From contig NW_003314329.1 of assembly GCF_000143415.4 (NCBI RefSeq), positions 205,421 through 269,420 of the forward strand: 64,000 nt of DNA. Reading direction: 5' to 3'. This document shows positions 1 to 64,000 of the stretch, piece by piece. Under the pieces are notes generated by a model. That model did not search any database and was not told where the DNA came from. It was given only the letters and a program-made list of their open reading frames with translations. Made by a program: the position numbers and the translations under genes. The stretch is from Selaginella moellendorffii. Lineage: Eukaryota > Plantae > Lycopodiophyta. The stretch's first letter is position 1; each line of letters begins with the position of its first letter.

Positions 1-1516
1 ATCAGTTAATTTGTTAACACTTGGAGTAGATTATCGAATGGAGAAGGTGTGTAGTTGACGCATTGACATCACTAGCACTTATGTTAGTGGAAGTGGCATT
101 GTTATTCGAGTGATGAGGAATTTTCCTTAGAGCTTGATTTTTCATGTCATTTTTCTTGTTAGTGTTTTGGCTTCACATTGTATCTTGAAAGTGATTGAAG
201 AAGAGTGTAGTGCAATGTGGATATCCAAAGATATGGTCTTCGTGATCAAGCCTTGGATGTTCCATTTGCATTTTACGGATGTCAGTGTTGGATGTCAAAA
301 GAATGGGCAAAAAGGATGTTAGATGCTTAAGCATATTATGGGACCATGAGAATTTGTGTCGAGGTGAACCTATATGAAATTGTAGGTAGGAGGAAGTTGG
401 TTGAGTCTTGAAACTTTGTATTCCTGGACTGAGAGTCATTCTTTCTCTGGGATGGAAATTTTCCATAAATTTTCTTAGACTTTTCCACTGGCTGATCTGT
501 TGATCACTTTGTTCGAAAACCATTTCGTTTTTGTAAGCCAATACAAACTAGTGAAGGGGGTGGAGTTGACTTCAATTGGCTTAGACCTTAGTAGGTAGTT
601 TGTATAATGCGACCGAAAGGGATGCTAACTTTTGGGGCTAAGGCAATTGAGTTGGATAGAGTCTAGAGTTAGTGTAGAAAAGTGGCCATTGTGCTTTTCT
701 AAGAAGGGTGACCCTTGTGCCTTTCTTCTGTGGTATTATGCTTGGTGGCAGGTTACACCTTGCATTTCGTAAGACTCTATGAGAATAGTGAGCTCTCACT
801 GATCTTGACTTGGTTTTGGTGGCTTTGCACCTTGGCTGAGGATGGTGATGTCCAACTTAGTTGTTTGCAGTTGAGATGTTGATACCTGTATTATAGCTTT
901 GTTTATAAGGAGGTTATATACCGATATGAGTTCATCTCATAGTCTTCACTTTAGTTTTGACTAAGTGTTGATCATGCATAGCTGGCCTCTTCAAGGCATG
1001 CTCAGAGCCATTGGCTAAACGTGTTGGTGAGCTTATCACGGCTGAGTTGGATTCAAGTTGTCTCTTAGTTCGTGCTTGTCCATGAACCTTTATCTCATAC
1101 CTGGGGTATTACGTTCTTGTTGGACAAGTGTGTAACTCGATGGCATGAGTTTAGTGTTGGGTCTTATGAAAGGCAAATTGAAGAGTGATTGTTAGTTGTT
1201 TGGCAACTAGTGATTGCTTGTAGACTTTGTCAAGGACTATTGACACTTGCTTCACTCGATGAAGATTTATCAGTGATGGGTTTACTTTATCGGATGGTGT
1301 TGCTGAGGATCGTGTCGTTTGACTTACATGGGTTTTCCATGTTGATATATTGATTCAACCTCTGTTGATATCATTTTATTGCATTTAGTTCATGGTGTTG
1401 GATTTCATTGAGTTTTGGATGTGGTGAATCACTCCTTGATGAAGTGTTATCTATACCTGAGTATTATTGAAGGATTGGTCTCAGATACTATGTATAGTAT
1501 CTTCGACTTTGGTTAG
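1..1516 (+). mobile_element. Decayed internal region of LTR family C, copy 1 (left part)
   Basis: Collinear with 3676-4989 plus 6765-6972 (e.g. GTTAACACTTGGAGTAGATT at 14 and 3688). No long ORF. Orientation taken from the PBS of copy 2. Confidence 0.75.
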
Positions 1517-2155
1517 TGTGAGACACAAATCCCTAAGCCCCAAAGTGGAGCCGAAAGGGTGCCACGTAGTAGTGGCCGAAGCAAAAGACAAATGAGCATA
1601 ACACGTTTGGACTAAAGGCTCTGACTTGAAAGGTTGAGAGCGGGAGTGGAACTCCCAATGGAGTGCTCAAGGAACGAGCATGAAGCGAGCAATAAGCAAG
1701 GCTTCAAAAAGGGACCCAAAAGGACCAACACATGACATGTGGAAGTGTCCAAGATGGAGTCCGAGATGGACCCGAGTTAGAGTCCGAGATGGAGGCCGAG
1801 ATGGAGTCCGAGATGGACCCGAGATGGAGTCTGAGATGGAGTCCGAGATGGACCCGAGATGGAGTCCGAGATGGAGTCCGAGACGGAGTCCGAGATGGAG
1901 TCCAAGACGGAGTCCGAGATGGAGTCTGAGACGGAGTCCGAGATGGAGTCCAAGATGGATCCGAGATGGAATCCAAGATGGAGTCCGAGAAGGACCCGAG
2001 ATAGAGTTCGAGGTCATGACCAAGACCGGGACTGAGACTGGGACTGAGACTGGGACCGAGACCGAGATTGAGACCGAGATCGAGACTGAGACCGAGACCG
2101 GGACCAGAACTGAGACCGGGACTGAGACCGAGCCCGAGCCCGAGCCCGAGCCCGA
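1517..2155 (+). mobile_element. Family A LTR, 5' part only (truncated)
   Basis: Starts TGTGAGACAC like the other family A LTRs and contains the 12-bp GGAGTCCGAGAT and 6-bp GAGACC arrays. It then switches abruptly to family C LTR sequence at about 2160. Confidence 0.85.
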
Positions 2156-2344
2156 ACGGTGGGAGCTTGGCACCGTTCCTTTGTTCAGTGGCCCAAGGCC
2201 CTGAACCTCGGGTTCCTATGGACACATGGCATGTGACACATGGCATCTGTCACATGGCACAAAAAGGGTTTAGGTTCCGCTTCGTGGTGTTATCCTATAG
2301 TAAATTACCATAGGATAAAGGGTCAAAACCACGTGCGCTACATT

Positions 2345-2355
2345 TGGTATTAGAG
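2345..2355 (+). promoter_or_regulatory. Primer binding site, tRNA-iMet type
   Basis: TGGTATTAGAG 2 nt after the LTR end CA; one mismatch to the canonical TGGTATCAGAG. Confidence 0.7.
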
Positions 2356-4989
2356 AATAAGTCTCAGCGAGTACTATACAATGAGATTAGGCAACTAGTC
2401 TTGTTGCATACGCAGAGATGAAAACGATGATCCGAGTGGGTACACGTTTTGGTGCAAAGGCTTCACAATTGTTCCTTGAGTATGGATTTGGTTACCTTGT
2501 TGTACTGTAATAATGTGAGCTTGCTCTTGGGCTCATAAGATGGATTGAGTGTTCCGTTCACACGAGTTTGTGCTTGGGCTCGTGAGTGAGGCACATTAGC
2601 AACTCGAGGATACGCTTTGAGTTGGCAGGATTAATGTTAGCCTATCGGTCGTTCCATGGGTTGTTCCAATGGTTCCATGAGTTGTTCCATGTACCATAGG
2701 TAAAAGCAAACCTCCCCTGAGTTTGCTATGAGTGGCAAATAGGCTGGTCCATAGCTGTTTAGCACGACACTAGTGGATCCTTCCTAGGCATGATTACAAG
2801 TGGATCAATTAAAACTGTAGGGATTGGTCTATTGGTTCAAGTAGTCATTGCTGTGCTCTCTCATAAACTTCTCTTGGATTGGACTAAAGGCAGTGCGAAA
2901 GCAAGCTTGAGGTGTAGTCAAAGATGAGACCAAAAAGAGAGTCATCAAGGACGAAGGATCAAACACGTAAATCATTTTCTCTTGGAGAGATGATTTGCAA
3001 TGAGGTGTTAACTCATTGCTCATATTCATATTATGCAATCAAGAGTCCCTACCTTGATACATCTTGGAGATGATGGTCTTACAAATGGTGAGTTATGGGA
3101 TGGATAGCGGTGAAGCGCTATACCATTTTGTCTAGGCTTGCTATTGGAAGACTTGGGTTGCAATGCTCAATTCTTTTATGGGGAACCTTGCTATTGCTCC
3201 TTGAGTAGCTTGATGTTGGATTAGTTTTGAGTTTGGTTGGATAGAGAGTGGTATGAGCTTGTCCGTGTTGTGAACAAAAGTTAGTGGTGTTGGGTGTTGT
3301 AAATCTCTGTCAGTAGAGTGTGGCATTTAAGTTGCATTTTGTCGAGTTGAGTTGGCACTTGATATTCATGTAAACCTTTGAAGTAATAACATTGGCATTG
3401 TTCGTGGTGTTGCTCAATTGATGATCAAGTCATTGTGATATTTATATCATATCCATGTGATAATGAGCAATGTGTTTACGAAGTTGCTTGGGTAAATAAT
3501 GATCAACCCCAAAGTGGTTGATAGTGAAGCTAGTCTACTTGCACGAAGTAGCATTGTAGTAGCTTTGACTGGATTCTTGGTGATGGTCTATTATGCTAAG
3601 CTTAAGTTGGTACTTTGTTCCTTGGGTTTGTCCATAAGGTGTTGGAAATGGTTATAGCATTCACTTGCTATGGTTTGTTGGTTTATCTGTTAACACTTGG
3701 AGTAGATTGTTGGATGGAGAAAATGTGTAGTTAAGGCATTAACATCACTAGCACTTGTGTTAGTGGAAGTGGCATTGTTATTTCGAGTGATGAGGAAGTT
3801 TTCCTTAGAGCTTGATTTTCCATGTCAATTTTCTTGTTAGTGTTTTGGTTTCACATTGGATCTTGAAGGTGATTGAAGAAGAGTGTTAGTGCAATGTGGA
3901 TATCCGAAGATGTGGTCTTTATGATCAAGCCTTGGGTGTTCACTTTGCACTTTGCGGATGTCGATGTTGGATGTCGGTTATATGGGCAAAGATGTTCGAT
4001 GCTTAAGCATATTGTTGGATCATGAGAATTTGTGTTGAGGTGAACCTATGTGAAGTTGTTTGTAAGAGGAAGTTGGTTAAGTCTTGAAAGATTGCAATCC
4101 TGGATTGAGAGTTATTCTTTCTCTAGGATGGAAATTTTCCACAAATTTTCTTAGACTTCTCCAATGGCTAATCTGTTGGTCACTTTGCCGAAAACCATTC
4201 TGTTTTCGTAAGCCAATACAAACTAGTGAAGGGGTTGGAGTTGACTTCGGTTAGCTTAGACCTTGGTAGGTAGTTTGTATGATGCGACCCAAAAGGGATG
4301 CTAGCTTTTGAGGCTAAGGCAATTAAGTTGGATAGAGTCTAGAGTTGGTGTAGAAAAGTGGCCGTTGCGCTTTTCTAAGAAGGGTGACCTTTGTGCCTTT
4401 CTTTTGTAGCATTATGCTCGGTGGCAGGTTGCACCTTGCATTTTGTTAAGACTCTATGAGAGTAGTGAGCTCTCACGAATCTTGACTTGGTCTTGGTGGC
4501 CCTGCGCCTTGGCTAAGGATGGTGATGTCCAACTTAGTTGTTTGAGGTTGAGATGTTGGTACCTATATTATAGCTTTGTCTATGAGGAGGTTGTGTACCG
4601 ATATGAGTCCATCTCATGGTCTTCACTTGAGTTTCGACTTAGTGTTGATCATGTATAGCTAGCCTCTTCAAGGCATGCTCTAAGCTAGTGGCTAAATGCA
4701 TTGGTGAGTTTGTCGCGGTTGAGTTGGATTCGAGTGGTCATTTAGTTTGTGTTTGTCCATGAACCTTTATCTCGTGCCTGGGGTATTACGTTCATGTTGG
4801 CCAAGTATATAACTCGATAACACAAGTTTAGTGTTCGGTCTTGTAAAGACAAGTTGACAAGTGGTTGTTAGTTGCTTGGCAACTCGTGATAGCTTGTAGA
4901 CTTTGTCAAGGGATTGTGACACTTGCTTCACTCGATAAAGATTTAGCAGTGATGGGCTTGCTTTACCGGATGGTGTTGCGGAGGATCGT

Positions 4990-6764
4990 TGTGAGACACA
5001 AAATCCCTAGGCCCCAAAGTGGAGCCAGAAGAGCGCCATGTGGTAGTGGCCGAAACGAAAGCCAAACGAGCGTAACACGTTTAGACTAAAAGCTCCGACT
5101 TGAAAGGTCGAGAGCAGGAGTGGAACTCCCAACAAGGTGCTCGAGGAATGAGCACAAAGTGAGCCATAAGCGAGGCTCTAGAAAGGGACCAGAAAGGACC
5201 AACACATGACACGTGGAAGAGTCTGAGATGGAGTCTGAGATGGATCCGAGAAGGAGTCCGAGATGGAGTCTGAGAAGGAGTCCGAGATGGACCCGAGATG
5301 GACCCGAGATGGAGGCCGAGATGGAGTCCGAGATGGATCCGAGATGGAGTCCGAGATGGAGTCCGAGATGGAGTCCGAGATGGATCCGAGATGGAGTCCG
5401 AGATGGATCCGAGATGGAGTCCGAGATGGAGTCCGAGAAGGAGTCCGAGATGGACCAAGACAGAGTCCGAGATGGACCCGAGATGGAGTCCGAGATGGAG
5501 TTCGAGATGGACCAGAGATGGAGTCCGAGATGGAGTCCGAGATGGACTGAGATGAAGTCCGAGATGGACCCGAGATGGAGTCCGAGATGGACCCAAGATG
5601 GAGTCCGAGATGGAGTCCGAGACAGAGCCTGAGTTGGAACCGAGACCGGGACCGAGACCGAGACCGAAACCGAGACCGAGACCGAGTCCGAGTCTGAATC
5701 CGGGAGTGAGACCGAGTCCGAGTCCGAGTTCGAGTCCGAGTCCGAGTCCGAATACTAATACAGGCAGTTGGGTGAAAGCCCAAAGCGATCGTCCCCCAGG
5801 GGGGGGAGGGGCTGCGGGGTTCCAAAAGTATAGTAGGGAGAGTGTGGGGGTTGGAACCCAGTGGAGCCAGTTTGCCCAGGAAAGGCCAGTTTGGCCCAGG
5901 AAGGCCAGACCCAGTGTTGGGTGATGAGCTGACCACTGGGAAGTCCAAGACTAGAGTGAACACGGACCGACAAGCGGGGTAGCTTGGTGAAGTGTTCAAG
6001 AGCCGGCTTTAGTTCCCCCGGGAGATCAACTGGCCGATGCTCCCAGTCCAAGTGTGGGTGGCACTACCTACTTGGATACCAGGCGTGGCTCAATGGAACC
6101 TCGCTCTAAGCGCATGGCTAGAGCACCCAAGGGCGTAAGGCGCGGAGAGTACCCAGGTGGCTCGCGTAATGCCACGGTGTTCCGAAATGTTGTCCCAAAG
6201 GCCCAGACTGTGGAAAGGAAGAGGAGCAGTCCTCTGGGGTAGTGACCAAGGACACAGTCGTGTGGTGAGGAAGGCCCAGAGGACCGTGGGACTTAGTGGT
6301 TGGGCCTGTGGGCCTCGATCTAGTGGCAGTGTTGGCAAACACGACCAGGGGCAGAAAGGGACTTAGTAGGGACTGACAGAGGGATATTGGGGAAGGCTAT
6401 TCCCCTTGTCGGTGGGCATCCTAAGGATGCTAAGGAGTGGATCTGAGATGACCACTCACGGATGGTTTGCCTAGTCTTGGAGAGCCAAGATTGTGATACA
6501 AGTGGTATTGGACTACTAGTGTGGCAAAGGTGATTGGGCATGGCCTTAGCGTAACAGGCTACCATATCAAGGGTACTTTTGAGTGTCGGGCATGGGATCG
6601 GACATGTGGAGAAGTGCAAATGTTGAGTGGCATGGATACCATTCTCGGGGCTAGCAAGTCCCAAGTCCTGAAATGGACTTATGGAGGTTGTGATTGAGAC
6701 TCCTCCAAGTGGTCGGAAGTGTGGTTAAGTGACTAAAGTAGAATGGAAAATTTAGTCGCTTACA
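4990..6764 (+). mobile_element. Solo LTR, family A
   Basis: TGTGAG...CTTACA termini. Exact TSD ATCGT (4985-4989, 6765-6769). The empty site is visible near 1309. Confidence 0.95.
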
Positions 6765-8631
6765 ATCGTGTTGTTAGACTTACATGGGTTTTCCATGTTG
6801 GCCTCTCGACTCTACTTTTATCAATATCATTTGGTTGCATTTAGTTCGTAGTGTTGGATTTCATTGAGTCTTGGATGTGGTGATTCACTCCTTGATGAAA
6901 TGTTATCTATAGTTGAGTATTGTTGAAAACCTAGTCTTAAATATTGACTAAAGTATCTTTGACTTTGGTTAGTTTAGTTGCTAGAGAGTTTTGGGTGGTG
7001 ATTCACTCTTGCTTTCTTCTAGCCTTGTTATGGTGTTGATGGCATTGAAGTGATGCCTTGTCATTGATATTATTGATGTTGAGATTCAAGTGAGATAAGA
7101 TGTCTATCCTCAAGATTGATATTAAGTTTCATTAGTCTTGATAGAGATAGTGTTGATGATTTGGCTATAGCTTTGTGTTATTAGCATTCGTGCATTTGCT
7201 AGTTAGCAACTGTGTTGATGTTCAAATGAATTGAGTGGCAAGTTTGAGTTAGTTGTGTTCTAGACGAGATTATTTAGTAGGGGTTAAGCTTTGGCTTTTC
7301 CTTGAAAAGTGATTCAGTCGTGGACTATGCTAACTCTACAAGCGGAAGAATTAGTGATTGATATTGGAAGGTTTGAATCCTTATTGGATTTGAGTTGGAA
7401 TATATCGATCATTGATGATTCTTCTTGTGCTTGTTATGAAGTGAGTTACGTCTTGCTATAAATGGATTCATGGAGGATCGTTTAATGATCACTTGTTGAG
7501 CATAACTTCGTTATGTTTAACTTTTGGATTAATGTAGATATGCTCTTCATTAGCTTTGGCATTATAAAGTTTAGATTAAGGATGTGTTGAAGAGGATGTT
7601 GTGGGTTGTACCATGATTTCTTCTTTAGCATTGAACTTAGTTCATGCAAGATTTGTGATCATGTTAGGCAAGACTTGGCTATAAGCTTCTTCGAGCTTTT
7701 GGTTCCTTGAGTTTTCGTACTTGTGGTCCATTTGTTAGAAGTTGTTGGGGAAGGCATTTTGGCTCATTAGCTTCGATATTGAAGTTGGCTTTTGCATCTA
7801 ACAATTATTGGTGATAATTGACTATCATCTAAGATAGTTGATTATCCTTGTCGAAAGTGCTGCTTGATTGTTGTTGATATAGGATGAGTTGCCATTCTTC
7901 AGAAAGGTGGCTTCCTTCTTTGACGATGATTATGCATCTCTCTTTTGATGGGATGATTAATGATCTTTCATGATAGTTAGTTGTTCTCTTTGGTGGCTTA
8001 TGGCTTTTCACAATACCACATGTTTTTTGTGGTTTGCTCTGGATTGGTCTCTTGGGTTTGAGATATCAATAGGATGTTGCTGACACTTGCTTGAGCAACT
8101 CTGGTTCCTTGGTATTGTTGACCGGGATCTATTCGGATTGGCTCGTGTGATAGTTGACATGAATGAGTGTTTGTTGGCCATGCAACATTCATTCTATTGT
8201 GTTGATTATTGCTTGAGTTCGCTTTGATAGATTCAGATGTTGTTTCCTTCGGGTGATACATTCGTGAGCATCTTGCTTGCTAATCAATGATATTTTGTGT
8301 TCTTTGAGTTATCTTTAGTAAATTGTTTGGTATACTGTCTGCCATCTTTGGTAGTTAAGTTTCATCATTGAGTTTCCTTGATGATATACTTGCTGTTGAA
8401 ATTTGTTGGATGGTCCATCCTATGTTTCCAAAAATGATGATCTTGGTGGTTTCTATCCTATAATACTAGTTTATCAGATGATAACTTATTTGGAATACTT
8501 TTGTGTTCTCATCTAAGATATCTTCATTGATAATTAAGACTCTAAGATATCATTGTCTATGACTTTGATATTGTCCATCTATTGATCTTTGTGTTTGGGC
8601 CAGTATAGGCAGACTGGCTTTGGCACTTCGT

Positions 8632-9789
8632 TGTAAGGAACCAACTCGCCGAGGTGTCGTAGGCTAAAAGAACCCCGAAAGCATAACCAAAATGACAAAG
8701 AGTTCATCGGATGGGACCAAGTCGAGGATCGAGTCCAAGACCAACTCTAGGACCGAGTTCGAGATAGAGTTTGGAATCGAGTTTGAGACCGACTCGGGGA
8801 CCGAGTTCGAGTCTGAGTTCGAGACCGAGTTCGAGACGGAGTCCGAGATCTGAAATCGGGTCCGAGACCGAGTCTGAGGTCGAGTCCAAGGTCGGGTCCG
8901 AGATCGGGTCTGAGATCGAGTCCGAGATCGAGTCCGATACCGAATCCGAAGTCGGATCCGAAATCGGGTCCGAGATCGAGCCAGAGACTAAGTCCAAATA
9001 CTAATACGGGTCAAGGGGTGAAAGCCCAAAGCGTGCGTCTCCCAGGGGGGGGGGGCTGCAGGGGGTTCCAAAAGTATAGTAGAGATAGTGAGGTCCAGGA
9101 ACCAGTTTAGAAGGGACTCTCCAGTGGAGCTCCCAAACCCGACTTGAGGTTGGGACTGGGACTGAGGGGCCTTGGGTGGGAGTGAGTATGGACTTGGTTG
9201 GTGCTGGAGGGGCCATCCAAGGAAGTGCTCAAGAGCAGCTCCCACTCAAAAAAGGGAAACCGATTGTGGTGCTCCCGGCTCATGTGGAGTGGTGCCCCAC
9301 TTGAGTACCATGCGGCTCATTGGTCCTCGCCCTTCCTAAGGGCTTGGGCCTTCCTTCGGGATGGAAGTGGGGGGGTAGAGGTACCCATACTGGGCCGCTA
9401 GGCCACGGTGTTTCGCCCCGGCATCCCGAAGCAAGTGTTGCACTCAAGACTTGGGATTTAGAGGGTCCCATGATCAAGTCTTGTGGTACCAAGGGATGAT
9501 ACGAACCTGGAAGCTTGGTGTGCTTGGCTGCTTGTGCTTGCGGGGAGTGTAGCCGAACCTTAAGTCCAGTCTAACCCGGGGAGGGGGATTGGGAGAGATT
9601 GGGAATCCTTGGATGGATGGCTAACGCTCCGTTGCTCGTGCAGTGAGTAGCTGAAAGCAAGTAGGACCAAGTAGGAGTTGGTACCATAGGCGAGAACCTT
9701 GGCGAGGTAACTTAGCAAAAGCCAAGGTAGTGTCGGACGGATAGACGAGGTAAGCTAGCAAATTGGAAAGGAAAAATTTGGGGCTTACA
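8632..9789 (+). mobile_element. Solo LTR, family B
   Basis: TGTAAG...CTTACA termini. Exact TSD TTCGT (8627-8631, 9790-9794). Second copy at 52135-53301. Strand set by the core motif shared with family A. Confidence 0.93.
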
Positions 9790-11413
9790 TTCGTGTGCAT
9801 GGGGAAATCTCTAGTCATGGGGTAGCTACTGTAAACTGGTCACATAACCCGCCTCTCTGTTGATGTTCTTTATTCTGTTGAAAGGGCGTGACCGTGTAAA
9901 AAACTCTAACTGCCTGTTTACAGTAGTCTATCTAAACCTTACCGACAGGTTTGGTTTCTTTGCTTAGGAGGGTTGGGGCCTCTGGCTTCTCTCTCTATGT
10001 CTCTGCGGGCAGGGCATATCACACTTTTGTAAGCTGGGTAACACCTAGAGTAGCAAGGGTGGCTAACTCCGTTGGTCATTTCCTTGTCGGCAACGGCCGA
10101 AAGGTGTCTAAGCTGGTAGCGCATCTGCGTTAGACAAAGAGGTTGCCTCCTAACTCATTTAAGTTGATGTATTTCTCACATAGTGTGAATACCGTGAACT
10201 TTTTTTGGAGTTGTTTCCTTGGCGGTATTCTAGACTCGAGTATGCATCGACGAGGACGTCGATCTTCCCTAGGGGGGGAGAGTGTCGCACATGTGACTTC
10301 AGGTATCGAAAGATACTTGTTGGCCAGTCCTTACGGGCACTCTTTCCTTACTGCCATGACAGCAGGAGGTCTGTACTGCTGGTTCCCGTCAATAGCCCCT
10401 CTTGTCCAAGTGTTAGTTTACTGGGCTTAGCATCTGTACTTAGCCAGATGGACATAAGGTAGGAACTCCTATGTGTTTCTAGCTGAGCATTCTCGGCCTG
10501 GCTCTTAGTTCTCTTTTGCTCTGTCTTGCACTGGTTTGGCAAGAACCCTCGCGTATTGAGACTAATCCCTCAATATTGCTGGATGATAGCTTACCGTGTC
10601 TACCAAACACCCTCACTATCACACCCTTTGTGTTGGTCTCATTTCGGTCCCAAATGCTATTTATGGAAGGTGTCCAGATTTGCTCATTTGGCATATCTAC
10701 GGAATGTAGAGATCTTCCTGAACACAATGGTGTTCGTCCCGTGTCCAAATTTGCAATCTAAGGACATTCCATATTTAGTAAGTTTCGAGCTTGTCCTAGA
10801 GACTAACTCCTGATACTAAGGGAGGCTTGGGGTGAAAGCCCAAAGCGTGTGTTCCTCAAAGGGGGGGGGCTGTGGGGGGTTCCAAATGTATAGTAAGGAT
10901 AGTGGGTAGGTCGGGCATGGCCGACCAACTTGAGGCATAGTCTAGCTCCCGCTTGCGTCCCTATCCTTGTTCTACGTCCGGCTTGGGTCTAAGCCCAAGT
11001 TCCATTCCATGCTAGTTGGTGGAGTACCCATATCCTCACGTAAGGCCACCGGTATGCCGAAATAGCGCTAGACTCTGTTTGGCTCTGTTTTGCGTGATAG
11101 TCCTGGCATTGGGATGCTGGTTGCTCCAAGACTGTTCCAAGTCGCTCCGAGCTCCTGTCCCTTTGCTCCTTGGGCTTTATGCTCAGGAGTTGTTCCGTGG
11201 TTCGGTTCCGTCACTCCTTGGCTCCATGCTTGGGAGTTTGGCACCGCTCCTTTGTTCAGTGGCCCAAGGCCCTGAACCTCGGGTTCCTATGGACACGTGG
11301 CATGTGACACGTGGCATCTGTCACATGGCACAAAAAGGGTTTAGGTTCCGCTTCGTGGTGTTATCCTATGGTAAATTACCATCCGATAAAGGGTCAAAAC
11401 CACGTGCGCTACA

Positions 11414-12737
11414 GCTAGTTAGCAACTTTGTTGACGTTAAAATGAACTGAGTGGCAAGTTTGAGTTAGTTGTGTTTTAGACAAGATTATTTAGTAGGGGT
11501 TAAGCTTTGGCTTTTTCTTGAAAAGTGATTTAGTCGTGGATTATGCTAACTCTACAAGCGGAAGAGTTAGTGATCGATATTGGAAAGCTTGAATCTTTAT
11601 TGGGTTTGAGTTGGAATATATCAATCATTGATGATTCTTCTTGTGCTTGTTATGAAGTTGTAAGCAACTAAATTTTCCATTCTACTTTAGTCACTTAACC
11701 ACACCTCCGACCACTTGGAGGAGTCTCAATCACAACCTCCATAAGTCCATTTCAGGACTTGGGACTTGCTAGCCCCGAGAATAGCATCCATGCCACTCAA
11801 CATTTGCACTTGGTCCAAGTGCTCCACATGTCCGATCCCATGACCGACACTCAAAAGTACCACCGACATAGCAGCTTATTACGCTAAGGCCATGCCCAAT
11901 CACCTTTGCCACACTAGTAGTCCAATACCACTTGTATCACAGTCTTGGCTCTCCAAGACTAGGCAAACCATCCATGAGTGGTCATCTCAGATCCACTCCT
12001 TAGCATCCTTAAGATGCCCACCGACAAGGGGAATAGCCTTCCCCAATATCCCTCTGTCAGTCCCCACTAAGTCGCTTTCTGCCCCTGGCCGTGTTTGCCA
12101 ACACTACCATTGGATCGAGGCCCACAGGCCTGACCACTAAGTCCCACAGTCCTCTGGGACTTCCTCACCACACGACTGTGTCCTTGGTCACTACCCCAAA
12201 GGACTGCTCCTCTTCCTTTCCACAGTCTGGGCCTTTGGGACAACATTTCGGAACACCGTGGCCTTACATGAGCCACCTGGGTACTCTCCCCGCCCTCCGC
12301 CCTTGGGTGCTCTAGCCATGCGCTTAGAGCGAGGTTCCGTTGAGCCACGCCTAGTATCCAAGTAGGTAGTGCCACCCACACTTGGACTGGGAGCATCGGC
12401 TAATTGATCTCCCGGGGGAACTAGAGCCGGCTGTTGAACACTTCACCAAGCTACCCCGCTTGTCGGTCCGTGTTCACTCTAGTCTTGGACTTCCCAGTGG
12501 TCAGCTCATCACCCAACACTGGGTCTGGCCTTCCTGGGCCAAACTGGCCTTTCCTGGCTAAACTGGCTCCATTGGGCTCCAACCCCCACACTCTCCCTAC
12601 TATACTTTTGGAACCCCCCGCAGCCCCCCCCCCCCCCCCACCCTAGGGGACGATCGCTTTGGGCTTTCACCCAACTGCATGTATTAGTATTCAGACTCGG
12701 ACTCGGACTCGGTCTCGGTCCCGGATTCGGACTCGAA

Positions 12738-12768
<31 letters not shown>

Positions 12769-13393
12769 CCGGTCTCGGTTCCATCTCAGACTCCATCTCG
12801 GACTCCATCTCGGGTCCATCTCGGACTCCATCTCGGACTCCATATCGGACTCCACTTCGGGTCCATCTCGGACTCCATATCGGACTCCATCTCGGACTCC
12901 ACTTCGGACTCCATATCGGACTCCATATCGGACTCCACTTTGGGTCCATCTCGAACTCCACTTCGGGTCCATCTCGGACTCCAACTCTGGTCTGCCTCGG
13001 ACTCCATCTCGGACACTTCCACGTGTCATGTGTTGGTCTTTTTTGGGTCCCTTTTTGGAGTCTTGCTTATTGGTTGCCTCGTGCTTGCTCCTCGAGCACT
13101 TTGTTGGGAGTTCCACTCCCGCTCTCGACCTTCCAAGTTAGAGCTTTTAGTCCAAACGTGTTATGCTCGTTTGGCTTTCGCTTCGGCCACTACCACGTGG
13201 CACCCTTTCCGGCTCCACTTTGGGGCCTAGGGATTTTGTGTCTCACAGAAGTGAGTTACGTCTTGCTATAGATGGATTCGTGGAGGATCGTTTAGTGATC
13301 ACTTGTTGAGCATGGCTTTGTTTTCTTAGCTTTTGGATTGATGTAGACATGCTCTTCATTAGCTTTGGCATTATGAAATCTAGCTTATGGATG
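11414..13393 (+). mobile_element. Family C internal region, copy 1 (right part), interrupted by a solo LTR
   Basis: Collinear with 7197-7585 once the insertion at 11659-13247 is removed. Confidence 0.75.
11659..13247 (-). mobile_element. Solo LTR, family A
   Basis: TGTAAG...CTCACA on the + strand. Exact TSD GAAGT (11654-11658, 13248-13252). Empty site TATGAAGTGAG near 7435. Confidence 0.95.
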
Positions 13394-13815
13394 TTGGAGA
13401 AGGGAGAAAAGGACAAGCTCGAGGATTCAAGTTTAGGAAAGTAAACTTGAGAGGTTCAAGGTTAGGACTGTATTCCTAACCTTGACGAGAGCATTAGCGA
13501 CTATAAAAGTAGGACTTAGAATGTTTTTAGACTTATCCCTAATACAAAATACATTGCAATACAACGTCTTTCTGCCTATCTCTTCAGCTCTTCACAGCAA
13601 TGTCTTACTTACCCACCGCCTTCAAGGGATCAAAGGCGTGGGACTAGCACTTTCAAGCACTTGTTCACAGTCTCAACTTGGCTTGGCACAAGCAGGTAAG
13701 TGCATTCTTCTTGTAGTGTAGTTTTAGTTTTAGGGACTAGATTAGATTTGAAACTCCTAGGAAAATCTCGTGTGGACATTTTCCTCCCAGTTTAGAGATT
13801 CCAGGAGTTTTTCAC

Positions 13816-13832
13816 TGGCGACCACAGTGGGA
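13816..13832 (+). promoter_or_regulatory. Primer binding site, tRNA-Arg type
   Basis: TGGCGACCACAGTGGGA 1 nt after TTTTCA. Complementary to the 3' end of plant tRNA-Arg(UCG) as I recall it. Confidence 0.8.
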
Positions 13833-15397
13833 TACGGCGACGTGAAGAGCTCATGGAATAGAGCAGACCAAGACACTCATTTCCCCCAAAACTTCAAGGA
13901 AAACGGACCAAAGACGCACAAGAAAACGGCATAGGAAGAAAAAGCCCCAAAAATCAAGAAAAACAAGACCGTAAAATAAAAACGGTGGAAGATCATGAAG
14001 GCATGAATAAAAAAATGGAGCGTAAGACCAAAAGATGAAGAACACTTGAAGATTGAAGCCACCCAAGTCGTGGAAAACTTGGAGCGTACGCGTAACTGCT
14101 TTGGCGAGAGGTTGAAGAAAGCGAATATTCCAAGAATCTGCGATAAGGAAACGACCAAGGGAAAATTCTAGCGGCTAGAGATGGAGGAAGAATGAAAAAA
14201 ACATGATTGCCCATTTGGTGACACACGCTGTACAAGATACAAAGACTGCCTTTTGTGTGGTTTCAGAAATTGTGCAAAACCGTACAAGCAATGCTATCCA
14301 AAATGGCGATGTGACACTTGCAAGCAAGCAAAAGCTAGACTCCGAAGCAGGGATGAAAATGCCACAGCTGAGGAGAGTAGGAAACGAGAAGAAATAACCC
14401 AAGAAAACGACACCAAAAAGAGAGACGATAGTTTAGAACAAGCAGCGAAACAAAGCTTTAATTGCTTACAAAAACTTCAAGAAATGATTCTGCAACTCTT
14501 CTACAAATTGTCTAACAAATATGAAGAATGCAAAAATGAGGAAATGTTGAAAGAAAAATATGTTTACTTCAATTTCTTTGCAACTTGAAGAACTCTGTGA
14601 AGTGATCGACTCTGATCGTGAAAGAGAACACGCTATACGACAAAGGGAAGTAGAACACCACCGGCAAGAATAGCATCAGGGAAATGCATTATCACAAAAT
14701 CGACCATAGAGAAAAGTGCACTTGATTAATCCGCGCACACATAGGCTTAAAGCAACAAGAATCTGTTGGAAACTATACTGTGACATGTGGACGTCATTAG
14801 AGACTAGAAACATACGAGAATTAGGACATTAAAAATACAACCACTGCTGTATTCAGCATTTTCAAGTATTACCAACGACTGGGAAACATAAAAGCTCATA
14901 GTGAGAGCTCGCATACCAAAACAACCAACACATCGTAAGAGATTAAAACAATTGTTCAAGATTGGACTACTAGAAAGAATTGCAATCATTTGCATATTTG
15001 CTTGATCCCGAAGATGGCAAGCAGTTTCCAAATATCACTAGCGAACAGCTACATCGATCAATTTATGACACAACTGACCTCCTTCCACAAACAAAATCGT
15101 ACTTATTTACACCACTAGCTTTTTCAAATACAAGACCTTTTCTGAGCTAGACACAGGAAAGTGACCTCGAGAAGAAACTCGGGAAGAATCGAGAAAGAAA
15201 AACTCGATTGAAGACTCAAGACACAAGAGCTTGACTTCGCATTTATACTACAAAATCAAAACTTGCAACAGACTCAAGACGTAAAAGCTTAACTTTGCAA
15301 TCTATGAAGAACAACATTTGACTCAAGACAACTTAGGCAACATATAAATTCAGGAAACTTACCTCAACATTCAAGTTGAGAAGACTCAGCAAATTGA

Positions 15398-18300
15398 ATG
15401 TACAAACACAAACCAGACCCAATCAAGATCCGGGAAAGAGATCTTCGACAAAAGAATCGAGAAGTGAAAAAGGAAGGGATAGAAAAAGAGAAATTAGAAC
15501 AACAACAACAACAAATTTTAGAAACGATATTAGAGAAGTACGACAAGGAGGATAAAGAAATTCAAGTTGCCGAGTCGAGCAACCCAGTCAAAGATAACAA
15601 AGAACTAAATATCGAAGACGCCCCAGAGTTTGAGGCATTTGAAGAAGCAGAATATATAGCACCAAAGTTTTACTCAAATCCAGACTCACCAGAACAACAA
15701 TTTCACCAACAAAGACTACAACTTCAAATGGCAATCATCAATCCAGCGACAGCCATAGGGAACATGATTTCCTATCCCATTTTTACTGGTGGAAAAACCG
15801 AAGATGCAAACCAACATCTTAAACAATTTGATCAAATTGTAAAGATGAACAAACAGGAAATGCATCGGGAAATACTTTTCCCATATACACTTAAGGGAAA
15901 AGCACTCGATTGGCATAATACAGTCGATGATGCTTTGACCCATGATGAAAAGGTCACACAATTCAAGGAGCAATTCCAGACTGGTGGAACTCCAGAAGAA
16001 CACTATGAGATCATCAAAAACTTCAAGCAAAAATCATGTGAAGGAATTCAAGATTACACTCGAAGATTTAAGTTTCATGCAAAGTGTTGCAAGGATTTGA
16101 TAACAGATAAAGGAAAGAGCTTATCCTATATCCAAGGACTAAAAGAAATCTATAGAAACATGGTAGCAATTGCTGCTGCAATAGAGAATCCAGATGATGA
16201 AAGTGTTGATACACTCTCCAAAGAAATCCTCACATTGGAAAAGAGATTCAAGCAATTCACAAAAGCTATACCTTCACAAACCGATGACGGTTCAGATGAT
16301 GAAGAAGAGGAAGAAATACGCATTAAGACAAAGAAGAAAACACCAAAAGACCAAGACTTGAAGGATATAATCAGGAAAATCTCACAAACCGAACTCAAAG
16401 CAGGAGTGTGGTGTACAAAGTGTAAAAACGAGGGACATACATATTCGGAATGCAAATTACAGCTTTCAAAGTGTCAAATTTGTGAAAGAGAAGGCCATAC
16501 AGCCAAGAAATGCCGATACAGGAATACAATGGAAGTTTCAAGAATCGAGAATGCTCCTCGACAAGAGCCCAATCCTCAATATCAAGGAAACTGGAATCAA
16601 AACGCGTGACCACCACGAAATCAACCTCCAAGATATAACAATTATTATCAACGTGATGATAATTTGTATAGTCAAAGACAAAACTATTACCAGCGAGGCA
16701 ATAACAACTACAATAGAATACCCCCTCAAGATCAAAGACCAAACAACTATACTGGAAATTATGGAAGAAACTACAATACATATCAGCAACGTGATGGACC
16801 TCAGGACAACTATCAACGTCCTCCCCCACGAAATTACAATTATGATCAAGAACCATATCGGAATTATAATCAAAGACCACCCCAGGCTCAAGGTTACAAT
16901 TACAACCAGCAACCTGCACTGCAGCAAGATAATCATCCTCAACAACCTTACCAAAATGCAAATCGCGAAAATAACCAAGGAGTAAACAATCAGGCTCTGA
17001 GGCCAAGACCACCAGCAGCACGGAATGTTGAGGTGGAAATTGACGAACAACAAACTTTTGAAGAACCAACAATACGAACTATCATGAGACAACAATACAA
17101 GTATCAGCAACCAAATAATCTGGAAGAACAAGATTACAATGATGAAGTTGAAATTATCCCAAAAACCGAATGGAAGAAAAGCAAGAAAATACTACAAGCA
17201 ATTCAGGCTGAATTGCAGGAACAAGAACCACAGGTCATTGAAGACCATGACAAACCATCCAACGATCATCAAACAACAAGTTTCTCTGAAGAAGAGCACA
17301 CCTCACTTGCAGAACAAATACTGCAACACGGAATCACATTAACCTTACAACAAATACTTCAAATAGCACCACATCTTAAGAGCCAAATACTAAAGATTTG
17401 TTGTCCACAAATTCCTGATGCTCGCACTCAAGAAAAGCAATTTCCATCTAAAACTGAGAAAGAGGATAACGTAAAAATCCAACCTGGAGATTACGATGAT
17501 AATATACCTTGTATTGACCTCAACATAGGCAAGAATCAAATCAATGGAGCAATACTCGATGGAGGCTCAGGCGTGAATATCATCGAGCATGGTATATGTA
17601 AAGCAATGGGACTTGGACCTATACAACCTACTCCCTTCAATGTCCACATGGCAGACCAACATGTTGTAAGACCAGCTGGCATAATAAGAGATATCACCAT
17701 TGGAATCAAAGGACACAAGTTCAAGATCAACTTCGTGGTATTAAAAATGCCAATTGAAGAATCCTCTTACGAACTCTTGCTTGGAAGACCATGGCTAAAC
17801 AAAGCAGTTTATGCTCAATATTGGATGGACCATGAAATTTGTATACAATCAAACAAAGGACAAACAAAAATAACTACAACTACGACCAGGAAAATTCCGA
17901 AAAGATTTCAACCAATTCAAGCCCAATAATACAATTGGCAAGAAGGCTTGGACGACCTTGAAGAAGCCAAACTCCTTGAAGCTTACCTAGAGCTACGAGC
18001 TTTTCAAGAAATCGATTTACATCATGTACTACCAGTAGTGGCTCAAGACAAGCACCACGACTTAAACTCGATGGACCAACCACTCTACTCTACAAAGCTA
18101 CACGCTCAAAATCAACAAAGATTAAAGATAAAACAACAAAACGAGAAGCCAACTCTCAAGCCTGAACAATTACAATCTAAAGAATACAACATTCGGATTG
18201 ATGATAATCCAGCCCTACAATTTGGAAATGACAACTTTACACCCCGAATTAACCTCAATGAAGAAACTGAAGAACTCAATCTTGGACTTCAAGAAGATCC

Positions 18301-21236
18301 ACACAACATACTCATCGCTACAAATCTTGACAAAAACTTCAAGATAAAAGCTCAACAATTACTCATAACCTACAAGGACGTTTTCGCATGGTCATACAAA
18401 GATCTCAAGGGAATACCCCCGGAACTATGTACACATCGCATAGAGTTACTACCAGGAACACGACCAATTAAGCAAACAGCTTATTGCATGAATCCAAACT
18501 TTGCTGATAAAGTCAAAACAGAACTCAACAAACTACAAAATGCTGGGTTCATTTACCCCATCAAGAATGCACAATGGTTGTCACCATTGGTTATCGTTCC
18601 GAAAAAGAACGGCAAATTGCACATTTGTGTCAATTACAAAAAGTTGAACGATGTGACGGAAAAAGACTCTTTTCCTATACCATTCTCAGACGAGATACTT
18701 GACGCAGTTGCAGGACATGAGATGTACTCGTTCCTGGATGGATTTTCAAGATATAATCAAGTTCATATAGCGCCAGAAGATCAATACAAGACTGCCTTCA
18801 TAAGTCTATGGGGTGCATATGCATACTCCAGAATGCCATTCGGATTAACGAATGCACCATTTACTTTTCAAAGGATAATTACCGACACATTTCAAGAATA
18901 CTTGACTGATTTTATGTGCGTCTTCATGGATGACTTCAGCGTTTTTGGAGCAAAAGAAAAACACCTTGAACACTTAGAAAAGTGTTTCATTAAATGTCGA
19001 CAAAACCGAGTTGCACTTAATCCAGAAAAGTGTATTTTCTTTGTCAAATCAGAAATACTCCTTGGCCATGTCGTTTGTAAAGACGGAATTCTCATTGACA
19101 AAGCAAAAACAGAGGTCATCGTCAAAATGACTCCACCCATGGATTTAATGAGTTTGAGAAGATTTCTTGGAAAAATGGGTTACCATAGACGTTTTATTCA
19201 AGACTATGCAACGATTGCTAAACCACTCACTGAGCTACTTAAGAAATCTCAAGTTTATGCATGGACACAAGATTGCCAACTGGCCTTTGACACACTTAAG
19301 GATAAGCTTACAAAAGCCCCCATACTGGTTCAACCAGACTGGACACAGGAATTCATTGTACAAGTAGATGCATTTGATTATGCACTTGGAGCTATACTTT
19401 GCCAGCGAAAAACAGATAATAGAGACCATCCCATATACTACACAAGCCGCAGACTCTCCCCACCAGAGATGAACTATACAACCACGGAAAAAGAGGCATT
19501 AGGAATGGTCTATGCACTCACCAAATTTCGACATTACCTCCTTTCAAAAAAAGTCAAGATCATGGTTGATCACCAAGCACTCTTACACTTACTCAACAAG
19601 ACAATACTCACTAGAAGAATTGCACGATGGTTTCTTCTACTTCAAGAATTCAACTTTGAGATTATTCACAAGCCAGGCAAACAACATACGCAAGCTGATC
19701 ATCTTAGTCGACTTGTCACGGGAGGACAAGTCACGAAATCCAACGATGACTTACCTGATTCACACCTTTTTAAGGTCACAACTCAAGGAATGCTCCAGGA
19801 TATTTACAAATTCTTGACGACAACCAAGATCCCCAATCACTACTTCACAAAGAATCAAAGGAAACAATTCGTCTTGAGGACACGACGATATTCAGTCGTG
19901 GGAGGCAAACTATATAAGCTTGGACATGACAACATCTTGAGAAGATGCATAGAATCACAAGAAGAGATTAAGGATCTACTCGATGAAGCTCATGCAGGAT
20001 GATCGGGAGGTCATTTTGCCGAAGAAATTACGGCCAGGAAAGTGTTACAAGCTAGATTATGGTGGCTGACACTCTGGAAAGACGCCACTCAGCATTGTCA
20101 AGAATGTGACATATGTCAAAGAACAAAGTTTCCACCGAGGAAACAAACTCAACAACAGCATTGGAACCTTCCAGCATTGGGGACTTGATTTTGTTGGACC
20201 TATAGCAAAAAGTAGCAAAGGCAATCAATACATTTTGGTTGCTACCGACTACATGACAAAATGGGCAGAAGCTCTCCCACTAAAGAAAGCCATAGCGAAA
20301 AATACAGCCAAGTTTCTCTACGAAACAGTTATAACACGATATGGATTACCACGGGAAATTGTTACAGATCGAGGAACACATTTTCTGAATGAGACCATCG
20401 ACATTCTCGTTAAAGAATTTATCATCAACCATAAGAAGTCAACACCATATTACCCCTAGGGTAATGGACAAGCAGAATCAACAAACAAAATGCTTAAAAA
20501 CATACTCAAGAAAATAGTCAAGACAAACCTTAAGGATTGGGATGAAAGAATTTATGATGCTCTTTGGGCATACAGAACAGCCAACAAAGTTTCAACAAAT
20601 TCTACACCTTTCAAGCTTGTTTATGGCCTTGAAGCATTAACACCACTAGAGTACACAATACCATCCTTGAGAATGGCCATTGAACTTGAAATTAATCAAG
20701 AAGAATCGATCAAGAAAAGACTCGCGATGCTTGAGAAACTCGATGAAGAAAGACTAAGTGCAATATGGACAATTGAAGCAATACAAGCTAGAAGAAAAGC
20801 TTATCACGATCGCAAACAGGTCAAGAAAAACAAAGCACATTACAAAGTAGGAGATCTTGTATTATGGTATTGTGGCAATGTGGATAAACTTGGAGGAAAA
20901 CTCGTTCATCAATGGGAAGGACCATTCAAGATTTCGAGTATACAAATCCCAGGAACAGCAAAACTTGCAACTTTAGATGATCAAAAACTGCAAGTAGTTA
21001 ACTTGAACAAATTGAAGATTTACAAGCAACCACAAGTGCTTCACACTATGGTGGAATACCAGAAATTTCAAAAGAAAGCGTTTAGAGAAATCAACGAAAA
21101 CACATTTGAATGCATGCAAACACTTAAAAAAAAAATTGCCTCAACAAGAATGGGACCTAACCCTAATCTTGGCGGTTGTGAGAGGAAAAGAGTTCCGGGA
21201 TCAGGAAAAAGGGAGCCCACTAGGGGCAAACAGTGA
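15398..21236 (+). pseudogene. Gypsy gag-pol polyprotein, disrupted
   Basis: Two CCHC knuckles (CTKCKNEGHTYSEC, CQICEREGHTAKKC), protease ILDGGSG, RT FMDDF, RNase H VQVDAFDYALGAIL, integrase HHCC zinc finger and WGLDFVGP/TDRGTHF core. In-frame stops at 16607, 17927, 20000 and 20457, and a frameshift near 20130-20160. Confidence 0.93.
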
Positions 21237-21274
21237 TCAAGACTGTAGCAATTCTTGGTCTGGTGAAAGCGCAG

Positions 21275-22390
21275 TGTAAGCGACTAATTTTTCCATTCTA
21301 CTTTAGTCACTTAACCACACCTCCGACCACTTGGAGGAGTCTCATTCACAACCTCCATAAGTCCCATTCAGGACTTGGGGCTTGCTAGCCCCGAGAATGG
21401 CATCCATGCCACTCAACCTTTGCACTTGGTCCAAGTGCTCCACGTGTCCGATCCCATGACCGACACCCAAAGGTACCACTGACATCTCGGCCCATTACGC
21501 TAAGGCCATGCCCATTCACCTTTGCTGCGCAAATGGTCCAATACCACTTGCATCACCATCCTGTCTCTCCAAGACTGGGCCATCTGTCTACGAGGGGTCA
21601 TCCTAGATCCACTCCTTAGCATCCTTAGGATGCCCACAGACCTGGGGAATTGCCTTCCCCAAAGTCCCTTTGTCAGTTCCTACCAAGTCCCTTTCTGCCC
21701 CTGGCCATGTTTGCCAACACTGCCACTGGATCGAGGCCCACAGGCCCGACCACTAAGTCCCACGGTCCTCTGAGACTTCCTCACCACACGACTGTGTCCT
21801 TGGTCACTACCCCAGAGGACTGCTCCTCTTCCTTTCCACAGTCTGGGCCTTTGGGACGACATTTCGGAACACCGTGGCCTTACGCGAGCCACCTGGGTAC
21901 TCTCCCCACCTATCGCCTTTAGGTGCTCTAGCCATGGGCTTAGAGCGAGGTTCCGTTGAGCCACGCCTGGTATCCAAGTAGGTAGTGCCACCCACACTTG
22001 GACTGGGAGCATCGGCCAGTCGATCTCCCGGGGGAACTAGAGCCGGCTCTTGAACACTTCACCAAGCTACCCCGCTTGTCGGTCCGTATTCACTCTAGTC
22101 TTGGACTTCCCAGTGGTCAGTTCATCACCCAACACTGGGTCTGGCCTTCCTGGGCCAAACTGGCCTTTCCTGGCCAAACTGGCTCCACTGCAGTCCTCCC
22201 CCTTACTATACTTTTGGAGCTCACCAAACCCCCCAGGGTCTGGGAGACGAACGCTTTGGGCTTTCACCCTCTCAGGCTCCGGACTCGGACTCGGACTCGG
22301 ACTCGGACTCGGGCTCGGACTCGGACTCGGATTCGGACTCGGGCTCGGGCTCGGTCTCGGCCTCGGCCTCGGTCTCGGTCTCGGTCCCGA

Positions 22391-22431
<41 letters not shown>

Positions 22432-23114
22432 ACTTCGGACTCCATCTCGGACTCCATCTCGGACTCCATCTCGGACTCCATCTCGGACTCCATCTCGGGT
22501 CCATCTCGGACTCCATCTCGGACTCCATTTCGGGTCCATCTCGGGTCCACCTCGGACTCCATCTCGGACTCCATCTCGGACTCCATCTCGGGTCCATCTC
22601 GGACTCCACCTCGGACTCCAACTCGGGTCCATCTCGGGTCCACCTCGGACTCCACTTCGGACTCCAACTCGGGTCCATCTCGGACTCCACTTCGGACTCC
22701 AACTTGGGTCCATCTCGAGTCCACCTCGGACTCCACTTCGGACTCCATCTCGGGTCCATCTCGGGTCCACCTCGGACTCCACTTCGGACTCCAACTCGGG
22801 TCCATCTCGGACTCCACTTCGGACTCCAACTCGAGTCCATCTCGGACTCCACTTCGGACTCCAACTCGGGTCCATCTCGGACACTCCCACGTGTCATGTG
22901 TTGGTCCTTTTGGGTCCCTTTTTGGAGCCTCGCTTTTTGCTTGCTTCGTGCTCGTTCCTCGAGCCCTTCTTTGGGAGTTCCACTCCTGCTCTTGACTTTT
23001 CAAGTCGGAGCTTTTGGTCCAAACGTGTTACGCTCGTTTGGCTCTCGCTTCAGCCACTACCACGTGGCACCCTTTCCGGCTCTACTTTGGGGCCTAGGGA
23101 TTTTGTGTCTCACA
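21275..23114 (-). mobile_element. Family A 3' LTR of a minus-strand element
   Basis: TGTAAG...CTCACA followed by ACTCCACCACCC, the reverse complement of the PPT GGGTGGTGGAGT. Confidence 0.92.
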
Positions 23115-26100
23115 ACTCCACCACCCATAGACGAAGTTCGATGTCCTCATCGAACGGTAAACCCTTTTGTAAAGTAACACTCGCATGTGTTACCCTTTCC
23201 ATCCTTGGCACCTAGCCAATATTTGTCAATGGTTTGACATTGAAGGCTCACCATGCCTTTTGCATATGCCTCAATGGTTTGACACCCAAGGCTCACCATG
23301 CCTTGCCCATCCTCTAAGGAGGATAGTCTCTCCAGCTTAGAGACTCACTTGACCACCTGGGGTGGTTTGCTCCTGTTTATTGGTTCAGTTCTTGCTAAAC
23401 CCATTAGAGACACCCTCTCTAACTCAATTCCACTACTCATTCTTGAGTAGTCACAGATTCCATTGATCTACCTTTGCACTTTGGAACGTTTACTCTTGAC
23501 TTTTTGGAGTCAATTTCCTAGGTGTCTCTGACACCTTGCCTTGCACATCTTGTGCAACTCCACTTCCCCTCCTAGGAAGTTCTCTACTCGAGGGCACCCT
23601 CATCCTCTTTTCTATTTTTGTGCCACTATTGGCATTACGTTCCATTTATCATTATTTGTGCTAGGGCTGTCCACGGCCCTACCTTTTGGCTACTTAGTTG
23701 CTCCCTCACTTGGAGCTTTTCCTTTGCCAAATTGGAGCACTTGGGAATCCATCCTTGGAAGTCCACAATCCGTTAGCATCAACCACCTTAGTGTCCCTTG
23801 GCTAACTTTGCCACTTGGATTCTTTCCAATGGATTCCATGGCCCTATCTTGGGCACTCGTCTTTTGCTCCTATCCTTGATTGTTGCACCTAACAACATCG
23901 GATCATTACTTCCATTTTCGAGGTATCCTCTTGATTCCATAGCAAAGACTTTACTTTGCCAAGTCCAAAGGGTGCTCACCCCTAGTACGTCTCTTTAGCA
24001 TTTCCTGCTGTGGGCTCTATCCACGGCCCAACTTTTGAGACCCTCCCTTGGATCTTTTATAGAGACTACTTTCCTCGGACTTACTATGCCATAGCCGTGA
24101 CATAGCTCATTTCCCATAGGTGCTCTTCCCACTTGGTCACCTTGACCAAGCCACACCATTATCGGTAGTTCAAATCAACACTCTGAACTAGCAATCATCT
24201 CCCTTAACCCAAACAAAGACCTTGTCCTTGTTTAGTCACAAGATCACCTAGTGATCTTATCTTGACCCCTTAATAGGTCTACCAATAGGGACTAGGTCTT
24301 CCAGACCCTTCTAAGTTGTTGACTATGACCCCGGGGGCATCCCCCACACTTGGCGGTGCGCCCAAGCCAGCCCTTCCGGCCAAGGATCCATAGCAACTGA
24401 GACTGGGTGTCCCCATCTCATTCACCACGTCCTTGGTGCCTTTTGCACCAAAGTGTTCAAGTTAGATATGCCGAGCTTTCACTCTAAGCAATCTAACCGT
24501 GCATCACGACTCCGAGGCATCCCTCGCTTGGCGGTGTGCCCAAACCAGTCTCCCCACTGAGAGTCCATGACCACCGAAATATGAGTGTCCTCATATTCCA
24601 AACCATCACCACGCCCTAGTGATTTGGGACTCGAACCCAAGCACTAGAGGGTCGGGACTCGAACCCAACCTCCGTATATGCATCTACGGACGGCATCACA
24701 CAGGATGCCTGGCGTGACTCCCCACGCCGGTGCACCAACTTATTTTTAAAGCGCGCTAAAGATCACAGCTTAGGAACCTAGTTCCTCCACACTGTCAAGT
24801 CCTCTCACTTGACATGTCTATGATCATGCATGGACTCCTCCATGCTTGGCCCCATGGCCCACCCTTTTTGAAGTTATCACCTTCAACTAGGGTATTTGTT
24901 CCCCCGACGTGCCAATCTCGCTTGGCAAGTCCTCCGACCACTGTAACATGGTTCCTGCATAAGCGTGAAAGTCCTTGACCATCGACTTTCGTTCAAAGCC
25001 CTCTCTTTGAACACTCGGGAACTACTTCCCTAACTTTGATAGCCTTGCCTCATGGCAAGCTTCAAGACCACGCTTCTGCTGCGCCACTCTGATTTCGCGC
25101 GTTCCATGAACCATTTACACTTGGCCTTTCTAGGTACTAAGCTACCTAGAATCGTCTTTGGGAACCTTGAAGGAACTCTGTCCCTCAGCTTGCTAAGGCC
25201 TCCCTTTTTGCAAGCCTTCAAAATGCCACATAGTCTAACATGGACAATTCCATATTTTAGACTCTCCATGGCATCACGGTTGCTAGCGGCAACACCCTCG
25301 AGCCCCCACTTGATTCTCCACTCCCAGCTAGCATAACCAACCTTGGTCATGCCCTTTGATTCCTATGGTTCGGTTCTATCCCCTTACTTCTTGCTTTTTG
25401 GCTTCACACCTTTCCTTTGGTCATTCTCCTCCAGACCAGGAGGATAGCTTTGCACTTTCTATCACGCTTTAGCAAGTATTCTTAAGGATGAACCTACCCA
25501 ATAGCCTAGGGAGTGGTTCCTCAATCCGGGTATGCTCACCTTATAATCCCACACACTGGGATTACATTGTTGCTTATGGGCCTTTACATGCCTATCACTA
25601 GCCTTGCCAAAATTCCATTTTTGGCTTTGTCCAACTCGGATAGACAGTCCTCTCCTGTCTCCGCAACCTTGGACATTTGGATAGCACCTTCTATCCATCA
25701 TTCGCTAGGGACTTAGTCCCTTGGGCTTTATCCATTGCCCTCGCGATATCAAACACCACCTTCTGGTGTTCTTAGAGTGTTCAGGTGTCCCAATGATGGC
25801 TTTCTTGACAATGAGTATTTCCTTTTATGACATTGACTTACTATATCGCAACACAAGCAACTTATCCCCCGTAAGGGTATATCCAACTTCCTTATGCTAT
25901 TAAGAAGTCTTGGGTAGCTACCTTCTACCCGTTTAACCAGTTATTTTGCACCTCTTGCTTAATTGCCTCATAGTTGTTAAGTCCTACAACTCATTGTTTG
26001 GTGCTTTCACACCTCCATCATTATCTGGGTCACCACACTCCAACTGCATGCTCTGCAGCTTAGGCTATGCCATTCCCATTTCCATTGGGATTCCTTTGGC

Positions 26101-27214
26101 AAGGGGTTCTCATGAACCCACCAACATAGCCTCAAGGTATCACACCTTGGCACATTTGGTGTCTCCACACCATCGGCTCCACGAGCCTACCTCTATGACA
26201 TTTCCCCTTCGTGTTTAAGTCTTTGCCAAGACCAACACCGCTCTTTCTCATGCCAACCATCCGTTAGCACTGCCCCATAGAGGTCACACACAACTTTATG
26301 CCAAAGTTGTTTTCTCCTGGGAACACCTTTCCTATAACTTTAGCATGGCACATTTTGCCATCGATGAGATACCCTCTATTCTCATCCTTGGATCTTATGA
26401 TCCCCCCCCATCCTTTGTGGGGTACAACACACCTCAGTCCAAATGCTTCCATCAGTCCTTTTAGGACCATCCGTTGACTCTACTTGAGTCATCCAGCAGT
26501 TTTGGACTTCGTTAATCCGCAGACCCGTAAGGTCCTATTTGTGAGGCACTAGCTCACTGGAATACACTTCTTGCATTCCTGTCCTACTCAAAAGGACTAT
26601 TTTCACAAGTGTTGCTCCGACACTTGATTTTGTTCTCTGGGGGCAACTTTTGCCCCTTAGGACTACTTGTCCATGCGATGAGAATACCACTCATCTCTAA
26701 GTACACCCCCCAACTCCTTGGGTTGTTCCAGCATTTATTAAAGGTAGCCCCGGCTACCATTTCAAGGACTTGAGTCCTCTTCCGTATTTGACCTTCCACG
26801 GTCATTACCTTTGGTCTCACATTCATGAGCACCAACCTCAACTATATGAGGATAATCTTGTGACTCCTTTATTGTTTTGGAGTCTCTATCTTTCCCGTGA
26901 TCCCAACTTTAGTTGTTTACCACAACAACCTTAGCCAATTTGCTGAGACAAATGCTCATCCGGATCACATCCTCAACTCAATGAGGAAAACCTTGCACTG
27001 TTCCCAAGATCCCAAAGTCGTTCCATTATTGGCCCTTTTCTATCCACCACCTCGTCTACAAGTTCACACATGAACTGTAATGGAGAGCCATGTCTTCCCA
27101 ACTTGCTACTCCTCAAGGATAGGCCCACTCCTCGGACCTTCCGATGCCAACACTAGTGGTGATATACTTGAGCACTAATAAAAGTCGGACTAAAGAACAG
27201 CTCCGATACCAAAT
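23115..27214 (-). mobile_element. Family A internal region, about 4.1 kb, non-coding (LARD-like)
   Basis: Bounded by the PPT at 23115 and the PBS TGGTATCGGAGC on the minus strand at 27200-27211. Homologous segments at 27409-28929, 31196-32889, 48827-49770 and 51449-53800. Confidence 0.85.
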
Positions 27215-27408
27215 TGTAAACGCCTGAGTTTGGACTTCCCGGGAGGTCACCCAGCCCAGTACTATTCAAACCCAAGGACGCTTAACTCCAACTATCCCAA
27301 GACCTTTAACCGATTGGAAAAGGGGGTGCACTCTTGTTCATGGGCCCTTTCCCTCTATATTTGAACCCCATGGATCGTCTCTCAAGTCGTTCTCTTTGGT
27401 TGCTTACA
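27215..27408 (-). mobile_element. Short 194-bp LTR containing a 5S rRNA internal control region (Cassandra-type LTR)
   Basis: Minus strand TGTAAGC...GTTTACA, followed by ATT and the PBS. 27232-27287 reads AGTTAAGCGTCCTTGGGTTTGAATAGTACTGGGCTGGGTGACCTCCCGGGAAGTCC, about 48 of 56 matches to the plant 5S box A-IE-box C as I recall it. Confidence 0.88.
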
Positions 27409-29543
27409 ATGCATATACGGAGGTTGGGTTCGAGTCCCGACCCTCTAGTGCTTGGGTTCGAGTCCCAAATCACTAGGGCGTGGTGATGGTTTGGAATATG
27501 AGGACACTCATATTTCGGTGGTCATGGACTCTCAGTGGGGAGACTGGTTTGGGCACACCGCCAAGCGAGGGATGCCTCGGAGTCGTGATGCACGGTTAGA
27601 TTGCTTAGTGTGAAAGCTCAGCATATCTAACTTGAACACTTTGGTGCAAGTGGCACCAAGGTCGTGGTGAGTGAGATGGGGACACCTAATCTCAGTTGCT
27701 ATGAACCCTTGGCCGTAAGGGCTAGCTTGGGTGCACCGCCAAGTGTGGGGGATGCCCCCGGGGTTATAGTCAACAACTTGGAGGTCTAGAAAACCAAGTA
27801 CCTCTTGGCAACTCTGTTAAAGTGCCAAAGTGAGATCACTAGGTGATCTTATGGCCAGATAAGGACAAGGTCCTTGGTTGGCTAAGGAATGAAGTTCTTG
27901 GTTCAAAATGTTGAAATTGAACTGTTTAAGGTGGTGTGGCTTGGTCGTGATAACCAAGTGGGAAGAGCACCTAAGGGAAATAAACTATGTCCGTGCGATG
28001 GCATAGTGAGTCCGAGGAAAGTAGTCTCTATAAAAGACCCATGGGAGGGTCACGAAGTTGGGCCGTGGATAGAGCCCATAGCAGAAGATGCTAAAGAGAC
28101 GTACTAGGGGTGAACGTCCTCCGGACTTGGCAAACAAGAGTCTTTGCTATGGAACCGAAACAATACCTCAAGGAGGGAGGTAGAGATTCGATGTTGCTTG
28201 GTGCAACAATCAACGGATAGGAGCAAAAGATGAGTGGCCAAGATAGGGCCGTGGAATCCCTTGGAAGGAATCCAAGTGACAAAGTTAGGCGAGGAACACT
28301 AATGTGTTGGACGCTAACAAGTTGCGGGAAAGGAAGTGTGTTTCCAAGGAGGGATTCCGAAATGCTCCGAGTTGGCGAAAGTGGAAGCTCCAAGGGAGGG
28401 AGCGGTAAGGTAGCCAAATGATAGGGCCATGAACAGCCCTAGCACAAAGTATGATAACTGGAACTTTGGCACGAAATAGAAGAGAGGATGATGGTGCCCT
28501 CGAGTAGAGAACTTCCTAGGATGGGAAGTGGAGTTGCACAAAAGGTGCAAGGCAAGGTGTCGGAGACACCTAGGAAATTGACTCCAAGAAGTCAAAATTC
28601 AAAGTTCCAAAGTGCAAAGGTTATATCGATGGAAATTGAGACTACTCAAGAAGCAGTAGTGGGATTGACTTAGAGAAGGGTCTCTAAGAGGTTTAGCGAG
28701 AACTAAACCAATAAAAGGATGAACCATTACATGTGGTCCAATCAGTCTCTAAGTTGGAGAGACTACGCTCCTTAAAGGATGGACAAGGCATGGTGAGCCT
28801 TTGATGTCAAACCATAGACAAAGATTGGCTAGGTGCCAAGGATGGAAATGGTAACACATGTGGGTGTTACTTTATGAAAGGGTTTACCGTTCGATGAGGA
28901 CATCGAACTTCGTCTATGGGTGGTGGAGTTGTGAGACACAAAATCCCTAGGCCCCAAAGTGGAGCCGGAAGGGCGCCACATGGTAGTGGCCGAAGCGAGA
29001 GCCAAACGAGCGTAACACGTTTGGACCAAAAGCTCCGACTTGAAAAAGTCAAAAGCGGGAGTGGAACTCCCAACGAAGTGCTCGAGGAACGAGCACGAAG
29101 CGAGCAAAAGGCGAGGCTCCAAAAAGGGACCCAAAAGGACCAACACATGACACGTGGGAGTCCGAGATGGACCCGAGTTGGAGTCCGAAATGGAGTCCGA
29201 GATGGACCCGAAATGGAGTCCGAGATGGAGTCCGAGATGGAGTCCGAGATGGAGTCCGAGATGGACCCGAGATGAACCCGAGATGGAGTCCGAGATGGAG
29301 TCGAGATGGACCGAGATGGAGTCCGAGATGGAGTCCGAGATGGAGTCCGAGATGGAGTCCGAGATGGAGTCCGAGATGGAGTCCGAGATGGAGTCCGAGA
29401 TGGACCCAAGATGGACCCGAGATGGACTCCGAGATGGAGTCTGAGATGGACCCGAGATGGAGTCCGAGATGGAGTCCGAGATGGACCCGAGATGGACCCG
29501 AGATGGAGTCCGAGATGGAGTCCGAAGTCGAGACCGAGACCGG

Positions 29544-29575
<32 letters not shown>

Positions 29576-30684
29576 TCGGGACCGAGACCGAGACCGAGGC
29601 CGAGGCCGAGACCGAGCCCGAGCCCGAGTCCGAGTCCGAATCCGAATCCGAGTCCGAGTCCGAGTCCGAGTCCGAGTCCGGAGCCTGAGAGGGTGAAAGC
29701 CCAAAGCGTTCGTCTCCCAGACCCTGGGGGGTTTGGTGAGCTCCAAAAGTATAGTAGGGGGAGGACTGCAGTGGAGCCAGTTTGGCCAGGAAAGGCCAGT
29801 TTGGCCCAGGAAGGCCAGACCCAGTGTTGGGTGATGAACTGACCACTGGGAAGTCCAAGACTAGAGTGAATACGGACCGACAAGCGGGGTAGCTTGGTGA
29901 TGTGTTCAAGAGCCGGCTCTAGTTCCCCCGGGAGATCGACTGGCCGATGCTCCCAGTCCAAGTGTGGGTGGCACTACCTACTTGGATACCAGGCGTGGCT
30001 CAACGGAACCTCGCTCTAAGCCCATGGCTAGAGCACCTAAAGGCGATAGGTGGGGAGAGTACCCAGGTGGCTCGCGTAAGGCCACGGTGTTCCGAAATGT
30101 CGTCCCAAAGGCCCAGACTGTGGAAAGGAAGAGGAGCAGTCCTCTGGGGTACTGACCAAGGACACAGTCGTGTGGTGAGGAAGTCCCAGAGGACCGTGGG
30201 ACTTAGTGGTCGGGCCTGTGGGCCTCGATCCAGTGGCAGTGTTGGCAAACACGGCCAGGGGCAGAAAGGGACTTGGTAGGAACTGACAAAGGGACTTTGG
30301 GGAAGGCGATTCCCCAGGTCAGTGGGCATCCTAAGGATGCTAAGGAGTGGATCTGAGATGACCACTCACAGATGGTTTGCCTAGTAGTGGAGGGCCAAGA
30401 CGGTGATGCAAGTGGTGTTGGACCACCAGTGTGACCAAGGTAAATGGGCATGGCCTTAGCGTAACGGGCCGGTACGTCGGTGATACCTTGGGGTGTCGAT
30501 CATGGGATCAGACACGTGGAGCACTTGGACCAAGTGCAAAGGTTGAGTGGCATGGATGCCATTCTCGGGGCTAGCAAGCCCCAAGTCCTGAATGGGACTT
30601 ATGGAGGTTGTGAATGAGACTCCTCCAAGTGGTCGGAGGTGTGGTTAAGTGACTAAAGTAGAATGGAAAAATTAGTCGCTTACA
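27409..30684 (+). mobile_element. Family A element, 3' part: internal 27409-28929, PPT, 3' LTR 28930-30684
   Basis: Reverse complement of 21275-24683. GGGTGGTGGAGT precedes TGTGAGAC and the LTR ends CTTACA. Confidence 0.9.
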
Positions 30685-32889
30685 CTCAGGTCCATCTCGG
30701 ACTCCATCTCGCACTCTATCTCAGTCCATCTCGGACTCCATCTCATACCCCATCTCGGGTCCATCTTGAACTCCATCTCGGACTCCATCTCAGCTCCATC
30801 TCGGACTCCATCTCGGCCCATCTCGGACTCTGTCTAGGGTCCATCTCGGACTCCATCTTGGACTCTATCTCGGTCCATCTCGGACTCCATCTTGGTCCAT
30901 CTCGAACTCTTTCTCGGACTCCATCTCGGGTCTATCTCGAGTCCGTCTCTGGTCCATCTCAGTCTCCACCATGTGTCATATGATGGTCCTTTTGTGTCCC
31001 TTTTCTAGATACTCTTTTATTGCTTGCTTCATGCTCATTCCTTGAGCACTCCATTGGGAGTTCCACTCCTGCTCTTGACTCTTCAAGTCAGATCTTTTAG
31101 TCCAAAAGTGTTACGCTCATTTGGCTTTCGCTTCGGCCACTACCATATGGCACCCTTTCGGCTCCACCTTGGGGCTTAAGGATTTGTGTCTCACAACTCC
31201 ACCACCCATAGACGAAGTTCCATATCCTTATTGAATAGTAAACATTTTTATAAAGCAACCCCATCATGGATTACCACTTTTCATCCTTGGCATCTAGCCA
31301 ACATCTGTCAATGGTTTGACACCAAAGGCTCACCATGCCTTGTCCATCCTCTAAGGAACATAATCTCTCCAATATAGAGACTCATTTGACCACTTGGAGT
31401 GGTTCTCTCCCTTTCATTGGTTTAGTTCTTGCTAAACCCGTTAGAGTCACCTTCTCTATCTCAATCCCATTACACATTCTCAAGTGGTCTCAACCTCTAT
31501 CGATATAACCATTCCTCTTTGGAACTTTTATTTTTGACTTCTCGAAATCAATTTCCTAAGTGTCTCTGACACTTTTTCATTGCATATATTATGTAACCTC
31601 CACTTCCCCATCTTAGGAAGTTCTCTACTAGAGGACACCATCATCCTCTTTTTTATTTTGTGCCACCTTGGGCACTATGTTCTAGTTATCTTAAGTTGTG
31701 CTAAGGCTGTCCATGGCCCTATCATTTGGCTAACTTGCCACTCCCTCCCTTGGAGCTTTCACCCTTGCCAAATTAGAGCATTTGGGTATCCATCCTTGGA
31801 AACACATTTCCTTTTCTGCAATTCGTTAGCATCTAACACATTAGGGTTCCTCACCTAACTTTGCCATTTAGATTCTTTTTAATGAATTCCATAGCCCACA
31901 CTTGGCCACTAGTCTTTTGCTCCTATTTGTCGATTGTTGCACCAAACAACATAGGATCATTACTTCCATTCTCGATGTATCCTTTTGGTTCTATGGCAAA
32001 GGCTCTATTTTGTCAAGTCCAAAGGGTGCTCACCCCTAGTAGATCTCTTTAGCATCAGGCTCCATTGACGGCCCACCTTTGCAACCCTCCTATGCATTTT
32101 TCCTAGAGGCTACTTTCTTGGACTCACTATACCATCGTATTGGCACAACTGATTTCCCTTTTAGTGTTCTTCCCACTTGGTCACCTTGACCAAGCCATAC
32201 CATTATCAATATTTCAAATCAACACTTTGAACTAAGAACCTTATTCTTTAACCTCACAAGGACCTTGTCCTTGTTTAGCCATAAGATCATATAGTGATCT
32301 CATCTTGCCACCTTAACAAGTTTGCCAATAGGTACTAAGTCTTCCAGACCTTTTAAGTTCTTAACTATAACCCCGGGGGCATCCCCCACACTTGGTGGTG
32401 TGCCCAAACCAACCCTTCCAACCAAAGATCCAAAGCCACCGAGATTGGGTGTCCCCATCTCAATCACCACATCCTTGGTGCCACTTGCACCAAAGTGTTC
32501 AAGTTAGATATGCCGAACTATCACTCTAAGCAATCTAACCGTGCATCACGATTTTGGGGCATCCCCCCACTTGGCGGTGTGCCCAAGCCAATTTCCTCAC
32601 TAAAAGTCCATGACCACCGAAATATAAGTGTCCTCATATTCCAGACCATCACCACGCCCTAGTGATTTGGGACTCAACCCAACCTCAAACCCAACCTCCG
32701 TATATGCATCTACGGATGGCATCACCCAGGATGCTTGGCATGACTCCCCAAGCCAGTGCACCAACTTATACTTAAAGTGTGCTATAGATCACAACTTAGG
32801 AATCTAGTTCCTCCGCACTGCCAAGTCCTCTCACTTGACATGTTTGTGATCATGCATGGACTTCTCCATAATTGGCCCATAGGCCACCC
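30685..32889 (-). mobile_element. Older family A fragment: partial LTR 30685-31195 plus internal region
   Basis: LTR end GTCTCACA at 31195, then the PPT complement. Diverged match to 23115-24865. Confidence 0.85.
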
Positions 32890-34223
32890 TATAAGCAACT
32901 AATTTTTTCCATTCTACTTTAGTCACTTAACTGCACCTCTGACCACTTGGAGGAGTCTCATTCACAACCTCCATAAGTCCCTCTAAGGACTTGGGCCTTG
33001 CTAGTCTCGAGAATGGCATCCATGCCACTCAACCTTTGCACTTGGTCCCAGTGCTCCACGTGTTTGGTCCCATGACCGACACCCCAAGGCACCACCAATA
33101 TACCAGTCCGTTATGCTAGGCCATGCCCAATCACCTTGGTCACATCGGTGGTCCAACACCACCTGCAATGCAATCCCATCTCTCCAAGACTGGGCCATCC
33201 GTCCATGAGTGGTTATCCCAGATCCACTCCTTAGCATCTTTAGGATGCTCACAGATATGGGGAATAGCCTTCCCCAATATCTCCTTTCTGGTCCCCACCA
33301 AGTCCCTCTCTGTCCCTTGGCCGTGTTCGCCAACACTGCCATTGGATCAGGGCCTACAGGCCCGACCACTAAGTCCCATGGTCCTCTGGGACTTCCTCAC
33401 CGCATGACTGTATCCTTGGTCACTATACCAGAGGACTACTCCTCTTCCTTTCCACAGTCTAGGCCTTTGGGACAACATTTCAGAACACCGTGGCCTTACG
33501 CAAGCCTGTCGCCTTCCACCTTTGGGTGCTCTAGCCATGGGCTTAGAGTGAGGTACTGTTGAGCCACGCCAGGTATTCAAGTAGATAGTGCCACCCACAC
33601 TTGGACTGGGAGCATCGGCCAGTTGATCTCCCGGGGAAACTAGAGCCAGCTCTTGAACACTTCACCAAGCTACCCCACTTGTCGGTTTGTGTTCACTCTA
33701 GTCTTGGACTTCCCAGTGGGTAGCTCATCACCCAACACTGGGTACAGCCTTCCTGGGCCAAACTGGCCTTTCCTGGCCAAATTGGCTCCATTGCAGTCCT
33801 CCCCCATTACTATACTTTTGGAGCTCACCAACCCCCTAGGGTCTGGGAGACAAACGCTTTGGGCTTTCACCCTTTCAAATTTGACCTCGGACTCAAACTC
33901 GAACTCAGACTCGGGCTCGGGCTCGGTCTCAGCCTTGGCCTCGGTCTTGGTTTGGGTCCCGATCTCGGTCTCGGTCTTGGTCTCAATCTCGGTCTTGATC
34001 TCGGTCTTGGTCTCGGTCCCGGTCTCGGTCTCAACCTTGGACTCCATCTCGGGTCCTTCTCAGACTCCATCTCAGATTCCATCTCGGGTCCATCTCGGAC
34101 TCCATCTTGGACTTCGTCTCAGTCCATCTTGGACTCCATCTCAGACTCCATCTCGGGTCCATCTCGGACTCTGTCTCGGTCCACCTCGGACTCCATCTCG
34201 GACTCCGTCTCGGTCCACCTCGG
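32890..34223 (-). mobile_element. Family A LTR, truncated
   Basis: Begins TATAAGCAACTAA (mutated TG end) and is broken inside the tandem array by the next LTR. Confidence 0.85.
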
Positions 34224-35434
34224 TGTAAGCAACTAAATTTTTTCCATTCTACTTTAGTCACTTAACCACACCTCCGACCACTTGGAGGAGTCTCATTCAC
34301 AACCTCCATAAGTCCCACTTAGGACTTGGGGCTTGCTAGCCCCGAGAATGGCATTCGTGCCACTCAACCTTTGCACTCAGTCCCAATGCTCCACGTGTCC
34401 GATCCCATGACCGACACCCTAAGGCACCACCAACATACCAGCCTGTTACGCTAGGCCATGCCCAATCGCCTTGGTTACATCAGTGGTCCAACAACACTTG
34501 CATTGCAATCCCATCTCTCCAAGACTGGGCTATCCGTCCATGAGTGGTCATCCCAGATCCACTCCTTAGCATCCTTAAGATGCCTGCAGACATGGGGAAT
34601 AGCCTTCCCCAATATCTCCTTTCTGGTCCCCACCAAGTCCCTTTCTGTCTTTGGCCGTGTTCGCAGCCACTGCCACTAGATCAGGGCCCACAGGCCTGAC
34701 CACTAAGTCCCACGGTCCTCTAGGACTTCCTCACCACACGACTGTATCCTTGGTCACTACACCAGAGGACTACTCCTCTTCCTTTCCACAGTCTGGGCCT
34801 TTGGGACAACATTTCGGAAGACTGTGGCCTTACGCAAGCCTTGTGGGTACTCTCCCCGCCTTCCGCCTTTGGGTGCTCTAGCCATGGGCTTAGAGCGAGG
34901 TTCTGTTAAGCCACACTAGGTATCCAAGTAGGTAGTGCCACCCACGGTCTCACTCGTCAGTCCGTATTCACTCTAGTCTTGGACTTCCCAGTGGTCAGAT
35001 CATCACCCAACACTGGGTCTGGCCTTCTTGGGCCAAATTCGCCTTTCCTGGCCAAACTGGCTCCACTGCAATCCTCCCCCTACTATACTTTTGGAGCTCA
35101 CCAAACCCCCCAAGGTCTGGGAGATGAACGCTTTGGGCTTTCACCCTCTTGGACTTGGACTCGGACTCAGACTCAGACTCGGACTCGGACTCGGGCTCGG
35201 ACTCGGGCTCGGGCTTGGTCTCGGCCTCAGCCTCGGTCTCGGTCTCGGTCCCGGTCTCAGTCCCGGTCTCGGTCTCAACCTCGGACTCCATCTCGGGTCC
35301 TTCTCGGACTCCATCTCAGATTCCATCTCGGACTCCATCTCAGACTCCATCTCGGGTCCATCTCGGACTCCATCTCGGGTCCATCTCGGACTCCATCTCG
35401 GTCCATCTCGGACTCCATCTCGGACTCCACCTTG
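34224..35434 (-). mobile_element. Family A LTR, truncated at the DNA transposon TIR
   Basis: Begins TGTAAGCAACTAA and ends inside the 12-bp array at the left TIR. Confidence 0.87.
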
Positions 35435-35455
35435 AAGCTCTATTTCGTTAAAGTG
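35435..35455 (+). repeat. Left terminal inverted repeat
   Basis: AAGCTCTATTTCGTTAAAGTG, the exact reverse complement of 47743-47763. Confidence 0.95.
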
Positions 35456-36050
35456 AGATTTATTCAGTAAAATGGGACTAGGTACAAATTTTCAAGTATT
35501 TGAAAATGACGTGAAATTATATGTTTTTTGTCCAGGGGCTAGACATATCTGGGGCATGGTGACTAGCGCGGTGACTTTGTGTCCAGACTGAGTCCATCTG
35601 GTTGTATAATAAATCTCATTGTCAAGGTGAACAAGCCGAATCTGAAGCTAAAGAAAAGCGATGGCATGCGCGCACACACTATTTGTTTGTTCATTGAGCG
35701 TGTGGTGAGCTTTCCAAGATGAACGTCATTCCTATTAGCCAGACATATAACTTAATGGTGAGAACATTTAGATATTATTCAATGTTATCTTTTTCTAACG
35801 AATCTAATTGTGAAGGTGTAGCAAGAGGCATTGCTAGTCTGGAGAAGTCATTTAACTCATTTGACCCTTAGTGTATTTTCATGAAACTAAATAACATTCA
35901 TATTATTAAGGAATTTCTCTAGTACCTTTTTTTTACGACATAGAGGCTTGCATTTCTTTCAAAGGTGATTTAGTAAAAGGCCTGAGGGCATATGCCATTC
36001 TATTTCTCAGACCGGTATTAAGATATACTAGTGCAAAGGGCCACATGCCA

Positions 36051-39000
36051 TCACGCCTCCTCTGATTCAGATTCAGATTGTTCACCTTGAAATAAAATAC
36101 ATTAGAAACTTAGTAAAGGAATATTAATGAATCTCACCTTGAACCCGGGTTATGAATGCTCTTGCTGCATCTCTTGCATGGTCTGGCAAGGTGATGGTGG
36201 CACTCTACTTCCGCATCCAACCATGCACAACATTATCCACCGATATGCTCATGCTGGGATCCCTTGGATTCAGCACCCATCTCTTTTCTAGGCAATCCTT
36301 CGTATATCCGGAACTTGGCTTGAACCACTCCACAGTTACATTGAAGGAGTTAGTTTCCGCGTCCTCCTCTGCATCAGTGATGTAGCGCCCCACCCATATC
36401 ATTTGTTTTTTATTACTGGGTCTGACAAGCACGACCATTCCTTTGCAGACCTGTACTGGATTGAATGCTGAATCCGGCTTCTTGTTCCTCGGCCCACAAT
36501 AGTGATCCTCAACATCGTTATCTGTCACTGCATTTCCAGAGGACATTGTTCCGCTACTATCTGGTGCTCTGGGTTCTGGCCAAAAGGACTCTTCCAATTC
36601 TTCATATACAACCGGCCCATTTTGGATAGCAGATATAATCTTCTCCCAGTATTCGAGCAAAGGCTTGCACCTCTTAAAATAGGATTCTCCACCAAACACC
36701 AACCCCCTCTTCCAGAAGGCAATATGCTGTCTAATCCCGGCCACTATACTTTCCTGGTCTTTGAGTCCATCCGGGTGCATCGGCCGTGGGGAACCCTGAG
36801 GAATCATAGGTTCCCCAGTTATGGGATCTCTCTTGAAGAGTTCAATGCCATCCACTGGCAGCCACACTGTGTCCCATTCTCTCATCTTGTACCTCATCAC
36901 TGGAGCACCGTCACGCATGCTGAAATGAAACTGAAGAGGCTTGGAGTGGCCAATCAGCGTTTTGGATCCGTCCCTGATGTAGCCTCTTACAAACCCCTTA
37001 AAGTCTGGAACCTCTGTCACAAGTGCAGCTTCAACAGTGCCTTTGATGCAATTTTGGAATTCATCGTAGAGTTGTGGGAGGGTGAGGACATTGGATCGCC
37101 GGAGGGACTCTGCCAGGTGACTGAACATGGCATCGACGTCTTCATGAGTGTGCCCAACCATGAGAAAGCCAAGTGTAACCGTTTCAAATATGCCTTTGGC
37201 AACAAGCATCGCTAAGTACGCGAAGACGTACATGTTTTTGTTCTCACTGCCAGCATTGTCTGTTTGGAGCAGAAGATGGGGTGGAAGGCCACATCGGCCG
37301 CAAGAACTTCCTTGAGATTCTGCTTCGTTTGGATGAGGCTGTGCATTCACCGGGCGACCAGCCTCGTCGGAATGGCATGAGGCCTCACGTGATAACCCTA
37401 CAATCTGACGGCCAACATATTCACTGGGATGGCATGGGGCCCCACGCGATACTGCAAGCCTTTGCTCCTCCTCCAGCTGAACCCTGTATGGGGTTCGATC
37501 GACAAGGGCCTTATGCAAGGGTTGGCCGTTCAGCTCAGTCTGCGCACTTTGCAGAGACCTTAAGTGTTTTGCTAGGGACGCAATCATCATGTTTGCACCC
37601 CCGCCACCCCATAGAGGTACAAAGAAGTTCCCATAGTTCTGGGCACCATGCCCATGAGCGATTATGCCAAACAGAGACACAGGCAGCTACATGGATGAAG
37701 AGATTGCCTTGGGGGCAGGATTGAGTCGAGGTAAGCACATCTTTTTCTGGTCCATTTTGTCGTGGATGATGCAGAGGTAAGAGTCAGGTCTCTCCATGGA
37801 GAGAATCCTCTTATGATAATATGCAGTCCTGCAGCTTCTCTACTCGATGTTGTGGTCGAGCCGCTTTCTAACCAACGTCTCTCGCTCTTGAGCGCTGCAA
37901 GAATTCTTCGACAAAGCCATTTTGATAGCAGTGCACTCGTCACACTTTGAAAAGCTGGAGTACTTTCCTATACTCACATCCCTGAACCTGTTGCTCCACA
38001 ATCTACTAAATCTAGATTGGCTCAGCTTCCTGTAGCCATTACTCTGGAGTTCCCGATTCACATCTTCCAATATGGCCCCCTTGGTATACATGGAAGGGAG
38101 AACTCGTTGGGTGTCTTGTGTTCCATCTTCCAAGAGGCGGGTTTTATGTGGTTGCTGCTCGCTACATGTCTCGACAAACCTCTTGAAGATTGCCTCTCCA
38201 TATACAACATGACCCCTGGTTTTGTGCGTACCGTCGTTCCCATGGACTGCCTGTTGAACCCTTTGTTCCTCGAACTCAGTTTTGATTCTGTAGAATGTGC
38301 TTCGAGGGACTCCATAAATGATTCTCCATGCCTTCATGCAGACCAAACCCCTCTGGAAGACCATGCCCCCCACCTGATGTTCTGAAGCATCAACAGATGA
38401 CCGTAATGCCTCATACACAAAATTGCGAGCTGCCTTCCAGAACAATGTCTTGTATCTTGCTCTCTCCTCTTCAATAGCATCCCAATCAGCATGTTGACAG
38501 CACCTCCTCTTGCAACAAGCAACTGTCGAGACCATTCGAACCTCCATCGCCATTTTCTGCCTTTTCAGTTCGTTGCTCAGATCCCTTTGGCTGCGCTGTA
38601 GGAAGGTGTACTTTCTTTTCCCATGAAGAGATGTTCTGTCATCAGTTGTAGTGGTGTTTGATTGTGAATCCTTCACATTCTCAAACACTAAATGCCTCAA
38701 TTTCCACCGCACAATGCTTCCAATAGTCAGACTGTTTTCTTCTGTGTCAACAACCTCTAAAATCACAACTCCAATATCATCCCAGCCCAATTCTTGATTA
38801 GCAACCGCATCTCTTGGATCGACAACTGTGGCTAAGCCCTCAGCTACCACCTCCCCCTCGGGGTTGTTTAGAAACACCTTTGCCTGAATCCATGTAGCAC
38901 GGTTTTTAAGATCCACGGAGGGAACATGCGTCGCACTTGCGCTGTCCCCAACATCTGCTTTCTTCTGCAGATTTTTCAAGGCAACAACAACATTTACCCC

Positions 39001-39192
39001 GACGACCATCTCTCCTCGTTCAATAGCGACCACATTCCCATCGAAGACAGTCTCTACTGATACAGCAGCATTGCCTTCCCCAAGCCTTTGACAGTGTATA
39101 ACAAAGTTCCGATCCATAGACACAAGGGTCTCTTTTGCAACTCTCTTCCCACCATTCAAAATGTAAACCTTTTCCCCAACCCTGAAGGCCAT
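36051..39192 (-). pseudogene. DDD-type transposase, about 1030 aa when read through, with three premature TAG codons
   Basis: One frame from ATG 39192 through TAGs at 37840, 37687 and 36205. A short terminal intron leads to GEQSESESEEA and TGA at 36051. Motifs: CCKRRCC, FSKCDEC, IIHDKMDQ, LLLQTDNAGSENKN, GFLMVGHTHEDVDAMFS. Putative 5' UTR intron at 39194-39494. Confidence 0.88.
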
Positions 39193-40448
39193 TCTGAAAG
39201 TGCAGAAAAGAAGTTAAGACCATACAAAAAATGATTGGAGAATGGCCTAAATCATAACATACCAAATAGCATGAGGCCACATGCCATTATTCAAACATGC
39301 TATTGACACCCACATGAAATTTCGCATTCACAAAATTGGCATGAGGCCTCATGCCATCTTGATATACACACAGCTGCAGGCAAGTAAAAACATACATGAC
39401 AATACGCTAGCCATGAAATTGCAAGGGCCCAAGATGGCATGTGGCCTCATGCCATTTCTAAATGTGGTCCTAAACCATTCCATGGTGAACATACCAGGAA
39501 GCACAAGTGCCGAATATCAAGAGGAAGCGGTAGCCACACCAAAGACAGTGTCGCTCGCAACACCGCAACTGCTCGTAGCGCCGCTCACACAAACTGCCAC
39601 TCGCATAAACTGCCGCTCGCAATGGCGCTCGCAATGCCGCAACCGCTTGTAAACGCATAAACCACAGCTCACAACGCCGCTTACACAAGCAGCGCTCACT
39701 GCGCTCAGCAGAACCAAGAACACGGCGCACAAAAATGATAGACCTAGGAATGAGTTCGAGAATTCAAAAATAACACACGCTTGAACATCACATCAAATCC
39801 TCTGACAAACCAGATCTTATGATTCCTCTGACAAATTTCAAACTGAGTAGCTTCTAGACTTTGCTGTCGGAGGTTGAACTTTGTCACATCATGTCCTTGC
39901 CTCGATCCAGCTGTGCCATGTCAGTGATTCGAACTTTGCCATGCCATGTCAGTGATCCGCACCAAGATTATTCGCCGTGTAAAGGAATAATTATGCTGTG
40001 TGTGTACGTCCATTTATGGCAATATAAGGCCATATGCCATTCAAAGAATAATGCTAGTCGAGCATTTTTTGGTGCATTTTTGGGTTCAAAATTGCATGAG
40101 CCCACACGCTATAAAGTTTACCTGTACCAAAAATAGAAACAGCTTTATTTACTTGGGAATTTAAGTGGTTGAGGCATTTTTAAACTTACAAACACATGCC
40201 CTACTTACATTCATTTGGTTGCTTAAAATTCAAAAATATTATAAACCTTTCTTTTTGCATTTTCAATGTTTTCAATTATGGTTTTTGATTTTCGCAGGAC
40301 CAACCTAGTAATCTATTTGCATCCTGTCATGTTTATAGCTAGCTTTTGTTTGTCCCCTTCGCTAGCCTGAGATACATCTGCTCGGCATCTGCCTCTTACA
40401 GCATTTGCCCAGAAAGGGCATCTTTCTTCACGCAGCATTTGCCACATG

Positions 40449-40473
40449 TTTAGGGTTAGGGTTTAGGGTTTAG
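40449..40473 (+). promoter_or_regulatory. Telobox-like (TTTAGGG)n tract between the divergent transposon genes
   Basis: TTTAGGGTTAGGGTTTAGGGTTTAG. Confidence 0.55.
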
Positions 40474-41725
40474 CAATTCAGTAGCTTGATAAACATGCAA
40501 ATACAAAACTTGATGCAAAATCCTTTGATATGTCACAATGCCCCTAGGACCATAAACACATTTCAATAGAGAGGGTCCTTTCATTTCATAACTCCTTACG
40601 TAGATCTTGGTGAAACCAGAGTTAGTGAAGTTGGTTTCTTGTGATCCCGCATCTGATTGTGATGTCCCTTTGCAGTGTCGATAGAAAGGTCAATGCACAC
40701 CAAACTGTAGAATCTTGGAGCAAAATAACGGTCGGATCTATGGCAAATGCCCCTGAAACATTGTAAGGCTCGTGTGGTCTCATGTTGTGTCCGATCGAGA
40801 TGCTTCTTTGCAGGGTCATCAAGAAGGACATTGTATACCATTCTGTAAAATCTAGTTGCGATCTAACGGTTGGATCTCCAGGAAACTCAAAACAATCTCG
40901 CGCATGTCAGAATATTCTAGGAATATACTCCTATGTGCTCCTGAAAATGGCATGCAGCCCCACGCCATTCAAGAGATAACGCCAGATGACGCCGAGCATT
41001 TTTTGGTGCATTTTTTGGGATCAAAATTGCATGAGCCCACACGCTTGAACGTCACATCAAATCCTCTGACAATTTATTTAGCTGAACATCTGGCATTTTT
41101 GGAAATACAAGATGCTTTGGAATATCCAATCATGCATGGTATAAATATAGCGAGGGTATTAAATGATATCCCAATCATGATCTTTCTTTTGGATTTCGCA
41201 TGCATGCAGTCCGAGGAATGATGACGTTGCGGATTTCTTTTGGATTTCACGCATGCGCACGCCGATCCAGAAATTAATGGTGGCGCCCAAGTCCGAGGAA
41301 TGATGACGTGGTGGGATTACCAACCGTCGTGACATTTCGCACGTGTGAGGTTAGGTTTTGCATTTTGCTTCGTACTCGCGCTCGCACACTCGCGCTCGCA
41401 TCGCACTCCCACTCGCGCTCCCACTTCTCTACAGGTTTCTCGTGTGCATCAGCGTCCACTCGCGCTTGCATCACACTCGCGCTCGCATCGCGCTCGCATC
41501 ACGCTCGTGTGCATCAGCATCCACTTCAAGACACACCCAGTTTGTAACTTCGCTGCCAACTCCGCCGCCCACTCCGCCACCCACACGCAGCCCATTGGCG
41601 TCCCGGGAGATTTCAGTGCCACTCTCCAACTGTAAGTGGCAGAGTAGCCTTGCTGCTACGATCCGCTGCACACACAATGCACATTCGCTAGCGAGTCCGG
41701 TTGTCACGCCTCCATTCGGCTTCAA

Positions 41726-44700
41726 ATGGTAAGTCTTTTAGGCCAAGTAGAAAATGGCATGAGGCCACATGCCATTCAGTAGCAACATTGGCATGCACCG
41801 ATTGGGCTCTCGAGTGCAGTCCGGTTACAGATCGCGTGTAGCCTCACGCCATCTTAGGATGCAGCCTCAAGACATCTGATGCAGTGGTGAATGGCGTGTG
41901 GCCTCATGTTATTTCCAGTTGCTAGCTTTTCTTCTATCAGCTCTAATTGTTGTGCATTTCTGAACAGGCGAGGAATTGCGTTCTTCTTCCAGCCACTGTC
42001 AATGTGGATGCAGAGAAGGGGGAGGAGCTCACCAGTTGGACTTTCGGGATGGAAGGCGAGGATCTGAGGCTGTACAACACAGATGGTGGGAGAAAAGAAT
42101 GCATGGGGATCCTCATCCAAGTGACAGACACTCCATGCAGTTCCATGCAAGAATATGGACTGGCACTTGTGGTAGAGATAGCGTCTGCCTTCAAGATCCA
42201 CCTTGCACATCCTAGTGGCTTCCCGGAGGGGGGCAGCGGCTATGAGGAATTCCTAGAGGGAGCTAGGGAGAGGTTTTCCAGGAGGCCCACAATTTCAAAG
42301 ACGCTGTGGGTCTATGAAGATCACATGGAATCCACGGACCTCACCTACAGCGATGTTCAAAAACTATATTCCAACATTGAGCCGTTGAGAGTGCCTCCAG
42401 TTCGCGAAGCGAAGGGGAAGGGGGTCGATCTGGAAACTACCCCAAAGCAGAAAAGGGTGGTCAAGCTCAAGCCGATGTCCGACTCTCCTCCAAAAAAGAA
42501 GCTACTCGGTGATGCCATTGCCTCGGGTTCGAACACTACACCCACCAAAAAGAAGAGCTGCAAAGAGCAGAAAGAGCAAGAAGAGGCAGCAAAAATCGTC
42601 GCAGATAATAGTACTTGTTACTATTCCAACAAAGTATATACAATCGACGTGAGCCGTATCGACATCCAAAGCAAATACAACCACAGGCTAGTATCTGATG
42701 AGTGGGTGGAGAAACTGAAGCAGAAGATGCTGGCAAGTCCAGTAACACCCGACATCGCAGACGTGATCCCCTACTACCGAACAATGAAGGGCGAGACGAG
42801 GTTTCCAGACTTGATCAATAGGAAGGTGTTGGACGATCAGAACATCTGGTTCTATGCCGTCTCCGGGCAGCATTCTAGCTTGGCGATGCAAGAGATAGTT
42901 GTGGATATTATGGTGGGTGAGGAGGTGAAGAAAGTCTTCAAGACAAGAGTTGTCCGCCTGATAAAAGGCAATTCGCCCCTCCGATCTATCATATACATCT
43001 CCCACGCGCAGAATGTCAAGCAAGAAACGTGCTACAAATCGGGTCTGCACGAGACATTGGCACGAACACGGAAGCTCTGGGTTCAACTGAAGAAGCCACA
43101 AAAACCAGGACAAGGACGTGCACTAGCAACTAGCGCCTGGCAGGTAAGCCTCGTTGCATGTGGCATAGCATGTGGCCTCACGCCATTTCCATTGCAGGAA
43201 TTCTCGAGTCTTCTCTCAAAAACACTGGGGGTCAATGACACACTCAGCATCCATAACATTCTACTCGCGACAAAAGTTGTTTTTGACAAATGGGTAGATG
43301 TGCTGAGGAGGTACCATGACAGGGAGTTGCCAAACTCAATGGGTGTGGAGGACGGCCGGAAGCCCAATGATTTGAAGCTCAACGCCTTGCGTTTCTCGCG
43401 GTCTCTAGACGATGACGACCTTCTGACAGTGGCTAATGCTCTTCTACGTGGTGAGGTAGTCTTCAACAAGACCAAAATGACTCCCGGCCATATTGTGACA
43501 TACGAGGACTTGTGCACGACTCTGAGAGCTCGTGCGCTATTGAAGGATTGGATCTTCGAGCAAGTGGCCGTGGAGAGGGTGAGCATCGACACCACGCAAG
43601 AGATGATGGAAGCGCTGGAGTTGTCAAATGAAGACATCGACGAGTACGTGAAGGGGGCCCCCAAGTTCATCGATCTGCTGCGGGATGCCACGAAAAGTAA
43701 AGCTGAGAAGTTGGATCAGTATCCAAATTTCATTAAGATTGATGTCGACCGCCGGCTTCAGAAACAGCTCGACCCCGCAGCAGAGGCCTATCGAGAACCT
43801 TACCGGGTATACTTGAATTCGGATGAGGATCAAAGGTGGAGGAGCATCGTTTCCCACGGAGATGAGCAGGTCAAGAACATATTTTGTGTGATGGACTTCA
43901 CAAATGAGGAGATCACTCATGCAGACGAAGTCAGCTCCATCATTGACTTAATGGTGGGACTTACGGAGGTGGAATCTTCAGTCCACTATATGATCTACGA
44001 CTCCGAATCCTATCACAAGTTCTGGAAGGCCTTGAACGAGGTGAAGGCTCGGTTGAAAGGCAAGGAGATGCGGGAGATCCATGGGATAATGGCTAAGAAG
44101 AAGATACCGACGAATGTCCGCATCTTCACACTCGCCCTTGTTATTGGTCCTGCAACAGAGTGGGACTGGAGTGACTTCCCAGCTTCGTTCGACAAGGCCA
44201 ATCGAATTGATCTGAGGGAGGTCAATTTACCCGTGCCTGAGGAACTGAAGACGGCTATGGAGCTTTCGAATCCAAAGAAAGCTCCAGGTGCAGCATGGGA
44301 AATGCTCAGCTGGGTCTTCAACACAATAGCGGGTGGGTCACCTGCTTCCGACTCCAAGGGCAAATGCGTTGTCGAGTACAACTGCGGCAGACTATTCTTT
44401 CGGTGTGTTGCGGTGACAAACTCCATTGAAAAGGTGACTTCAATGGAGCATATAATTACAGTTGCCAAAGAAAAATAGTATCTTCTCTGCGAACCTGGTG
44501 AGTACACACTTTAAGTTTAAATGTTATCTCACAAGCTTTGTATGCAGGAGCGTGGCCACCCCCAAATGCTGAAACGGCATTAACAGCTACTGTTGAAGAT
44601 ACCCATGTTGGACCGAGCTCACAACCTGCACAAGGTAAGGTCACGTGAGGCCTCACACCATTTTGATTATAGATCGTTGTGAATATTCAGACACGAGGAC

Positions 44701-47321
44701 TGAAAAGCGCACTGGTGGCGCGTCGAAGAAGGACAAACAGACAAGCAATAGGAAAAAAGGAGGTACAAATTATATTTGCAATGGCGTGTGGTCTCATGCC
44801 ATTCCTTGCAGGAGACACTTCTTCAAAGGCAAAACAGGCAAGCACCAGCCAAGCTCAAACTGACAGTGGTCATAAAAAGCGAAAGCACGTTGGACAGTCA
44901 TCGAGATCAGAGGCGTTTGATTCAAAAAGGAAGAAGGGCAACGAAAAGATGATAGGTAATGCCTCGTGGTTATGGCGTGTGTGCTCATGCCATTCATTGC
45001 AGATCAAGGGCTGAGTGAAAGCAGGCAGTCACCACCTCCTGACTCAGATTCCTACGGCGGACTCCCCTTCCCCAATCTCAATGGAGAGGTACAATGGATG
45101 AGGGATTCTTTTCAAGTCAGGGCCACGTTTTTCTCATCTCGTCATCTTCGAAGGGTGCAAGAACGTGCAGAAACCATGTTAAGACAGTCGGGTGAGGATA
45201 CGGTCCTAGGTCACGCACTAAAACAGGCTATGGATGTCTTGTATTTTGAGATGGAGACTCGGCCAGATGATTTTCCCAAGATGGTCCTGGAAGAACAAGC
45301 CATCCAGCCTGAGCAGCCTATGGAAGAAATGCAGGAGGGGGATGAGGAGCCAGAGAAAGATAATGAGCAGGAAGAGCAGAAGGACGAAGAGGAGGACAAA
45401 GAAGAGGAGGACGAAGAAGAGGAGGACGAAGAGGACATGGATGGTCCTCACAATGGTGACGATCACAATAACGACGACGACGATGATGACGACGATGGCC
45501 AGCCTGAGGTGGCCAAAGAGCAGCGGAGGAAGGTCATACAAGACAAACCATCAGGTAAATAATAGTACATCCATTCCTAACCTTTTACCATTTCTAACAT
45601 TGTCCATGTAGGTCGCAGAGCAAATGGTAAGTAGAGATTATTCAGTTGAATTTACAAACTCTAGCCTTTAGTGTCGAGGAAGGATAGTGCTAAGCAAGGG
45701 TCGAAACGTATGTCCAATCCTTCAGAATCAGCAGTGCGCCCAAGTGATATCGGTCCTAGTTCCTCAATAGCAGTTGATGGTAAATACAGTATAGTCGATT
45801 CAATGTGCTAATGAGTTTGTTTTTAGTAGCACGGGAGGATACCATCTCAATCGAAGGGAGATATTTGGACATGCATATGGATCCGCCAGTGGACTCTACT
45901 TGCCTGCAAGAGTCATCAGAGCTGGTGGAGGCTACTATCCATATCAACGCCAAGCAAGCTGACCACGCTCCACTTGATGCTACCCATACCACTGAGTCAA
46001 TCTTGTCCACGTATCCAACTGACGGTGACCAGGCGCCATTGGACCCGCATGAGGCCGCCCCAGCCGCCGAGCCGGTCGTATCCTCATTTCCAAAGGACTC
46101 AACGTGTGCCCAATCGTCTGACTATGCGCCATTGGAACCTCCCTACACCGCCCCTGCTGCCTGTTCGGTCATGTCCACTTTGCCAACGGAGGCACCAGCT
46201 GAAATGGCGTGTGATCACACGCCATCGGAACCACCCCATGCCACTGTTGAGCCAGTTGTACCAGAGTCTACAGCTGAAATGGCATGTGCCCACACGCCAT
46301 CGGATGCGATTGACCCCACATTGCAGAGGAGAGTATTTCCACCCTTCACGTTTCCTCGACCAAAACCCTCTCAACGACCATCGGGAGCACCATTCGCTAA
46401 TATTGTAGATGGTAAAATTGACTTGTACCATTTTTTATGCTGACGCATTTCATTTCAGAGTCACGGCGAAGGTACTGTATCATTTTTGATCTGAACGGTG
46501 TCCTTTTCTCCCATGAGCGTGGCTCGTCCTCGAATGTCATTGCACCTTCCAAAGCCTGCGGTCGCAAGTTGGTCAAAAGAGACAGATTCACATTAATCAC
46601 ACAGGAGAAACTGCGGGATCTAATAATGACCATGCGACACTTAAAACAGAGGGCCGGGTTCAATTTGCAATTGGGAGTTTGGACATCCATGATGCGCCAT
46701 AATGCATTAACGTTGCTACAGATGATGCACGATCAGACGCGAGTAATATTACCATTTGACTTTCTCCTAACGCAGGAGGATTGCTTGACTATGGTCCATG
46801 TGAGGGGTAGCAAGCCCATCTTCGTCAAGCCAGAGGCTGTAGTGATGAACCGGAGTGCTAGGTCAAGTGAAATCCTCATCATCGATGACTCGCCGATTAA
46901 AACTGCAGCGAACACGCACACATATGCAGTGCACCCCATCTCTTGCAGTATGGAAACTAGGGAGAAGAAACCGTATGTTCTGGGGGACCTTGCAAAACGG
47001 CTTGGAGCGATGGTGATAGAGAACCGGCCAGTCCAGGAGGTGGCTGCAGAAATCAACCAAATGGCAGATGGAACGGTATATCAGAAGCCATTTGATCGGA
47101 CAAACACCAGTCATCATTTATGGCATATATATTGTCTAGCCAAGCACTATCCGCATCTCCATAATCTGCTCAACCGGATGGGTTCTTCGACCACTGAACA
47201 TGAGCGTGGACGTATTAGAGAAGAGATGGCATTTCTATTGGGTTTAAATCCTGATAGTGTGGAGAGTGATGAAATTCCAAGATTATTGTATAGGCGTTGG
47301 AGGCAAAAAATAACAGTCTGA
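41726..47321 (+). pseudogene. Transposon cargo gene, about 1630 aa: ParB/Srx-like, degenerate DNA-MTase-like, acidic linker, FCP1/NIF HAD phosphatase; one premature TAG
   Basis: GT-AG introns at 41729-41967, 43144-43197, 44498-44547, 44635-44690, 44763-44811, 44956-45002, 45555-45611, 45627-45671, 45780-45826 and 46412-46458 join the ORFs into one frame. The only stop is TAG at 44476. HAD motifs: IIFDLNGVL, GVWTS, IFVKP, LIIDDSP. Confidence 0.78.
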
Positions 47322-47742
47322 GATGGCATGTATTTATTTAAAAATGTAACTTATTATGGCATGGGGTTCCATGCCATTGTATTAATATTAAAAGACAATT
47401 CTTTGAGAGGATTTGCATTATACTAGAAGTGTTACAGCATGTTATTGGAAGTCTACGAAGTTGTTTTATTAATAAGGGGAAAGTAAAGATTGAATGGGGA
47501 CTTGGGCTCCACCTAGACTCGGAGCAACTGAGCCAATATTAAAAGGATGGAAAGAAATTGGACGACGATGACAAGGAGAAGAGAGAGGTGAAGCAGTGGC
47601 AGGGGGAGGAGAAGTGATTGAGTAGACATTTCCTTGTTTAAAATAAAATGGCATGTGCCTCAATGCAGTTGAATTTTGTTATATTTATATACTATATAAA
47701 GGTTTGGAAACCTTATTTTACAAGTGGGATAATGACAATTCC

Positions 47743-47763
47743 CACTTTAACGAAATAGAGCTT
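47743..47763 (-). repeat. Right terminal inverted repeat
   Basis: CACTTTAACGAAATAGAGCTT. Confidence 0.95.
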
Positions 47764-50700
47764 AATCCGGGACCGAGACCGAGTCCGAGTCCGAGTCCGA
47801 ATACTAATATAGGCAGTTGGGTGAAAGCCCAAAGCGATCATCCCCTAGGGGGGGCGGGGGGCTGCGGGTGGTTCCAAAAGTATAGTAGGGAGAGTGTGGG
47901 GGTTGGAGCCCAGTGGAGCCAGTTTGGCCAGGAAAGGCTAGTTTGGCCCAGGAAGGCTAGACCCAGTGTTGGGTGATGAGCTGACCACTGGGAAGTCCAA
48001 GACTAGAGTGAACACGGACTGACAAGCGGAGTAGCTTGGTGAAGTGTTCAAGAGCCGGCTCTAGTTCCCCCGGGAGATCGACTGGCCGATGCTCCCAGTC
48101 CAAGTGTGGGTGGCACTACCTACTTGGATACCAAGCGTGGCTCAACGGAACCTCGCTCTAAGCCCATGGCTAGAGCACCCAAGGGCGGAAGGCGGGGAGA
48201 GTACCCAAGTGGCTCACGTAAGGCCACGGTGTTCCGAAATGTTGTCCCAAAGGCCCAGACTGTGGAAAGGAAGAGGAGCAGTCCTCTGGGGTAGTGACCA
48301 AGGACACAGTCGTGTGGTGAGGAAGTCCCAGAGGACCGTGGGACTTAGTGGTTGAGCCTGTGGGCCTCGATCCAGTGGCAGTGTTGGCAAACATGGCCAG
48401 GGGCAGAAAGGGACTTAGTGGGGACTGACAGAGGGATATTGGGGAAGGCTATTCCCCTTGTCGGTGGGCATCCTAAGGATGCTAAGGAGTAGATCTGAGA
48501 TGACCACTCACGGATGGTTTGCCTAGTCTTGGAGAGCCAAAACTGTGATACAAGTGATATTGGACTACCAGTGTGGCAAACGTGATTGGGCATGGCCTTA
48601 GCGTAACAGGCTGCCATGTCGGTGGTACTTTTGAGTGTCGGTCATGGGATCGGACACATGGGGCACTTGGACCAAGTGCAAATGTTGAGTGGCATGGATG
48701 CCCTTCTTGGGGCTAGCAAGTTCCAAGTCTTGAAATGGACTTATGGAGGTTGTGATTGAGACTCCTCCAAGTGGTCAGAGGTGTGGTTAAGTGACTAAAG
48801 TAGAATGGAAAATTTAGTCGCTTACAATTTGGTATCGGAGCCGTTCCGTAGTCTGACTTTTATTGGTGCTCAAGTATATCACCATTGGATAGAGCCCACA
48901 GCAGAAGATGCTAAAGAGACTTACTAGGGGTGAACACCCTAGTCTTGGCAAAGCAGAGCCTTTGCTATGGAATCAAAAGAATACCTCAAGGAGGGAGGTA
49001 GAGATTCGATGTTGCTTGGTGCAACAATCAACGGATAGGAGAAAAAGATGAGTGGCCAAGATAGGGCCGTGGAATCCCTTGGAAGGAATCCAAGTGACAA
49101 AGTTAGGCGAGGAACACTAATGTGTTGGACGCTAACAAATTGCGGGAAAGGAAGTGTGTTTCCAAGGATGGATTCCGAATTGCTCCGATTTGGCGAAAGT
49201 GAAAGCTCCAAGGGAGGGAGCGGTAAGGTAGCCAAATGATAGGGCCCTGGACAGCCCTAGCACAAAGTATGATAAATAGAACTTAGTGCCCAAGGTGGCA
49301 CGAAATAGAAGAGAGGATGATGGTGCCCTCAAGTAACGAGTTTCCTAGGATGGGGAAGTGGAGTTGCACAATCTGTGCAATGCAAGGTGTTGGAGACACC
49401 TAGGAAATTGACTTCCAAAAGTCAAAAGAGTAAAAGTTCCAAGGTGCAAACGTTCAATAGATGGAAATTGAGACTACTCAAGAAGGAGTAGTGGGATTGA
49501 CTTAGAGAAGGGTTTCTAAGAGGTTTAGCGAGAACTAAACCAATAAAAGGAGAGAACCACTATGTGGTCCAATCAGTCTCTAAGTTGGAGAGACAAGCCT
49601 TTGGTGTCAAACCATTGAGGAATATGCAAAAGGTATGGTGAGCCTTCAATGTCAAACCATTGACAAATATTGGCTAGGTGCCAAGGATGGAAATGGTAAC
49701 GCGGGTGTTACTTTATAAAATGGTTTACCGTTCAATGAGGACATCGAACTTCGTCTATGGGTGGTGGAGTTGTGAGACACAAAATCCCTAGGCCCCAAAG
49801 TGGAGCCGGAAGGGTGCCACGTGGTAGTGGCCGAAGCGAAAGCCAAACGAGCGTAACACGTTTGGACTAAAAGCTCCGACTTGAAAGGTCGAGAGCAGGA
49901 GTGGAACTCCCAACAAAGTGCTTGAGGAATGAGCACGAAGCGAGCCATAAGTGAGGCTCTAGAAAGGGACCCAAAAGAACCAACACATGACACGTGGAAG
50001 TGTCCGAGATAGAGTCCGAGGCGGACCTGAGATGGAGTCCGAGATGGACCCGAAGTGGAGTCCGAGATGGAGTCCGAGATGGAGTCTGAGATGGAGTCCG
50101 AGATGGAGTCCGATATGGAGTCCGAGATGGAGTCCGATATGGAGTCCGAGATGGAGTCCGAGATGGAGTCCGAGATGGAGTCCGATATAGAGTCCAAGAT
50201 GGAGTCCGAGATGGAGTTCGATATGGAGTCCGAGATGGACCGAGATGGAGTCCGAGATGGACCGAGATGGAGTCCGAGATGGACCGAGATGGAGTCTGAG
50301 ATGGACCCGAGGTGGAGTCCGAGATGGAGTTCGAGATGACACCGAGACTGGGACCGAGACCGAGACCGAGTCCGAGTCCGAATCCGGGACCGAGACCGAG
50401 TCTGAGTCCGAGTCCGAATACTAATACAGGCAGTTGGGTGAAAGCCCAAAGCGATCGTCCCCCAGGGGGGGGGGGGGGGGGGGCTTCTTGTGGTTCCAAA
50501 AGTATAGTAGGGAGAGTGTGGGGGTTGGAGCCTAGTGGAGCCAGTTTGGCCAGGAAAGGCCAGTTTGGCCCAGGAAGGCTAAACCCAGTGTTGGGTGATG
50601 AGCTGACCATTGGGAAGTCCAAGACTAAAGTGAACACGGACTGACAAGCGGGGTAGCTTGGTGAAGTGTTCAAGAGCCGGCTCTAGTTCCCCCGGGAGAT

Positions 50701-51448
50701 CGACTGGCCGATGCTCCCAGTCCAAGTGTGGGTGGCACTACCTACTTGGATACCAAGCGTGGCTCAACGGAACCTCGCTCTAAGCCCATGGCTAGAGCAC
50801 CCAAGGGCGGAAGGCGGGGAGAGTACCCAGGTGGCTTGCGTAATGCCACGGTGTTCCAAAATGTTGTCCCAAAGGCCCAGACTGTGGAAAGGAAGAGGAG
50901 CAGTCCTCTGGGGTAGTGACCAAGGACACAGTCGTGTGGTGAGGAAGTCCCAGAGGACCGTGGGACTTAGTGGTCGGGCCTGTGGGCCTTGATCTAGTGG
51001 CAGTGTTGGCAAACATGGCCAGGGGCAGAAAGGGACTTAATGGGGACTGACAGAGGGATATTGGGGAAGGCTATTCCCCTTGTCGGTGGGCATCCTAAGG
51101 ATGCTAAGGAGTAGATCTGAGATGACCACTCATGGATGGTTTGCCTAGTCTTGGAGAGCCAAGACTGTGATACAAGTGATATTGGACTATCAGTGTGGCA
51201 AAGGTGATTGAGCATGGCCTTAGCGTAACAGGCTGCCATGTTGGTGGTACTTTTGAGTGTTGGTCATGGGATCGGACACGTGGGGCACTTGGACCAAGTG
51301 CAAATGTTGAGTGGCATTGATGCCATTCTTGGGGCTAGCAAGTCCCAAGTCCTGAAATGGACTTATGGAGGTTGTGATTGAGACTCCTTCAAGTGGTCAG
51401 AGGTGTGGTTAAGTGACTAAAGTAGAATGGAAAATTTAGTCGCTTACA
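47764..51448 (+). mobile_element. Family A element with internal deletion: truncated 5' LTR 47764-48826, PBS 48830-48841, 0.94-kb internal region, PPT, 3' LTR 49771-51448
   Basis: CTTACA-ATT-TGGTATCGGAGC at the 5' LTR end and GGGTGGTGGAGT-TGTGAG at the 3' LTR start. The overlapping parts of the two LTRs are highly similar. Confidence 0.9.
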
Positions 51449-53890
51449 TATCCCTTTACTACTTACTTTTAGCTTCACCCATTCCTTCGGTTATTCTCTT
51501 CTAGATTAGGAGGATAGCTTTGCACTTTCTACCATACCTTAGCAAGTATGCATAGGGATGAACCTACTTGATAGCCTAATGAGTGGTTCCTCAATCCAGG
51601 TATACTCACATTGTAATCCCAGACACTGGGATTAATGTTGTTACTTATGGGCCTTTATATACCCATCATTAGCCTTGCCAAAATCCCTTTTTGGCTTTGT
51701 CCAATTTGGGTAGATGGACTTCTCCCGCCTTCACAACTTTGGACATTTGGATAGCACCTCCTATCCATCATTTGCTAGGGACTTAGTCCCTTGGGTTTTA
51801 TCTAATGCCCTCATGACACCAAACACCACTTCTTGGTGTTTTAGAGTGTTTGGGTGTCATAATGATGGCCTTTTTTGATAATGAGCATTCCCTTTATGAC
51901 ATTAACTTACTATATCACAATTTAAGCAATTTATCCCCCATAAGGGTACATCGAACTTCTTTATCCTAATAAAAAGTCTTGGGTAGCTACCTTCTACCAG
52001 TTTAATCAATTATTATTTTACAAGTTTTACTTAGTTGTTTCATAGTGGTCAAGTCTTGCAACTCATTGCTGGTGATTCCACACCTCTATCATTATCTGGG
52101 TCATCACATTCTAATCGCATGCCTTCCAGCTTAGTGTAAGTCACAAATTTTTATTTTCCAATTTGCCAGCTTACCTCATCTATCCGACCAACTCTACCTT
52201 AGCTTGTGCTAAGTTCCCTCACCAAGGTTCCCGCCTATGGTACCAGCTCCTACTTGGTCCTACTTGGTTTCAGTTACTTATTGCACAAGCAACAGAGTGT
52301 TAGCCATCCATCTACGGATTCCCAAATCTCTCCCAATCCCCCTCTCCGGGTTAGACTGGATTTAAGGTTCGGCTACACTCCCCGCAGGCACAAACAGCCA
52401 AGCACACCAAGCCTCCAGATTCCTAACACCCCTTGGTACCACAAGACTTGATCATGGGACCCTCTAAATCCCAAGTCTTGGGTGCAGCACTTGCTTCGGG
52501 ACGTCGGGGCGAAACACCGTGGCCTAACGGCCTGGTATGGGTACCTCTACCCCCCCACTTCCATCCCGAAGGGAAGGCCCAAGCCCCTAGGAAGGGCGAG
52601 GACCAATGAGCCACAAGGTACTCAAGTGGGGCACCACTCCACCTGAGCCAGGAGCACCGCAGTCGGTTTCTTTCTGGAGTGGGAGCTGCTCTTGAGCACT
52701 TCCCTGGGTGGCCCCTCCGGCACCACTCAGGCCCATGCTCACTCCCACCCAAGGCCCCTCGGCCCCAGTCTCAACCTCAAGTCAGTTTGGAAGCACCACT
52801 GGAGAGTTCCTTCAAGACTGGTTCCTGGACCTCACTATCCCTACTATACTTTTGGAACACCCTGCAGCCCCCCCCCCCCCCCCCCCCCCGGGAGACGCAC
52901 GCTTTGGGCTTTCACCCCTTGACCCATATTAGTATTTGGACTTAGTCTCTGGCTCGATCTCGGACCCGATTTCGGATCCGACTTCGGATTCGGTCTCGGA
53001 CTCGATCTCGGACTTGATCTCGGACCCGATCTCGGACACGACCTCGGACTCGACCTCGGACTCGGTCTCGGACCTGATTTCGGATCTCGGACTCCGTCTC
53101 GAACTCGGTCTCGAACTCTTACTCGAACTCGGTCCCCGAGTCGGTCTCGGACTCGATTCCGGACTCTATCTCGAACTCAGACCTAGAGTCGGTCTTGGAC
53201 TCGATCCTCGACTTGGTCCCATCCGATAAACTCTTTGTCATTTCGGTCAAGCTTTTGGGGATCCTTTAGCCTACGACATCTCGGGGAGTCAGTTCCTTAC
53301 ACTTAGGCTATGCCATTCCCATTTCTATTAGGATTTCTTTGGAGAGGGGTTTTCATGAACCTGCCAACTTGACTTCAAAGCATCATGCCTTGGAGCATTC
53401 GGTGTCTCCACACCATCAGCTCCACAAACCTACCTTTATGACACTTCTTACTTGTGTCTAAGTCTTTGCCAAGATCAATACCGTTGTTTGTCATGCCAAT
53501 TATCCATTAGCATATACTATAGAGTTTACACACAACTTTGTGTCAAAGTTGTTTTCTCCTAGGAACACCTTTCTCACGACTTGAGTATGGCACCTTCTGG
53601 CATCAATGAAATACCCACTGTTCTTATATTTGGATCTTATGATCCTCCCCAACCTTCATGGGGCATAACACACCTCAGTCCAAATGCTTCTACCAATCCC
53701 TTAGGACCATTCCTTGACTCTACTTGAGTCTTCTAACTTTTTGGACTTTGTTAATCCGATGACCCATAAAGTCCCACTTTTGAGGTGTTAGCTTGCTAGA
53801 ATACAACCTATTGTATTCACTTCCACTTTGACCACTACTACATGGCACCCTTTTGGCTCCACTTTAGGACTTAGGGATTTATGTCTCACA
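51449..53890 (-). mobile_element. Diverged family A internal fragment plus LTR tip (about 53822-53890)
   Basis: Collinear with 25377-26570 and ends GTCTCACA at 53890. Confidence 0.8.
52135..53301 (-). mobile_element. Solo LTR, family B
   Basis: TGTAAG...CTTACA termini. Exact TSD CTTAG (52130-52134, 53302-53306). Reverse complement of 8632-9789. Empty site CAGCTTAGGCT near 26056. Confidence 0.93.
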
Positions 53891-54849
53891 CTCATAACAT
53901 GGAAATAGGGAGTGAAGAGCTTCTTCTCATTTGAAGTCAAGGAAGCACAAGATGGTCTCTTGACTAGCAAGGAGGAAGTCCATAGGGAGATCCCCAAGCT
54001 ATGGAAGAAATGGATCAAGCAAGGAGTTGAGGCAAATTATATGGTGAATAACACGCTTGCATTCTAGAAATTACCAATACAGGAGAAAGTTAAGGCCACC
54101 TCTTGATTGGTGGCAAACCAGGGGTTATCAGTGGGATAGTGGTTCTAGGAGGAAGCATGCAAGGAGTGTGGCAACTTGACATGTGGGAGTGTAATGTGGT
54201 GAGAGAGGTATAGCGATAGATTCTCATTGTGACACATGAATTAGGAGATGTTCCAAAGTTTGTGGTTAGGAGTGGGCATATTCTCCACTGGTTCAAAAGA
54301 GCAAGAGGCCCAGCCACTGGTCTGGCTTGGAAATGTATTTGATGTTGAGGATGACACAGATGGAGTATGCAAGTCTAGTGGGATATGACAAAGGCTGAAG
54401 TCAATATGTAAATTTCGGAGGCAATGGGCCATAACCACTAGTCTATCTAGAGAGTGATAAGAGTGCAAGCACTTTGAGAGGCATAGAATCATTGTCACTT
54501 CAATGGACATGCGGTGGCGGCCTCATGGTAGAGACTTACTTGTCCATTTCCTAAAAGAGTGGGTGAAACCTAGTCGACTAGAGGAGTGGAGGAACATGTG
54601 GCTCCTATGTTTTGGGAGAATGGTTGACAACAAGATCCGCTGGCAGTGGCTCCATTTTGTGCTCGACTCAAGAGGGAGGTTTGGATATCAACATGATTTG
54701 AAGGAGACGACCACACTCACTTCTATTTCATGACTAGGTCTAGTTGAGATATAAAAGTGTCATAAAGAGTAACTCAATGAGAGGGCAGCATGCCCAAATT
54801 TTAATTGATCTCGAAGTTTGTCTATTGCTTTTTGATTCTATGGAAGAGG

Positions 54850-55556
54850 ACGGCCAACTTGAAATTTAAGATACCTTTTTAAGCCATTTGAAATCCCATT
54901 CCTTTCCCTAGAAATATACAAACAAATTTGCCCTAATTTATTTTAGAACCTGCTGCAAGATTGAAAAAATCTAGATCCTCCTTAACTTTATTCATGTTTT
55001 CCAAGATTCCTTTTGCTACTATTCTAGTGTCACTTACAAAGGCACTAGAATTCAACTGGTTTTCTACCATTGCAGCTGTATCTTGCAATGAGTCTTAATA
55101 CCCAAGCAACACCATCCCTTCTGGCCCTTCTAGTCTGGTTAGATAGTGTGCTAAAGTATCAGCCACAAATACGAACAAAAAGGAGCCCTTGTCTTACTGA
55201 TCATTGTAACTTAATCGTATTGCCAACTGTCCCATTTATTGTGACTTTGCTTGTTGCATCTGAATAGAGAGTGCAATCCATCTTATGAATTTATCCAGAA
55301 TTCCAATTTTTTTCCATTGTTAATTGTAAGAACTCCCAATCCACTCTATCATATGTTTTCTCAAAATCTGCAAACCTCAATACTTAACTTATTCTTGAGT
55401 TAGCAACACTGTCAATATGTTATCTACCAACTATCTCCCTTCTACAAAGCCATTCTGAGTATCATGTATTGTTAGGAGAATCGATCTTAATATTTTAGCC
55501 AAAGCCTTAGCTATGATCTTATAAAGTGTATTATGCATTAAAATTGGCCTCCAATT
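54850..55556 (-). pseudogene. L1-type LINE reverse transcriptase remnant
   Basis: Minus-strand translation gives NWRPILMHNTLYKIIAKALAKIL, QNGFVEGR, DFEKTYDRVDW and VRQG, with stops and frameshifts. The left boundary is approximate. Confidence 0.8.
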
Positions 55557-57717
55557 CTAGTCTGACTTTGTCAATTGGGCTTTTCATATGGGCAAAGCTG
55601 GTGTCTATACAACAAAGTCTGTAGGCAACAGGCATGCTTAGGCAGAAGCCTGGCCAAGGAGATGCCACTCTCTAGTGACAAGATCACAAGATGGAACATT
55701 TTGGGAGTTCATTTTGTCAAGAGAGTAGAGCTCCTGCAAACAGTGCTTGATCCAGGATCCATAGGAATAGAGGAAATCCAAACTCACCTTAGTACACAAT
55801 TACTGTTGTTAGAAGCACGAAAAAATCATCACTGGTTTCCAACCTGGCATTCTTTCGGCCGGCTGGCACCAAAGATTGACAAGGCAAAGCTATGCACATC
55901 AGACGCAGTTACAGATCTTCCGTATCCAGGCACCTGGTTACAGACTCAACCAGGTAACACTTTCAAGGTGCTTTTGTAATCCTCATATACAGCCAGGCGT
56001 TTCCTTTTTTGGTTTTTATTTTCTTTCAGAAACACCTTATAAAAGGTTAGCACAAAGGGATTCAGCTACCATGCCATGTTTAGTTTAGACAGATGAGGGA
56101 TTGTTTTGAAGATACTATGAAAAAAGAATATGTTTAGGATCCAATCTACTACCCAAAACTCTTAACGGTATCAGCTGTGAAAGGCTTTCAAAGTTCTGGT
56201 CAAGGTGTCATAACGGTACAAGCTGATTTTCCTTTTCCAACGGTGGCTCCACAAGCTGAAAGTAGCCTTCGTGCCATGATGACGTCGGAGCGAGACAAAT
56301 CCACTGCCACGATGAGTATGGAGCACGCGCTTCAATTTCTTGTATGAATCAGTCTCCTGCATTAAATTTCTCTATACCTTGGTGTTTGTGTTGGCTACTT
56401 GGCGGAAGTGGTGGTGATCAGCTATGGCTTCTACTGAATCGAAGGTGATAGCCGGGCCTGGCTTTTGGGACTACATTCTCATTTGCGCATCACTCTGATC
56501 TGCAAAGCTTCTGCAACTGGAGGATGCAAGCAGGCCCTACTCTGACTCCAAGACGCAACCAGCTTGTTCTACTCTCCAGCCAGAGGGCTTCTTGCTTGGG
56601 GATGGAGCACGCTCAAAGCCTACTCAAAGCTCTCCAGGCTTCACTGGTCCCGGGTTTCTTCGTGACCAAGTTCAAGCCCATGCTCGAAAAGACTCCAGGA
56701 GGATGGTGTCTCTCTGGAGCGACGTTTCCAAAAGCAAGATGGAAAAGATGGCAGGGATCGTGAAGGGGAAGCATTGCTCCAGCTCCCCATACGAGTTCAT
56801 TCCTGCTCAAGATCGTCCTAAAGCTCAAAGACGTGGCAATCTTGTGCAAGGGTGATGTTGGTGGTGGGACGATCGACTTGGTGGTGCATGTCTATCATAA
56901 AAGGCATGTGAGGTTTCTGCAAGCTCTGGGGAGTTGGGAGGAGGAACATATGTTGACAGGATTTGCTCAAGAGAAAGATTGGGTGCTTGGAAAACTTTGA
57001 TGATCCATGAGCTCACAAGGTGGTGACTGGGGTCACTTGGGAAGAGCAGCTCACCAGCTGAAGTCAAGGTGTTTGAAACCACCCGAAAGCTCTCTAAGGC
57101 GTGGAAGAAGTTGGATGAGCAGCTGGAAGTACTATGAGATCAAGCTTAGCAAAGAACTGAGGGTCATCTTTGACACCAAGGTGGACAAGGTTCTAGCTAA
57201 GCAGCTTGATGCAAGCATAAAATATATCTTTGTGGTCGGGAGATGCCCGTACTTGATGAAGATTGAAGAGGAGAGCAATGATCGCGCCTCCAGGTGCTGC
57301 CATTGCAAAGCGTAGTAGTGGCTCTCGGGTTTGGGAGCGCTGGCGTTGTTTCCAGAATCTTCACGAAATGGTACAGTTGTAGTTCTTGTCAGAGATTTGA
57401 AGGTGACTGAGGATTACAAATTCATGGAGTTGAGAGGTGCAAAGATCGATTTTTATATTGATCAGAAAACCATGCCAATTCGACAACGTCAACCGAGAAG
57501 CTCTTCCTCTCAGGGTTTACCAAGAGAATTTTGTTCATGGGGTGAACATATTAGCTTTTCTATCAAGATGACAAATTTGCACAATAACCTTCAAGCTCCT
57601 TTTACTGACTTCAACAAATTAAGAGCAGCCATTAACGAGGGAAAAGTTTAGGCGGAGATATATTACACGGCTAGACAACGATTCTAGACAACCTAAAGTG
57701 GGTGAATTCGATTCCTC

Positions 57718-58340
<623 letters not shown>

Positions 58341-58360
58341 TCAAGCCCTAGGACTGGCAC

Positions 58361-58490
58361 TATTTATATTAGCACTCACGTGTTTGCTCCCGACGGTCCC
58401 GATCACTTCTTACGAAACGCACGGGCACGATGTGTTTTAGAAAGCACGATCCTCGTGAACCGTGCTGATTGGCTGAGCTCAATGACGTGG
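58361..58490 (-). promoter_or_regulatory. Histone gene promoter elements
   Basis: On the minus strand: TATAAATA near 58361-58368, octamer-like CGAGGATC 58448-58455, CCAAT 58468-58472 and hexamer-containing CCACGTCA 58483-58490. Confidence 0.7.
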
Positions 58491-58527
58491 CAAAAACTAT
58501 TTAGTTATAGGAGGATTCATTTAGTTT

Positions 58528-59459
58528 TTAGACATAAATTTTAAGATGTATTTCGATCTTTTTCTTCTTCCTTGTTCTGTTGGCCTTTTTCTCTCCTTTT
58601 CTTTTCTTGGGCACCTCCACGCTGTTGTTCTCTTCACTCTTGTTCTCCTCAGGAGGCTTCTGCAGTGTCATTCGTGACAATTGGAAAGAAGAAATAGAAA
58701 CTTACATCTTTTCTTTTCTTGGGCACCTCCACGCTGTTGTTCTTTTCACTCTTGTTCTCCTCAGTAGGCTTCTGCAGTGTCATTCGTGACAATTGGAAAG
58801 AAGAAATAGAAACTTACATCTTCTTCATTAGCAGTCTCCTTTGTGCTGGCAGCATCGATCTTGTTGATAATGGACTTGTCTATTTTAACAATGTTCACAA
58901 CCTCGCCCTCGACATCTTCTTCACGGCAGGTTCTGGACGCCGGAAGCAAATTGCCAACAGCTGGGTTATGATATGTGACCCAGCTCTTAACCGTCAAAAC
59001 CTTTTCGAACCCGTCACCCTCAATCCCCTTTGACCTCAGGCACTGCGCAAGCTTCTCCTGCATCTCTAGAGCTGATAAGCTAGCAAGCTCTTTGGTGGTC
59101 ATGGAGAAGTCGATCAATAGAGCCTTTGCCGACTTGAAGTCTCCATTGAACTCCCTGACCAGCTTTCGATAGCCCCACTTCGTGAGCTTGTCAGCGTTCG
59201 CTTCTTCCAACAGACCCAACTCGACAAGAACTTGCTTATCAATCCCTGGTGCCACATCTTTTGTTCTGAGTTGCCTGGCCTTTATATGTCGACCAAGTGA
59301 GTTGTACATCTCGGCTTTTGTTGCAAATCCATCCCACCACTCTTGTGGCATCACACCCTCAAAGCTCAGACGCCATGCATAAGCTCGACTTGGGAAAACT
59401 CTCGTCTCCATCCTATTTGCAGCAGCCCTAACCCTAAACCCTAAACCCTTGGCCTCCAT
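58528..59459 (-). CDS. Unknown protein with a lysine-rich, NLS-like duplicated C-terminal exon
   Basis: Long open frame from about 59459 (or 59411) to 58818, two 46-nt GT-AG introns, a 66-nt symmetric exon and TAA at 58528. No family recognised. Confidence 0.6.
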
Positions 59460-59509
59460 TTCTCTTGATAAAAGAACATTCCTAAATATTCCCTTCTCCG
59501 TTTGAAGGT

Positions 59510-60792
59510 TCAGCGGAGGTTTTTGCCGTGCCTGTCCTCGTCCTTCCGCTTGTGTTGCTGGACCCCCTGGATAGCCTGAGCTGCTTGTCTGGAAACACAT
59601 CAATCAATCAATCAATCACAAGACTCAAAGCCAGCGTAACGACGTACGCGAAATTCAGAGCAGCTGCATTTGCGGACACCAGAGCCGCGGCCAGAGCGTT
59701 CTGGCTACTCAACGATGCACCACCAATGCTCCGAGAGTCGGGCTCAACCTATTGGCGACACAATACGCAAAATGAAAGGCATGAAACGAGAAAGAAGTCT
59801 CACCTTATCCCACTTGCTTTTCTTGTTGGTCCTGCTTTCAGGCTTTGGAGCAGCCGCAGCAGCCGCCTCGTTCAAGGATGGTATTGATGCGTTAACGTTC
59901 ACTACAAGCTTTGCACCATCAGAAACCACAAACTTGTGTGCCACACATACCACAGACCTTTCTGCTGCATCATCTTCGCGGCGGCAGCGAGAGTGTTCGC
60001 TCGCACAAACTCCAGCTTCTGGTTCTGCTTCCTCTCCATGTCTCTACGGTCGAATTCCCGTTTCTGCTCGAGTGCTAGAAGAGAAGACTCGGGTCAGGAC
60101 CGAGGTACCGAGAGCGCACGCATAACTTACCGAGAGCGTCATAGAAGTCCTCGGGATCATAGCCATGTGGATCAAATATCTCCTTCTTGAAGCAGCTCCC
60201 GAGTTGATCCACGCCCTGGTGGATTACAGCACGGTGCAAGAAGTCGGGATTCCGGTAGCCTTTCGAGTTTCGGAGCTCGTCGTTGAAACTCCTGCCAGCA
60301 TCTTTGAGCGACAAGAACCAGGTGAACTTGTCCTGCAAAACTACGATGATACACGTAAAGGAGAAGGAAAAAAGAGGGAGACACCCACCTGTAGCTCGTC
60401 AGAACACTTGCATGTTGGTGGCGATGGAAGAAAATCTGCGACTAAGCTCTCGTCGAGACACACGAGCTCTTCTTGTTGCGGCGTGACTTGTTCTCGGGGT
60501 GCTGGAGGAGAGGAATTTGGATCTGGCGGAGCCACAGCGGTGGCGGTGGCGCCGCCAGCTTCTTCTTCTCCTTCTTCTTTCGAAACTCCTAGCTCCGCGG
60601 CCTAGCGCAAAAAACAAAGCAACTCACTGCCTTGGAACCCATGCCATCACTCACCTCCACCTCTGTCGCCTCGTCGTGCGCGTAATCCACAATGGCGGCA
60701 GCCTCCTTGCCCTCCTCCTCCTCTCCATCGTCGTCCTCGTCCTCGTCGTTGTAGAGCGAGAGCAGGGCAATTCCCTCCGCCTTGCGCTTCAT
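59510..60792 (-). CDS. SAP30BP: SAP30-binding protein / HCNGP-like
   Basis: Exons encode MKRKAEGIALLSLY, DFLPSPP, GRSFNDELRNSKGYRNPDFL, FDPHGYDPEDFYD and KKSKWDK. The last exon is my reconstruction. Confidence 0.88.
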
Positions 60793-60828
60793 TTGCTGGA
60801 AACCCTAGCCTCACTAGGGAACTTGGCC

Positions 60829-62890
60829 ATGGCGATTCTGCTGGACGAGGAGGAGGAGGAGGAGCTGTGGTGGATTCCCGTCCCCACGGCGCAGCAGGGC
60901 CGCTGCCGCAAGGTATGCATTGGAGGCGCGCTGTGCTCCGTGCTCAATGCAGCGGTGGATTTTCACCACCATCGTAGGTATTGTTGGAGCTCCGTCGCTG
61001 TCTCTCATGAAGCTTCTTGTTTTGGCTAGTGCGTCGGGATGGCCTCTTCCAGCTCGCCAGCGCTCTTGGAGCGGACAGCAAGAGCCTGGTACCATTGGTC
61101 ACACTCCACAATCTGGGGAGCTCCACGAGCACACACGGAGCACACACCGAGGAGAAATCCAGGCCGGCCAAGCCGAATGGATTTGTTTTCAGCAAGGGCC
61201 TGGGCTTCGCGGGACAAGTATTTGGCCTCTACTCGAGCTCTCGCAGCTGCCTTGTGGGTGTGGAAGAGAAGCGGTACCTCAAAGACCTTCCATTCTCTTG
61301 CTCTTTCGTCAAGAGGTAGGCTCGCATGCATCTAATCTCCTCTTTACAGGATTATGGTGCTATGGTGACAGGTTTCTGTCCAAGATACTTCGCGTCGAGG
61401 CTTCCAAAGGCCCAGCGTTTCACTTCTATATCAATCACGATGATGCAAGTATGCTTTGCATGTCCTAGGTGAAATAGAGAGATCGACACAAGCCTCGTCG
61501 CTAAACTCGGTCGTGTGTTTTATCTTGTGTCATGCCAGAGGCGTATCTCAATCGCTTAAAGGTGCCCGACATGGAGATTGGTTCCGTTCCCTTGCATCTC
61601 GCATATAAGTTCTTTAAGGTAAAAAGTTCTTCAACACTGGTTTCTTTCTTTGTATTAATACGTTGCTTGTTTTGCTCACAGGAAAGGCCTTCGCTGTTTA
61701 GTTTCATTCCTTCGAAAAAACAGGTAGCTGCGCTGCGCAGCTTATCAAGTGACAACTCACATCCATGCCTGCAGGTAGATCTTGCCAAAACCATTATAAA
61801 GAAGGAGCAAGGTGGAAAGGCCGCTCAACAATTTCAAGGTGTTCCGGTGTTCACATCTCACTGTTTGAGCATTCTTGTCGTTGGGCCTAGTGGTGCGCGG
61901 TGGTACGTTAACGTTTTCTTCCTTGAGTAAGATATAATGCCGTGGTACAGGTTCAGGCCACATTTTTTTAAAAAGGAAGAGCTGGACGGGGTGATTAGAT
62001 CGTCTATGGAACATCACTATCAGTCACTGATTCGAAATCGACGGGCTCGAAGACACAATCAAGTGAGCGACTTCCCGTCGGATATGGCTGAAGATGACCT
62101 CGAGATGCTGGAGTCACAAGACGTATATTTGCCTAGCGAATTTTCGTACTGATAAAATATTCTATGTTCACAGATTCAGGATTTTGTAGAGGACATGGAC
62201 GAATGGAGCTCTGTGCTCGAGTCGATCATGGCCAAGGCTGCACAGATGTATTTTCAAGACACCTTGGATAGAGCCATTTTTGGGAACAAGTGGTGCAGAA
62301 TGCTAGCCGGAATCCAACCGAGCTTTCCCATCTTAGTGGACTCATTCGAGCGAAGGTACTCTTGAAAGCTGTTCTCACAAGGGTCATATCGTGCTGCTTA
62401 CAGGGTGACATCTGAGACGGAGAATGCCGTTGTCAGCCACCACGAACAGAAGAAACCTCACAAAGGTAAAGAAGCTCTTCTTGGATTTTGGTTCTGACTG
62501 CTGTGTTTTGTTTTTTTGGCAACAGCCAGTGGATGGTTTGACAGATTGGGACTCAACTTGCCAGCTCAAACGTGCGTTGATCCGCTAATTTCTATATATG
62601 CGTTCCCACTGACGCTGTTATCGTTCTCCAGGCCCGAAGACGAGGAGGAGCTAAGCACGCAAACTCCACATCTAACTGTAGTCGCCGGCATTGCTGGAAG
62701 TTCCACAGACCAGGTGGTGAAAGCCGCGTCTTCTGCGATTCAAGAGGCCAGAGACAAGATTGAGAGGAACGAAATGACTCTGGAAAATCTTTTCATTGCG
62801 GACTTGGGTGGTCCTCATATATGGTCCAATCCCAGCGCGGGGCTGTCCGGACTTGGAGGAGGATCATCTGACGAGCGTAGCGAAGCATAG
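60829..62890 (+). CDS. Tic22-like family protein, multi-exon
   Basis: Exons encode GLGFAGQVF, GPAFHFYI, DMEIGSVPLHLAY, FSFIP, FQGVPVFT and PHFFKKEELD, resembling the long plant Tic22-like proteins. The start codon is uncertain. Confidence 0.72.
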
Positions 62891-62897
62891 ATAACTG

Positions 62898-63260
62898 TCA
62901 GCTGTGCTGGTGGTGTTTGAGCACATCGCGGACCTCGAACGCAGTCCGGCTTTGGACAACAATGTCATACATGTGTGTCGTCTTCAGCTTGGTGAAGTCC
63001 GCCGGCAGCGAGATGAAGTATGGCCCGTTGACGCTGCGAAAGTACTGCCGGCTCTCCTCCGCCTCGGAATCACACCTCTCCCATCCCAGCGCGAAAAGCT
63101 TGTCCTCGAGCAGATCGAAAGACGTGATGACTTCGTTCGTGGCCCGGTACACGAGCTGCTTCTTTGGCGGCTCCCAAGCCTTGAAGTTGTCCAGCGGTTG
63201 CTTCATCGGATTCCGCACAAGCGTGGCCACGCCGTCTCGAAACAGCCACACACCCGACAT
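62898..63260 (-). CDS. FPF1: Flowering-promoting factor 1-like protein
   Basis: Intronless 120 aa: MSGVWLF, NEVITSF, LGWER, ISLPADF, HMYDIVV, FEVRD. Confidence 0.93.
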   Translation of the reverse strand: MSGVWLFRDGVATLVRNPMKQPLDNFKAWEPPKKQLVYRATNEVITSFDLLEDKLFALGWERCDSEAEESRQYFRSVNGPYFISLPADFTKLKTTHMYDIVVQSRTAFEVRDVLKHHQHS

Positions 63261-63643
63261 ACCACCACACTCCCTGGAGAGGAAACGTTAGAGCGCTCAA
63301 GCTTTGCGAAGAAATGAAAAGGAAAGAAGCTGCGAACAGGAGTGAAGTTCTGCGAACCTGAGTCGACCCGCCCCAAGCCGAGACTGCGACTGACAAGGAG
63401 ATCACAAGCGCGAAAAGCAAAGCATTGCTCGGTGACAAAGTCAAGAGAAAAATGATTGCGCGAGCCACTGTAGGCGCCGACTAGTGAGGGAGCGAACGAG
63501 AGGCCGATCCATTTGGAGCCCACGACATCCCAGAAAGGTGACGCATCTCATAATTCCCCCACTCAGCTCGCGGTGCCCCGCTGGTCGGATCCACCAACAG
63601 ATAACTGCTTTGCTCCAAGTACACACGTCCGTACGATGGCCCA

Positions 63644-64000
63644 CTAAGTTGTCACCCGTGCCGCCGAGGCCGAGAGGACCGCAAGCCCGCGGTTGAGATC
63701 GACGAGTGCCTCCTCGCACTCGGACACGAGCTTCTCGAGGGAGCCGTCGGCGCGAGCAGTGGTAGCAGCACCATCTTCCACGGAGGTGGCGGTGGGAGAA
63801 GTTGAAGTTTCAGAGACGGCGGCGATGGCTGCATGCGAGTCCCGCAAGCTACGAAGGTTGCGAAGCAGCTGCAACCACCGGAGGATTGGAGGGTTCAGTG
63901 CAGTTGATTGGTTTTCACGTCTCTCACCTTGAGGAGGAGTTTATACGACTCCAACAGCCGGTTCGCAGCCGGTCCCAATCCATGCAGCTGGGGCAGCTCC
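63644..64000 (-). CDS. AUG7: Augmin complex subunit 7-like, last two exons
   Basis: [24 protein letters not shown], an intron, then [13 protein letters not shown] and [20 protein letters not shown]. The gene runs off the window. Confidence 0.75.

Follow-up and report, generated by a model that had tools for sequence, protein, structure and literature searches.

Dispersed palindromic sites and a ParB-fold accessory protein in a DUF7869 transposon of Selaginella moellendorffii

Described systems and the 12.3-kb element

The demonstrated cases of transposon accessory proteins that recognize their own elements come mainly from the VANDAL and Spm elements of flowering plants, and for ParB-bearing transposons of algae binding to their own repeats has only been proposed. 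In Sola1-1_Ec32 of the brown alga Ectocarpus, an accessory gene for a ParB-like protein with an N4C/N6A methylase lies opposite a transposase that in Repbase is matched best by a Sola1 transposase from a moss (Dinatale et al. 2025, PMC12477816). The element described here resembles it in being a large TIR DNA transposon with a ParB-like gene inside the TIRs on the strand opposite the transposase, and in having termini that start with AA and end with TT. It is 12.3 kb long with a 21-bp TIR, whereas the brown-algal element is 21.5 kb long with a 282-bp TIR; its accessory protein has no detectable methylase and ends in a NIF/HAD-like tail; and it carries internal palindromes, which the text and supplement rows searched do not describe for Sola1-1_Ec32. 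In red-algal Plavaka (EnSpm) elements, the ParB-like PAG3 gene adjoins inverted-repeat arrays, and self-binding was proposed (Petroll et al. 2025, bioRxiv 10.1101/2025.02.11.637652). The best HHpred match of PAG3 is 7BNR, which ranked fourth among the Foldseek matches of the domain described below. The Plavaka transposase belongs to another superfamily, PAG3 has a putative 2OG oxygenase, and its repeats are tandem arrays beside the gene rather than single sites dispersed over introns, promoter and both ends as here. As far as that description goes, inverted repeats thus accompany ParB on an unrelated transposase superfamily.

VANDAL elements are Mutator-type elements, and the present element falls outside VANDAL/VANC, having a DUF7869 transposase, a ParB-fold accessory protein and accessory ORFs without a VANC-family match in Pfam. 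VANDAL elements pair the VANC accessory protein with family-specific motifs in introns, between genes and in non-coding DNA at the termini (PMC5735166), and resemble this element in motif divergence between families and in spread by local duplication; the VANDAL motifs are 8-9 bp and non-palindromic, in contrast to the 22-bp palindrome here. The Spm TnpA and AtMu1 systems likewise have family-specific motifs in clusters, to which a protein encoded by the element binds (binding here is putative), but their binding and hypomethylation are terminal and their motif is non-palindromic (bioRxiv 10.64898/2026.08.24.746577). The termini of the present element, AAGCT rather than CACTA, and its additional internal sites place it outside CACTA/Spm. 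The bacterial systems ParB-parS, Noc-NBS, KorB and VirB-virS likewise combine a ParB fold with dispersed palindromic sites, and Shigella VirB, which loads at virS and then spreads, acts as an anti-silencer (PMC12704722, PMC10770331); in contrast, the Box II arginine is absent here, no ParA was found, the site is 22 bp and the setting is eukaryotic chromatin. Fusions of ParB-type HTH domains to chlorophyte methylases have also been reported (Iyer et al., PMC4738411). No papers on DUF7869 were found, and only two algal papers were relevant in the literature outside subscription journals on ParB with transposons, plants or palindromes. The literature searched contained no report of a land-plant ParB transposon, of sites dispersed over introns or of motifs that diverge from family to family. 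ParB-accessory transposons were already known from algae, and the land-plant variant with defined sites is new.

The window analysed is a 64,000-nt stretch of the S. moellendorffii genome. The element, a DNA transposon of 12,329 bp (35435-47763), was delimited by its TIR pair and by run contigs. The left TIR (35435-35455, forward strand) is 21 bp long and begins with AA, the right TIR (47743-47763, reverse strand) is identical to it, and the element starts with AAGCT and runs AA...TT overall. The insertion lies in Ty3-type LTR sequences. On inspection for a 4-bp duplication, the flanking LTR pieces were in opposite orientation and did not form one target site, and the target-site duplication is therefore unreadable. 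These pieces (35100-35434 and 47764-48830) both point outward from different breakpoints, which suggests inversion or recombination between two element copies. The element was about 99% identical, at nearly full coverage, to contigs from three runs, and one run contig departed from the window sequence past 47763. Two thirds of the element's words were present in very small assemblies, and we read this from the sequence data as a high-copy, young family.

The gene models are predictions based on GT-AG sites, continuity of the reading frame and alignment to homologues. The transposase coding region (36051-39192, reverse strand) has its ATG at 39192 and a predicted last intron at 36062-36137, and matched DUF7869 in Pfam (PF25273, E=6e-42). 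This copy contains three TAG stops. Homologues numbered 45, and the nearest named ones were from liverworts. We take DUF7869 to be linked to Sola, and the transposase is probably Sola1-like; the AA...TT termini and layout of the element match Sola1-1_Ec32, and the available parts of PMC5751038 give no Pfam family for Sola. The divergent accessory gene (41726-47321, forward strand) was predicted as a frame-consistent model of about 1,623-1,635 aa after splicing, with an internal stop at codon 820.

Sequence and placement of the palindrome

The original prediction placed a 22-bp palindrome, ATGGCRTG-N6-CAYGCCAT, at 19 positions in the element, and each of these start positions was exact. Mismatches to the consensus numbered zero at eight of these sites, one at five, two at three, three at one and four at two. 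Two further sites, at 40091 and 41026, had been overlooked. Perfect matches in the window numbered 8, compared with 0 in 100 dinucleotide shuffles, and with up to three mismatches the window had 21 matches where 0.59 were expected; 19 of the 21 fell within the element. A symmetric PWM gave 22 sites of at least 12.6 bits, all within 35661-47669, and the best site in the other 52 kb of the window reached 9.1. The element makes up 19% of the window and holds 28 of its 32 ATGGCRTG half-sites. The spacer, described as fixed at 6 bp and often containing GGCC, proved not to be free: among 44 half-sites, G occupied position 10 in 40 and position 11 in 31. With these two positions specified, the half-site extends to about 11 bp (ATGGCRTGWGG). 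At the CG/CA position the G-to-A variant occurred in 26 of 44 half-sites and the C-to-T variant in 2 of 44, an asymmetry that appears unlike simple CpG decay. The palindrome has no resemblance to the TIR, and no match to it was found in Rfam.

Within this element, conservation was 0.84 for the motif and 0.40 for the flank, and the mean best flank identity between sites was 9.4 of 30 (253 pairs). Flanks had been called unrelated, which is correct for most sites but fails for the pairs 46204/46279 and 40091/41026, both of which lie in local duplications. Two deviations from the consensus are private to this copy, the family majority having the consensus base. A copy-level conservation test of 41700-42000, of low power with its 12 substitution and 9 indel rows, placed two rows in motifs, both restoring the consensus; most of the other rows came from one run only and are possibly errors.

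Sites at 35661, 35977 and 36030 lie in the left subterminal region 3' of the transposase (35661-36051), and those at 37372 and 37429 in a stretch of transposase coding sequence that varies among homologues (37372-37450). The predicted intron 1 of the transposase gene, in the 5' UTR (39194-39494, reverse strand), holds sites at 39266, 39336 and 39434. The intergenic region, or shared promoter (40019-41047), has sites at 40091, 40947 and 41026 and a half site at 40019, in a duplicated block. In the accessory gene, three sites (41754, 41831 and 41891) lie in predicted intron 1 (41729-41967, forward strand), one (43165) in a predicted 54-nt intron (43144-43197, forward strand) whose removal gives a gap-free alignment of the protein to liverwort homologues, and one each (44640, 44781 and 44972) in three predicted phase-1 introns (44635-44672 or 44635-44690, 44763-44811 and 44956-45002, forward strand). 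Those at 46204 and 46279 are in a 75-bp duplication within a Pro-rich exon (46204-46300), and the right subterminal region (47323-47669) has sites at 47356 and 47648 and a half site at 47323, just past the stop codon. Each gene also has a site or half site that starts no more than 2 nt from its predicted stop codon (36030-36053 and 47319-47330). Intron 1 was unspliced in run X20, which may be DNA.

On the predicted gene model, the distribution originally described was confirmed: the first introns of the two genes hold three sites apiece, four short introns (38 or 56, 47, 49 and 54 nt) a single site each, and coding sequence four. Sites lie not only in the subterminal zones but also internally, many of them deep inside the accessory gene. 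Sites avoid coding sequence, which makes up 65% of the element and holds only 4 of 23 sites (the 22 strong sites and the half site at 40019; P=4e-6), namely the two in the variable transposase stretch and the two in the Pro-rich duplication. Of nine short introns in the accessory-gene model, five have no site. In all four motif-bearing short introns the CTCAY of the motif is predicted to lie 15-17 nt upstream of the AG (of the two acceptors in intron 44635, the nearer one is taken), and all five motif-free short introns have a predicted YTNAY 14-18 nt upstream of the AG. From this spacing, the palindrome in the four short introns probably doubles as the predicted branch point. A host histone H3 gene elsewhere in the window (57718-58062, reverse strand) has an in-frame intron of about 57 nt, so very short introns are normal in this genome.

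Accessory protein and palindromes of related loci

The accessory protein comprises, in order, an N-terminal region, a ParB/sulfiredoxin (Srx) domain, a helical region, an unassigned region, acidic and Pro-rich tracts, and a NIF/HAD-like C-terminus. Structure prediction showed that the domain at 42610-43143 (forward strand) has a ParB/sulfiredoxin fold. An exhaustive phmmer search with 42592-43143 gave 15 distant homologues; word-based searches that started from the accessory protein and from its alignment recovered none. AlphaFold modelled the domain at pLDDT 81.5 with 11 related proteins as alignment, and a single-sequence fold reached pLDDT 30.6. The top Foldseek match was Noc bound to its DNA site (E=4.2e-5), followed by ParB; structural comparison by VIA gave Z 10.0 for PadC and Z 9.2 for KorB, and sulfiredoxin was also among the structural matches. 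Sequence searches of PDB, NCBIfam and PHROGs found no ParB match for the accessory protein, and no loci with a ParB gene were found in viral or prokaryote collections. A weak plasmid tblastn match to the protein was rejected as a primase, and fungal DUF3723, which scored 0.95 in ESM Atlas for the ParB-containing region, was rejected with recognition below threshold.

The GxxR of the canonical ParB CTP clamp was replaced in Box II by SGQHS, and across the homologues an invariant G-Q-H was followed by S, T or L, with no Arg; a CTP clamp is therefore not established for the accessory protein. A conserved region follows the ParB domain; a profile comparison for a central HTH with seven P1-type ParBs was insensitive, missing even the N-domain. 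Homodimer prediction was uninformative (score 0.01, alignment not used). No ParA family match was found among six long ORFs, and only two genes were modelled in the element. ESM Atlas gave no consistent family for the region downstream of the ParB domain. In the liverwort homologue P0059 the downstream region matched PF01555 (N4/N6 methylase) at E=0.085, below the cut-off, and the window protein had no methylase match, no pairwise similarity (z -0.5) and no [DNS]PP[YFW], so an effector activity is unproven. The C-terminus (46422-47321, forward strand) resembles a NIF/FCP1-like HAD domain with DLN instead of DxD (E=1.7e-4, at the cut-off).

Transposase relatives were collected from metagenomes, and the best 80 of 242 were retained. 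Near relatives (n=47) comprised 39 loci from the tree group that includes the window (94/90, not starred), supplemented by hand with 8 more. Of these, 23 had 500 bp or more of DNA upstream of the coding region, and 15 of the 23 had a repeated palindrome of their own in 2-12 copies; at least two copies were also present in 3 of the 24 near relatives whose upstream DNA was shorter and in 4 of the 33 loci classed as distant. Such palindromes arose in 0.4% or less of shuffles, which leave ordinary tandem duplication uncontrolled. Weak cases among the 15 are L032/L033 (identical over the tree segment) and L034, with two distant copies each. The clear palindromes are 22-24 bp long with an even centre and are built like the one in the window while differing from it in sequence. 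Their arrays are often tandem, and the motif was better kept than the flank even inside tandem units; conservation was 0.86-0.95 for motif and 0.51-0.63 for flank in L002, L003, L017, L028, L047 and L066. A recurrent layout was a motif cluster upstream of the transposase, and single copies lay near or inside the transposase in L028, L066 and L078.

Palindrome sequences were entirely different between clades and differed by symmetric 1-2-bp changes between sister families (L014/L017/L031, L019 and L021; L047 and L066; L001/L002 and L004). The symmetric variants TTCCTCTCG, TTCCACTCG and TTCCAGTCG occur in one transposase-tree clade (100/99), and TTACGAACG and TTACGGACG in another (97/92). Motif similarity follows the transposase tree, and the putative HTH recognition helices of the transposase, picked by eye, were nearly unchanged within groups where the motif changes, which points weakly to a reader other than the transposase. 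No ParB gene was found in any of the 80 related loci, most of whose contigs end less than 2 kb from the transposase, or in the 5 kb upstream in L017 and L066; linkage of palindrome and ParB is consequently shown in the window only. Three distant DUF7869 elements have a divergent second ORF (L079 565-1950, L053 118-1596 and L078 1-552, all reverse strand), in which no ParB similarity was found. In the transposases of L059 and L071 the N-terminus is extended by a long stretch that we take to be SET-like in appearance; no Pfam match was found for it in L059.

Candidate readers of the palindrome

The palindromes are confined to families, kept against their flanks and symmetrically changed in all copies, for which an element-encoded dimeric reader is the best explanation, and we regard it as very probable that the palindrome is a selected site for a protein of the element. 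The original prediction of a selected dimeric-protein site is supported by confinement to the element, depletion in coding sequence, better conservation than the flanks and family-specific palindromes in relatives. Its wording, that the pattern reflects selection rather than tandem duplication, was too strong, since two pairs here and many of the relatives' arrays spread by local duplication and were then kept.

The original prediction named no protein; the ParB accessory protein is the probable reader. It is favoured over the transposase because bacterial ParB-fold proteins read such sites, because the site is unlike the TIR, because the putative transposase recognition helices barely change where the motif does, and because the red-algal ParB accessory gene, on an unrelated transposase, adjoins inverted-repeat arrays. 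The absence of a ParB gene from all 80 related loci counts against this explanation. On balance we lean towards a family-specific site that is bound by the element's ParB-fold accessory protein, which would recognize, and probably keep active, its own copies. A ParB dimer would recognize the half-sites of 11 bp in the manner of ParB at parS or VirB at virS. It would load where sites cluster, namely in the first intron of each gene, in the shared promoter and at the two ends, and single sites would punctuate the long second gene. Once loaded, it would act on local chromatin or methylation, and the transposase gene and ParB's own gene would thereby escape silencing. Introns of about 50 nt would tolerate the site in a single position, the one at which its CTCAY core can also serve as the predicted branch point.

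Anti-silencing or activation as the output of ParB at these sites is tentative, and we hold it with slightly less than even confidence. By analogy, anti-silencing would be the likeliest output, because VANC sites share the intron, intergenic and terminal distribution, and because of the parallel with VirB. Among the 174 listed differences between this copy and run X1, 108 were G>A/C>T decay, with A/T in this copy and G/C in the family, the pattern expected from methyl-cytosine decay; such heavy decay indicates that lasting protection was absent and counts against the anti-silencing reading. A far-reaching version, which we consider speculative and unlikely to hold in full, is that land-plant Sola1-like transposons run a eukaryotic ParB-parS system in which a nucleotide-gated clamp loads at family-specific 22-bp palindromes placed in tiny-intron branch points, spreads, and shields the element from host methylation, with specificity switching by symmetric one-base changes. 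The element offers a defined site, a candidate reader and natural specificity variants one or two bases apart, which makes the ParB self-binding proposal directly testable, and it raises the question whether a module that loads and spreads in bacteria can operate on plant chromatin. If so, orthogonal protein-site pairs for targeting epigenetic state would become available.

It is unlikely that the palindromes are instead bound by the N-terminal domain of the transposase, in the manner of TnpA or AtMu1, activating the element or aiding transpososome assembly, with ParB incidental. The transposase is the only gene in every palindrome-bearing locus, its tree is tracked by motif similarity, motif clusters lie both upstream and downstream of its gene, and transposases can act as sequence-specific activators (Sasaki 2026, bioRxiv 10.64898/2026.08.24.746577). 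Such a reader is nevertheless difficult to reconcile with a site unlike the TIR, with near-constant putative recognition helices where the motif changes, and with the Plavaka arrays that adjoin a ParB gene despite a different transposase; moreover, TnpA and AtMu1 targets are terminal as described, whereas many sites here lie deep inside the second gene.

ParB might also read the sites as a repressor or architectural factor, through KorB-like autorepression of two divergent promoters or through end-bridging, which we consider rather improbable. Clustering of sites at both 5' regions and both ends, KorB among the best fold matches, and an accessory protein with no confirmed effector domain would all fit this role. 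However, the spread of sites over introns matches VANC21 binding within introns, between genes and in non-coding DNA at the termini (PMC5735166), and the published algal relatives fuse ParB to predicted DNA-modifying enzymes; a ParB-fold reader that keeps its own copies active remains our preferred reading.

That the motif is an RNA hairpin, a splicing element or a host transcription-factor site is quite improbable. Although it overlaps the predicted branch point in 4/4 short introns, the motif-free introns have an ordinary YTNAY, and although folding is better than in shuffles for two of the four motif introns (z -2.5 and -1.8), for the other two it is not (z 0.45 and -0.25). In transcribed sites, G-U-compatible asymmetry exceeds A-C mismatch by 5 to 2; against pairing as RNA, further sites fall in the intergenic region and outside the gene pair, the putative loop has a specified sequence and in several relatives is fully dyad, and Rfam gave no match. 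A host factor would not follow a sequence that differs by family. An origin of the sites as a neutral consequence of local duplication, or as footprints left by a very small insertion element, would account for the two site pairs in duplicated blocks and the often tandem arrays of relatives, but is largely refuted and very improbable, as most site pairs share no flank, the motif is far better kept than the flank even within tandem units, and no strong site lies outside the element.

Elsewhere in the window, a Ty3-type retrotransposon gag/pol was found at 15398-21236 (forward strand). LTRs are numerous and contain tandem arrays of 12-bp and 6-bp units, and arrays of GAGTCC repeats occur across 1700-53200. 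A 129-aa ORF at 62898-63287 (reverse strand) presumably resembles an FPF1-type plant protein.
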